DNA of 63,990 nt, counting the filler, from Hyphochytrium catenoides (taxonomy: Eukaryota > Protista > Hyphochytriomycota): assembly GCA_900088475.1 (NCBI GenBank). It is 14 parts of 14 records of this genome, joined end to end, with 100 filler letters (N's around TTAATTAATTAA, not from the genome) between each part and the next. Parts side by side here need not be neighbours in the genome. Positions count along the whole stretch, not along the records: positions 62,891 to 63,990 come from FLMG01004201.1; 13 more parts are not named here. One strand, given 5' to 3'. Shown piece by piece: positions 1 to 63,990 of the stretch. The translations under genes and the position numbers were made by a program. How positions within the stretch are numbered: position 1 is the stretch's first letter; every line of letters begins with the position of its first letter. The notes under the pieces were generated by a model. The model saw nothing but the letters and a program-made list of their open reading frames with translations. It made no database searches and was not told where the DNA came from.

Positions 1-2848
1 CGACTCGTATACAAAGTATATGAAAGGAGTCGTCAGAGAGAAGCAAAAGAACCAGAGAAAGGGGCTCAGAGTGGCCTTCAGGTGAGAGAGGGAGAGCGAA
101 GAGCACTGATTGGATCGGAAGAGAGAAAGAGTCCGCAGAAGGAGAAGGAGAGAAAGACACAGAGGGAGAGAGAAAACGATAAGAGCAAATTGCGTTTATC
201 CGGTCTCTCTAACCAACCCTCTCCCACTCCTTTTGTCTCTTCCCTTTCGTTCCTTGCTCGCTCACTCTTGTTGCTCTTCTGCGCGTCTCCTCCTCTCCCC
301 TCTCTCTTATTTTCTCTCTTCTCTCTTCATCCTTTGACATCTCTGTCTACAGACTCCTCGCAGGAGAAGGGCGAGACTCGCTCACCGTCTACGACTGTTG
401 GGACTTCTTTGCGGAGATGGGGAAGAACTATAACTTCTCTCACGTGTCTCGTGACACTGTGGAGCTTGTCTTCAAGGCGCTGGACGATAATGGAGATGAG
501 CAAGTGGCTTTCAATGAGTTCCGAGACCTTGTGGATGTGCTGCACTATCGCTTCAACAGAATAGAGAAGAGAAGCTTCGTAGAGGTGAGCGGCGGAGAAG
601 CCCGTTTGAGGGAGTAGAGGAGGCAAGTGGGCAAGTGGGCGAAGGAATGTTGTTGCTTGTGATGACACAAAGAGAAGAGAGAGAGAGCGCGAGGTAGAGA
701 GTGAAAGAGGCTAAGGAGAGATGAGCCGAGGAACGAGAGCGAGTAAGAAAGGGCGATATAGGAGGGGAAGTACATACAACATACAAGAAGTGAGGCAGCA
801 AAGGAACGGCTTTGCTGAGTAACGAATCCCTCCCTCTCTCTCTCTCTCCCTTTTCTCTCTCTCTCTCTCTCTCCCTCTCTCTGTCTCACTCCCTCTCTCT
901 CTCTCTCTTTCTCTCCCTCTTCCTCTCTCTCTCTTTTTCTCTTTCTCTCTTCCTCTCTCGTTTCTCTCTCTCTCTCCGCATGGGCTTTAGAGAAACTTCC
1001 CGACGGTCTTCCACTCTCCGTGGTATCAACAAGTGGCAGTTTTCGTCAAGTCTAAATGGTTCGACAGGATCGTGGTAAGCTTTTCCCTCTTTCTGCTGAG
1101 TATCTTTTCCTGTCTCCTCGTGGGTCGTGGAGGTTCTTCATTCTCCACCTGCACACGAGAAGTATCTCCACTTCCTTGCGTTACGCTGTCTTTTCTCTCG
1201 ACATTTTGTCTCTTTCAGTCCGTCCCTTCTCCACTCCTCGCGGGACCCCTCCGGATCTGGCTTTCTCTCTCTCTCTCTCTTTCACAATCTCCCTCTCTTT
1301 CTCTCTCTCTCTCTTTCTCTCTTCTCTTTCCTTTTCTCTTCTTCAATGGCCTATCTTGGGGTAACCTTCTCTTGCATTATTCTCCTTTCTGGACCGTCCT
1401 CTGCATATCCTCCGCACTTAAAATGCTCTCGTTGTCTCTCTGTCTCTCTCTCTCCGTCATGATGCGCACAGGACGTGGTGCTAGTCCTGAATGCTCTCTT
1501 CGTTGTCTACGAGACACACTTGGACTTGGACGGCAAGGAGATGAAGCCGCCGAAGGAAGCGGAGGAAGAAGCTTTCAAGCAGGGCGTCACGGTTCTCTTC
1601 GCCGTCTTTTACTTCGTGGAGATGGCGCTGAAGCTGCTGGTCCACTCCTGGGACACCTACTGGTCAAGGAAGCAGCATCGGTGAGCAGGAGGACAAGCCT
1701 TATACGTCTCTTCCTCTCTCTCTCTCTCTCCCTTCATTCCTAAATCACATTTCTTCCAACCCTTATTCCCCTATAACTGCTATCTCTGTCACTCTCTCTC
1801 TCTTTAATCATTTTTCTTACCTTCTGCCTCTCTGATTCCCGCTTCCTCAGTTCATAATTTCTGTTTCTTTCCTCCCTTTTTTCAACTGTTTCTACTCTCT
1901 TCTACCTGTCCGTCTCTTCTCTTTCCGTGTCTCTTCCACTGTCTGTCTGTCTCCCTCGTACGTCTGCCCGGATTGTTCTCGCTGTAAGGCCAATTCTCAG
2001 CTCCTGGAGCTCTGCTGTCTCTTTCACCCTGAATCCAAACGTGACTCTAGTCTATTGACTTTCATTTTGTCTTTGGGCTTTGGCATCACCGCTGACTCTC
2101 ACTCTCTCTCTCTCTCTCTCTTGCACCCCGTCTCTCTCTCTCTTCCTACAGCGTGGACTTCCTTGCTACGTGGATTATTATCGTGGCCTGCGCCTTGATG
2201 ACGTTTGGACCTAACGGCCTTCCCTTTGAGATTCTCCGCTACTGCGTGATCGTCAGGCTTCTCCGTCTTCTTGCGATCCTGGCGGCGGTGGACAGGCTGC
2301 ACACTCTGACTGTTCTCTTCAAGATGATGCCCGCCTCTGTTCCTTACTTCACCATGCTCTTTCTCTCTCTCTACGTCTTCGCAGCGGGCGGTGTGCAGCT
2401 GTTTGGAGGGCTAATCTATGAAGGAATGTCGAGAGAAGACTCGAGAGTGAAGGAGTACTTTGACTATGAGTATCAGAACATCAACTTCAACGACATGACC
2501 GGAGCCATTGTGACGGTGTACCAGCTCTCTCTCTTAGGCTATTTCAGCGAGGTAGCCGACGCTTTCTCCGCTGTCACGTCCAACTATGCGCGCCTCTACT
2601 TCACGCTGTACTATGTCGTAGAGTACCTCGTCCTTGTCAACTTATTGGTAGCGTTTGTCATCGATGTGTTTCTGCACATCGTCACGGAGATGAAGAAAGA
2701 AGGCCAGCGATCGGACGAGGAGGAGGAGATGGAGCGGCGGTATGAAGGACTGGATGTGGACTGCGATAGGCGGCGCTGGTCGGACACGCGAGTGATTGAG
2801 AAGATGTTCCTCACCATTACCAATCTTGATGATGAAGGAGACGAGTAG
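1..2848 (+). CDS. TPC1: Two-pore cation channel, plant TPC1-like with EF-hand linker (5'-partial)
   Basis: GT-AG exons 1-81, 353-584, 991-1074, 1472-1680 and 2152-2848 splice in frame: DSYTKYMK..VAFRLL..LVFKALDDNGDEQVAFNEFRDL (EF-hand)..FVKSKWF..YETHLD..FYFVEMALKL..RVDFLATWII..LRYCVIVRLLRLL..GVQLFGGL..INFNDMTGAIVTVYQL..NLLVAFVIDVF. This is colinear with the linker and domain II of Arabidopsis TPC1. Confidence 0.93.
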
Positions 2849-3541
2849 AGAGAGAGAAAGTTAGGGCAAGAAAGCTGAGAGAGAGAGAGAGAGGAAGCCT
2901 CAAGTGCAGGGTGGAGAACGAGAGTAAGAGCGCTAGACATGCTCTTGAATGTAAAGCGAGTTTATTCAATGTACAGGCTTCCGCTCCACTCCGGACTTTT
3001 CTCCCTCTCTCTTTCTCTCTCTCTTTCTTTCTCTCTCACACTCTCTTTCTCGTATGTCTCTTCCCTAGTGGTTCTTCTCCTCTTTCCCTATCTCTCTCGC
3101 TAACGCTCTCCGTAGGGTTCTTTGTCCCTTTCGCTTACCGTTCGCTTCCCTTCCTCCTTGCCTGTCTTCCTTCCTCTTCGTCTTCTCTCACCGTCCCGAC
3201 TCTACCTCTATCGCATCTTTCCGCTCCTTCGTAGCCCAATCACGTCCTCGCAGGGAAGGGGTCCTGTCTTCTCTCCCCCGTCTTCCCTAGCTCAGTCCTT
3301 GCGCTGCCCATCCTCCTCTCTCTGTTCTGGGATCCTGCCTTGCTCGTCAGAGAGCCATCAGGAGACGTGTAGGAGGAACGAGGACCTCTTCCTCTCTCTC
3401 GCTTTTCTTCTCCTTATTGAGCAGGACATTCGGTCTTTTCCTTTTTTGGGGGGCTTTGTCTGGGTTCTTTGTAGGGAGGAGAGACCTCTCCTATAAATAT
3501 ATATAAGTGTGTGTGAATGGGGGAGAGTTTGTCTGCTGATC

Positions 3542-4578
3542 CTAGATCCGAAAGCAAGCGTTATCGATGTGATCCAGGGAAAACCTGCTTGCCACCTGCA
3601 CAGAGAGAAGAGGGAAAAAATAAAGAGGAGAGAGAGAGATGAGATGGAGAGAGAGTATTTGGAGAAGGTGGTGGGAATATGAGCGCATTGAAGAAAAGAC
3701 TTTTGACTCAACGGGAGGAGGAGGGGAGATGGCACCCAAAGCAGTCAGCAGCTCATGAAAGGAGTTATCAGCTTCTCAAGAGGAACGAAGAGGGAAGGCT
3801 GACAAATCCTCAACCTGTTGAAGGACGCGCTTCTTCCTTCCGCTGGTAGCGTTGTCACAGGCAAGGTCATAGAGGGTGCAGAGGTTGAACACCAGCATCT
3901 CCTGAAGGTGCTTGCGCGGGTCCCTCCGGATTGCGTCCTGTACGGGCCGACAAAAAGCATTGACGGGTGAGAGAGAGAGGCAGAGAGGGGGAAACAAGAA
4001 GAGAAAGCAGTACAAGGCCTTGCGCAAATTATGCCTTCTCTCTTTCTTTTTCTCTCACTCTCTCTCACTCTCCCACTTCCCTCTTGTCGTCTTCTCCCAG
4101 AAAACGAACGTAGTACCTACCTCAAGGGTAGCGACGGCTCTCTTAACGTCGCAACAATAGAGCGAGCAGATGGCAAAATTGTTGGCCGCGGCGCTCATCA
4201 GCTCCACGTCCACGGTAGAACCCGTGAAAAGATCGCTCTCAGCCGCGCTGGAGGGGATCCCGCGGTAAGGAAGATTATGAACGGAAAGAGGAAGAAGATG
4301 AGAGACAACTACGAAGTCAGTGATCGAGAGATGACGAGAGAAAAAGAAGGTCAAAGGGGAGAGAGGGTGTCATGGTACAGAAGACAAGGATTGCAACAGA
4401 GGGAGAGAGAGGGAGATAAGGGGAGAGATATAATGGGATTCCGCGAAATAGGCGAGAGGAGAGAGGGAGGAGAAAAGGTTGGAAAAGAAAGAGAGCGAGA
4501 GTATAAAAACTAGAGTTAGACTGCGGCTCACATGAGGTTATTGAATGTATACTCGAAGCATTCGAGCGCCGTACGGAA
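3542..4578 (-). CDS. TRAPPC12: Trafficking protein particle complex subunit 12 (TTC15), C-terminal exons
   Basis: Exons 4578-4532, 4247-4121, 3937-3815 and 3595-3542 give FRTALECFEYTF..ANNFAICSLYCCDVKRAVATLEDAIRRDPRKHLQEMLVFNLCTLYDL..RKKRVLQQVASRFSLDHIDNACFRI*. This matches the TRAPPC12 C-terminal TPR (NNxAxCxLY..LE..DP..E.xxFNLxTxYxL). Confidence 0.88.
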
Positions 4579-4730
4579 CTAGTGAGATAGAGAGAGAGAG
4601 TTCAGAAGTCTAGCTAAGTGTGTAGCTGAATGAATGTTTGGTCGGTATGTGTTTGTCTTATAAGATAGTGTTTGGAAGGGGTGGTGGAGAGCGAGGGAGG
4701 GAGGGAGAGAGAGAGAGAGAGAGAGAGAGA

Positions 4731-4830
4731 NNNNNNNNNNNNNNNNNNNNNNNNNNNNNNNNNNNNNNNNNNNNTTAATTAATTAANNNNNNNNNNNNNN
4801 NNNNNNNNNNNNNNNNNNNNNNNNNNNNNN
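4731..4830. other. Artificial contig-join spacer (N44-TTAATTAATTAA-N44), first of 13
   Basis: The same 12-mer, a stop in all six frames, sits inside N runs at 4775, 9447, 20224, 22693, 32999, 36621, 41023, 53317, 55356, 56683, 58075, 59882 and 62835. N runs without it (e.g. 10659, 32352, 35712, 45610, 50606, 51190) are intra-scaffold gaps. Confidence 0.98.
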
Positions 4831-6962
4831 GAGAGAGAGAGAGAGAGAGATCATGCCTGCAAGCAGACCCAACGAGCGGAGAACAAAACGAGAGCGAGAG
4901 CCCATGGGAGCGAGAGTGAGAGACAGAGAGAGAAGAGCACAAGAGAAAACTGGAGAGAGGAAAGAGGGAGGAGAGAGAGCGAAGAGAGGATTGCTGAGTG
5001 ATACAGCAGTAGAGCATGAGATAGAGACTAGAGTCCGCGCTGCAGATGGACCGCCGACACCGCGCCTACTACGCAGACTGCACAGTGGTGGCTGCAGCAG
5101 CGCTCACCTCGATAGCCTACTAAAGCACACCCGCAGTCGCTGATGGAGACTTGCACACCAAGCGCGTGATAGCCTGTCTTCTGGTGAGATGAAGGCCCTG
5201 GCATGACCAAAAAAGCAAGTGAAAGAGTCTGCTATTAGCCACCAGAGGGGCGGGAGACTAAGCAGATGATGCTGTCAGGAAAGTAAGGCGTCACTGACTT
5301 TGCTGCGTTGGAAGATGGCACCTGCAGCGGCAGTGGCCTGCAAGAAATAGCGAAGGACATGGCCGCTTGGAAGCACGATAGCTGAGGCATCTTGCCTCTG
5401 ATAGGCCACGCACCGCACCGCTGGTAGAAGAGAGACGCTCAAGGGGACCAGGAAGAAGGCAACAAGAACTCTTCCCACGCCCAAGAGGTGGACAGCAATC
5501 CGGCAATGGCCTCTTTACTAGTTAAGAAAATACTCATTGATCTCTTCTTCTTCCCTGTAGCACGATGAAAAAGAGTCATTCACAGACTCTAGCCATTCAT
5601 CCTCTTCTCTCCCCACTGCTGCTGCCGCTATCATCGTCCCTGCTACTCTTATTTGCTGTATGAGGAATCCACCGAGCGCCATCGCTCAGTCAGAAGTAGT
5701 GAGGGAATTTCTATCTACATGGCAGCTAAAGAAGAGGAAAGACATCCCGCTGGCCGCAATTATAAATGCCGTCCGGACCTTAGTTCCTGCTCTTGCAAGC
5801 GGTAACCTAGAGGAGCCAACAAAGACAAGAATGCTTAACATCGCCCTGCGGAGTATTCAGCTAGTATAGAAGGATTATGATTAACGACGGGAGCTTCTAG
5901 GCAGTAACATTCTTCATAGAGAGACAGTCACATCATCCCATGGCAAGATCTCTTCTCCTCCTTCTTAGGCTGCGGTACTATTGACCATTATGTATGACGC
6001 TCTTCCTCTTTCAGCCTCACTATTCCTCGGTCCTCATTGCCCGCGGACTCTCAGGCAGCTGTCTATTGCCAGGGGCTGTCGAATGCTAGCAGTGATCATC
6101 GTCGTCCTGGTGGTGGTAGGGCGACCACGAGTCAACCCCGCACAGCAGTGCAGTCATCTTCCATCTTCAAGGAATCAGTCAGGCGTGCCCCGACCCTGAG
6201 ATGGCGGAGCCTCCCCCGGCCCCTTCCTCCTGATGATGAGTTATAGCTCAGCAGTAGGAGAGAGAGAGAGACCTCTTCCCACCGGGGCGGCGGCCGCCGA
6301 TGAGCGGAGGAGGAGGAAGAACGCCGTCAGCAATAAGCATGACAAGCATTGAACAATAGCGCACTTTATAATGCGCACAAAGCGCGCTCATAACATCTCC
6401 AAACCCACCTGGAAAGGTCCCCAATAACAGATCCTCAAACCCTATAATAAGAAGCCAAAAGGCAAAGTGTTGTGCTTTACATACAGTGATCGAATGTCCA
6501 CCTTTGTGCGCTCCTAAAGCCTTTTCTAGATGACCATTTCTGCTCCTCCTCTCCTTGCTCTTAGGTCTCAGCGCTGCAGTCTCCGCCTTCCTCCTCTGTC
6601 TGTCTGTCTGGCATTCCCTTCCTTGACTCTCAGCCTGTCAGCGCACCGATCTGTCATCTCTCTCTCTCTTTCTCTCTGCTTCAGCGCACTGATCTCTCTT
6701 CAATCTCTCTCTGTCTCTCTCTCTCTCTCGCTCTCTGGTCACTGCACTGATCTCTCTTCGATCTGTCTCTCTGTGTGTGTGTCTCTCTCTCTCTCTCTCT
6801 CTGATTCAGCGCAGTGATCTCTCTTGGATCTCTCTATCTCTCTGTCTCTCTCTCTCTCTCTCTGGTCTCTGTCCTCTCTCACTCTGTCCTTTTCTCTCTC
6901 AGTCTCTCTTTGTGTCTCTTGGTTTCTTTCCTTTGCTCTTTGTCCGTCCTCTTTTCTCTCCA

Positions 6963-7342
6963 ATGGAGGGATTCCCTTACAGTCCCGTGGAGAGTTGTCC
7001 TGCCCTCTGCAAGGTGACGGACTTTCTCTACATTGGATCCCTCCAAGCCGCACAGGTAAAAGCAGCTGTCTCTCTCTCTCTCTCCCTCTCTCTCTCTCTC
7101 TTTTGCGCGCGCGCTCCCTCTCTCTCTCTCTCCCCTCCTCGCCTCTCTAAGTCTGTCTCTCCCTCTTTTTCTTTCTCTTTCTTTCTCCTTTCGATTTTTG
7201 TCCCTATCTCTCAGTCTCACTCGCACCTTCCTCTTTGGCCCTCAGGACGCACAAGCTCTGCGGGACAGCGGCATTAAAAGGATTGTGGCGCTGGGCACTG
7301 AGTGCTTCTTTCCTGAGGTAACGCGACAAAATCTCTCTTTCG

Positions 7343-7373
<31 letters not shown>

Positions 7374-7560
7374 TCTCTCTCTCTCTTTCTTTCTCTCTCT
7401 CTGGCTCTCTCAGGCATCTTCTTACTTTGAATCCTGTCTCGCCGTCTCTGTAGTTCCTCCCGATTCCTCTCTTTAAATCTCTTTACTGCCCACTACCCAC
7501 TCATGTTTGCCTGCTCTATGCCTTGTGCACTCTCCCTCTCTTTCTTTCTTTCTTTCTTTC

Positions 7561-7615
<55 letters not shown>

Positions 7616-8184
7616 TCTCTCTCTCGCTCTTTCTCTTTCTTTGATTTAGCACTTCTCCTATCTTGGGATTGATATCCTGGACCTCGAGACCTCGAACATT
7701 CTTCGCCACTTTGAAGAAGCTCTCAACTTTATCGAAAAAGGAAGAGAAGAGAAAGAGCCAGTGCTGGTACGGTCGGGGGAGGGAGAAGAGAGAGAATCAA
7801 GCGTTCGCAGAACGATAGCGTAAAGAAAGATACACAGAGAGGGGGCGTGTCTTTAGGGAGAGAGAGGAGAGACAGACAGACAGACAGACATGGAGCGAAG
7901 AGAGTGAGAAATAGAAGAGAGGAAATGACAGAGCTATGGAAGAAAGAGTAGATTCAAGTACAAGTAGAAGTCGAAGTAGCTCCCTCTATTTCTCTCTCTC
8001 TCTCTCTTTCTCACTCTCTCGGTTCTCTTCTTCTTTCTCCTCTCGCACTCATCTATCGTTGACTGGCTGTCTTCTGCCTTGCCCCTTTCTCTCTTGTCAT
8101 CGCCATCTCAGGTTCATTGCGTCTACGGACAGTCGCGCAGCGCCACCATCTGTGCAGGTGAGTGAGATAAGAAACATTTCTTCT

Positions 8185-8223
<39 letters not shown>

Positions 8224-8419
8224 CCTTGCGGCACTCTGTCTCCCTCTCCTTTACTAATCTCCCTCCTACGTAGTCGCATCTCCCTCGCTTGGGTCTCTCC
8301 TCGTGCCTTGCGACTCTTCTCTTGCTTTATTTTATGTTCCTCTACTATTGGTCTTATCTCTTTGCACTTTCTCCTTGTCAAGGCCTTATAATCATCCCTC
8401 CCTCTGCCAGGACTGACCG

Positions 8420-8457
<38 letters not shown>

Positions 8458-8961
8458 CGCTCGCTCTCTCTCTCTCTCCTCTCTCGCTCTCCCTCTCTCG
8501 CTCTTCTCTCTGCCTCTCTCTCTCTCTCCTCTCTCTGTCTCTCCCTTCCTCTCTCCCTCTATTTCCGTCTTGTTGTTATCCCTCTTTGCTAGCATTTCTG
8601 ATGCGTTCTCAGCGTTTCTCTTTCCTGCAGGCGTATGAGCTGTTGCACTCGGCGAGACCCTGTCTCCACATAAACAAAGGATTTGTTGAGCAGCTCCGGG
8701 TGTGGCGCCTTTACTCTCTCTGTCTTGCGCTCTCTTTCTTCTTTTTCCTTATGGCTTGGTCTCACGCAGTGTCTCTTTCTTCTCTCCCTTTGCCTTTCTC
8801 TGTTTCTTATCTCCAACTCTTCCTTCGATTTCTCTCTCTTTCGCCTCAGTCGACGTCTCTATCGTCTATCGCGATGCGAACCCCTTCTTACACGGATGAT
8901 TCCCTTCCTCTCTTATTGCTCTCTCCCTCCTCTTTCTTCCTCTCTCTTTCTTCTTCTCTCC

Positions 8962-8992
<31 letters not shown>

Positions 8993-9402
8993 CCTCCCTC
9001 TCTCCCTCCTCGCTCTCGCTCTGTCTCTCTCTCTCACTCTCTCTCTCTCTCTCTCGCACTCACTCTTTCCCTTCCGCGGGCTCTCTTCCTCTCTCTCCCT
9101 CTACTAGTTCTTCCAGGCCTTTCCCTTCCATAATCCTCAATCCCGTCTTAACGCTCTTCTCTGTCTCCCTCCCAGCTGTTTGACTCTATGGGCTGTAATA
9201 TCTCGGGTGATTCTCCTGCCCACGCAAGATTTCGCCTTCTTCAGCTCCTTAGCGGTCGGGGAGACACTGGAAAGATTCCTCTCGCCGTTTCTACTCTTTC
9301 TCTCCCTTCTCTCTCTCCCTCTCCGACTGTTCTCTCCTGCTCTCTCTCTGTCTCTCCTCCTTTGCGGTCCCTGGCGTATCACTGTGGAAAATGCCGCTTC
9401 CT
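6963..9402 (+). CDS. DUSP12: Dual-specificity phosphatase, DUSP12/Yvh1-like (3'-partial)
   Basis: Exons 6963-7055, 7246-7317, 7650-7766, 8112-8157, 8593-8699 and 9176-9402. Motifs: LYIGS, general-acid Asp in ILDLETSN, catalytic VHCVYGQSRS, INKGFVEQLRLFDSMG, then YHCGKCRF, the start of the Yvh1-type zinc-binding domain, cut by the contig end. Confidence 0.88.
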
Positions 9403-9605
9403 NNNNNNNNNNNNNNNNNNNNNNNNNNNNNNNNNNNNNNNNNNNNTTAATTAATTAANNNNNNNNNNNNNNNNNNNNNNNNNNNNNNNNNNNNNNNNNN
9501 NNCTCTACGCTACCTAACCCCTCTCGAGAGAAGCCTGACAAAGGGTAAAACCACCTTTTCCATCACCGTGTCTCCCATCATTCCTATCCCGTCAGCTCTA
9601 GACCG

Positions 9606-10864
9606 TTAAGTCGAGTTGAACTTCGTATCACCTCTACCACGACGTACGACCCCTCCGCCGCCACTATGTGAAGCAAGAATCCAAAAAATGAAGTTAGAGT
9701 TTAATGAGTGAGCAGTGTCACGATAAATGCTATCATACCGGCCCTGCTGCCTTCTTCGGTTGCCTTGACCGCCAGATGGTTCCTTGGATACCTCCTTTAG
9801 CGCACTGCCGAAAAGTCCTCGAGCGAACTTTGACTCCTCCCTTGCCGGATCAGCTAAAAAGTGATATGTAAGACACATAGTGCTATTGCCTATTGCCCAT
9901 TCGGCTGTTGCGGGTGACCGTGGAGAAGGAGTAGACCAACACAGAAAGACATAGAGAACATGGGTAACGCTGTTTTAATGACACCAAAGGGCCGCCGCCA
10001 GAAATCCTAATACGAGAGATATCAGAACGGCAAGACAGAGAAAAGCACTGCAGAGCGTAGAAGTAAGCATCTAGAAAATAAGAGGAGCCTACAATTGTCT
10101 CCTGCGCCCTCCATGGTGATCTGCATGGCCTGCCCATCAAGCGTTCTCCCTAAACAGTCGTTAGCTGCTGCAGGGCTCTCTTAAGCTGGCCAGAAGTACT
10201 GCATTCTTACCATTGAACTTCCTCAGCGCCTTCTCAGCGTCTGCTTTGGTAAAGTAAACAACCTCAGCTAGGCCCTATGTCGATCAAGTTAAAGATTTGT
10301 TGTGCAATAGGTCTACGTGATAGTCTCATTACCGTAGACCGGCCAGTCCGGTCAAACTTGATCTGGGCACTCTTCAGCTTGCCTACAGAGGAGAAGAGTT
10401 CCTAGGGCCGCCCATGTGTAAGATGAAAGGCGTAGGGTGGGGATCCCTAGATAGTCCCTACCTCCACCTCCTCGTTGATGATATTATAGTGAAGATTGGA
10501 CACCCGGAGCTTGGTGCCTAAGAGTTCCGGTGAGTTAGGGGGATGCCAAGGGTTTAAATTAAGGGTGAGCCTACCTTCCGAGTCCTTTCCGCCCAACCTT
10601 GACAATATGGAACCTTCATAAGCTTCACTTCAGTGCTTGTATGCGCGAGAGAAGAGGCNNNNNNNNNNNNNNNNNNNNNNNNNNNNNNNNNNNNNNNNNN
10701 NNNNNNNNNNNNNNNNNNNNNNNNNNNCCACCCGCTGCGGCTCTCTTGCCTCTGGGACCGCTGTTATCTGTTGAAGGTTTATTAGAACGAGGCTGTTGAG
10801 TCTTCTTTTTCTGGTTGATAATATCATCCAGACTCATGTCCAAGGAAGCTACGACATTCGACAT
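9606..10864 (-). CDS. ALYREF: mRNA export adaptor ALY/REF (THO complex subunit 4); 3' end approximate
   Basis: N-terminal LDMSLDDII motif. The RRM is spliced from short exons: GTKLRVSNLHYNIINEEVE|ELFSSVGKLKSAQIKFDRTGRST|GLAEVVYFTKADAEKALRKFN|GRTLDGQAMQI. Confidence 0.9.
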
Positions 10865-11865
10865 TGTTCTTCTAAAGCACGAAGGCGCGCCCTTTGAAAC
10901 ACTAGCTAAGCGGCGTGCTGAGTCTCTAACAAATGTGTTGGTTGCTTTGCAGCTCTTCAACGAGGATTCTGCGGGTAAGCGCGGTGGTCTCAATCTCAAG
11001 CTCTGATACAGAGCTTCTTTTCAGCAACCAGAGATTTTTCAAGACGAAGTTCGCTGAAGCTGTGGGGATATGGGGCGTTTGTAAATTAAGCTGGAGGTTG
11101 GAGGATTGTGTAAGATAGGTTAATTCTCACGATATTTGGCGGTAAAGAAACCCTCAAATCATTAGCACTCCAATCTGTCGGCGAAAATAGGGTTGCCATT
11201 TGCGAAATTACTGTGAAGATTAAACTGTGCCCGGCTCCTGCTTGAAGTCTATCTACCAGGAGCTCACAATACATAGAAAGACTACAGGCGTCATCGTCAT
11301 TATCCTACGGACTAGTAGCTATTATTGTTAGTGAACAAGGGAGACAATCTTGAGGAGTCAATCTTCTTGATTAAGGTAAATTGTTGATGATAGTACGCTT
11401 GAGATCTAAGGTTGAGAGAAGGAATAGCACCTACACTGGGAAGAGTGTGCAGAGCAGCTCAGTATGTGGAGATTTGGTACATTTATTGCTCTATCATAAT
11501 GAGATCACGTAAGATACAATTGCCCTACGAGGCTGTACAGTCCCCTCTTCTTGTCAAGAAGCAATGATAGTTCGATAAAGTTGGGTTCATTTTCTTCTTA
11601 ACGAGCAGAGTAAGAGCCACAAGAGAACCTCAGTATCATTTTATTTCCAGCTCCCACCGTGGTGCCTTCAACCACAAGGCTATCAGGAAGAAGAGGCTGG
11701 GGTTGGCAGGCCACGGCAGCGAGTCTTCCATATCTCGCCTTTTATACGTCATACTCTTGGCATGAGCCATCCTTCTGACTGACCTTGTCTGTGAATAAAG
11801 TTCAGCTGCAGGTACATCTTCGTCGCGCCGTAAAACGATCCTCCGCCAATCGGGCTTAAGCAAGC

Positions 11866-12928
11866 TCAACTTTCTGTCACGCCGGGCATCCGGAAATAGT
11901 CCGAAAAGGATGAAGCACAACGCATGTTTGGGCACGGTTGGGTGGTGGTAGGCTTCGAGGAAGTGCCGATTAGAACTACTGCAGGGATATACCTTGCTGT
12001 CGCCTCCAAAATGTGCTGATGCCCTGCAGCATCGGAGACGATGACCAGTATTGGAATAAACAACACAGTGAGTTCAGCTGTTTAATAAAGGCTGACAAGA
12101 GCAACAGGCTTACCATCAATATGGAGATTCGGCTCCAGCTGTCTAATAAAAGCGATTTTGCCAACGTCAGTGGTGCAAAAGAGAACTCTCTGCACGTTCA
12201 AGGGTTAAGAGAACGGCTTAGCTCCGATCGGACGGCTCCTGTCGTCTTAGTCTAAGCGGAAGGCACTTACATGAGCAGGTATCAGAGTAGTCAAGCCCAA
12301 CTTTGGACTGGCATCCGGAATGTTGGCTGCCTCAGCACCCTTATCCTGTGTAGCTAAACTCTCCAACAGCTTGCATTTGACTTCTGTCAGATCCGTAGCA
12401 GAGCTTAGGCTGTAGATTAGAAAAACATCTGCCACAACTGCCAGGTCTGTTAGGAGGCCCATAGCAGCTGGTGGCGGAGTGAACGATCCCTCTTCATAGA
12501 TTACCTGACCACAGACGTCGGATTATGTTAGCGCAATGCACTGAGTGAGCAGCTGTGCTAACGGAAGATGCGACACATACGTACAGAATTGACCGAGATC
12601 GTGACTATGGGTCTGGAATACCCAGCCTTGACTGGGATAAGAGCTCGAAAGTACGCCTGCCTCTTAGTCAGAGGCACTTTAGAAACAGGTGTTCGTCCAG
12701 GCCCTTTTGATGCACCGCCACTGGGTCTCTCCAGCCTCCGACTTACGGCCTGAGCGCCAATGTGAGGCCAAGTTCAAAGTGGTGGAAATAAGGCAACTAT
12801 CAGCATACCTGCCCGGAGGTCGCCGGGCTGCCCTGAAGAAACCATACTGACAAAAATGCCACAATGACAGCGAGAACGATAACTTGAATAGGCAGTTGCG
12901 CTATGGTTGATGCTAGGTAGCCCGCCAT
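11866..12928 (-). CDS. PEX22: Peroxin 22, plant-type
   Basis: N-terminal TM (IQVIVLAVIVAFLSVWFL), then VTISVNS|VIYEE, LLTDLAVVADVFLI, and exon RVLFCTTDVGKIAFIRQLEPNLHID, matching plant PEX22 KVLFCSTEIGRTSFVRQLEPDWHID; continues ATARYIP. Confidence 0.8.
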
Positions 12929-13758
12929 TCCTAGTTGCTGAGTGATCCCATTAGGGAAGCTGCAGCTCGGCTCAGCGAGAGAGAGGAGATAAGCCTAAGC
13001 ATGTGGAGTCGCAGACAACAGTTTATCTATTAGCCCTCTAGTCATGTCAAGCTGTCTTTATTTACTTACCTACAGGTGAAATAAAGTGTCTGAGAGTCTG
13101 GCAGCACCTTCGAGCCTCCAAGACAGAGATTGCCAATTGCCGAAGCTTCAGAATAGGATCCGCTAACGCCAATAACACCAGATGAAGTTCTTGTGCTGTT
13201 GTGCAGTTTGGAAGTGAGCTCATCCTTTCATCTTTCATCCCTTATCATCGCCCAAAGACTTCTTGAACTGGAAAGACGCTGGAACACGTAGATGCAACAT
13301 ACCCTTCTTACCTATTGTTCTTTGACAGCGCCCTCCTCCGACAACGCTTACCCTGAAGTCTCACCCCCTAGGATCAGACCGGCTCAGTGCATCCAAAGAT
13401 CGGTGGGATCCAGCGAGAGAGCTACCAAAAGTCGCGTTGATCCAGCCGTTCGCTCAAGGGGAGCATATTGTAAAGTAGACCAGGTGTGTTCTCACAGGAC
13501 AGCGTCATATTACTCTCTAAGTTACGGCCAACTCTTGCTCCCCATTCTTGAGATTATGCCAACCTTATCACTTGGGAGTATGAGTGGACGCTCATGGCTC
13601 TCAAGCTGCTGCTTACTATATAGAGCCAACCGCTACCCGTCATTACTTGGAAAGACTGTTTCAGGCATACGTCGTTGGTAGCCATATGACAAAACATAGT
13701 TGGAGCTTTTAGGTTAAACCGTCTAGGGACAGCTTCTTGCTGTCTGAGACGACCCTTG

Positions 13759-15055
13759 CTATAAAGTAATTCTTGCGCCTTCCTGCACATGTGATGCCTC
13801 TCTCCCCTCAGCTGCAGCCTTCCGCTGGAGATTTGCCATCAGAAAGTAGAAGGAGTCCCGTCTTGCGCTTTTGAGACGCTCCTTACGTGATTTGTAGGTT
13901 TGAGGTACCCCTGGTGCCGCTGATCTCTGGCTGTGAGGAGGCTCTTGCTCCAGAATGCTGGCAAGTGTCGCTATGTACTCACTCTTAGGAACTCCCATTG
14001 TTTTGCTTTCTTGAGCCTCGACGCGAAGGGCAAGCACCATAAAGAACATTGCACTCAGAAGTATGAGCGTCCATACGCTGATTGGGTCGTCCAGGGACAG
14101 TCACACAAATTGTTTAGCTTGGCATCTATGCCCTACAGACTCAGGTACTTACTGGACATTACGCGGTAGGGACCGTCTGGCTAGCTCCATATGACCTCGA
14201 CCCCCAAGCAAGAGTCCTGCGAGCCCAGTAACCCAGCTGCCCAAGACTTGATGAAAGAAACGAGCTCCACAGTAGAGTCGTGTGATTGCAACTAGTGCGA
14301 TGAGTGTCAGGACCGTCAAGGTCCCAGGGATCGATCTAAAGGTGAAAATGATGGGGAGGAAGACCACCACGGACATATGACACTCCACGGATGGGAAGCC
14401 CCAAGAAGAACGCTTGGTTCGGACAAAGGATACCAGCCTTGAGTCATAGTCATACGGCCGCAAGGTCTGCGTAATATACTATAGGGTGATAAAGCAGAGA
14501 CCCATGCCTGTCAGCATATGAGACCTCCTGCCGGGACCTTCGTACGTTTACCTGTAAGAGCATTACCGCTAGAAGATTTCCAGCACAGATCCAGAAGTAG
14601 GGAAAGCCCAAGTCTAGAATAACAGCGAAGAAGCCGAACCTATGGCAAGACATTCAATACTTCTTCGGTTAGACAGATTTCATGTCAGGGCTCTACTTGA
14701 CTTACCAGTTGACAAGAGAGATGTCTTGCATTGGATTGGAAGACGTCACAAGATCTAGGGCTGCATATAGCGCGGGGAATTTCTGTGGAGCAAGACCAGG
14801 GGTTGGCGCTTTGATGGTGGCTGCAGGCAACAGTCTTCCTTACCTCTCTCAGTCTAATCAAGAGCCATATGTAGTGTAACTCGTGCTAAGGTATGAAGGG
14901 CGGGCATGCCGTTAGATGGAGAGAGAAGTGAGGAATCCCGCATATGATGGACTTACCTTTACAAGGCTCACAAAGGCGTAGTCTAGAACTGACTCCTCGG
15001 CTTCCCGCTTGCCCTTTCTGAGGCCTTGGCCTTTTGCTTTTTGGGCCGTTGGCAT
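13759..15055 (-). CDS. PAP2/haloperoxidase-superfamily membrane protein with degenerate catalytic motifs
   Basis: Spliced TM protein with QYITQTLRP (C1-like), WGFPSVECH (C2-like) and TRLYCGARFFHQVLGSW (C3-like). Start codon uncertain. Confidence 0.75.
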
Positions 15056-15577
15056 GTGTCCAATTTGCGGTTTAGATACGATGGCTAGGGATGGTGGAAC
15101 AGCCGACAAGGGTGAAGTACTCAGAAGTGTAGTCTGTGGCTAACGGAGATAAGTCGGGCCGGAGGTGAGTGACAGATCCTTCCTCCAGGAAGCCAATATC
15201 ACCTATTTATTCCAGATCCTAAAGAGACCGGACCTATGCTAGTATGCTTCACCCTTGTTTAGGGTTTAAGGAAGCACTGGAAGCCTAGTATTGAACCTTG
15301 TTCCCCGCATCGATATCGTGACTCTTAAATCGAGTGCCAGGGGGGTAGGGTGTGTGCTTCAACCTTGCTTGTCAACGAATCAGCTATTCAGGCTAATCCC
15401 TAATACACTAGCTGTCTTGTGCACAATATTAGGCCAAGGAGTGCCGCAGACACAAGACTGATGTCGAGCTTATGATGGCATTGGAAGTAGGAGGAGTGTG
15501 TAACAATCGTGGTTCCTGATGTCTCTGGCTAGCAAGTCAAACAGTCTTAAAATATCGATTAGCCTAGAAAACCCATT

Positions 15578-16452
15578 GTGACGAAGCACATAGTTGCAGA
15601 GGGAAGGAAGCTTCACCAGACTTCTGACCTCAGAATCTGGACTCCAGCCTTCAGACCTCGGAAGTCTGATTTTCAGAGCTCCGCCGACAGTAGAAACAAT
15701 GCTCTGCCCTCATACGGCTCTTCAGACTTCAACATCCCTATGGTGTACAGCCGCAGGTTTGTGAACAGAGCCTTACAACAACATCGCTTGAGAGGCCTTC
15801 ATCAGTACTCCTCCAGTAACAGAAGCGTTATGGATCTTTCCCCTTCAATCTTCAACCAGCAAGAACGCTCACCCCACCCCGGCGCACCCCACCTCCAGGC
15901 AAAAATGGAGTATCTGTCATCTGTACGGACTTGATGTAATTTATAACAGAATGGATAGCGCCGGATCCGAAATATAGAGTCCGCGTATCTCTAGGAAACA
16001 TCTCTCTCTGTGGAGTCTTTGATCAGTAGTCAGCCTTGTTCTGAGGGATCGCGCAGCAGCGTCAGAACTCAACAATCCGCCTCTCAAGCAAACCAGAAAG
16101 ATCCAACACTATCTTCAAACCTCTGCGGAGCGGCCTAACAATAGCAGCAACAAGAAGCTCAGAATCTGCAGTGTACAGAGCCATAAAAGCCAGAGCCATG
16201 TCCGAGGGAGAGCGATTTATGAGGATAAGTGAGGCGGAGTGCCTGGTTCTAGCACGGAAGCTCGGCGAGGCTAAAAAGGATCTTCTTCCTGCTGCTTGCA
16301 AGCTGATTATCGCCAAGACCGCAGACATTGATGAGCGCCTGGCTCAAATTGACCCAACAAGAGCCAAACTGCAAAGAAAGATGTCAACCCATGAACTTGT
16401 GATGAAGGCCATCGAAGAAGAAAAGAACCTACGCCAGCAGGGGAAGATCTAA
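15578..16452 (+). CDS. Hypothetical protein with C-terminal helical/coiled-coil segment
   Basis: Open frames 15578-15920 and ~16030-16452 have protein-like composition (RAMSEGERFMRISEAECLVLARKL..MKAIEEEKNLRQQGKI*). No recognised family; splicing not resolved. Confidence 0.3.
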
Positions 16453-16640
16453 AGGACCATGACGGACCCCTTCACAGGGAAAGGAATCCAAGATCCAATT
16501 CCACGTCAAGGCTATCGCCGGTGCCCAAATTTCGCCTCACATCGCCACATTGATTAAGTTGTGTGCAGAGATTATACTGAAGTTATTGCTTTTGTTATCT
16601 TTATCAATGGTACCATTAGTCATCTTTGTTGGTTGAACTT

Positions 16641-18022
16641 TCACTCATCTCTCTTAGCTAGTGTTCTAGTAGTAGATCTCACGCGGCAGGCATACCAGAC
16701 TCTGAGGAGAAAGACGGCTAGAACGGCTATAATGATGCCTTGAATCATCACGTGCTCACTGGGCAGGTGGCAAGTAGACAGCTCGACTATGCCGTTTTCA
16801 ATTGTCATCAATCCAAAGGAGGGATCCGGTCGCTGTCCCCAAGAGAATGTAGGGATAGTATATTCGGGTATAATCCCCGAAGGGTTGGCCGCCTCACTCA
16901 CTTTATGCCCATATCGGCACACGGCATGGGTATGACCGCTAAGCACAACGTCCGGCCGCAAAGTCTTCAGTAGTCGGTCCGATGCTGCTTCAGAAAGGAC
17001 ATGCCATCCCTCCAAATACCTAAATGCGGGGTGTTCATATGTCACATGTCCGCCTTCCTGGATCCTAACTGGTCCACAATCCAGATCATGAGGCCGATAC
17101 AGGGGGATATGGCTCATAAGAACTCGTGGACGAGGGGGTAGAGCTTTCCCTAAGGAATCGACAAAGCTAAAAAATCACGCTTAAGCACGGTCTAGTGTTC
17201 TTATTGGGCAAGAACTTACCTCCACATCTCGTCGGTCAGACGGTGATCATGGGCGGTTGCTCTGTCTGCGACAAGGCTATTGATCCGAATGAAGGATATA
17301 TTTGATACGAGGGCTTGGAAGTTGGCTGGCCCAAAATGTGCTTCATAACGATGAAGAACCCCGCGGCGGAGATGTTGTCCGAACTCTGTGTCATGATTAC
17401 CGATTACATTGAGCACTTGACCTCGGTCAGCCCATTCTGAAGTCTCTTTTTGCCACCAATGCATGTATTCCTAGGGAGACGGAACGCAGAGGATGGCACA
17501 CCCAGTGAGCTCTGATTATTGGGGGGGAAGTGATAGCCATTTGGCGGGTAGAACCTGGTGCAGAGCATCACTAGTCGCCTCGCCTCCTTCGTCTACTTGG
17601 TCACCCAGAAAGATAGCAGCATCAAACTGGAGCAAACGTCTGATCACTGCCATTGATTGGCTTATCTAAGCACAGACACGTAAGCTAAGATCTTGACACG
17701 CCAAATAACCACAGGCCCTATTCTCTACAACGCGCACCTGACGGTTGACCCAGGTCCGCGTAATCCAGTCCTTCTTCCTACGACCGAGCATATGAACATC
17801 GCTGAGCACAATAATCCTCGCTTTTCTCTCTTTATTAGCACCATTGGTGTCTATTGTTTCGGCCAGAGACTTCGAGCGCTGTTCAGTACTCCCAATGGCT
17901 AGAAATGAGCATTGTCTAAGCTGCAGAGTGTACACTGCCTGTTCTACCGCCAGAAGGGCCAACACCGCGAGGGCGAGCGAGAATACCACTTCCGTGGCAG
18001 CCCTCCCGATGGTAAGACTCAT
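16641..18022 (-). CDS. MPPE1: Metallophosphoesterase 1 (PGAP5/Cdc1-like, GPI remodelling)
   Basis: N-terminal TM; calcineurin-like motifs SDVH, FLGDQVDEG, IGNHD, SHIPLYR and LSGHTH; EYTIPTFSW; C-terminal TM and basic tail AKRDE*. Three short GT-AG introns. Confidence 0.9.
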
Positions 18023-18771
18023 ATGTCAGTGACCGCGCGTGCATTAGACAAGGGTCCCTTAGAAGGGGTGGAAACCGAGGTCTCTTGTGGAAGAAGCTCC
18101 ATCCATAGTTTCAGTCTGGGGCAACATTGGCTTACAAAGTAGCAGCAAGCTCATCCGGAGAATGCAACTATTCCTGAAGTGTCCTTGCCGTGCTTGCTCA
18201 ATGATCAACAACAAACCTCCCGACCAAACTGCTTTTGATGAAGTCTGAAGAGAGCAAGGAAACAACTTAGTGGAGTAAAGCGGCTTTCCTTGGGTCACAG
18301 GGAATCTTCAAACCCTGGCGTGTAGCTCTACATATTAACCACTGGGGTTAGCGGGTAGATAGGTATGACTCATAGTACGGGGATACTCGAAATATGCGAC
18401 AAATAAAGGAGTGATTTGAAGCTCCAGCTCCTCCTCCGTGTTCTCTTGTTGCATGTTTTATGATCTTTCATCAGTCATAGTTTTTCCTGAGTTCATGACG
18501 CCGCTTCGATTGGCGCTGAGTCTATCTCAGCAGTATCGTTCACTTATGAGAAGCCATGAAGCTTCTGCGGAGATAAAACCAAGTCTTAGGCAACAGTAAA
18601 AAGGCCTAAGAGCTGGTGTATGGTGCGGTAGATGACCCATCAGGAGTTAACAGGACTTTCATTAGCTGGGTACTTTTGACCCAGGAAAGAGGTCAATAAA
18701 GAAAGGGAAAAGCGTCTCAAGGTGTGAGCCTTGAGAATGTCCTTCGTCATCAATCTCCGAGAGATGCAACC

Positions 18772-20057
18772 ATGAGCCTTACCCAGCTCAAAGGAAAAGC
18801 TCTCGGCAGGCTGGAGCTTTTGGACTGGCTGAACAAGTTCTTGGAGACTGATTATACGAAGGTAAAGCATAGCATAACCTGCGGGTCCTGACTGCTATTT
18901 CAGTCGCAGGCATTGATTGCATCTGTGCTCATCTCCTAGATTGAACACCTTGCCGATGGCGTTGCATATTGCCAGATCTTTGATGCAATTTATCCGGGAA
19001 AGGTGAAGGGTGGAAGTGTTTCTTGATGGTTGCCCTTCGCCCACGCATGACTCTAAACTCGTTAAGGTGCCTCTTCATCGCTTGGATTTGAGCAGCAGAA
19101 GTCGACTGAATGCTGAGAGGAATCTCAGGATGCTGGAAAGGGTGTTTCTCCAGCTTGGCATTCGCAAGGTGACGTGCTCTCTTCTGTGTCCTCCCTCTTT
19201 GGCAAAGATCCTTCAAATGACAAAGGCTGCAACTTATAGGAGATACCCATCCCTGGGCTTGTGAGTGGCAAATTTCAGGATAATTACAACTTCTTGCTGT
19301 GGTGCTACCTTCACGTACAACGCAACTGTCCTGACGCGGTAAAAAGCTACAGAGCCTATGAGCGACGGCGCTCTATTGCAGAGAACCGCTCGAGAAGGCA
19401 GGAGCTACAGCACACACTACTGGCGGAGGGAAATGTGAATCTTATTCCTCGTGTAGCACCCAAGTCCATGGTATATTGCTCCTAGGATACGTGGTCTAAA
19501 GGTGCATGCTCACGTGCTATGAAGCCAGAGGTTATCGTCGTTGGGCCCACAGGCAACTTACAGTCAAGTTTGGAGCCACCGCATGAGTCGATCATGGCCA
19601 ACGCTGCGGCCATCAGTATAGCCGAGTCGACTGAAGGTTCTGACCTGCGACCATGTCTTGATATAAGGTAGCCTTGCACGTGGGTTCCCTTGGAATCGAC
19701 CTTGTCCTCTAACCCTAAGTCTGTTGAAAGGAAGGAGACTGAAGAGCTGTGGCTGCGAGCTGCTTGTAGGGCGAGATTATCCGTTGAAATCACGAGTTCC
19801 TTGTGTAGAGGTAATGCCTCAGCCCCTAGCGCTAAGATGCTCCCTTGAGCAAGCACGGGAACGACGTTTCCATAAGAAGTGCCCTCCTTGCCTCGTTACT
19901 AATATATGTGGTGCTGTTAGATGCTACACTGAGCAGTGACGTAGCTAAGAGCCATCAAGAACGATTGAAGACCGACCTCAATGAACTGGTACCGCTTCTC
20001 TGCATCCCGCCCTTAAAATATAAGTTCAACTTACTGGTAGATTACACTTCCTCTTGA
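18772..20057 (+). CDS. EB1/MAPRE-family calponin-homology protein (divergent; 3' end uncertain)
   Basis: Spliced GRLELLDWLNKFLETDYTK|IEHLADGVAYCQIFDAIYPGK|VPLHRL..ERNLRMLERVFLQLGIRK|EIPIPGLVSGKFQDNYNFLLW is the EB1 CH domain. Confidence 0.85.
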
Positions 20058-20279
20058 AAGCTCGTGTCTCTTGACGCAAGCCTGAAGCTTAGAATATCCA
20101 CCGAGGTAAGCCAAATGGGGTTGCCACAGCCCCTACGCTATAGTAAGTGCCATGTATAGAGTTCCCGGGAAGCGGCATTNNNNNNNNNNNNNNNNNNNNN
20201 NNNNNNNNNNNNNNNNNNNNNNNTTAATTAATTAANNNNNNNNNNNNNNNNNNNNNNNNNNNNNNNNNNNNNNNNNNNN

Positions 20280-22648
20280 GGCACACAAGACCATCATAAC
20301 TCTCCAGTAGGCGAGCAAGAGAAAGGGTACTTTTGAAGATGCTTTATTAAATTATCAGCGCATTTGTTCCGGCACGCCGTGGCTGCCACTGAACGCTTAG
20401 CGTTGGGTCATAACCTCCGCTCGCTTCTGGATGCTGCGGCACTTGTTGGTGCTGACGCCTCAGCAGCGGACTCTGGGGTCCTGGACAATTTGGGTCAATC
20501 ATCAATGCTGGTAAGTGATACCAGGCTGGCCTAATCCTGGAAAAGATCTGGCACCTATTTCGGCAACTAGGCCTAATCAGGAGGTTGAGGCTGGCATTTA
20601 GAATGGCAGCTAAGCTGGCGCTGCTAGGACTATGGCCAATCACGAAAGGTTAGCCTGGGACCAAGCTACCGCGGTAAGTCGGCTGCCACTGGGACTGACA
20701 CATAGGTTGCCAACTAGGTAGGCAATTAGATTTAGGCGACATATCGGGGGATGTTAGGTCTTCCTGGCGCCGTTAGGCGATGGGCTGACCTCGCTCCTCA
20801 GTCTCAGATTTGCTCGGTCAGCCTCAGCCTTTGGTGCCTGCCCAGAACCTAGACATAGTGGCAATAGAGAGGGCAGGCACAGCTGACTACACCCATGCAG
20901 CGCAGTAGAAATATTGAGCACCTTCGCGCTTTCGCTGCTTACTGGAGACGATATGGTTCCAACGAGATGCCCAGGACAGCAACACAAAGGCTACCACCCT
21001 TTGGGAGCTCAGCGCAGGTCTCTGGCTTCAACACTTCTTCCACGCGCGGGATATCCCTCTCACCCCGGGATTCGCTCTCCTAGGACAGGGCCTTAGCCGT
21101 GAATCCGCTCCCACTACTCAGAAGCAGCCCGTAGCCGTGCCCTCACTATTCTGGGCCTACTTCTTCCTCCTCATTAGAAGGTCGAAGTACTGCCTCATGG
21201 GGGCCGAGACCCAGACACTTCGGCGAGATTGGTAGGGCCCAAACAGGCAGGAGGCTCTCCAAATACCACTCTCGAACATTCGCTAGGCCAAGTGCCCACA
21301 TAACCCACTGCTACGGACCTAATCTCTGTCCCCCAAGAACCTCCTCCAGCTTGACCCAGCTATGCGGCAACGAGAGCTCCCAGGCTAGTTTTGGCAAGCG
21401 CCAGTTTGGTGCCCCCAGCCAGAGGCTTGTCATAAACTGCATGCTCTATCACGTCATCCAGGTGAGCAGAAGGTAACTCAGTACTCTGATAATAATCTTT
21501 GCTGAAAACTACGCCGGATACAGCTAGCCTGACAAATAGACTGGAACATACGTGGGCACCTAGGCGTCGACACCAAGAGCAAGAACCAAGTGGCCTCCGA
21601 AGCCAGTACCTAAGGCTGGCATTTAGGCTGGCCCTAAGGCTGGGAATTGGCACATACCTAGCAGGTTAGCACCAGGTGTGGCCTGCCAGCCTGGATGACA
21701 AATTACGCTGACAACTAAAGCTGGTAGTGAGTATGACAGGTAGTTGTCTTCCACGTAATACTGCTCTGAGGCTTGGCATCTTCTAAGCTGCTACATGCCG
21801 CTTAGTATTAGGGTTTATAACCTAAGCAAGATAGCAACTAAGTGTGGTCTTAAGGGTGGCACCTGGGCCGACACCGAGGGAAGTTGACGCTAATAGACCG
21901 AGGACCGAGGGCAGAAGATCAGCAATAATGCTGGTACTTAACTATTACGTTGGCCCAAAGACCAGAGCTAAGAACAGACTGGCACCTCCAATATTTATCT
22001 AGGCAGCCACCTATCCTCCTGGCGCCGGGGCTGATACCAAGGAGGCCAATTAAGCTATATCTGCGACTGCCGGGATCTGAGGTGCTGGACACCTTGGGGT
22101 GGTATCTAAGCGGGCAATAACTGATGGCACCACGCCATGCAATCAGGTGGCCTCCTAGGCTAATCCCTATTTGCCCTAGTACCGAGATTGAGACGTACGC
22201 TGCAAGTTCGACTAATACTTACTAAGGCTGGCAGCTAGACTGGCATCAAAACCAACTCCAAGGCGTATACATCTTGACACCGACAATGGTCTTTTCCGGC
22301 CTACAGCTGCCATTTGAGGCCGACAACTCTAAGTTGCGGCACTCATTGGCTGGCACCTACGCTCGCACGTCGTAGGCTGGCATTGAGAGTGGTACTTAGG
22401 CTGCACCACCTCCACTGGCCACCATGACTAGCGCTAAGTAGGAGGCCTATAGCAAGTAGAACAACACGTAAGAGTTTGCACCTAATCTGGAAGCGTAGGC
22501 TAGTAGTATCGAGGCTAATATCTAGGCTCCACCTCACGGCTGTTACCACAATGACGGGCGCTAAGGAGGGGCCCTTCTGACAACTAGTCCAACACGCAGG
22601 AGTGTGCACCTCACCTGGACCCGTATCTTAGCACTTAGATGGGTTGTT
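20280..22648. repeat. Highly degenerate 12-bp-period repeat region, no intact gene
   Basis: Units resembling AYYNAGGCTGGC recur at ~20585-20620, 20690-20730, 21610-21645, 21860-21880, 22020-22055, 22220-22250, 22372-22405 and 22495-22530. Confidence 0.55.
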
Positions 22649-22748
22649 NNNNNNNNNNNNNNNNNNNNNNNNNNNNNNNNNNNNNNNNNNNNTTAATTAA
22701 TTAANNNNNNNNNNNNNNNNNNNNNNNNNNNNNNNNNNNNNNNNNNNN

Positions 22749-22955
22749 AACCATCATTCCCGTGTAGTGGCTCACCATGCGACTCACGCGAGCAATCTGA
22801 TCAGAAGGGCAGACCGATCAGAACCTGCCCTAGTCTCCACTTGAAACTTGTTCTTGCCGATCTTTCCTTCTATCTCTGTCCCATCCCTCCTCCCGGTCTT
22901 GCCTGCCTCTAGACACTAACGCTCTTTTCATCACAAGCAGTCACTCATTCCCTGA

Positions 22956-22987
<32 letters not shown>

Positions 22988-24882
22988 CCCTGTAACTCAG
23001 TTGCTAGGCTGCTCGTTCTTACATGTGTGGTGTCAATGTTATGGAAGACAGGGAAGTGCTGTGGCCTCGTGTTCACCGACATCACGACCTCTTCTAAGGA
23101 CGTGTTACCTGCCCTTTCTCCAATACCTATGATCAATAACGGCGGAGCGCGCGAGAGCTGAGATTTTAGGAAGGACGCAAAGCAAGGAAGGACGCAAAGC
23201 AGAGAAGAAAGCAAAGAGTCGATTTGGCATAGGGAAAGATGGGGCTCCAAAGCAAAGGTCGTTCGACGAGAGGATCGGCCACACAAAGTCAACATCCCTT
23301 ACCGTTGAGCGTCACTTCGACTTGACGAGCGCCATGCTGGATTCCAGAGAGAGTATTCGCCGTAGCCAGTCCTAGGTCTGAAGGCGGGAAGAGACAAAAG
23401 TATGACAGAGAGAGAGGAAAGAGAAATTAATAAAGTGGTGCTTCCCTTAGTGGTGAGGTCTTCCCAACATACCGTTGTGGCAATGCGTGGAGAAGATGAC
23501 GTTCTCTGCGCCCCGCGTATTCTCCTTCAGGTGCTTGATAAGCCCTCCATACTCGTTAGGCACGGTATAGCCCACAGTGTCAGGGATGTTCAGAGTCTTG
23601 GCGCCTGCAGCTATCACCTGCGGTAGAGAAGAAGCCCGTAAGGATATGAAACCATTTCTTCTTATGAAACCATTCCTTCTTCCCTTTCCACTCGCTCTGC
23701 ACATTCTCCCTGCTCCCTTCTTCGATTCTTCCCTTCCTTCCGCTTCCTCATCTGACGTATGGCCTTCCCATTTGCTTTACCTCTGCGAGCACTTCACAAA
23801 GGAAATCTGGGTCACTTCTCCCAGCGTCTTCTGGAGAGAACTCGACGTCATCGCAGAGACTGCTAGCGTATTTCACTGCTGCTACAGCCTGCAAATGGAC
23901 ATATGCATAAGCAAGATAAGCCGATGGGCAAGGTAGACACTGGACTGTCCAAGGGAGCCACGTAAGGTATGATAGAACCATCATGCGAGCGGGACGGTAG
24001 ACCCAAGAATATTGAGAAGACCGTGACCTCACCTTCTCGATGCACTGGTCTCTGGTGATCTTCAATTTGTACTTGAGATGGATGTCCGAGGTGGCGAGGA
24101 AAGTGTGGATTCTGTGCTTTGGTGCATGCTTGACAGCCTCAAAGCTGCAGGTGGCAATGTTGGTCCAAGAAGGGTCCGCATGAGAATAATAATAAGCCAG
24201 CACGATGAGGAGAGAGAGAGAGAGAGGAAGACGGAACTGAAAGAGTTAGACCAATGGCGAGTAATGGTGCTAGAGCAAGAAAGGCCCACATGATAGAGGA
24301 ATTACTCAGGCCAGTTGAAAGGGAAAGGAGGACATCCAGCTAAATGTGAGGAGAGCGACGGACCATCTATGAATGTCTTTCTCTGACGCCCGGGAAAGCC
24401 CACAGATTGTCATGGGGCCATGCTTCCTGTTATAAGTTAAGGGACCAATCTCCTGAGCAATTGCTGACACAGCGTCAAAGTCTCCCGGTGAAGCGATTGG
24501 GAAGCCCGCTTCACATACATCAACGCCCATAGCACTGCGTAAGAAGCGACGTCAAATTTCGTCCAAGACAGAAAGAAGCGTCATACGACTACCTAAGTGC
24601 TCTTGCAATGTCAAGCTTCTCCTTGAAGTTGAGAGTTGCCCCCGGTGACTGCTCGCCATCTCTAAGCGTGGTATCTGACGAGAGCATGGGCCCATTAGAG
24701 ACCTGAGGACAGAAGAGAAAAGCAAGAATAGCGAAGAAGGACTGTTCCTTTCAGGCCTTACCAAAGATAACCAACTTCTCTTTTTTTAGATCTTTAGCGC
24801 CCACCGCAGCGCTAGAGAATGGCCGAAGAGCAGGAGTAGCCCTTGCTAGGCGTAAGAGTTCCTTCGCACGCATTGAGAGCAT
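22749..24882 (-). CDS. leuA: 2-isopropylmalate synthase with mitochondrial-type presequence (3'-partial)
   Basis: [24 protein letters not shown] (Arg-rich presequence), then [72 protein letters not shown] and GIGERAGN across GT-AG exons. Confidence 0.96.
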
Positions 24883-26481
24883 CTTTCACTTTCTACACGC
24901 TAACAAAACCCGCGAGGATGTATCTTCCGTCTAAGCGTATCGTCCAGACCAATAATCCCAAGGTTGAGGACAGCGCAACTGCCGGGACAATAGCGATCAG
25001 AAGATTGCTAGCTCACAGCAGTAGCAACTTGGCAACTGTTTGAGAATAGAGGTTGCCCTTACAGCGCCTGGCTCTGACAAGTTCCCCTTCTACGCTCTCC
25101 CCTGTTGACTCTGGCCCTTGCTGAGAGCTCTCGTTCGGTTGGCGCTGCCTTCAAGAGCGAGCGGCGCCTGACCAAAGAGCTAGGCTATGCGGCGGCGGGC
25201 GGTGGGCGGCGGGCCAAGTAATTGAAGCGGCGAGGACACGGACAACAGGAATATTCTCATGCGCACCAACAGCGCTTCAGAGCTATGTGCGCTATAGACC
25301 CACGTCCCTCCCTTCCCAAACACACAAAAGACTGCTGTGGGAATTATATGGATTCTATAAACTAACAAGCTCTTCCAAGAGTGTGAGGGAGCCACACTTT
25401 GTGCGCAGAAATGTGGAAGAAGAGGAAGAGGCGAAAGTCATAGTAGTACCCCATCATCGTTGTCATGTGCCTGTGTAATTTTATGAACTAAGGCGTAGTA
25501 AGAACTCTACACCTTCAACAAATATCCCTTCAGAACCGAATGCAGTTCTCTCCAATAAACTATCAGGAATGCTAAAACTCTTTTCAACCTTATCGGAAAT
25601 AAATTTTGACCCAATTACCGATCACTCCGTCCATAAGATTTTCCTGGGATTCTGAAGCTTCTGAGAGTCCGTCCGCCGCCCGCGGAATCTTCGTCAGGGA
25701 GCAACAGCAGCAGCATCTGCAGACATGACCAGACGTATAAAAAGCTGAGCTTTGGTCGTTATAACTGATCCTCCCTAACCGTAAGAGACCTACAACTACC
25801 TTTGATGCGTGTTGTGAGGAACTAAATGGCCTTTGGAAGGAAGGTTTTTTAAGCTAAACCACTCGTATGGGAAGAAGTTGTCTGCATTGGTAAGGATAGC
25901 CACCGGCCTGGCTTCCTTGCCGGAAGACGACGGTTCAGGGCCCTGCATTAGAAACGCCATTTCCTTTGAGGAACCTATCCTACAAGAACATGAATGCGTT
26001 TGAGCCATCATTATAGAAGACCAGAGGACAGTTGTGAGGATCTCTGACGTTAGGAACAGGTCTGAAAACGGGTCAATTTGCTAAACGCGACGCCCAAATC
26101 CTTCCTTTGAGTCACGGGCATAGCTGCTACTTCCAGCTGGCTCTGAGCTGGGGTAGACCGTTCTTGGTATCAGAGATTGTAACAACTATCCTCTGGTCCT
26201 TTTGATTGATGGGTGGTGTAACCCTAGAGTCCCATACACATACAAAGGTATAAATAAGTGGGGTTCCGACGAAGCCCTGTCTGCCCGAACTTCATGATGG
26301 TCAAAAACTTGGTTTCTGGCTCCCATCTTCATTTTTTCCTTGTCTTATTTTCTCTGTGATCATTATTAGAGCTTCTGTTATAAAGAAGCTCTACCTGTAC
26401 AAGCCTACACTAGAAAAGAAAGGAGATCAGAAGGCATATACAGTGTATCCTCCTGCACTTTTCTCATCTGTCGTCCATTTA

Positions 26482-26781
26482 TTCTTCTTCTTCTCCAAGC
26501 GTACCAGCAGCGAAGAAGCAACAGACGCGCAACGTCTCGCGGCGCAATGAAGATTATTGGATAAGATGCTATTATAATGGGGGAAGAGACAACAACGAAG
26601 CCCAAGTCGTCCCTATGCTGAGTGCTTCTGATCGTGATGTTTTCTATTCTTCTTCAAGCGTCGCAGCAGCAAAGCAACGGACGACGGCGTTTCACGCAAC
26701 AATGAAGATTAATGGCTAAGATGCTAGCTAGATCTAGAACTACGTGGTGGGAAGAAGAAGAAGACAACAGCTGAGTGCTTC
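26482..26781. repeat. Degenerate ~165-bp tandem duplication, intergenic
   Basis: Shared blocks cttc..caagcgt..cagcagc..aagcaac..caatgaagatta.tgg.taagatgcta..aagagacaaca..gctgagtgcttc occur twice, from ~26482 and ~26648. Confidence 0.75.
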
Positions 26782-27024
26782 ATACTACATTTGATGTTGA
26801 GATATCTTGATAACCAAGACGACCAAATCACTGGTTATCGAGCAGGGTTGGTTAGCTTAACGGCTAGTCCAACGGCTTCCCGTGAGCTTTGTCCACCCTT
26901 CATCACTCTTCTGCGATTCTGATCCATCATCATCTTCCTCTCTCCTCTCTTCTTTGTCTCTCTCTCTCTCCACCTCGCTCCTCACACACGCTCTCTCTCT
27001 CTCTCTCTGTCCCACTCTCTCCCC

Positions 27025-27064
<40 letters not shown>

Positions 27065-27323
27065 TTTTCCTGTACGTGCTCGCTCTCCAAGTCTTGGCTT
27101 CTTTATGTGTGTCTACCAATATACCAATACTTCTTCCTTGTGTCCTTCATCATCTACGAACGGTCCCAACTTTCTACCTTTCGGCCAACGTACCACTTCG
27201 GACCCTTTCCTGTCTCCATCGATCAGTGGGCGGAGGCAGCAGCAGCAGCAGCAAAATCCTCTTCTCCTTATCTTAGAAAGGGTTCCAGCCTCTCCCAGGC
27301 ACGGCCTTGCATTGCAGCGGCTG

Positions 27324-27666
27324 ATGAGTGATCCTGCCTTCCCGGAGGAACAGCCGGAGGGCAGTGGACAGTCTCTCGGCAAGGAGGAACGACCTGCAAT
27401 GACCTCTGCCAAGGCTGTCGACGCGCTGCAGAAGCTGAGCCTTACAGAAGAGGATGATGACGAAGACCTGGTCTCCGAGAACGATGACGAGGACGATCCG
27501 GTTGAGTTGGGGTTTGCGACGCCCTGTCCGCCTTTGGAGTCCGACGAGCCGGAGATGTTTGCAGATTTGAACTGGAAAGACTGGGACGGAGGCAGAATCG
27601 GGGGCCAGCCGGTGAGACAGAGTCCGCATAGTGTCTGACATTCTCTCTCTCTCTCTCTCCCTCCCT

Positions 27667-27727
<61 letters not shown>

Positions 27728-27748
27728 CTCGCTGACACTTTTCCTCTC

Positions 27749-27784
<36 letters not shown>

Positions 27785-28017
27785 CTCGCTGACACTTTTT
27801 CTCTCTCTTGTCTCTCCCTGTCTCTTTCCCCTCTACCACTCCGTCCCTTTGTTATCTCTTTGAATCTCTGTCTTCCTTCTCTGCATTGCATGATCAGAAT
27901 ATCCTCCAGCATTCTTCGGCAGCCATTCTTTGCATCTCTTGCAGTCGGTCTTTTCGCGTGCTTGCCTCTCTCCACATCGGTTCTTCTTCTCTAACACGCA
28001 CACACTCTCTCTTTCTC

Positions 28018-28060
<43 letters not shown>

Positions 28061-28420
28061 CTGTCTGTTAGTTCTGGCTGGACCCTCGGGACATCCCATT
28101 CGCGGAGGACTTGCAATGCTCTGTCTGTCAGAGACGCATGCAGTTTGTGCTTCAGGTGCCTATGTCTCTGACTGGAGAACCACATCCTTCCTTTGCCGCC
28201 ACGTTCGGTTGGACAATGGAGTCTTTCGTCCACTCTTGTGTCACCCTCCCTCTCTTTTTCTCTAAACCTCTTTTTACCTTTGCCGCACCTCTCGGTCTTT
28301 TGTTTCACGTCTCTATTCCGTCGTCTGGCCTCTCTCTCCCTTCTCCCCACTCTCTCTCTCTCTCTCTCCACGTTGTTGTCTCTCTCCCGACCTCCTCCAA
28401 CTTCTGCGGCCTCTCCCTGT

Positions 28421-28459
<39 letters not shown>

Positions 28460-30688
28460 GTCTCTTCTCTCTCTCCAATTCTCTCTTCCCTACTGAATCT
28501 CTGATGATTACGCTTGGCCTTTACTCTCCAACAGATCTACTGCCCTCTGGACGACATCCCTGGAGCCTTCCACAGAATGCTTTACATCTTCGCTTGCGAT
28601 GGGAGTGACTGTGCAGAGGGCAAGAAGTGAGACAGCTTTCCTTTCTTTGCAAATTTTAGCACGCAAGATCTGCGCCTCCCTCCTATCTTTCTCCTGGACA
28701 GCACATTTCTTCTCTCTATCTCTTTCTCAAGCTTCCTTCCTCTTCTTCTCTAAAGTGCTAAAGCGAACTCTTGTTGGGCTGACGGCTAGGCCATCAAATT
28801 CCTTCTGGTTGTCGCTGCTTGCTGTTCTTTATCATGAAGTCTCATTGCTGCGTGCTCAGTGTAAAGGCTTTTCGCTGTCAGCTACCTCGCAAGAATCATT
28901 ATCTTCCTGAGGACCCTGAAGAGAAGCAAGGCAAACGCGGAGCTGCGAAGGAGGAAGGTCCTACTTTCTGTTCGTTGTGCGGTCAGAGAGCATCTCAGCG
29001 CTGCGGCCAGTGCCGGCAAGCGGTTTATTGTTCTAAGGATCATCAAAAGGAGCACTGGAAGGCTGGGCACAAGGCTGATTGCTCTAGTTGGTGAGGACTG
29101 AGCCTCTTTTCCGGTCTCCGGAATTGGGCGTAGCACTCTTTGTCTGTCCGCGCTTCCTCCTTCCTGCTTTTTTAGGAACGATCAGGCCCCTTGCTTGTCT
29201 TTTATGCTCTTCCTCTGTCTTCTCTCACTTCCCTTTGCCTTGGTCACCTGTGCTTGCCCTTGCCCACAGTTTAGAAGCGGGAAAGTTGGTGCAATCTCAG
29301 GAGACCGTTGCTGCAGTGCGAAAGGGGACCCGAACGCTCCTTCCCAGCCTCGAGATTTTCATAGAGACAGAGCCGGAAGACAAGCTTGAGGCTAGGTAGG
29401 CCAGTGAGCGGGGGGATATATGAGGAACAACGAGGGAGGCAAGAATACGGCAGTACAGGTGAAAAGAGTCTTGTCTGAAAAGCTAGCAGATTGATCGGGG
29501 GAAAATAGGCTGCAAAGAGACAAGAGGCATGCTAGTTTGAGGATCCAATAGCCGCTACCGAAGATGGTAAAAGGCATAGTGGGAGGGGGGTGCACCAGCT
29601 AGACTTGAGCAGAGGAACAGAGGTAGAGTGGCCTGTCGATTTCCATGGCAGCGTGGCTCTAAAGATCTATTCTTTACCATTATGAAGTGAGAAGCGGCAC
29701 TTGGAGGCCCTGCAAGGTGGAGATGGCGATCCAGACCATGAGGTTGGAGAGCTAGACCTAAACCAGAAGGAGCTGAATGAGCTGCTTGGGGTCGGGGGAG
29801 CGGAGGACAAGAATAGAATCTACTTTCAGTCGCGCACAGCCAGGGCGCCAGGACAGGTTCTCAGGTAATCGTTTAGCGTGAGAACCGGACAGACTGCCAC
29901 AGTGGCCTTTGATCATCTACGCATATCAGGGCAAAGGAGGCTAGGGTTCCCCTTCTTTTAGGCCAGTGTCGAAGTCCTCGCTAGGCCTTTTGTTCCGCAA
30001 TGTCTGACTACGGCATCTGCTCTCACATGGCATGGCAGGTACTCGCGATGGAATAACAAGCGGCCTTTGTGGGTGAACTCCACAGAGATCCCGTCCGAGG
30101 CCCTGGGAGACATCCCAGCCTGTTCCCATTGCGGAGCACCGAGAGCTTTTGAGTGTCAGGTCAGATTGCAAAGTAAACAAAGCCTAGGGGAGAGAGAGAG
30201 AGAGAGACGCACACCGGATCGCGCGGGGCGAACGTAATATTTAGCTCTGTAATGATGGTCTCGCGGGTGCAAAGGCTAATGACCCGCAAGAGCTGTGGAC
30301 TGCCCCGCGAAGATCAAGGAAGAAAGGAGGTCATTCGATGCCCTGGCACGGGGATCGATGACAGAGCCGCATTAAGAAAAGGAATAGAGGAAGACGGAAG
30401 GGCCATGAAGAGGAGAACGAGCAAGTAGAATATACTGACGAGCCTTCTCTCTAGGTAATGCCTCAGCTCCTCTACTATCTCGGAGTAGAGAGACGAGGGT
30501 CAGCGCTCGACTGGGGCACTTTGGCAGTTTACACCTGCACGAAGAGCTGCTCTCCGTCTCTCTCGCCATCCTCCTCTCATTACTTAAAGGAGTTTGTCTG
30601 GCGGCAGTCTCCTCCGCGTATGAAGAACGAAAGGAAAGAAGAGAATAGCTCGGAGAGTCTCTCTCTCTCTCAGCAAAGGGAAAGCTGA
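27324..30688 (+). CDS. PDCD2: Programmed cell death protein 2 (MYND zinc finger, PDCD2_C)
   Basis: VELGFA, GGRIGGQP|FWLD, CSVCQRRMQFVLQ|IYCP..AFHRMLYIFAC, VKAFRCQLPRKN, MYND CSLCG..CGQCRQAVYCSKDHQKEHWKAGHKADC, PGQVLR|Y, CSHCGAPRAFECQ|VMPQLL, LDWGTLAVYTCTKSC and EFVWRQ. Confidence 0.95.
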
Positions 30689-31158
30689 AAGAAGTAGAGA
30701 ATTCCTCGGATGACAGAGACGCAGCTGCCTAGAACCAGAAAGAGAGAGGGAGAGAGCGAAGGCTTTGCAGGCAGGAAGGACAGATTGCTTCATCGTGCCT
30801 CAAGTCTAACGAAAGAATCGGGAAAAGCGGGGTAAAGGCTCAGAGCCGTCTACTCAGACCGGCTGAAGGCCAAAGCAAAGTATGCCAATGCAAGAGAGAA
30901 AGAGAGCTTTATTACTCAGAGAAGAAGGAAAAGGGTTGCAAAGAGACACAAAAGAGGGAGAGAGGGCCAGGCAAGCCTTTCGTCCTCGCCAGCTCTTCCC
31001 TCCCAACCGGCGGACGCTCACACGGCCAGGAAACAGCGGGAAGAGCAGAGATTCTTCTAAAGAGGCGACGAGCCAAAACAGAGAGAGAAAGAGAGGGAGA
31101 GAAGAGAGATTGAGAGATAAATATGAGCAGCCCTGCGCAGTCTAACGCTTGCTGATGT

Positions 31159-32549
31159 TTACAAGTTAACAGAGCGCATTCGAGCGGGACTGCTTCTCTC
31201 TGAACTCTGAAGATTAGCTTCCACGATCGACTTCCATTCACTCTGCAGCATACGCGTCTCCTGTCTTTCTTTCTCTTCCTGCTTCCTCTTCTCCGCCTCT
31301 TCTCTTTCTCTCTTCTCTCTCTTTCGCTTCTCATACAGCCTTGTCTTCTCGTCAAGGCGGTCGAAGACAGTCTGCCTGCGCTTGCTGTTCATCATTGCGG
31401 AGAAATGGTGTAACTCTTGCAAGAAGGCTGCGTAGTCAAAGTCTGGGTCCGTCTTCGCTCTCTTGAGCATCTCTTCCTTCTGGAGCAAGTGTTTCTTTAT
31501 CTTCTTCTCTCTTTCTTCTCTTTCTCCCTCTGACAGCTCGAAGAGCTGTGGAAGTGCTCCTCTCTCCTTGATGTCAAAGTAGAATGTGGTCAGCAGCCTT
31601 TCTTTAGTTCTTCTCTCACGCTCTCTGTCTTGCGTTCTCTTCTGTTCTCGTCGTTCCTTCTCTTTCGGCTTCTTCTCTCTCTTCAATCTTGCTAGCACGT
31701 TCTAGTAGACAGAGTTCCGGGTTAATAGGAGTCAACACGCACAGAGAGAAAGAGAGAGAGAAGACTCTTGATCGCCAAGAAGGAAGACGAGACCAAGTAG
31801 CGCAGCAGATGGAGCTAAGAGTCAGAGAGATAGCAGGAGTCATCCACCTGCAGAGAGAGAAGCGAGAGGGATCTGGAGAAGGTGAAAGGGAGGAAGAGAG
31901 AAAGACGTTGAAAAAGAAAGGGAGAGAGAGACACATATAGCTTCCAACAAACAGAGCTGAGAAATAGGCAGAGAGAGAGGCACACAGAGAGACACAGAAA
32001 GAGAGAGAGAAAGCGAGCTAGGTGAAGAAACTGTGAAGCTTATTGAGAGAGAAACGAGATGAGAAGAGAGAGAGAGAGAGAGAGAGGAGACGTAAGGCGA
32101 GGAACCTGTATGAAGAGCTCGCAAGATGCTGTTTGGATGTCTGTGTACTCCTTCTCTCTCTCCGTCCACTCTGCCAACGCAGCCTCATAGACGCGGTACA
32201 TGCGGACTCCCCACTGAGGAGAGGAAGAGAAGGCTTATCAGGACCAAGGTTACATGGAAGAAGAGAGAGAAAGTGGAGAAGAGAAGACACAAGAGATCGG
32301 AAATAGAAAGGGGTAAATTGACTAAAGAGAGAGAGAGAGAGAGAGAGAGAGNNNNNNNNNNNNNNNNNNNNNNNNNNNNNNNNGAGACAGAGAGAGAGAG
32401 AGAACTGTCTGGGCAAGATTTCCAAGGTGTTCCACCTTGACGACATCTTCAGTGTCAAGCCTAAGACTGCTGTCCTGAAGCTTGTGAGAGACAAGTGCCA
32501 CCGCGCCCTCAATAGAGCTAAACGGATTGCCGTGCACCGCAAACCTAAC

Positions 32550-32580
<31 letters not shown>

Positions 32581-32954
32581 GAAGAGAGAAAAAGAAAGAA
32601 CCCCGTCAGTCAGAGGAGTGTGAGGACGAGGTGATGATTACGGAAAGGAAGGAGGAGAGAGGCTACCTGAGAAAAGAGAGCATCGTAGTTGGACAGAGAA
32701 AGAAAATGGAGAGACGATGCTGAGCTAAGGAGAATAATAAGTGAAAGAAGGACTGCCAGAAGAGAGAGAGAGAGTAAGAGCAAGAAGGACAAAGAGGGAC
32801 ACAAAGACAGATTATAGCAATGCTACCCGCTAAGCATATAGGATCAGCGGAAGAGAGAGAGAGAACGAAGAAAGAGAGAGACCTTTCCATCTCCATAACT
32901 GCGCGCATGATGCTCGGTGGGATTGCCTGGAGACGATTGTGTTGGAGATCCAAG
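31159..32954 (-). CDS. Leucine-rich-repeat protein with charged C-terminus (5'-partial)
   Basis: LDLQHNRLQAIPPSI (LRR consensus), then |RFAVHGNPF (LRR cap), WGVRMYRVYEAALAEW and a long Glu/Lys/Arg-rich last exon. Middle splicing is partly uncertain. Confidence 0.6.
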
Positions 32955-33311
32955 NNNNNNNNNNNNNNNNNNNNNNNNNNNNNNNNNNNNNNNNNNNNTT
33001 AATTAATTAANNNNNNNNNNNNNNNNNNNNNNNNNNNNNNNNNNNNNNNNNNNNCCCCGTGCCCAGCGATATTTATATAGCGATCGTTGCCAAGGCTGGA
33101 CCCCGGGCCACGCCCGAGGTAATCGGAGCGATAGAGGATCTAAATCCGGTTAGTACGACGAATATGAGTCTTCCTTGCTAGCTGTTCTCTCTTTACTCGT
33201 CTGTTTCGATTTAGCCTCTCTCTCTTTGTGTCTTTCGTTTAGCGTGGGGTTAATAAAGCGAGTGTGGAGAGTGGTTGGAAGATGAAAGTTAGCACGCTTA
33301 CCGACCTTCTC

Positions 33312-33342
<31 letters not shown>

Positions 33343-33345
33343 CTT

Positions 33346-33388
<43 letters not shown>

Positions 33389-33641
33389 TTCTGTCTCTCT
33401 CTCTCTCTCTCTCTCTTTTGAATCCTTTAGCTGCCTTGGTGTCGCTTGTGTCTCTAACGACTTCTAAACTGTACATGCTACAATCCTATGCAGCACCTAG
33501 TGACGAAAGAGACAGATATTTATTGGAAACATCGGGTTGGTACGTTCGCGAGCTCTTCCTGGCATCATACCACTGACGGGCCAACATAAGACATGGAGTG
33601 TGACTGACGATCTATCGATGTGTCAACCTTGCTGCGTTTAG

Positions 33642-34055
33642 AGGCCGAGTTTCCCAAGCGCCAGATAATTGCCCCTGAGTGTGAGATCATCCACGTCTTG
33701 CTGGGCTACAAGGAGGTAAGAGCTTAGAAGAGCGAGGTTGAGAGCAAACAGAGGAAAGATCAACGAGAGAAAGACACTCTAACCTTTTTCACTGTCAGCA
33801 GGAACTGGAAAAGCACCTAGCAGAGAACGAAGTCCATGATCAGGAGTTCATTGTCTCTGTTCTTGAGGTAAAGCGAGAGCCTAGTTTTCCGCTAGCATAA
33901 GAGACTCAAAGTCTACCTTATGTAGGTGCTAAGGGAGCTTCCGATCACACTTCACAGCTTAGAGGAGACTGGCATGGGAAGAGTGGTTGGGAGGCTGCGC
34001 AAGCTCAAGGCGGACAGGATAAGAAGGCAAGGTGGATGATAGAGTCTGCCAGAGA

Positions 34056-34121
<66 letters not shown>

Positions 34122-34443
34122 CAAAACAGAAAGGGAAAGAAACAGATATGGAGCGGAGGGAAAAGAGAAAGAGGATATGTCTCCTTATGTTACCGTTACC
34201 ACTGGCAGGGTGGCCTGTGACTTGATTAGTGAGTGGAAACTCCTTCTAACTGCGTCATTGAGGAGGAACGAAGGTGCGAAAGCCATTCAACGCTCCGTTC
34301 TTATCCCTTGTCCACTCTGGCTAACCGAAACTCTACCGTCAATCTGTGATCAGAGTCTGAAGCAGCTGCTCATCGCCGAGCTGCCTTCAGGAGAGATCGG
34401 ATGTCAGAGTACATCACAAGCTGGAGGGACCTTTATGAGGTGA
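33642..34443 (+). CDS. TFIIS N-terminal (LW/Med26-type) domain protein; ends uncertain
   Basis: IVSVLE|VLRELPITLHSLEETGMGRVVGRLRKLKADRIRR|VACDLISEWK fits the LxxLxxxxxTxxxLxxTxIGxxVxxLRK..AxxLxxxWK signature. Confidence 0.8.
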
Positions 34444-35599
34444 GAGGTTACAACGTGAAGGGGTACGACGCTTGATGTGCGGAAGTCTGTCAAAGAAATG
34501 AAGGGCAAAGGGAGACGTACAAGTTGATGGCCTTTGCACAATTGTAACAAGCTAAAGGGAAGAGTGAAGCAGAGTAGAAAGAGAAAGGCTAAGCGACCGA
34601 TCCTCGCGCGAAATTAATTGCCACTTGTCGATTCCTAGTTTCTGGTTGCAGAGAGGGAACAGCGGACAGTTCATCTGCAGAAGCGGCTGCGTGAGATATA
34701 TCAGTCCGAAGAGAAAGAGAGACACACGCACAAGATCAGAAGATTGCGGTGAGTCTACCATGACGACAAGAGCCTCTAGTGCTGTTGAAAAGGGTCTCCT
34801 TCTCATTCTTTCTCTGGCGCCGCCCTTTTAAGACTGCGAGAAGCATCAGCAGGAAGCAGTGGACTGCGAGGAAGGGCCAGTAGCACCTATAGCTCAGGCA
34901 GTCAACTCTCTCGAATCAAAGAGGACATCAGGCTGAAAGCCATAGCTCAGAGAAATAAAATGAGATGAAGAGAGAAGAGTTAACCATACCAAGTATTATA
35001 TCTCCACTTAGTTGAACCTGTACAATGCCCTTTCAGACTTTGATCACACAGAGCGCGACAAATGTTTGGACTACAAGGCAGAAGGGATAGACAAAGGATG
35101 GTGCAGGGAGGAAGAGTGTCTCTAATTGTCAATTTGCGCATCCCATAGCTGTTGACAGGGACGCTTCCAGGAGATCTCTGCAGAGAGTTGCATAGAGAGG
35201 TACATGGGCAAGAAATGGGAGACAGACAACAGAAATGGTCTTTATGAAAGGTTACAAATAGACATATGGAGACTGATAGGGTACACGCCACCCGTCCGAG
35301 CGGGCTGAACTTTAAATAGGCAAACGAAGACATTAAACATGAAACAGCAAGGAAGAAAGGGTAGACAGAGCTTCTGCTATTTCCTTTTCCTGGCATGCAG
35401 TCAGAAAAGAGATGCTGTTAATCTGCTTCTTTTTGTCACAGGGATGAGAAGATGCTGGTGGTGATGGTGTATGGTCTTCATTGCCCGAAGAGTCAACGGA
35501 ATACGCATTCTTCTTCTTTGAGGAAAGAGGTACTTTCCCAACAAGCAGGTGGATTGGCCTTTCCCTGCCTATGCTTAGATTCTCGCCCGCACCACCCCT

Positions 35600-36302
35600 T
35601 TCCCTGCTTTGTTGATGTTCCTGGCACTCTCTGTAAATTGGATAGCGTCAAACTCGCTGAAGGCCTCGTCCAACTCTACATTCTGCGCGTAGCCTGTCAC
35701 AGCCTTGACAGNNNNNNNNNNNNNNNNNNNNNNNNNNNNNNNNNNNNNNNNNNNNNNNNNNNNNNNNNNNNNNNNNNNNNNNNNNNNNNNNCAAACTCTG
35801 CCTGACAGCTATTGGCGTCAACCTTCTCGAGAACGCAGATAGAGTAGCTGTACCACCTGCATGAAGATAGGAGAAAGGCGGGAGGTGAGAAAGGAAGAAG
35901 AAAGAGTAGCAGCAGCCGTTAAGAGGACTAAAGAGGGAGGAAGAGGGGATGTGGATGACGTAGGACAGATGCCAACGGGAGGGCCGAGAGAGAACAAGAG
36001 AGTTTAAAAGGAACAGAAAGATAAACCGTGTGCCGGAGAGAAGCAGCGAAACGGTGAAAGAGAGAGAGTGTGTTGACCAACCTCGATTGGGAGGCCCCTC
36101 TAAACGCAGAGACTGCCACGTAGACTTGCAGCAACGTGATGGTGAGAAAGATTGTCGAGAACGCCCAGAGCATGCGGTAGACCATCGAAGTGCGGGACCA
36201 TCGGCGAAGCATCTTCCCCAGGAAGCCGCTGAAGATAATGCCGCAGCAGCGATGCTGTCCAACGGCATGCGACTCTTCAACTTCCACTTTCTCAAGGTCA
36301 CT
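35600..36302 (-). CDS. Hypothetical membrane protein (internal exons)
   Basis: Exon ~36302-36080 has a TM segment (MLWAFSTIFLTITLLQVYVAV) and splices in frame to RWYSYSICVLEKVDANSCQAEF; after the gap, VKAVTGYAQNVELDEAFSEFDAIQF. Confidence 0.4.
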
Positions 36303-36719
36303 CAAACGAGCACCTAGACCAGGAGAAGGGGAGTGAGGGCAGAGTCTAGAAGAGAAAAGGGAGAGAGGACTACCAGGGGAGATGATCCTTGGCGCCACAG
36401 GCTGAGAGAAGACGAGAATCTAGACTCCAAGAGTCCGAAAACATGAGCAACAGCGGACACACGAGAGAGCGAGAGACGAGAGAGAGAGCTCTAAAGCTAT
36501 GGTAGTGGATGATCTCTTACCTTCTCTGACTACGTCAGTCTTCTGCACTGAGATGTCTAACAGTCTTCTCAGCGCANNNNNNNNNNNNNNNNNNNNNNNN
36601 NNNNNNNNNNNNNNNNNNNNTTAATTAATTAANNNNNNNNNNNNNNNNNNNNNNNNNNNNNNNNNNNNNNNNNNNNTTCAAACCCCGGAAGCAACGTCTA
36701 ATACTCAAATCCCATTCAG

Positions 36720-37126
36720 CGTAACGTGGACCTCATCTCCAAGATTAGGGAGAACCTCCTGCTGGGCAGAAGCCTTGACAACATCACTTTGATGGCAGAG
36801 TTCGAGGGCAATTGTCAAAACATCTTGAACTTGTAAGCTGGACTTGCGTCAGGCTAGGCTTCCTCTAGCATCGAATCTCCTTACTTCTCTTTTACGACTG
36901 TGTAATGCTAGGTGGTGCTTTCCCGAAGGGTCGTGCTCTCTGAACATAGGTCCCAGTTCTTTCTCTATCTACGTTCCCTAGTAATTTGATTCCTTTGCTG
37001 ACCATAACGATGCACTGTCTCCTACACAGGTTGGAGCCCTTAAACGTCCATATGCCTCCACTACCGGTTAAGATCAACACAACTTTTCTGCAGGTGCCAG
37101 GAATGCAGGCTCATTCGGCAACCTGA
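36720..37126 (+). CDS. DUF3755-like C-terminus (plant Myb-like protein family), 5'-partial
   Basis: Exons 36720-36832 and 37030-37126: RNVDLISKIRENL..DNITLMAEFEGNCQNILNLL..HMPPLPVKIN. This resembles the N..I..NL..ENI.L...RDNI..IL..MPPLPVKLN pattern. Confidence 0.65.
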
Positions 37127-37480
37127 TCAAATTACTCTGTGAAGAATTCCTGAGGCCTGGTGCTTTTTTTCAAAGTCCAGACACCTTTATGGTTCGCGCG
37201 GTCGGCGCAAGTTTCCTGACCAGGCATACAAGAGTACTGCTTGAGAACACCACTACTTACGGAAAGATGCACGTGGGGAGAAAGGGTATAAGGCACCCAT
37301 GCGGGCACCACCATGCAATCTGATCCTAGTCCAATGTTCTACGCGAGCTTTCTACCTTTCTTAGAACCTATCTGTCTCCTGCTAAGCGCCCCGGGCATGA
37401 GTTAGCCTCCATCTGGGGACATTAATCAGAGAGGACGTGGCATTGGAAGGCTGCACGTGTCACTTGGAGTTACCGTAAGG

Positions 37481-40250
37481 CTATGACAAGCTGACATCGC
37501 TGTATAAACCTAAGTCCTTCAACAAATCTCCTTCTTCCTTCACTCTACATCCTCCTTCATAACGAAGAGTATGAATTGACCTTCCACTTATATGGAACTC
37601 TGCATGTTTGCCGCTTGAGATATTTAGCTGCATTTCGATTGAGAAAGATCTATTAGCAACCGCCAAAAGATAGGACGAGAAGACCAGAGGCTAAACTTCT
37701 TAGTCTAAGCGGGGAGCTTTAGCTAAATGTAGGGAGAAATGGACTGAAGGAACGCGCAAGAGATAAGTAGGTGAAGCGTATGAAGAGACACCGCTAGCAA
37801 GAGGAAAACCTTTTCAAGCGACGAACCGAGAGAGAGACTCAGGCTCTCACCTTCACGTCATATTCAGCCTTGTCTCTGTTGAGCACTACAACAAGGAGCT
37901 CGTCGCTCGGGCCGCAGAAGGAAACCGTTTCCACGTTATAGTTGAACTCCCACCAGCGCTTCCTGAAGGTGACTTTATCTTCTACTCTCACGCTGCCGGG
38001 CAGTATTAGTTTGCTGAAATGTCCCATGACGTAGTACATCGCTTGCTTATAAATAACGTTCCCGCTGTTAGTGTCAGCAAGGATTGGAGAGTCCACGAAG
38101 TTCCTTGCCCATGTCGGACCTCCCTATAAGATGCGAGAAGAGTGAGGCGAAGGCCTCTTTCTTTGTAGGATGGCTGGCATTCGGAAGTAAGACGGATACA
38201 GTGACTGTCTGAAAAAATCTAACAGATCAAGAGAGACCATAGTTGATTTTAGAAACCTGAAGGTCCAAAACGATGTTCCAGTCCATCCAACCAATCCCCC
38301 AGTTCCGCAGGGTTCCGATGATGTCTCGAGCATAGTTCTCTGCCCGATACCAACTCCCGAGCTTGGGACCATGGCTGTCAAAGAAGCCGTGGAAGCCCTC
38401 GCAGGCCTCAGTCGCCATTATAAACTTGTCTGGATGCTAATGTGATAGGGATAGATACGTTAGAGGCAGACCTTAGACAGTCCTACCTTTGCCATCCCAC
38501 AATCTCTGTCACCGGTCAAAGGAGGAACAATTGAAGAAAAGTACTTACCGCTTGATGTGTCTGGTCCAGATTCTTGAAGTATGGCCCAAATCTGAAATCA
38601 ACTGTAGAGTACCTAAAGAAGCGATCGCGATCAATATGCAACTAAGCCTGACCACTACGTAATCGCGCTCGCTATAGCGGAGGAGAGAGAGGGGAACATA
38701 AGGAGTATGGATCGTAGCGGAAGGATAGACGGCGACAAACAAACAGACTGACCAGTGAACGCCAACGCCATCTACGAACTTGTTTGCCTCTGGATCAGAA
38801 AGAGTCGTAGTTGCCCACTTTGGAAGCAGGTCACGTTGATCGTCATGAAGGATTATCTTTGTCTATGGAAAAAAACGCCCGGCAGACGTAGGTTGGTTAG
38901 GATGGGGGCTCTACTTAGTGGCCTTCAACACGGGTTGATAGAGGCCAAGGGTATTCAACCTAATAGAAGTACGGCTACTTTGCAACAAGGTCCAGGAAGA
39001 CGCATCATTGATAGATGGCAGCGAGACAGTAGAGCGCTAAACAGTCCGTTTGGCAGAGATTGAATGTCAGCACATCAGAACGGAAGCAGTTCACTCGGCC
39101 CACATGGAGGAGTAGTCATAACGGCACTTGAAGGAGATCCAGTAGCTAGACTCACCTCGGGATGGGCGGTTTTGACCACAGGGCCTAAATGATACTTCAC
39201 AAAGTCCCTAAGCTCATGTTCATTAAATCGCAGGCTCTGCCATCCCTGTCCCAGCTGTAAGGGGTTTCTGTAGGGTTCATTCTGACTGGTTATGGCCCAA
39301 AAGTGGAGGCCCTAGCGAGAAGAGGGCGAGGGATACAAGGAGGGATTAGGTCACGAGAGGTTCAGGTCCCTAGAGTCTCAGTAGTACGAAGAGAGGGCCC
39401 GGGAGATGAGTCCTATAAATGGTCTCTTATGCATCCATAACGTCCTTGTTGGTCTTACATGCTCCTTGTACTTGGAAAGGAACTTGCTATAGTACTCCGC
39501 TACAGCCCGATAGTAGGGCCCTTGGGTGTCACCTTTGAGTTTGCAGTTGACGGTTGACCCTCGACGGCACATCCAGACTGGCGGTGCCCACAGAGAAGCA
39601 AAGAGTGTCATATTTCTGGCAGACATGTCGAGAACACGCTTGATCATCGGTATTTTGTGCACCTCGTCCATCGCAATGGAGAAGTTTTTAAGCTCCAGAT
39701 CTTCTGCATCGTGATATGAGTAGACATTATCCGAGAAGTCAGTACTGGAGATGGGAACTCGAGCTATGGTGTAACCTAGGCCTTGCGACCCATAGTAGGA
39801 CTGTAAGACGTGGCTCTGAAGTTCTGGCTTTAGTGCATTGATATTCTTAATGGCTGAATCCGTCAGTGCACCGCCGAAGCCCCTAATCGTCTGCAGACGT
39901 TTGGAGGTGTCGATCTGGATATCGATGACCTTACTCGCCTTATCGTCATCGCTGCCTCGTAGCGGCCCACTCTCCCGATTGCTAGCAGTTTTCTCGCTGG
40001 TTAATATATCGATAACTGATAGGTGCATGCGTTGGCCATCCTCTGTGCTTGTATAAAGGGCTGCTTGGTTAGCGCCGATATCCGTGTACTCCTGAATCGT
40101 GTCACAATAGGTGGCATTGCACTGGCAGACAAAGCCGTATTTCACCTTCACGAGGTCACACGGCTTGAATGACTGTGCCTGCACTGTGAGTAGGGGCAAC
40201 CCCAAGTAGGTTAACACCGCGAGCCGCGCAAAGTCCACCATCAGGTCCAT
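37481..40250 (-). CDS. GBA1: Glucosylceramidase, glycoside hydrolase family 30
   Basis: Signal peptide, VCQCNATYCD, QTIRGFGGALTDSA, RVPISSTDFS, ASLWAPPVWM, acid/base WAITSQNEP, DDQR, DGVGVHWY, nucleophile ATEAC, GWMDWNIVLD, GGPTWARNFVDSPI and YYVMGHFSK. Confidence 0.96.
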
Positions 40251-41078
40251 TTATAAATCTACTAGACAAGGGCTTGAGACGCTATTCCCTTTTTATCAAA
40301 TGAGCCCTCACTAACTGGTTCGGGTGTCCTCTCTTCTTAAAAGGCTTGTTTATCTGCATGGTTGACCATGGTTGAGCTTCTTCTTCCTTCCGACACCTCT
40401 CTACACCTGACACCAACCCGTTCCTTCAAAAGTTCTTTCTCTGCACGGCGGCTGCTAGTCTGTAGGATGCAATCATTAGCCCTCGACGTGAAGCACTGTC
40501 GCCCTATCGTCTAAGCCCGGAGGTGCAGACGAGTTCCCCATTGACGAGGAGACGAAGGAGCTCTTCCCAAGCCGGTGGCTCAGTAGTAACAGTTCACGGA
40601 GGAAGCGAATAAACATCGCGCTCTGGCATCAAGTCTCAGAAAAGATCTGACCTTCGCCTGTCGTGTCGCTTCAACACCGCAGACTGGACGTTAGCGGTCA
40701 TGTCTAAGACGGCCACAGATTCCGACGTCGACGTACATGTTGTTTGTGTCTGTGTGCTACACCCTACAGGCTACATCCTAAATAATAAAACATTAGAAGC
40801 AGAATAAGATAGTTTAAATTCCGGATCACGCTGGAGATGTGAGGATGTATCTTGTCCAAAGAACGAACCGTATGTTTTGGTGTGTCCCCCTTCCGAACCA
40901 GATCCCCGATCCTCAGTAAACCTCCCAAAAGGACCTGAGCTCCCCCGACTTTTTGTGATTCTGTCAGAGCCTGTTCAGNNNNNNNNNNNNNNNNNNNNNN
41001 NNNNNNNNNNNNNNNNNNNNNNTTAATTAATTAANNNNNNNNNNNNNNNNNNNNNNNNNNNNNNNNNNNNNNNNNNNN

Positions 41079-41237
41079 AGATGATGTTCACCAGGTAGTC
41101 CATGATTTGGTAGGTCTGGAGAGGAAAAAGAGAGGAGAGAGAAAGAAAGAAGAGAGAGAAAGGAAGAGAGAAAGAGGGAGTGAGAAACAAGTTAGGACAA
41201 TAAGAAGGAGAGAGCGAAGAGAGAGCAAAAAAGAGAA

Positions 41238-41297
<60 letters not shown>

Positions 41298-42740
41298 TCC
41301 AGAACAAGAGACAACCTGAGATAAAAGAGTGTGCGACGGAGAAAGTAGGAGTAATGAAGGAGAGAGAGAGCTAAGACAGTGAGAATTAACATAGAGCAAA
41401 GACCGCGAAGAGGAAAGAAAGAGAGTGAGCGAGAGGCCGAGAGAGACAGACACAGAAAGAGAGAGAGAGAGCAATGCTCTCCAATCGACATCGCCTACAT
41501 TCAACGACCAGAGCTTAGGGTATCGAGCAGGGATATGTCCATCGGCGAAAGGTTTGAACGATTGACTGTCTTCATAGTTGTTGGGCCCGTCAAACGTCTC
41601 AAGAAAGAGAAGAATCGAGGAGAAGACAACCACGATGGCCATGAAGGAATGATAGAGAAGAGCTTGCGGCGAGGCCAGAGGATTCTCTGTCAGCTCCATC
41701 AGCTGTTCCCGGCGGCTCAGGTGCCGGATACGCCCGCCTCCTACGGGCAGCAGAGATGCAGGTTAGAGAGAAGAGACTTCGAGGAGAAGGACACGCGAGG
41801 AAGAGAGACAGAAGAGAGAGACAGTAGAGAGAGAGACAGAAGAGAGAGAGACACAAGAGGGAGAGACAGAGAGCGACGGAGTGAGAGAGGGACAGAGAGA
41901 GAAAATTAAGACGGAGAGAGAGAGAAAAAGGAGAGAGACGAGAGATGGAGGGAGCGAGGAAGACAAAGACAAAGAGAGAGAGAGAGAGAGAGAGAGAGTG
42001 AGAAAGAGAGAAAGAGAGAGAGAGAGTCTCCTCTTGGGGTGAAGAAAGACTGGTCACCTACGTCGAACATTGCCCTTAAAGAGGCTCTTGAACCACGCCG
42101 AGAGCTGCACCAGGGCCCGCGTGTATAAAGCATTGACATCCACGCCACTGGCCTTGTCCGCTGCGTGTCCTACACTTGCCACGTTGCTCATGTGACTCTT
42201 TGCGCTGTTGGACCGGCCTATCGCCGCCAGAGCTGGGTGCAGATTCGCTTTGGCAGCTAATGTCGGAGAGCGCATGGCAGCAGCGGTGCTCTGTCGATTC
42301 TTGGTGCGCTGCCGATTGTGCGTGGCGCGCTTCCCTCCTGCCGCAGTGTTGATCGTGGCTGTGCTATGCTTCCGGCCCTTGGGAGACACTCCTGCTCCCG
42401 ATGGTTGAGCGCCTGGCCCTGGAGCTGCTGACCCTGAGGCTGGGAGGGCTCCTGCGCCTCCTCCAGCACTGCCACCGACGCTGCTGCCGCCATTTCTGCT
42501 ACCGGTTGCGCCGCCCGCGGATAATGCCGCGGCTTCCCCTGCCGCAGCTTGCTGCTCCATAGCGCCGTCCCCATTGCGGCTCTTATAAGAGTCCATGCGC
42601 TTCATGGAGAACTTTCCGCTGGCTTTACCACTGCGCTGGCGGTGGGAGGAGCCTCCTCTTCCGCGAGAAGAGAGACCATCATTGTCCAGATCATCAGAGG
42701 TTGATGTAGGGTCCGAGACACTCTTCTCGCCTCGGTCCAT
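41079..42740 (-). CDS. Voltage-gated K+ channel-like protein, N-terminus to S1/S2 (3'-partial)
   Basis: Long Gly/Ser/Ala-rich N-terminal exon, then LMELTENPLASPQALLYHSFMAIVVVFSSILLFLET (Kv pre-S1/S1 pattern E.P.SS..A...S....CLET) and TYQIMDYLVNII at the contig edge. The pore is not in the window. Confidence 0.65.
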
Positions 42741-42854
42741 CGTCCTCCTTCTTCTGGATCCCGAGGGTTTGTCTCGTGTGCTTATAGAGTTTGCCCTGTT
42801 CTCTCAGATCATCTCTGCCATGAGTCCAAGGCTGGCCGGCGCTGAAGATGAGAA

Positions 42855-42888
<34 letters not shown>

Positions 42889-43172
42889 AAGAGAAAGGGG
42901 TTGTCGAATGAGAGAGAAAACAAATGACCGCAGCGTTTGAGGGGATGAGGAAAGAAGGATGAGACGGCGGGGCTATTGTTCTTCCCTCTGTGGACCGGTG
43001 ACGTTTGGCACAGAGGGAGCGGCATGTGAGAAATTATCTGGAGCTGGGATCCAATGGCGTTTCCACAGCCTTCCGGCGGGCGAAAGAGAGCGCATAATAT
43101 ATGCAGGAGAAGCACAGAACAGAAAGGAGGGATACAGAGCGGAGAGAGAGACGAAGAGAGAGAGAGGGAGTT

Positions 43173-43226
<54 letters not shown>

Positions 43227-43905
43227 AGAAAGGAAGAGACGTAGGCCGTTATCTTCCCGTCCTCCTGATGTCTGTTCCCCCCTTCCCTGTAACGACCAAC
43301 TACAGAGAGAGCCAGAGGGGGGGTTAGTAACCGCTAACGGCCATTGGTAACTGAGGAAACGACAGTACAGCATAGTACAACATCGACGCATGTACAGCTG
43401 CCCATACAACCGACCTAATAACAACACTGTAGGAGCTTCTGGAGGTTGTGTGGAACGCTTACCTTGTAGAATGATTATCTCAGGAGGAATCATGAATATG
43501 ATTCTTTGTTGTTTTGATGATGATAGGAGGGAGAAAAAAGGCTTCGTAGCTCTGGTTCCTCCTTCTTCTTCTTTATCTTCCTTCTCTCTTTCTTTCTTTT
43601 CTCTTTTTCTCTTTCATCTAATCATCAAGAGTAGAATAAATTAATGGCAATAATAAGTATAAGTAGGAAAAGGTCAGAAAACATCAAAACATGCTTAAAT
43701 GCATAGATCATAATGATGCATTCAAAGAAGAAGAAATTAGAAGTTTGTTGAGAAATATAGATAAGTTACTAAATAAAAGGGAAGCTTCTGCTGCTGCCAC
43801 GAAGAAGGAAGAGTGCACAGAGGGAAGCGAAGGGAAATACCTTTCTTCTTGTCCAGAAGCCTGTTATTAGCTGTCCGGGTCCGTCTTTCAAGCAGAGCAT
43901 CGGTG

Positions 43906-43940
<35 letters not shown>

Positions 43941-45660
43941 CTCTCCAGGATAACAGGCGGCACTTCTTCTCATCATCTTGAGCGGGATGTCAGTGTTTCT
44001 TGTTGGTCCATCTTCTGTCTGCTTCGGTAGTAGCTGGACTGCTCTGTAGAGGATGAGAGATGAGAGACAGGTCGAGATGAGAGGCATGATGAAGCAGAGC
44101 AGGCAGATTCATCGTTGTAGAGCCATAGTTGGCTCTCTCCCTATCCCGTTCTGGTTCTCTTAGCTTTCTGTACATAGTCTAGCTGAAAGGAGAGAGAAGA
44201 GGCAAGTGAAAGGACAGAAGAAAAGAATAGAGGGAAGGCAACGGGTTGAAGAAGATGAAAGGTTGAAAGAGGAACCAGAAAACAAGCAGAGAGTCTTGGA
44301 GCCGATCAACAAGAAGAGCGGCAAAAAAGACGAACACGACAGAAGTGCCGTCGAGCTTGTGCGCTTTGAGGAAAATTGAGAAGTGGTCGGCTGTGACGCC
44401 ATGTGGCGGGAGGGATGGCAGAGGAAAGAAGAACATTTATCAGGCGCGAGGAAGGAAGAGTGAGACACAAGGAGGAAGAATGAGATACAGGAGAAACAAG
44501 CGGACATAGAGACAGAGAGATAAGTTGAGAGAGGCGCAGAGGACAGAGGAGAGTGAGAGAGAAGACAAAGAGAGAGAGGGAGAGACAAAGAGAGAGAGGG
44601 AGAGACAAAGAGAGAGAGGGAGAGAGAGAGAGACAGAGACAGAGACAGGGAGCGAGAGAGAGAGGCAAACAGAGAGAGAGAGAGAGAGAAAGAAAGAAAG
44701 AAGGAGGAGAGCGCTCACGTTCTTTGAACGATTCTTAGGACCGCGGGCTGCAGAAGGGAAAGGGAAGGAGAGAACAGAAGAGAGACAAGCGAGAGAAGCA
44801 GCAGATCAGCAAGCGTGTTCTCAACGCTTTCTCCATTTCTTTCGCCGAAAAGCTTTCAGCTGTTTCTTCTCTCCCCATTCCTTCTTTCACCTTTCCAGTT
44901 CCGTTCTTGCTTTCATTCTTTCTTGGGCGCCTCTTCGCTGTCTCCTCTCTCCCACTATCCAATCGCAATATCTCTAGCCGTTATAACCTTTGGCTGGTGT
45001 CTCTCTCTCCTGTTGTCCCGCGGGACCTTCCATTTCCGTTCTTTCTGGAGTTGTAAAGCCAGTCTTCCTCTCCTTCTTTCCAGCAGAGGCGTGTGGCCTG
45101 GGGTTCAGGCTTTTGTGCCGGGGGATAACCGCCGCGCCAGATTCTTCCAGACGGAATGGAGAAGAGAGAGAGAAAGAGAGAGAGAGAGACCCTGGGGTCT
45201 GAAATCTCGGTCTCTCTCCTCATTGCTTGCTTCGTCTTTTTCTCACCTGTGTCGTCTGTCTCACTATTTTGCTACTGCCTGACGTAAGAGAGTAAGTAAT
45301 CGAGAGGGGATAGACCTGGTGTTACGTTGACAACAAATGGAAAACAGGTAAAAAAAGAGACGCAAAGGCTGAGAGGTGACGAGCAAGACAAATATTTACA
45401 CAGAGGGGCGAGAGGAGTGCGAAAGAGAGAGAGCAGAGAAGATTGCCAAGCATAAGGGGGAGCAGAAAGATGCAGGAGAAGAAAGAAAGAGAGAGAAAGA
45501 GCGCGAGAGACAGAGAACAAAGAGAGACACAGTCAAGAGGGGGACGAACGAGAAGACAGAATGAGGATACAAGGGAGAGAAGAGAAGAGACAAGACACAT
45601 ACAGACTGANNNNNNNNNNNNNNNNNNNNNNNNNNNNNNNNNNNNNNNNNNNNNNNNNNN

Positions 45661-45698
<38 letters not shown>

Positions 45699-46314
45699 TG
45701 ACCAAAGAGAAGGAGGCAGAGAGGGCGGGCACACGGACGGGACAGGTGAGAGAAAGGACAGGATCTCCGCCTGCTACCGTTACTCACGCTGTGACCCATA
45801 AATATGCCGCTTGCTTACATGCCACAACGATACCGCGACCGATTCTATCCATAAATATTCCTTCAGTGGCCCTTTTCTTGTAACGCCTCTCCTGCATTTC
45901 CGCTCTTAACGGTAGTGTGTATGGGTAACCCAGTTAGAGGAGAGTTGTTTGAACTTTGCGGTTGATATTTGTCTAAGTTAAGTTCAGGAGGAATGGGCAA
46001 ACACAGCTACAGAGAAGCATAGTGGGTAATGCAGGTTAAGGCCCCATCATCTGCCCAAACTGCTTCTTCCTCTCCTCTGGACAGCCAAGCTTCTCCATAG
46101 AACCATCACTACCACTGGCTTCTAACGCTAGTGACCAATAAAGGTAATATGGGTATTACGAGAGAAGCCCTTCCTTGCATCTTTCTAACAAAATGAAGGC
46201 AACACGAGAGCCAAAGGGGAAATGTAGGTAATATGGGTCGTATCCTCCTCCGTTAGACAAGACCAGGACTGTCTCGACTTTGCTTTCCTTTCCTTTGCTC
46301 CTAAGGCAATAGCG

Positions 46315-46734
46315 GTGGCAGCAGGAAGGAGTCCGAGCAGCAACAGCGGCAGCAGCAGGAACAGCAGGAGCAAGAACAGGAGGACCAGGAATAGGAGCAG
46401 CTGGAGAAGGAGCTGGAGCAGCAGCAGGACCTGGAGCAGGAGGAGCAGGAGCAGCAGGAGCAGCAGGAGCAGCAGAAGCAGCAGGAGCAGCAGCAGTAGT
46501 AGCACTAGCAGCAGCAGGAGCAGGAGCAAGAACAGGAGGACCAGGAATAGGAGCAGCTGGAGAAGGAGCTGGAACAGCAGCAGGACATGGAGCAGGAGGA
46601 GCAGGAGGAGCAAGAGGGGCAGGAGCAGTAGGAGCAGCAGGAGCAGCAGGAGCAGCAGGAGCAGCAGGAGCAGTAACGGTAGCAGGAGCAGCAGCAACAG
46701 CAGGAACAGGAGCAGGAGCAGGAGCCGCAGGAGC

Positions 46735-46779
<45 letters not shown>

Positions 46780-46800
46780 AGCCGCAGGAGCAGCAGGAGC

Positions 46801-46841
<41 letters not shown>

Positions 46842-46885
46842 CAGGAGCGGAAGCAGCAGTAATAGCAGTAGCGGTAGCAGCAAAA
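46315..46885. repeat. Imperfect CAG/GAG (GCAGGA) triplet array with an internal ~85-bp duplication at 156-bp spacing
   Basis: Direct reading; block gagcaagaacaggaggaccaggaataggagcagctggagaaggagctgg occurs at ~46368 and ~46524. Confidence 0.95.
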
Positions 46886-47296
46886 GCACCAGGAAACGAA
46901 GAGACGGCCAAGAAAAGGTCTAAGCAACAACTCACTCGCCTAACCCATCGCCTCTCCAAACATCAGCGTCCTAGCTTAACAACCGCCTTCCTTCTGAACA
47001 TGTACTAGGACCAAGCTTCCATCATGAGGAGGGCCGCTGAGACTCTTAGGCAGCTGTGTCCGCTGTCCAGCAAGCCGTATAGGGTCGCGTCTCCACCCAG
47101 TGGGAGCCGTCGATAGGGAGATGAGATGGCAGCCTTAGAAGAGTGAAGGCGAGGACAGACGAGGAGGTACGAGGCATGAGAGAAAGGAGAGAAGCGGGAG
47201 AGAAGGCTACTTGCTCAGGTGCATTGTCTCAATCGCCATGTGGAAACACTGCACATGGGTACAAAGAAGAACACATCGCAACGGCCGCCCTTTCTC

Positions 47297-47333
<37 letters not shown>

Positions 47334-47340
47334 GTCTCTC

Positions 47341-47377
<37 letters not shown>

Positions 47378-47881
47378 TGCGCGCTCTCTCTCTCTTCCCA
47401 TCTCTCTGTATATGGTTGGCTCTTTGCTGGTTTTCTTTCCCTTAAAGTGAGTCTATCATCTCCTTTCTCTCTCTTTCTCTTCGCTCTCTCTCGCCAGCTC
47501 TCTCTCTCTCTCTCTCTTATGTCTCTCCGCACTCGCCTTTCTCACTATTCATCCCGGCTGTCGTCGCCCTCAACAGGGCATTTTCACGGTTGTCTTTCTC
47601 TCCTCATCGTCCTCTCCTCTCTCTCGTCTCCGTCAATTGTCAGCTGCTGTCATCCTCCAAGGAGGCGCACTCTCTCTCTCTCTCCCCTGTCCTTCAAGCT
47701 ATGGACAAATCTTCCAGGACCTAAACAGAAAACGAAGAAAAGAGAGAGAGAGAGGGAGAAAGGGAAAGAGAGAGAGAGCGCGCGAGGAGAGAGAAAGAGA
47801 GAGAGAGAGGGAGGGAGAGAGACCATGGAGAGACAAGGCTTATGTTGGGGAATAGCGGTCTATTACTTTCTACCACCAGGG

Positions 47882-50545
47882 CTAATCTGCGTCCACGGCC
47901 ATGAAGCGATACCGACTGAGCTTCATCTTCTGCTGTCCGCTCAACAGCAACGAGGCGTCTGGCCTCAGGTGCCTACATTCATAGAGCAAACAGCAGTGCC
48001 CGGGACATGCCATCATTCTCTTCTCTCCTGCCATGGAAGAGCCGGGACCAGCAGCCATCTGCTGCCCGTCTTTCCTCCTCTCTTCAGGAGCTTTAGCCGT
48101 GTGCGCGCCCAAGTGCCCGCAAGGCCGCAAGAGACAGCAGCCGTCCGAAAGGTTGAGCTCTTTCTCTCTCTCTCCGGCAGAGGAAGAGTCTTCTTTCTCT
48201 GCCTTCTGGACGATGGGAACACTGCTGACGCGGACCTTGGAGCTTCTAACCTTAGTAGCGGACGACGTAGGAGGCGGAAGGATGACCGTGGGCTGCTCGA
48301 TGACTTGCTTTCGACAGAGAGGACATGCGACAGAGCCGAGATAGACCCACCAATCTCCTCCTCGTACAAGCTCCTCATCGCTCACTTCTTGCCCTGTTCC
48401 TGTGCCAATGCCAGCGGCTCCCGCTTGAGGAGAAGAGGACGAAGAGAGAGAGAGCTCCTGTCGCCGCTTTCGTGCTCTCTTGTACCGTCTCCATAGCGTC
48501 GCGGCGCCTTGAATCATAAGGGCGAGGGCAGAAGTGTAGAGAGCAGCGACTGTATGGAGAAGAATGTCTCCTCTTGACCACATGCAAGGCCCGTCTGGTC
48601 CACAGGTGGGCAGCGACAGCCACCAGAAGGTGGCAATGACCGAGTTAGAGGCTGTTAGAAGCCATAGTACGTCCACATTGAAGAGCTGACAGGACTGAAT
48701 GGTCACAGAGAGAAGCAACATCGAGAGATAGCCCAGCACGCCCACATCATTCATCCCGCTAACGGCGCTTCTCCCTTTTAACAGGCGCCGCACGAGCCTG
48801 AAGACCAACTGGATTATAGCTTCATGGTAGATAACGATGCCAAAGGCCTGCCAGGCAGAGAGAGGCGTGGTGACGGCAGAGGCAATGAGAAGCTCTCCAT
48901 ACGCGCCGCTGAGAATCTGTCTGAGGATCGCAAGAGAGAGATAAAGGCTGTCATTGTTAGCGCAAGCGATGCCGATGGACACTGCCGTGGCGAAGCTCCT
49001 CTTCTCCCGTAGCTTCTGTTCAGCTAGGTCTTCTTCTCTCTCTTCTTCCTCCTCTTGTCGTTTCTCTTCCTTCATCTTGGAGTCTCTCTTTCCTGCTTGG
49101 TCTTCTCCCCTTCGAGCAGTTCCTCCTCCTCCTCCTGTCGTTGCAGAGTGCTTTCTCTTCTCCTCTGTGATGTCTGAGCTGGGCCGAGTAGTAAGAGAAA
49201 GAGACCTCTCTCCGCCTCCTTCATCTCTTCGTCTTCCTCCTCCTGCTGCCCCCAGTTGCGGCTCTGGAGCTCGAAAAAATGCAGTCTCTTCTTTCTCTTT
49301 CTCTTCTTTCTTCACAGCCCAAGCAGCAACACCACCACCAGCAACAGCAGCAGCCGGAGAAGAAGAAAAAGAAGCTCCGTCCATGAGAAGGCTCTTCCTT
49401 GGCTTACAGTCCGTCTGCAGGTGCAACAGCCCTCTCTTGGTGACCTCCACCACTCTGGACCAGTAGAGAAGCCGCATAACGATGGACAGGACGATCCAGG
49501 ACACTGCAGACGCGCGAAATCTGTCCCAGATCAGCCGGAGTCGGCCCATAATCCACCTCAGATCCTCTCTCTCCACATCGTCAGTGCCAAAGCGGATGCA
49601 GGTCGAGTCTCCCGCATGAGGATTGTCCCTTGGAAAGGCGAAGAAGCAGACGTTCCTCATCCCAGAGACCAGCATCTGGAAGTGATAGTCTTCGCTCTTT
49701 TTGCAGAGATCCAGAGCTTCAGAAATCTTCACTAGCGGCCCAGGACCTTTGCATTTCTGAGACATTGCGGCGAGGATGTACCGCTGATCCACCAGCGCCT
49801 CGCTTCTATTGCAAAGAATGAGATCCAGCATGCGCCGGTTGGTGAGAGCTTGGCTCTCCTGCAGATCGAGAGAAGCATCTCTCACTTCATCTCCATCCCC
49901 ATCTTCTCTTTGTCGTCTCTCTCCTCTCTCCACCGCCGCCGCCTCTCTCTTTCCCGCGATGGTAGCGCCAAGATCTCCTTTAAAGCCGTTCGTCCAGCTC
50001 ACTGTCCGCACCGCGTGAGACATGATGAACGTGTTATACGGAGAGCCGACAGCTGGTCCGCAGCGGTCTGACTGCAGGCCTAACGAGCCCATCACCATCA
50101 TCGCCACGTAAGAATCTTCAGATACATTCGAGAGATCTTGCTCTTCTTGACTGAGAAACACCTGCTGCGTCACGCGTGACTTTAACATTAGCGTCACGGT
50201 CTCTAGAGACTCTAAGTCTGTCTGGAAAAGCGTGATTAAGAAGATTAGAAGCTCTGTCACGGCCCAGAAAAAGCCCAAGAGATGGAAGCGCGGAGGAGAG
50301 AGAATGATTTTCTGGACGTGGAGCTTCGGACGATAGAGAAGAAGTCTCTTCCAGCTGTGACGAGAAGGAGGAGGATGAAGAGCAGACACGCGCCGCGGAG
50401 GAAGAGGAGAAGAGGAATAAGAAGAGAGAGAAGGTAAAGGCGTCTCTCTTCTCTTTCTTTCGTCTTCTCCTGCTGCTCTCTGCTGTCTTGGCGTGCCGTC
50501 ATCGCGAATCTTACGGACGATGGGGCTTGGGGAAGAGGTCAGCAT
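47882..50545 (-). CDS. Large single-ORF multi-pass membrane protein with C-terminal RING-like Cys/His cluster
   Basis: Uninterrupted 887-codon ORF with several hydrophobic helices (e.g. AVSWIVLSIVMRLLYW, VLGYLSMLLLSVTI, ILLHTVAALYTSALALMI) and C-terminal CPLC..LRPCGH..CPGHC. Confidence 0.7.
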   Translation of the reverse strand: MLTSSPSPIVRKIRDDGTPRQQRAAGEDERKRRETPLPSLSSYSSSPLPPRRVSALHPPPSRHSWKRLLLYRPKLHVQKIILSPPRFHLLGFFWAVTELLIFLITLFQTDLESLETVTLMLKSRVTQQVFLSQEEQDLSNVSEDSYVAMMVMGSLGLQSDRCGPAVGSPYNTFIMSHAVRTVSWTNGFKGDLGATIAGKREAAAVERGERRQREDGDGDEVRDASLDLQESQALTNRRMLDLILCNRSEALVDQRYILAAMSQKCKGPGPLVKISEALDLCKKSEDYHFQMLVSGMRNVCFFAFPRDNPHAGDSTCIRFGTDDVEREDLRWIMGRLRLIWDRFRASAVSWIVLSIVMRLLYWSRVVEVTKRGLLHLQTDCKPRKSLLMDGASFSSSPAAAVAGGGVAAWAVKKEEKEKEETAFFRAPEPQLGAAGGGRRRDEGGGERSLSLTTRPSSDITEEKRKHSATTGGGGGTARRGEDQAGKRDSKMKEEKRQEEEEEREEDLAEQKLREKRSFATAVSIGIACANNDSLYLSLAILRQILSGAYGELLIASAVTTPLSAWQAFGIVIYHEAIIQLVFRLVRRLLKGRSAVSGMNDVGVLGYLSMLLLSVTIQSCQLFNVDVLWLLTASNSVIATFWWLSLPTCGPDGPCMWSRGDILLHTVAALYTSALALMIQGAATLWRRYKRARKRRQELSLSSSSSPQAGAAGIGTGTGQEVSDEELVRGGDWWVYLGSVACPLCRKQVIEQPTVILPPPTSSATKVRSSKVRVSSVPIVQKAEKEDSSSAGEREKELNLSDGCCLLRPCGHLGAHTAKAPEERRKDGQQMAAGPGSSMAGEKRMMACPGHCCLLYECRHLRPDASLLLSGQQKMKLSRYRFMAVDAD

Positions 50546-51147
50546 CTTCTTCCGATGTGACTTTTAAAAGAGAGGAGCATGAAAGAGAGAGAGAGAGAGA
50601 GAGAGNNNNNNNNNNNNNNNNNNNNNNNNNNNNNNNNNNNNNNNNNNNNNNNNNNNNNNNNNNNNNNNNNNNNNNNNNNNNNAGAGAGAGAGACAGAGAG
50701 ACAGAGAGACAGAGAGACAGAGAGAGAAAGAGAGACAGAGAGACAGAGAGAGACAGAGAGAGACAGAGAGAGAGTAATGGTAGCTAGAAGAAGAGAGAGA
50801 CAGAGAGTGACTTCAAACAACCACCAGCCAGACAAACGAGGAGTGGAGATCTAATCCTTGAAAAGGAGATCAAGGGAAAGGAAAAGAGACTGTCCTCAGC
50901 AGAAAAGAGAGAGAGAGAGAGAGAGAAAGAGAAAGAGAAGAGAGAAAGAAAAGCCACGCAAGGCGCGGAAACAGAAAGAAGAGACTCTCGTGCATCTCCA
51001 ACGCCAATCACCTACCAATCGCGTCATCGGCCAACGAAGAGGTTCGCATTTCTCTCTTTCTCTCTCTCTCTCTTTCTCCTCTCTTCTGGTTTCTTGACTT
51101 TTTATCTCTCCCTTTCTCTTGGACTCTCTCTCTGTTTCCCTCTCTCC

Positions 51148-51189
<42 letters not shown>

Positions 51190-51222
51190 NNNNNNNNNNN
51201 NNNNNNNNNNNNNNNNNNNNNN

Positions 51223-51256
<34 letters not shown>

Positions 51257-51698
51257 CCTATTGCACGAGGCCCCGTAGTAGCGACCAAGAAAGACGATTG
51301 AGAAGGATTTGCTCGAGAACACCCGCAAATCATAGGGAACAGACCCAGCCCACAATTACCTTCTCTCTCTTTCTCTCTCTCTCTTTTTGTCTCGTCTGTC
51401 TCTCTTTCTCAGCTCTCAGCGTGGGGTCTCCCTGTTATTCTTTCTGCTTTCCTCCTCTCCTCTCTTTCTTTCTCTGTCTCTGTCTCTCTCTCTCTCCCTC
51501 TCTGCCGCTCTCTCTCTCTCTCTCTCTCGGCCTCATAGTTAACCCACCTCATATCCTCAGGTATCAACTCTCTTTGCCTGTTGCTTTTTCCCTCTCTTTC
51601 GCCTCTCCTCCCACACAACTGGCGCTTCATCAGTGTAACGCTTACGAAGACACGACATCTCTCTCCTTCTTCTCGCCCCTCTTCTCTTTCTTTTTCGG

Positions 51699-51760
<62 letters not shown>

Positions 51761-52091
51761 ATCTCCTTCCTCCCCCTTATCTCATATAGTCCTGGGGGAG
51801 GACAGGGTCCACAACTGTATGTGTAACGGACCAGGGAACGAAGAGCAACAGAGGTGGAACCACAAAACGAGAGAAAAGGGTAAAACAGCAAGAGGGCTTC
51901 ATGGATTTCTTCTCTCTCTCGCTTACTCTCTCTGTCTCTCTCTCTCTCTTTCTCTCTCTCTGTCTCTCTCTCTCTCCCTCTGTTTTCTCTGCTGCCTTGT
52001 CCCTGAATCTAACTCCGCTGCTGCAGTTCTTCCTCCTCCTCTTGCTACATAACGTCGTTCTTTGTAATACAGTGGTGTCTCATCTCCTGTC

Positions 52092-52130
<39 letters not shown>

Positions 52131-52533
52131 GCCCGCCGCTCTCTCTCTCTCTTTCTCTGCCTTCTCTTACAAGATTCTACTTCTCTCAATTTTCTCTTTT
52201 TCATAGTTCTTCTCAGTCTCTGTCATATGCCGGTCCTCTCGTCGTTTGTCTTCTCAATGAGTTCCTAGCTGTTATCTCTTTTTCTTCTCCCCTCCTCTTC
52301 TATCTTTTTTTTTTTTCTCTCTCTGTTCCTTTTATTCCCCTCTCTCTATTCTTTCTTCTTCGGCGTCTCTCTTCTTCCTTCTCTTTGTTTCTCTTTTTCT
52401 CTCTCTCTATTGATTTTATTCAAGTCACTTCTCTCTCCTTTCTTCTGCTTTTGTCTGCGCCAGAAGAAGAATACAATCAACAACTTGAGGACTGTGTCCC
52501 ACCAGTCCCACCAGTAGTGCGTATAGAGAGAGA

Positions 52534-52582
<49 letters not shown>

Positions 52583-52940
52583 AAGGGACAAAAAACACGT
52601 GTAATGGGGAGGGGCACAAGCAAAGCTTCACCAGCACTCTCTCTTTCTAGTTTCTTTCTCCTTGACGCTTTAGCCCTGGTGAGCGTAGTCTTGGCCCTTG
52701 CCTCTTACAAAGAAAAAAAGAACTACTCTCTCTCTCTCTCTCCTCCTCTCTCTCTCTTCCTCTATCCTTCTATACTTTCTTCCGCTCTCCTTTTTCCTTC
52801 TTTGACATTCTCTCCACAATCATTCGTCACCATCAACTCTTCTACGGTCTCTCTCTATACTGCCCTGGCCAGTCTCTTTCTCTTCTCTCTCTCCTCCTTT
52901 TTCCCGAGGACGGGGAGATGAAAAGAGCGCGGCGGAGAGA

Positions 52941-52995
<55 letters not shown>

Positions 52996-53019
52996 GAGGA
53001 GAGAGAGAGGAGAGAGAGA

Positions 53020-53071
<52 letters not shown>

Positions 53072-53235
53072 GGTGATAGCTTACAAGAAGGGTTGGGTGG
53101 TGTAAAGACGTCCGGTTGTTGGAGATGATGGTGTTGGGAAGCTTGTTGGGAGTGATCGTTGTAGGAAGACAGATAGGGCACAACAAAGGAGGAAAGAGAG
53201 AGGAAGAGAAAAGAGAGAGAGAAAGAGAGAGAGAA

Positions 53236-53272
<37 letters not shown>

Positions 53273-54185
53273 NNNNNNNNNNNNNNNNNNNNNNNNNNNN
53301 NNNNNNNNNNNNNNNNTTAATTAATTAANNNNNNNNNNNNNNNNNNNNNNNNNNNNNNNNNNNNNNNNNNNNTTCTCTCTCTCTTTCTCTCCAATTTCTC
53401 GCTCTCTCCCTTAGGGCGGAGTTCTTCCGGTCTTACGAGTGGTTTCGGTTCAAAGACTTAGAGTTGCGCCCCGCAGACCCAAGAGGAGACAGATTCTTCC
53501 TTTGTGTCACCATGGAAGCGAGAGAGAGAGTCTCTCCTTCGTCATCTTCTTCTTCTTCTCTTTCTCTTATTCAAGAGAAAGAACACAAAGGCAACGGAAA
53601 GGCAGGAGAAGAAGAGAGAGAAGAGAGAAGAGGAGCTGTTTTCTCTGTCAGGTTTCTGGATATATATGTCTTTTCTATGGAGAATCGCATCACGCACTGC
53701 AGAACAGTGCTAAAAGGAGCTCCTGTCTCTCTCTCTCCCTCTTCTTCTCTCTCTGAAGCTTCGTCGTCTCCTGGACTGTCTCTCTCCTCTTCTCTCCCTA
53801 AAGCTTCCATGTCTTCCCCTTCATCTGAGGGATGGTCAATGTTAATGTAAAGACTGATGGTCAGTGCGTTCTCTCTCTCTCTCTCTCCTGCTGTCCTTCT
53901 CCTCTCTCTCTTTTGGTCACTCTCTCTCTTTTTGTCTCTCTCTTTTCTTCCCTTATTCGCCCTCCCTTCCCCGCTTCCTCTTATTCTCTTCTGTTCTTTT
54001 ATTCTCTCTTTCTCTCTCAGCCTGTCCTCATATGTGTTTCCTCTCCTCCATTTGTCTCTTTCCTCTAGTCTCTCTCTCTCGCTCAACTTTATCCTCTCTC
54101 GTTTCTTTCAGATTCCTCTCTCTTTTCTTGCGGTTCCCTTCTCTTTTGCTCCGTCCAGTACTTCTCTGTGTCTCTCTCTCCCGCG

Positions 54186-54226
<41 letters not shown>

Positions 54227-55411
54227 TTTTATTTTCTTCTCTCTCTCTCTGTTTTTCTTCTCTCTCTCTCTCTCTCTCTCTTCTCTTTTCTTTTCGTTCC
54301 CGGTCTATCCCTAGAGGAGCAAAATTGCTAGCCTCTTTATCCATGCTTTTTATGTTTCTCCATTATTAAAAAAGAGAGAGGGAGAGAGAGAAAGAGAGAG
54401 AGAGAAAGAGAGAGAGAGGAGAAGACAAGAGAGAGAAAGTGAAGACACGACAATGCTTTCTCTGCTAACTAGAGCAATTGCCAACACAGAGGGGTCCCAC
54501 TTCTGACCTTTAAACGACAGACTCTCTTCTGTTTCTTTCTCTCTCTCTCTCTTTCTCTCTCCCATATCCCATCTCTCTCTCTTTTCTTTCTCCGTTCGTC
54601 GGCTGCTTTTGCGTACAGCATTATCGGCTCTCTGTCTCCTACTTACCATCACAGCGCTTTCTCTCCTCTCTCTCTCCCTTTCTTGCCTTTCTCTCCTCCT
54701 CTTGGCGCGTCTTGGAGAAAAGTTTGTTGACTGCATAGCCGCCGGAGGTAGAAGAAGAGAAGAGAGAAGACGAGAGAGAAGAGGTCTTCATGTTTCTCTC
54801 TTCCTCCTTTTCTTCTCCTCTTTCTCTCCTTTTTGCTTGTTCTTGCTTCTCTTTCTCTCGAAGCAGCTTGTCAACCTCTCGCTTTTGGAGAAACTCGGCG
54901 TCTTGGGCAGAGATCATTCTGTCTCTCTTCTCTTTTTCTCTCTCTTTCTCTCTCTCTACCAGCAGGAAGTCCTAGTTGTTGTTGGTCGGGAGATTGCCGG
55001 TTTCTCTTTTGGTTTCTCTCTTCTCTTTCTTTGGGCTGGCGTGTCTTCTTAAGTCTCTCTCTGTGTGGCGAGGGGGAAAGAGAGACAATGTCTCTCCTTC
55101 TCGTTTCTCCTAGCTTTTGATGAGAGAAAATGTGAAAGTGAAGGGGAGAGAGAGAGAGAGAAAGAGGTCGTCCGAGCAGGCAGTGATGGTCTCAGCCGTT
55201 TCTCTCTATAAATTATCGAGATTCCCAGGAGGACGAGAGAGCGGAGAGGGACCAAAAGAGAGACAAAGGGAAAGAGAAAGAGAGAATAAGAGAGAGAGAG
55301 AGAGAGAGAGANNNNNNNNNNNNNNNNNNNNNNNNNNNNNNNNNNNNNNNNNNNNTTAATTAATTAANNNNNNNNNNNNNNNNNNNNNNNNNNNNNNNNN
55401 NNNNNNNNNNN

Positions 55412-55615
55412 GAACAGTGCGAAGATCCCAAAGAAACGGACGACTGGCTGAAAGATCCGGTGGTTTTTCCTAAGGATGAGAGCTGCAACGCGCTGGTAGA
55501 GGCGCACGATTGCCACTGAGAAGACACCAGACTCTATAGCAGCTAGCGTGGTGCTACAGAGGTCATAGAAGGTGATAAGAAGAAGAACCGAACCTAACAC
55601 CGCCGTCCACCACAT
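55412..55615 (-). CDS. N-terminus resembling bacterial 'potassium channel family' (Ion_trans_2) proteins, 3'-partial
   Basis: MWWTAVLGSVLLLITFYDLCSTTLAAIESGVFSVAIVRLYQRVAALILRK..FFGIFALF follows the LGxxLxxxxxxDxxxTxL....G.xS pattern of that family's N-terminus. The pore is not visible. Confidence 0.45.
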
Positions 55616-57124
55616 GGTTATGTATTGGTCGTGGCTAACAAAATGACAAGGCGAAGGTGTTACACTTGGCCGACACCTTCCTGAGCCAGGTTCGACTGCT
55701 AGATTTCAAGCAAGATAACTACACCCCGTGCTATCACCGCGTTATGACTGCCATGTTAACAATCCAGATGCCTCGACGATGTAATCGTAACCGAAAGGGC
55801 CAATGCTGTTGGCGCCACGATTAAAATTTGACTATGGTTGGTTATGAGGATGCGACTACCTGGAACACGCATCTGAACCTCAAGTGTCCTCGACCTATTA
55901 CGTATGACTTCTCTCAGCTCTTCCAACTCTGTTGGCCTTGTTGCGCCGTCCGGCTATCTTACCACGCCATAGAAGAGTACATCTTCCTACCAGGCTCTCG
56001 GGACCCTTCGATCCTTGCGTGCCCTACAAGTGTTGCAAGAAGTACCTACTCCGGAGTAATAAAGAGAGTCGAAGAACCTACATAGAAAGACGATGGAACC
56101 CTGAGCAGGAGGGTCTGCCCTTGTTGGTTCAAAGAGCTAACTAGCTCTCCGTCTATCTGCGCGATCATCAGGCCTTTGTGTGGCAGCAGCATGTCCGTTG
56201 ATCCTCGGCTGTGATCTTGGGCTGTCAGCAGCAAGCAGCAAGTGCAAAAGCAGGTGCAAGTGCAACTGGTGCAAGCGATGCCGCGGCTTCTCATGTTCGC
56301 ATGAAGATGATGAATAACAGCACGACTATTCCGCATAATATAGTAGGTAGTAGTTAGCAGTTAGATTGTACAGTATCAGTTACCAGTCAGCATTGGATAT
56401 GATTACTTTATATTATGATATATCGTTAGCGGCTATAATAACCCCCATTCTGTCGCCTGAGGTGAAGGACCATATGTGAGAGTTTTGAGCACTTATACGG
56501 CCGGACCGATTACAAAGGTTGAAGCTGTGTAGCCCAAAAATCTGGAAACCAATACGTTACAGGCAGGTTCATCACATCATTCAGTGCAGCAGCAGCAGCA
56601 GCAGCCTAGAGGGGAGAGAGAGAGACACAGAGAGAGAGNNNNNNNNNNNNNNNNNNNNNNNNNNNNNNNNNNNNNNNNNNNNTTAATTAATTAANNNNNN
56701 NNNNNNNNNNNNNNNNNNNNNNNNNNNNNNNNNNNNNNGAGGGGAAGAGAGAGGGAGGGAAAGAGAGAGAGAGGGAAAGAGAGAGGGACGGAAAGAGAGA
56801 GGGACGGAAAGAGAGAGGGACGGAAAGAGAGAGGGACGGAAAGAGAGAGGGAGAGAGAGCGGAAGAGAGCGAGAAAGAGAGCAGCGAGAGAGAGAGGGAG
56901 AGAAAGGAAGAGAGAGGGAGAGAGAGAGAGAGAGAAGAGGAAGAAGAAAGAGAAAGAGAGAGGGAGAGAGAGATATTGGAAGAGAGATGTGTGTGTGAGA
57001 GAGAGAATAGGGAGAAAATGTGTGAGAGACAAGAAGACGAGCGGGAGAGGGGAGCAAATAGAGAGAAAGGGGAGGTAGATAACGGAGCGCAAAAATGAGA
57101 GAGAGAAAAAAACTAAAGAGAGAC

Positions 57125-57230
<106 letters not shown>

Positions 57231-57360
57231 CGAGAGAAGAAAAGGGAGTAGGCAGGCGACACAGAAGCAGAAAGCAGGCCTCAGAGAGGAAACACAGGAA
57301 AAGAAAAAGAGCCTCTCTTGTCCTCTCTCTTTTCCTCTTATTTCTCTTTCTTTCTCTCAC

Positions 57361-57635
57361 CTCAATGGCCTCCTCCAGGTTCTTCTCTTCCGCCTCCAGT
57401 TTCTTATACTCTTCAAAGTTGCCATCCATTTCTCTCCGAGGCATTTCTTCCTTTCTCTCTCTCTTTCTCTCTCTCTGTTTCTTTCTTTGTATAATAAGCT
57501 GGCGATACTCGCTCTCGAGGTCCGTTCTCTTTCCTAACATAAGGATTTCGTTTCTCTCGTGAGTGCGAGAGAGAGGGAGAAGTTTCCGAAGTGTCTCTTT
57601 CTCTTTTAGCAACTGCTGTGTAATGGCTGAGACCT

Positions 57636-57675
<40 letters not shown>

Positions 57676-58030
57676 GAGAGGGAGGAAAAGAGAGGGAGAG
57701 AGAGAGAGGAAAGAGGGGGAGGAAAGAAAAAGTTAGAGAGAGTGATGAAGAGACGGGAGAGAGACAGATAGGCGGAAAGAGATAAAAAGGGGAGAGAAAG
57801 AGAAGAGAGAGAGAGTCAGCAGATTAAGAGAGAGATCGGGTGGGAGAGAGAGAGAGAGCCAGAAGATTGAGAGAGAGTCAGGTGAGATAGAGAGAGAAAG
57901 AGTGAACAGATGGGGAGAGGGACACAGAGAGACAGAGAGAGAGGCAAGGAGAGAGACAAGGAGAGAGACAGAGAGCGAGAGAGACAGAGAGAGAGCTGCA
58001 ACCTTCTCTCTCATATTAAGTTCCACTTCC
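57361..58030 (-). CDS. Coiled-coil protein, internal exons
   Basis: EVELNMREK|VSAITQQLLKEKETLRKLL..KRTDLESEYRQLIIQRKK..EEYKKLEAEEKNLEEAIE| with GT-AG boundaries. Confidence 0.55.
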
Positions 58031-58950
58031 NNNNNNNNNNNNNNNNNNNNNNNNNNNNNNNNNNNNNNNNNNNNTTAATTAATTAANNNNNNNNNNNNNN
58101 NNNNNNNNNNNNNNNNNNNNNNNNNNNNNNAGAGAGAGAGAGAGAGAGAGAGAGGAAGAATGAGAGAGAACGAGCAAAAGGTAGACACAGAGAGAGAGAG
58201 AGAACAGAGAGGATCTCATCAGAGAAAAGATTGAGGCAGGTGCTTGACACTAAGTCTCAAGAAGTATGAGCTAGGAAGTATGGCGCGGGAGACAGGCCCA
58301 CAGGAGGTTGATCTTCCTCTTTCCCCACCAGCAAAGATTTCTGACAGCCACGGATGGCGCATAACTCACGCAAGCGATAGAAAAACAGAGAAGCTAAGAG
58401 ATAGAAAAAGAGACGTCATAGTCAAGACAGCTCTGAGGGTTCGGCGAGAGAGAGAGAGAGAAGAGGAGAGCGAGGGAGAGAGTGGTGTCTGCAAGGGTTA
58501 GAGAGTTGGAGGAAGAGGGCATCCAGTACCATAAACAGCGGAGAGAACTAAAAAGAAAGGGCCGGTAGACGAGAGAAAGAGAAAGAGAGAGTGAGAGATC
58601 TAGTGTGTGTGAGAGAGAGAGTAAGTGATTTAGCGAGAGAGAGAGACAAGGACAGACAGAGAGAGAGAGTCAGAGAGAGAGAGAGAGGCGAGGGGAGAGA
58701 GAGGGAGAGAGGGAAGAGAGAGAGAGAGAGAGGGACAGCGTGAGAAGGAAAGATGCCGGATCTCCTTACCGCCGAGACCCTTTATCGCAGCCTCGTCGAT
58801 CAGAAAAACATGTGAGTTTGACCTCTTCCTGTCTTCTCCTTCTCTCGCTCTTTCCGGTCTCTTCTTCGATGAGCTCAGGTCCCCTCATTCATCTAACCAC
58901 CACCTCTTCCCACTCCTCTCATTCTCCTTTCTCTTTCTCTTTCAGTTCCT

Positions 58951-58996
<46 letters not shown>

Positions 58997-59543
58997 TGTC
59001 TCTGCTTCTCTCTCTGCGTTTCTCCCTGTCCCTCTCTCGGTGCCATCTCTCTCTCTCTCTCTGTGCCTGTGGAATGACAAACAATCCTAGATCACTTTGA
59101 CCCGAAACGGCCTCTGTCTGCCACGGTGCTTCCTCTTGTTCTGTCTTCTCTTCGAGTTTGTCTCCCACTGACTTCCTCTTCCTTCCTCTCTCTCTCTTTC
59201 TCGCTTCTCTTGGGTCCTCAGCTTCCGGGCACTGTGCTGGGCTCTTTATAAGAATCTCAATGAGTCGTGCACCCTCATTGACATCCTCAACGCTCATGAT
59301 AAGACGCTCGGTGGGGAATTCTCAGGCTTCCTCTGTTGACTGTCTCTGTTCTCCTCTCTTCCCCAATAGAGGTCTCTCTTTCTCTCTCAGTCTGCCTGCG
59401 GTGGTCATGGGGCTTGTGCCTGGCTTTCCTCTTTTGTTCCCTCTCTGTTACCGTGCCTCTCTCTTTCCTCTCTGTCCTGCCACTCTCCCTCCTTCTTCTC
59501 CCTCTTCGCTTTCTTTCTGTCTCTCTCGCTTCTCTCTCTCCCC

Positions 59544-59575
<32 letters not shown>

Positions 59576-61993
59576 CCCTCCTCTCTCTCTGTGTCTCTCT
59601 GTGTCTCTTTGTCTCTCTCTCTCTCTCTCTTTCTTCTCTTTGTTCTCTCTTCATTTTCCTCTCTCTCTCTAGTCATTTGGTAGAGGTGGAACTTTCTTTG
59701 CCGGCATCTGTTATGCTGTTTAGCTCTTTCCTCTCTCATATTCCTGTTTTGCCAGCGGTATATCCTCTCTCTCCCGAGACACTCCTCTCCTCTTCCTCTC
59801 TCTTCTCTCGCTCACTCTTTCTTCTCTCCTACTACCTNNNNNNNNNNNNNNNNNNNNNNNNNNNNNNNNNNNNNNNNNNNNTTAATTAATTAANNNNNNN
59901 NNNNNNNNNNNNNNNNNNNNNNNNNNNNNNNNNNNNNCTCCGCAACGGACCGGTCTGAGAGAAGTTCAGTCTAAGACCAGAGGACGGACAACAAGCTCAC
60001 TTGTCTTCTCTGCTACTACCTTCTCTAGTCTTCTTGACACGTCCACTGTGGCGCCTCGTCCGCCTGTCCACCGTGGCTCCTCGCCTGCCCTTCTTTCTTA
60101 GTACCTGGATGAGACTGTTTCCTTAGTGCTGTATCGTAAGATAGGACAAACGGGGAATGACTGGAATCAACCATCATTATTTCTAAACAAGCTCAAGTCT
60201 GTGACAGACAACTCCACTGCTGCTGGTTCTTTAGTTAGGGCGCCTGCGTCGCCTTGCCACGAGCTGCCGTCAGAGCTTTTGGCACGCAAAGTGCTGCCCG
60301 ACACGCGGATAGGGTGACGATTCTCTCCGCTCATATATATAGGGGACTAAAAGAAAGAAGCGAGGAGTCAAATGGCCCTTTGGTGACCAGACATATCACT
60401 AGATCTGTGCCCCTTCTCCTCATTTCCCCTCAGTCCCATCTTGCTAAGTCCTCTTCTATTCTTGCCGCCCTCAATAATTCTTCATCTTTTTTCTCTCGAT
60501 CGTTCTCTCTCCTCTCTGATACTGTCTCACACGCTCCTGCTTCTCTCTTTTTTCTCGCACTTCTCTCCCTTTCTCCCTCTTTCTCTCTTCCTTTTAACGC
60601 TAAGCAGGCACAACAGGAGCGTCTTTCGTTGCAAGCACCACCAAGCCTTTTGATGCTTGCAGAGCAACCCTTTGTCGGCGTCGGCCCTCTTTTCTTTTTC
60701 TTGTTTTTCTCTCTCTCTTTCTCTCTCTCTTCATCTCCCTCTTTCTCTCTCCCGTCTCGCCTATTCATTCTCTCTTTTCTCTCTCCTCCCACTCTCTCTT
60801 TCCTCCTCTTCTCTCTCGCGCGCCTTTTTCCTCCCTCTCTTAGAAACAAGCTCCGCTCTTGGTCTGTTTGTTACGCTGCTCTTGGTTTCTCCGCTGGAAA
60901 AAAGCTTTATTATCAGTAGCCAAATGATTATAAAGTATTCGTGGGGTGTTATATGTGAATACTCCGTGTAGTAGTACCATATACTCCTCTGAACTACAAG
61001 CTCTCGCTCTATCTCTTGGAGCTAGCGCTGGGGCCAGGAGGTGGATAGGAGAAGGCGGCGGCGAGAGCGCCGCGGCCTTTAGAGGAACTAGCTTACGAGG
61101 ATGGGTAGTCCGAGACTCCTGGGCCAATGGTTGGCCATCAGCGTAGCGCCTGCTACGAAGGAGGCTGCTCTCATCTCTAGTTCTATCCTTCTCTCCCTCC
61201 TTCTCTCTCTGCTGTTCCTGAGATCGGTTTGCTTCTACTCACAATGTAAATCAGTCAATAAAGTTCGATCTAAGAGAAAAGTCCTTAGAGTCGCCATAGA
61301 AGTCTTCCTCTGCAGAGCTTTGTCAGAGCTGAGGCCTGGCCAGCCGAAGCGAAGACTTAGCTAAACCCATTGACTCACTCTTCTTTCTTACATACTACAT
61401 GGGGGTTCTCTTTCCTCTTCATGGCTGTTGCTGCTGCTTCGTTCATTGCGGCTGCTGCTGCTTCGTTCATTGCTGCTGCTGCTGCTGCTGTCTGCCGTGT
61501 TATTGTGGCAATGTGGCCGCAGCTGAATGAATAAGCGAGCGGCACTTCTGGTCAACTAAGGAGAACCAGCAGTGACTTGCAGGAGCTCTTGCAGGGGCTA
61601 CCATTCTGAAGTGTTACCTGTAAGTATTCCTTGCCTCCCTAATGAGACCACTGGTCCCAATACGCGAGTGGCATAACGCACGTTTTGGGCAAGCGTTAGC
61701 GGATATAACTCACCGGTGGCGGCTATATAGCTGGTGAATAGATGGTTTTCAAGGCCGTTAGAATGCTTTTGCGACCCCTTTATGAAAGGCCAGCATCTTG
61801 GTTTCCTAGGTAGAGAGTTTTGTGTTTTGTTCTTTCTAGCCACTTCTATCCTTGCCCAATAATACTCATTGGTTAAGAAATCCATCCCACCCGCTTTTCT
61901 CCTCACCGTAATGTAATGCTTCTGACCGTCTGACTTGCGTTAGGAGTGTGTATATTCGATGTCCCTTCTGGCCGGGTAGGTCACTGTTTTAGT

Positions 61994-62700
61994 ATACTTC
62001 CTAACTGATACTTCCTAACTGAAGCAGTAAAAGAAGAACAAGAAACGAAAAGAGAAGAAGAAGGAGACGAAGAAGGAGGAGGAGAAGAAGAAGAAGACGA
62101 AGAAGGAGAAGAAGGAGACGAGAGCTACAACGCCCTGGACTCTACAACGGGTTAGGGTTAGGGTTAGTCTCCTCCGCCACCCTCGCCATCAATGTCGTCG
62201 GAAAGGTAAGAAAAATCTTAGTTGAAATTTTCCGCAATACAGCTAGGAGACGGGGGAGGAGAAGAAGAAAGGGGTGAGGCGCCGAGACCATCATCATCGT
62301 CGCGCTTAATCATACAAGCTAGAGCGGGGTCCAACTGCTGAAAAGAAGTACGCTTCACACTTAAATCGCATTCCTTTCATGGATGGCGGCGAAAGAGATT
62401 CTGGTATGGAGAGTCAGAAATTTTGCCAACCGAGACCAATGACCAAGAGAACGGGAAGCCTCAAGGGCGGCACGATCACACTGAAGCTTTACCAGTTGTT
62501 GCGCAAAGTCAAGGACATAGAACGGCATAGCACCACCAACGGACTCCCAGACGAGCGGCACAAACTGTAGCTTCACAGCTTGGCAGAGACCCTCGTACTT
62601 TCTCACCTTCGCTTGTGCAGACAGACGACCTTGATAGCCGCCCATGGACTGCTGCGTAGGGCAGGGTTCTGTATAAGGAAAGGCCTCTTGGTTAGGCTTA
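61994..62700 (-). mobile_element. 5'-truncated CRE-like (RLE-type) non-LTR retrotransposon 3' end, frameshifted
   Basis: AKVRKYEGLCQAVKLQFVPLVWESVGG..VLDFAQQL..RISFAAIHERNA matches the C-terminal half of the restriction-like endonuclease (KxxKY..F.P...E..G..S.A....NA). A 1-nt frameshift near 62362 resumes SVKRTSFQQLDPALAC. Confidence 0.75.
62149..62167 (+). repeat. Interstitial telomeric-type repeat (GGGTTA)3G
   Basis: gggttagggttagggttag read directly. Confidence 0.8.
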
Positions 62701-63254
62701 TCAGAGTGCCGCTACTACTAATCATTTTCATTAATGGATTGTCCCCTTAGACCACAGTCCCATTCCTTACATTTGGTAGCTTTGCACGCGNNNNNNNNNN
62801 NNNNNNNNNNNNNNNNNNNNNNNNNNNNNNNNNNTTAATTAATTAANNNNNNNNNNNNNNNNNNNNNNNNNNNNNNNNNNNNNNNNNNNNGGAGAACTAG
62901 CAGCAGCGTCAGTGGTGGCTCGAGAAAGGGGAAGAGATGAAAGAGAGGACAAAGAAGAAGAGAGAGCAGAGGAAGCGTGGAAAGCAGCAAGAAAGGGAGC
63001 AGAAGGGGCCAACCGGGATAGATTTTTTGACGTTAATGTGGCCTTTATTACTAGAAAAAATTAAGGAGTGACTAGTAGACTACTGTTTTTAAAAGAGGAA
63101 GAGAGATATGAAATATGCACTACTCAAACGAAGAGAAACAAGAGAGACAAGTAGTAGGCCAGAAGGACAGGGAGGAGAAAAAGGAAAGAAGCATGAGGGA
63201 GCTCACCCGGCCACTTTTTTATGTCGCTCATTTTATATATACTCCTACTAACGC

Positions 63255-63716
63255 TACTAACAGACTAATCCTATAAGAAGAAGAAAGAGAAAAAGAAGAA
63301 GAGGAAAGAGAAGAGAAGAAAAGCTAAGAAGCCTTAGGCTCTTCCATCATCTCAGCTCGACCTGCTCCCTGCTCATCATCAGTAAATGAAGAATCATAGT
63401 TGATTTCCTCAGTAATGATGAGCGGAGAAGAAGGAGGAGGAGGAGGTAACCATCAGCAACCATGTCATCATCATCAACCAAGGCATCACCAGCAACCAAC
63501 ATGTCAACACCGGCGAGCTCAGCCGTCGCGAGAAGACAAGCAAGAGAAGGGTCCAGCTGTTCAGGAGGAACGCGCTTCAAAATTTGAAGTGCATTTTCTT
63601 CGTGAATGGCCAAAGACACTCGCGTGTGAAGGCGTAAGCCCATAGCTAAGCGAGACCAAGGGCCAAGATGCCGAGAACCATCAAGGGCGGAGCGGTCACA
63701 TTGAAGCTTCACCAGG
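63255..63716 (-). mobile_element. Second, diverged 5'-truncated copy of the same CRE-like family
   Basis: VKLQCDRSALDGSRHLGPWSRLAMGLRLHTRVSLAIHEENALQILKRVPPEQLDPSLAC aligns with copy 1 VKLQCDRAALEASRSLGHWSRLAKFLTLHTRISFAAIHERNA..QQLDPALAC. Confidence 0.8.
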
Positions 63717-63990
63717 TACTAACAGACTAATTCTAGAAGAAGAAGAAAGAGAAGAACAAGAAGAGGAAGAAGAAGAAAAGAAAAACTAAGAAGCCTTTTA
63801 GGCTCTTCCAGCATCCCAGCTCGAACCTGCTCCCTGCTCATCATCAGTAAAAGAAGAATCAGAGTTGATTTTTTTCTTTTTTGGTTGGGTTCTCTTCTTT
63901 GTTACTTAGCAAACTAGTCTAGGAGAAGAAGAAAGTGAAGAAGAAGAAGAGAAAGAGAAGAAAAGCTAAGAAGCCAACTAATCTAGGAGA
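63717..63990 (-). mobile_element. Further tandem 3'-terminal fragments of the same element
   Basis: 63717-63871 repeats 63255-63406 (tactaacagactaat..ctaagaagcc..ggctcttcca..cctgctccctgctcatcatcagtaaa.gaagaatca.agttgattt). Shorter repeats of the terminus start at 63912 and 63976. Confidence 0.7.

What the first reader, a model, noticed from the sequence alone, without database searches (positions are those of the whole stretch)
63255..63990. Head-to-tail stack of 5'-truncated CRE-like retrotransposon ends
Seen: the RLE-homologous reading frame breaks at 63716 and is directly abutted by a new copy of the element's own terminus (tactaacagactaat at 63255 and 63717). The terminus restarts at 63912 and 63976, always in the same orientation, with segments of ~460, ~155 and ~64 bp. 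Established: nested or tandem arrays of truncated non-LTR elements mark chromosome landmarks (Cnl1 at Cryptococcus telomeres, MoTeR in Magnaporthe, Zepp in Chlorella, HeT-A/TART in Drosophila). Inference: a self- or site-targeting family building a subtelomeric or centromeric array in this protist, possibly an undescribed chromosome-end system.
Basis: partly seen in the sequence, partly recalled or inferred. Interest (0 to 1): 0.75.

Follow-up and report, generated by a model that had tools for sequence, protein, structure and literature searches.

The report
Pile-up of truncated retrotransposon tail ends
This 1.1-kb piece is made entirely of six broken-off tail ends from two related R2-type jumping genes, stacked nose to tail in one direction; this pattern is known from other organisms, and nothing here shows that it marks a chromosome end.

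Summary
All coding sense is on the minus strand. Read 63990 to 62891, the piece holds four 5'-truncated 3' ends of one element (E2: 15 bp cut by the edge, about 104 bp, 155 bp and about 500 bp). Two 5'-truncated 3' ends of a second, related element (E1: 193 bp, then at least 130 bp) follow, all in one orientation.

A 15-kb Logan contig (L001) carries both elements. E1 has an RVT_1 reverse transcriptase followed by a CCHC plus PD-(D/E)XK-like domain. A profile of that domain hits the C-terminal endonuclease domain of solved R2 proteins (E 6e-6). The piece's 123-codon frame is the last part of that domain, so "RLE-homologous" holds.

"CRE-like" is not shown. The motif spacing differs, no spliced-leader target is present, and no tree could be built.

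Copies A and B are 92% alike, and each is closer to L001's copy, so they are separate retro-copies and not LTRs or a local duplication. L001 holds a second, independent stack. L001 and L002 also hold solo copies in unrelated DNA.

No telomere repeats were seen. The likely cause is TPRT starting in a resident copy's 3' end or tail, or serial template jumps. The chromosome-landmark idea remains untested.

The parts
63976..63990 (-). Unit D: the last visible 15 bp of an E2 3' UTR, cut off by the piece's edge. It ends about 9 bases short of where A and B end.
   Evidence: 13/14 match to L001 8953-8967. 89% match to the equivalent part of unit C, 64 bp away (family D8). It shares unit C's variant base.
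63907..63975 (-). Unit C body: E2 3' end, 5'-truncated at the stop-codon region (equals L001 8901-8973). A diverged subfamily.
   Evidence: 63/69 identity to L001; 77-80% to A, B and L001 in the multiple alignment.
63872..63906 (-). Terminal bases and A-rich tail of unit C (inferred). The boundary with unit B is ambiguous within a 3-base A run.
   Evidence: Sequence. It sits where the A-rich tails of the three full E2 ends sit. It has no match elsewhere in L001 or L002.
63717..63871 (-). Unit B: E2 3' end, 155 bp (equals L001 8827-8975): the last codons, the stop and the CT-rich UTR. It lacks the last ~10 conserved bases and the tail.
   Evidence: 142/147 to L001; 95.3% to L001 against 92.1% to A.
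63255..63716 (-). Unit A body: E2 3' end, 462 bp (equals L001 8519-8975). It holds the C-terminal part of the RLE-domain ORF, an acidic and proline-rich tail, the stop and the CT-rich UTR.
   Evidence: 91-93% to L001 8518-9018. P0001 on L001 is 89% identical to the ORF.
63350..63718 (-). Open frame of 123 codons within unit A. The first ~90 codons are the end of the RLE domain. A 1-base deletion relative to L001 near 63445 shifts the true frame, which continues as 63452-63327.
   Evidence: Frames; comparison with L001 8740-8910. The profile alignment to R2 chain residues 990-1162 covers this segment. No Pfam family matches.
63451..63499 (-). 18-bp (6-codon) tandem repeat inside the E2 ORF tail, 2.7 copies. 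Part of the element, not of the stacking.
   Evidence: TRF (piece; L001 8733-8781).
63216..63254 (-). Terminal extension of unit A (about 10 bases conserved in all three full E2 ends) plus a variable A-rich tail.
   Evidence: Three-way alignment of the piece, L001 and L002 ends; sequence.
63023..63215 (-). Unit E1a: 3' end of the second element E1 (equals L001 3486-3679): the last 3 codons, the stop and the 3' UTR, ending in a short A run.
   Evidence: 187/189 aligned bases identical to L001; 94% with gaps.
62891..63022 (-). Unit E1b: E1 ORF tail, 5'-truncated at about L001 3210-3212 and cut off by the piece's edge at L001 3341.
   Evidence: 129/130 to L001. tblastn places E1 ORF residues 651-693 at 95%.

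Best explanation
The piece is a pile-up of dead, 5'-truncated 3' ends from two related non-LTR retrotransposon families. Both are of the R2-type architecture: reverse transcriptase, then a CCHC knuckle, then a restriction-like endonuclease (RLE). There are four E2 units and two E1 units, all sense on the minus strand. Each unit's 3' end, with or without its A-rich tail, is joined directly to the truncated 5' start of the next unit. Shown: the identity of the units, their order and orientation, their truncation points, and that A and B are separate copies. Inferred: the stack arose through target-primed reverse transcription (TPRT) coupled to existing copies. One route is repeated insertion into the last bases or A-rich tail of a resident copy, which places each newcomer immediately 3' of the resident, as in Zepp-like clusters. 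The other is one or a few events in which the reverse transcriptase jumped from the 5' end of one element RNA to the 3' end of another, giving multi-part chimeras. I cannot separate these two routes with 1.1 kb. Both give the same geometry, and neither requires a chromosome end.
For: blastn maps the whole piece onto two places of contig L001. The L001 E1 ORF has RVT_1 at 4.7e-12 and its nearest solved protein is R2Bm at 2.3e-5. It is followed by a CCHC...RHN...E...RPGD...D motif. E2's C-terminal region is 37-44% identical to E1's. The domain profile hits the R2 RLE domain at E 6e-6 over chain residues 990-1162. A-B identity (92.1%) is lower than A-L001 (94.6%) and B-L001 (95.3%), so they are independent copies. 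Three of the five junctions in the piece carry an A-rich tail. An independent stack exists in L001: an E1-like tail and UTR at about 850-1192 abuts a 5'-truncated E1 at 1204. All six junctions have the same orientation and none shows the interrupted element resuming. Template jumping by R2 RT and multi-part chimeras from LINE template switches are documented (PMC8857657; PMC2104539).
Against: Units B and D lack the last ~10-19 bases and the tail, which simple end-to-end jumping or tail insertion does not predict without extra assumptions such as 3'-degraded RNA or homology-primed in-register insertion. No target-site duplication could be examined because both ends of the stack lie beyond the piece. 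The D/C pair could equally be a 64-bp tandem duplication inside one copy. The junctions are unsupported by reads: this is a short, all-repeat contig.
Confidence: 0.68

Rival explanations
1. Chromosome-landmark array. E1 and E2 would target chromosome ends, or their own copies at ends or centromeres, and build orientation-locked arrays there, as Cnl1, MoTeR/FoTeR, Giardia GilM/GilT or HeT-A/TART do. The 5' truncations could then reflect terminal erosion.
For: The geometry (same orientation, variable 5' truncation, two families mixed) is that of such arrays. RLE-type elements that form subtelomeric arrays are known (for FoTeR, MoTeR and Cnl1; for Cnl1 arrays of 5-80 kb). Stacking recurs in L001. 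Repeat arrays typically assemble into short contigs like this piece.
Against: No telomere-type repeat occurs in the piece, L001 or L002. L001 and L002 hold solo E1 and E2 ends in unrelated DNA, one 300 bp from a 722-codon membrane-protein ORF. Two of five junctions have 3'-truncated units, which terminal addition does not predict. Chromosomal position cannot be read from these contigs.
Confidence: 0.14
2. Assembly artefact. A short-read assembler joined different truncated copies through shared repeats, so the stack does not exist as such in the genome.
For: The contig is 1.1 kb and all repeat, with low-complexity CT/AG tracts that invite mis-joins. No reads are available.
Against: The junctions B/A, A/E1a, E1a/E1b and C/B do not lie inside sequence shared by the joined units, so a k-mer collapse would not create them. 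An equivalent junction is present in an independently assembled contig from another sample (L001).
Confidence: 0.1
3. Local DNA-level events, such as unequal crossing-over, replication slippage or tandem duplication, within one or two resident copies, rather than separate retrotransposition events.
For: The D/C pair is compatible with a 64-bp tandem duplication in one 3' UTR (family D8). Low-complexity tracts favour slippage.
Against: A and B are each closer to a copy in another sample than to each other. B is preceded by C's tail and not by the E2 sequence that a duplication of A would require. Two different families take part.
Confidence: 0.06
4. An LTR element. The two 152-bp repeats would be LTRs flanking a short internal region.
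For: Two direct repeats of about 152 bp lie 462 bp apart.
Against: In L001 the 'internal' 310 bp and one 'LTR' form one continuous ORF tail, stop and UTR downstream of an RLE domain, with no second repeat. The repeat recurs a third and fourth time in the piece. The repeats are only 92% alike.
Confidence: 0.01

Closest known systems
R2 and the other RLE-bearing non-LTR retrotransposon clades (R2, R4, NeSL/Utopia, HERO, CRE; reviewed in PMC4640811)
   Same: A single large ORF with RT followed by a CCHC motif and a PD-(D/E)XK-type endonuclease at the C-terminus. Frequent 5' truncation and no LTRs. R2 proteins are the nearest solved structures for both the RT and the RLE domain.
   Different: Sequence similarity to R2 is remote (E 1e-5 range). 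The catalytic loop reads RPGD or NPGD rather than R/KPD. No 28S, snRNA, spliced-leader or microsatellite target is evident. Flanks differ between copies, which resembles the largely non-specific HERO clade as described in PMC4640811. The clade was not determined.
   Same: RT plus CCHC plus RLE architecture, with an A-rich 3' end.
   Different: The published REL pattern (quoted in PMC12857005) gives C-X1-3-C-X7-8-H-X3-4-C-X9-10-RHD/N...R/KPD-X12-14-D/E. E1 has X10, X8, RPGD and X15. E2 has X9, X10 (second RH of its RHRH run; X8 from the first), RHV at that RH (RHR at the first), NPGD and X15. No spliced-leader gene flanks any copy.
Cnl1 (Cryptococcus), MoTeR (Magnaporthe) and FoTeR (Fusarium) telomere-associated RLE elements
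   Same: RLE-type elements forming arrays in which truncated copies outnumber full ones.
   Different: Those elements sit in or next to telomere repeats, and repeat tracts separate the copies. Here no telomere repeats are seen, and solo copies lie in ordinary DNA.
Zepp clusters of Chlorella (from my own knowledge; not read here)
   Same: Successive 5'-truncated LINE-like copies, each inserted into the tail region of the previous one, giving same-orientation nested stacks.
   Different: As far as I recall, Zepp is a poly(A)-type element that is not of the RLE type, and its clusters are associated with chromosome ends or centromeres. Neither point could be checked here.
Chimeric retro-copies from LINE RT template switching (PMC2104539) and R2 RT template jumping (PMC8857657)
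   Same: Directly fused, same-orientation copies of different RNAs. Bi- and tripartite cases are documented, and R2 RT performs serial end-to-end jumps in vitro.
   Different: Published genomic chimeras have two or three parts and are bounded by one target-site duplication. Here there are six parts and the outer boundaries are not visible.

Membership tests
RLE-bearing non-LTR retrotransposons (R2-type architecture) | Reverse transcriptase domain in the element's ORF | tested here: met
   Met for E1 on L001: RVT_1 at 4.7e-12 and R2Bm 8gh6 at 2.3e-5. For E2 only 5'-truncated copies were found, so its RT was not seen. E2's C-terminal third is 37-44% identical to E1's.
RLE-bearing non-LTR retrotransposons (R2-type architecture) | C-terminal CCHC motif plus a PD-(D/E)XK-type endonuclease | tested here: met
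   C, C, H, C, RH, E, P-x-D and D columns are invariant or at least 90% conserved in 34 sequences. The profile hits the R2 RLE domain (9nl3_A, 9dou_A) at E 6e-6. Motifs were located in E1 and E2. The piece itself holds only the part downstream of the catalytic motifs.
RLE-bearing non-LTR retrotransposons (R2-type architecture) | Variable 5' truncation with a common 3' end and no terminal repeats | tested here: met
   Units start at L001 positions 8901, 8827 and 8519 (E2) and 3486 and 3210 (E1), and share 3' ends. L002 holds a 145-bp solo end.
RLE-bearing non-LTR retrotransposons (R2-type architecture) | Target-site duplication or other TPRT footprint at insertion sites | tested here: inconclusive
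   The only solo copy with both flanks (L002 1413-1560) shows at most a 5-base repeat, which is within chance. The ends of the stack lie outside the piece.
CRE clade (CRE1/2, SLACS, CZAR) | Insertion into spliced-leader RNA genes | tested here: not met
   Rfam finds no RNA gene in the piece, L001 or L002. The 3' flanks of the copies are unrelated to one another.
CRE clade (CRE1/2, SLACS, CZAR) | REL motif spacing as published (quoted in PMC12857005) | tested here: not met
   The general order of motifs is kept, but three spacers and the R/KPD motif fall outside the stated ranges.
CRE clade (CRE1/2, SLACS, CZAR) | RT groups with CRE references in a phylogeny | not testable with these tools
   No reference sequences for CRE, NeSL, R4, HERO or Dualen could be obtained by reference. 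Only R2 proteins are in the PDB set.
Telomere- or landmark-associated retrotransposon arrays (Cnl1, MoTeR/FoTeR, GilM/GilT, HeT-A/TART, Zepp) | Same-orientation head-to-tail arrays of variably 5'-truncated copies | tested here: met
   Six units in the piece, and one more junction in L001.
Telomere- or landmark-associated retrotransposon arrays (Cnl1, MoTeR/FoTeR, GilM/GilT, HeT-A/TART, Zepp) | Adjacency to telomere repeats or confinement to chromosome ends or centromeres | tested here: inconclusive
   No telomere-type repeats in 20 kb of available sequence. Solo copies lie beside ORFs. Chromosomal position is unknown for every contig.
LTR retrotransposon | Two LTRs bounding an internal coding region, with a target-site duplication | tested here: not met
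   The repeat is the ORF end plus the UTR of a non-LTR element. L001 has it once, contiguous with the RLE domain.

The most novel reading that the evidence does not exclude
E1 and E2 are two cooperating RLE-type retrotransposon families that build orientation-locked, mixed arrays at chromosome ends or centromeres of a barely sampled eukaryote. That would be an RLE-retrotransposon chromosome-landmark system outside fungi and Giardia, with occasional escape to interstitial sites.
Probability: 0.12. Interest if true: 0.6.

Novelty: new member of a known kind. Interest (0 to 1): 0.3.

Why it matters
As it stands, the piece shows two unnamed families of R2-type retrotransposons in an organism almost absent from public data. 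Its own genes find no relatives among 5.8 billion proteins. The piece also gives a clean six-unit example of 3'-end stacking, whose junctions bear on how RLE-type reverse transcriptases start and stop copying: tail insertion versus template jumping. It would matter more if a long-read assembly showed the stacks to be confined to chromosome ends or centromeres. With the present evidence that is only a possibility.

Tried and rejected
1. Pfam and PDB searches of the piece's own ORFs found nothing significant. Homology became visible only through L001 and a domain profile.
2. Rfam found no RNA family in the piece (sub-threshold chance hits only) or in L001 and L002.
3. A scan of JGI metagenome contigs with the E2 tail protein found no relatives.
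4. Organism identification failed. Run accessions are not in the literature held; the one hit was an unrelated Aspergillus study. The protein atlas had no usable hit for the 722-aa ORF. The GNAT gene of L001 found only itself.
5. The HMMER search of representatives with the E2 RLE region found 1737 relatives, but no full-length E2. The best hits were fragments at 61% and 52% identity.
6. The spliced-leader idea was set aside. From memory, a 10-base string next to unit A's end resembles the start of the trypanosomatid mini-exon. L001 and L002 differ at that string, the rest of a mini-exon is absent, and no SL RNA model hits. I treat it as coincidence.
7. The LTR reading was rejected.

Full report
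**Scope**

Only window 62891-63990 (1100 bp) is genomic sequence, and everything below refers to it. The piece is purine-rich on the plus strand (A 412, G 285). All meaningful coding sense turned out to be on the minus strand.

**1. The observation**

- The repeats 63255-63406 and 63717-63871 are 92.1% identical, 140/152 with 3 gap columns (searches agree).
- Shorter, more diverged restarts lie at about 63908/63912 and 63972/63976, 64 bp apart (family D8).
- The minus-strand frame 63718-63350 (123 codons) is closed by a stop immediately upstream, exactly at the junction with the next repeat copy.
- The coordinates and segment lengths (462, 155 and 64 bp) are correct and far beyond chance. The 15-bp unit at the edge is the only weak one.

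**2. What the units are**

The piece's ORFs have no Pfam or PDB match of their own. A word search with the 123-aa frame found two proteins from Logan assemblies: P0001 at 89% identity and P0002 at 83%. Their contigs are L001 (15,071 bp, SRR28521206) and L002 (3,792 bp, SRR28521197).

blastn and local alignment map the whole piece onto two separate places of L001. Reading the minus strand from 63990 to 62891:

| Unit | Piece coordinates | L001 match | Note |
|---|---|---|---|
| D | 63990-63976 | 8953-8967 | cut by the edge |
| C | 63975-63907 | 8901-8973 | 63/69; followed by an A-rich stretch, 63906-63872 |
| B | 63871-63717 | 8827-8975 | 142/147 |
| A | 63716-63216 | 8519-9017 | 461/495 |
| E1a | 63215-63023 | 3486-3679 | 187/189 aligned bases |
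| E1b | 63020-62891 | 3212-3341 | 129/130; cut by the edge |

I call the element at L001 ~7630-9017 'E2' and the one at L001 1204-3679 'E1'.

**3. Family of E1 and E2**

- **E1 reverse transcriptase.** The L001 E1 ORF (1261-3498, 745 codons) has an RVT_1 domain (4.7e-12). Its nearest solved protein is the Bombyx R2 protein (8gh6_A, 2.3e-5).
- **E1 endonuclease motif.** Downstream lies a CCHC knuckle and the pattern C-X2-C-X10-H-X3-C-X8-RHN-X19-E-X11-RPGD-X15-D.
- **E2 is related to E1.** E2 on L001 is itself 5'-truncated and carries a frameshift. Its translated sequence is 44% and 37% identical to E1 residues 372-557 and 556-657, and it carries the same motif series.
- **The domain family is large.** A HMMER search of 1.84 billion representatives with the E2 region found 1737 relatives at E <= 0.001, many inside 900-1300-aa RT proteins. 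The E1 ORF has 429 relatives in the word search at 31-43% identity among the listed full-coverage hits, including sponge (Ephydatia) proteins.
- **The domain matches the R2 endonuclease.** A 34-sequence alignment of this domain shows invariant C, C, G, H, H and near-invariant D, C, R, E, P, D, D columns. Its profile hits the C-terminal endonuclease domain of solved R2 proteins (9nl3_A and 9dou_A, E 6e-6 and 9e-6), with profile positions 80-263 against chain residues 990-1162.
That alignment runs through the segment the piece encodes. The piece's frame is therefore the last part of an RLE domain, followed by an acidic and proline-rich tail, the stop and a CT-rich UTR. "RLE-homologous reading frame" is correct.

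Unit A is a dead copy. Relative to L001 it has a 1-base deletion that shifts the frame near 63445, and another that moves the stop.

"CRE-like" is not established:
- The REL pattern published for SLACS/CRE (quoted in PMC12857005) has spacers X7-8, X9-10 and X12-14 and an R/KPD motif. E1 and E2 have X10/X9, X8/X10 (E2 counted from the second RH of its RHRH run, as), X15, and RPGD/NPGD.
- No spliced-leader or other RNA gene is present.
- According to PMC4640811, RLE elements fall into the CRE, R2, R4, NeSL and HERO clades (plus Dualen), of which HERO is largely non-specific. I could not obtain reference sequences to build the tree, so the clade is open.

**4. The true 3' end**

- Unit C appears to have such a tail (63906-63872).
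- Units B and D stop 10 and about 19 bases short and have no tail.
- E1 ends in a short A run, both in L001 and in E1a.

**5. Independent copies, not LTRs or a duplication**

- A and B are 92.1% alike, but A-L001 is 94.6% and B-L001 is 95.3%.
- B is preceded by C's tail and not by the E2 sequence that a duplication of A would require.
- In L001 the 'internal' 310 bp and a single copy of the repeat form one continuous ORF end and UTR.
Only the D/C pair could equally be a 64-bp tandem duplication.

**6. Recurrence and dispersal**

- **A second stack.** L001 holds a second, independent stack. An E1-like ORF tail and UTR at about 850-1192 (77% identical to L001 3581-3669) is followed at 1204 by the 5'-truncated E1 RT ORF.
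- **Solo copies also exist.** The same contigs show solo copies:
  - The E1 end at L001 3679 runs into unrelated DNA, with a 722-codon multi-pass membrane ORF starting 300 bp further on.
  - The E2 end at about L001 9017 also runs into unrelated DNA.
  - L002 holds a 145-bp E2 end (1413-1560) in unrelated flanks.
  - These flanks share nothing with one another.
- **What this means.** The families are not strictly site-specific. End-to-start stacking still occurs far more often than random insertion would give: one of the four 3' junctions outside the piece, and all six junctions in the same orientation.

**7. Mechanism**

Three routes give this geometry:
- (a) Insertion into the last bases or A-rich tail of a resident copy, which puts each newcomer just 3' of it.
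- (b) Serial template jumps of the RT within one TPRT event. R2 RT does this in vitro (PMC8857657), and bi- and tripartite LINE chimeras exist in genomes (PMC2104539).
- (c) Terminal addition at eroding chromosome ends.

Three of the five junctions carry a tail and two do not. The tail-less junctions fit (a) if priming was in register on the homologous 3' end, or (b) if the acceptor RNAs were 3'-degraded. They fit (c) least well. I favour (a) or (b) jointly at about 0.68, and (c) or another landmark system at about 0.14. The remaining weight goes to an assembly artefact (about 0.10) and DNA-level rearrangement (about 0.06).

**8. Landmark claim**

- No telomere-type repeats are present in the piece, L001 or L002.
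- No contig can be placed on a chromosome.
- The organism could not be identified.
- Known RLE-type array builders such as Cnl1, MoTeR and FoTeR sit in or beside telomere repeat tracts.
- The claim is therefore neither supported nor excluded. The solo copies count mildly against an exclusive landmark system.

**9. Verdict**

This is a real and neat structure. It is a new, unnamed pair of families of a known kind, showing a known behaviour. Interest is moderate to low unless genome-wide mapping shows confinement to chromosome landmarks.

Noticed in passing
L001:3987-6155 (+): An uninterrupted 722-codon ORF predicted to be a multi-pass membrane protein, lying between the E1 and E2 copies. It has no Pfam family and no usable atlas hit, and its function is unknown. 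It may be a host gene of a poorly sampled lineage.
   Followed up: partly
L001:1-55: The first 55 bases form a near-perfect palindrome (98% self-complementary). This is most likely an assembly or library artefact at the contig end.
   Followed up: no
window 63451-63499 and L001:8721-8781: An 18-bp (6-codon) tandem repeat in the acidic tail of the E2 ORF differs in sequence and register between the piece and L001. It is a small coding minisatellite inside the element.
   Followed up: no
L001:14460-15017 (+): A GNAT acetyltransferase ORF (Pfam 4.6e-14) finds only itself among 5.8 billion proteins in the word search. This shows how poorly sampled the organism is.
   Followed up: partly
L002:3045-3792, L005:396-1435: Two further E2-like subfamilies (74% and 71% nucleotide identity to L001's E2) occur in other runs of the same SRA series. 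This family is therefore diversified in the organism or its close relatives.
   Followed up: partly
window 63243-63258 (+): From memory only, a 10-base string at the E2 end resembles the first bases of the trypanosomatid spliced leader. The L001 and L002 copies differ there and nothing else of a mini-exon is present, so I judge it a coincidence.
   Followed up: partly
L003/L004 (P0124, 589 aa): The nearest longer relative of the E2 endonuclease region (52% identity) comes from an environmental metagenome (ENA ERZ19570841, also in Logan ERR11523708). Related elements therefore exist in uncultured eukaryotes.
   Followed up: no
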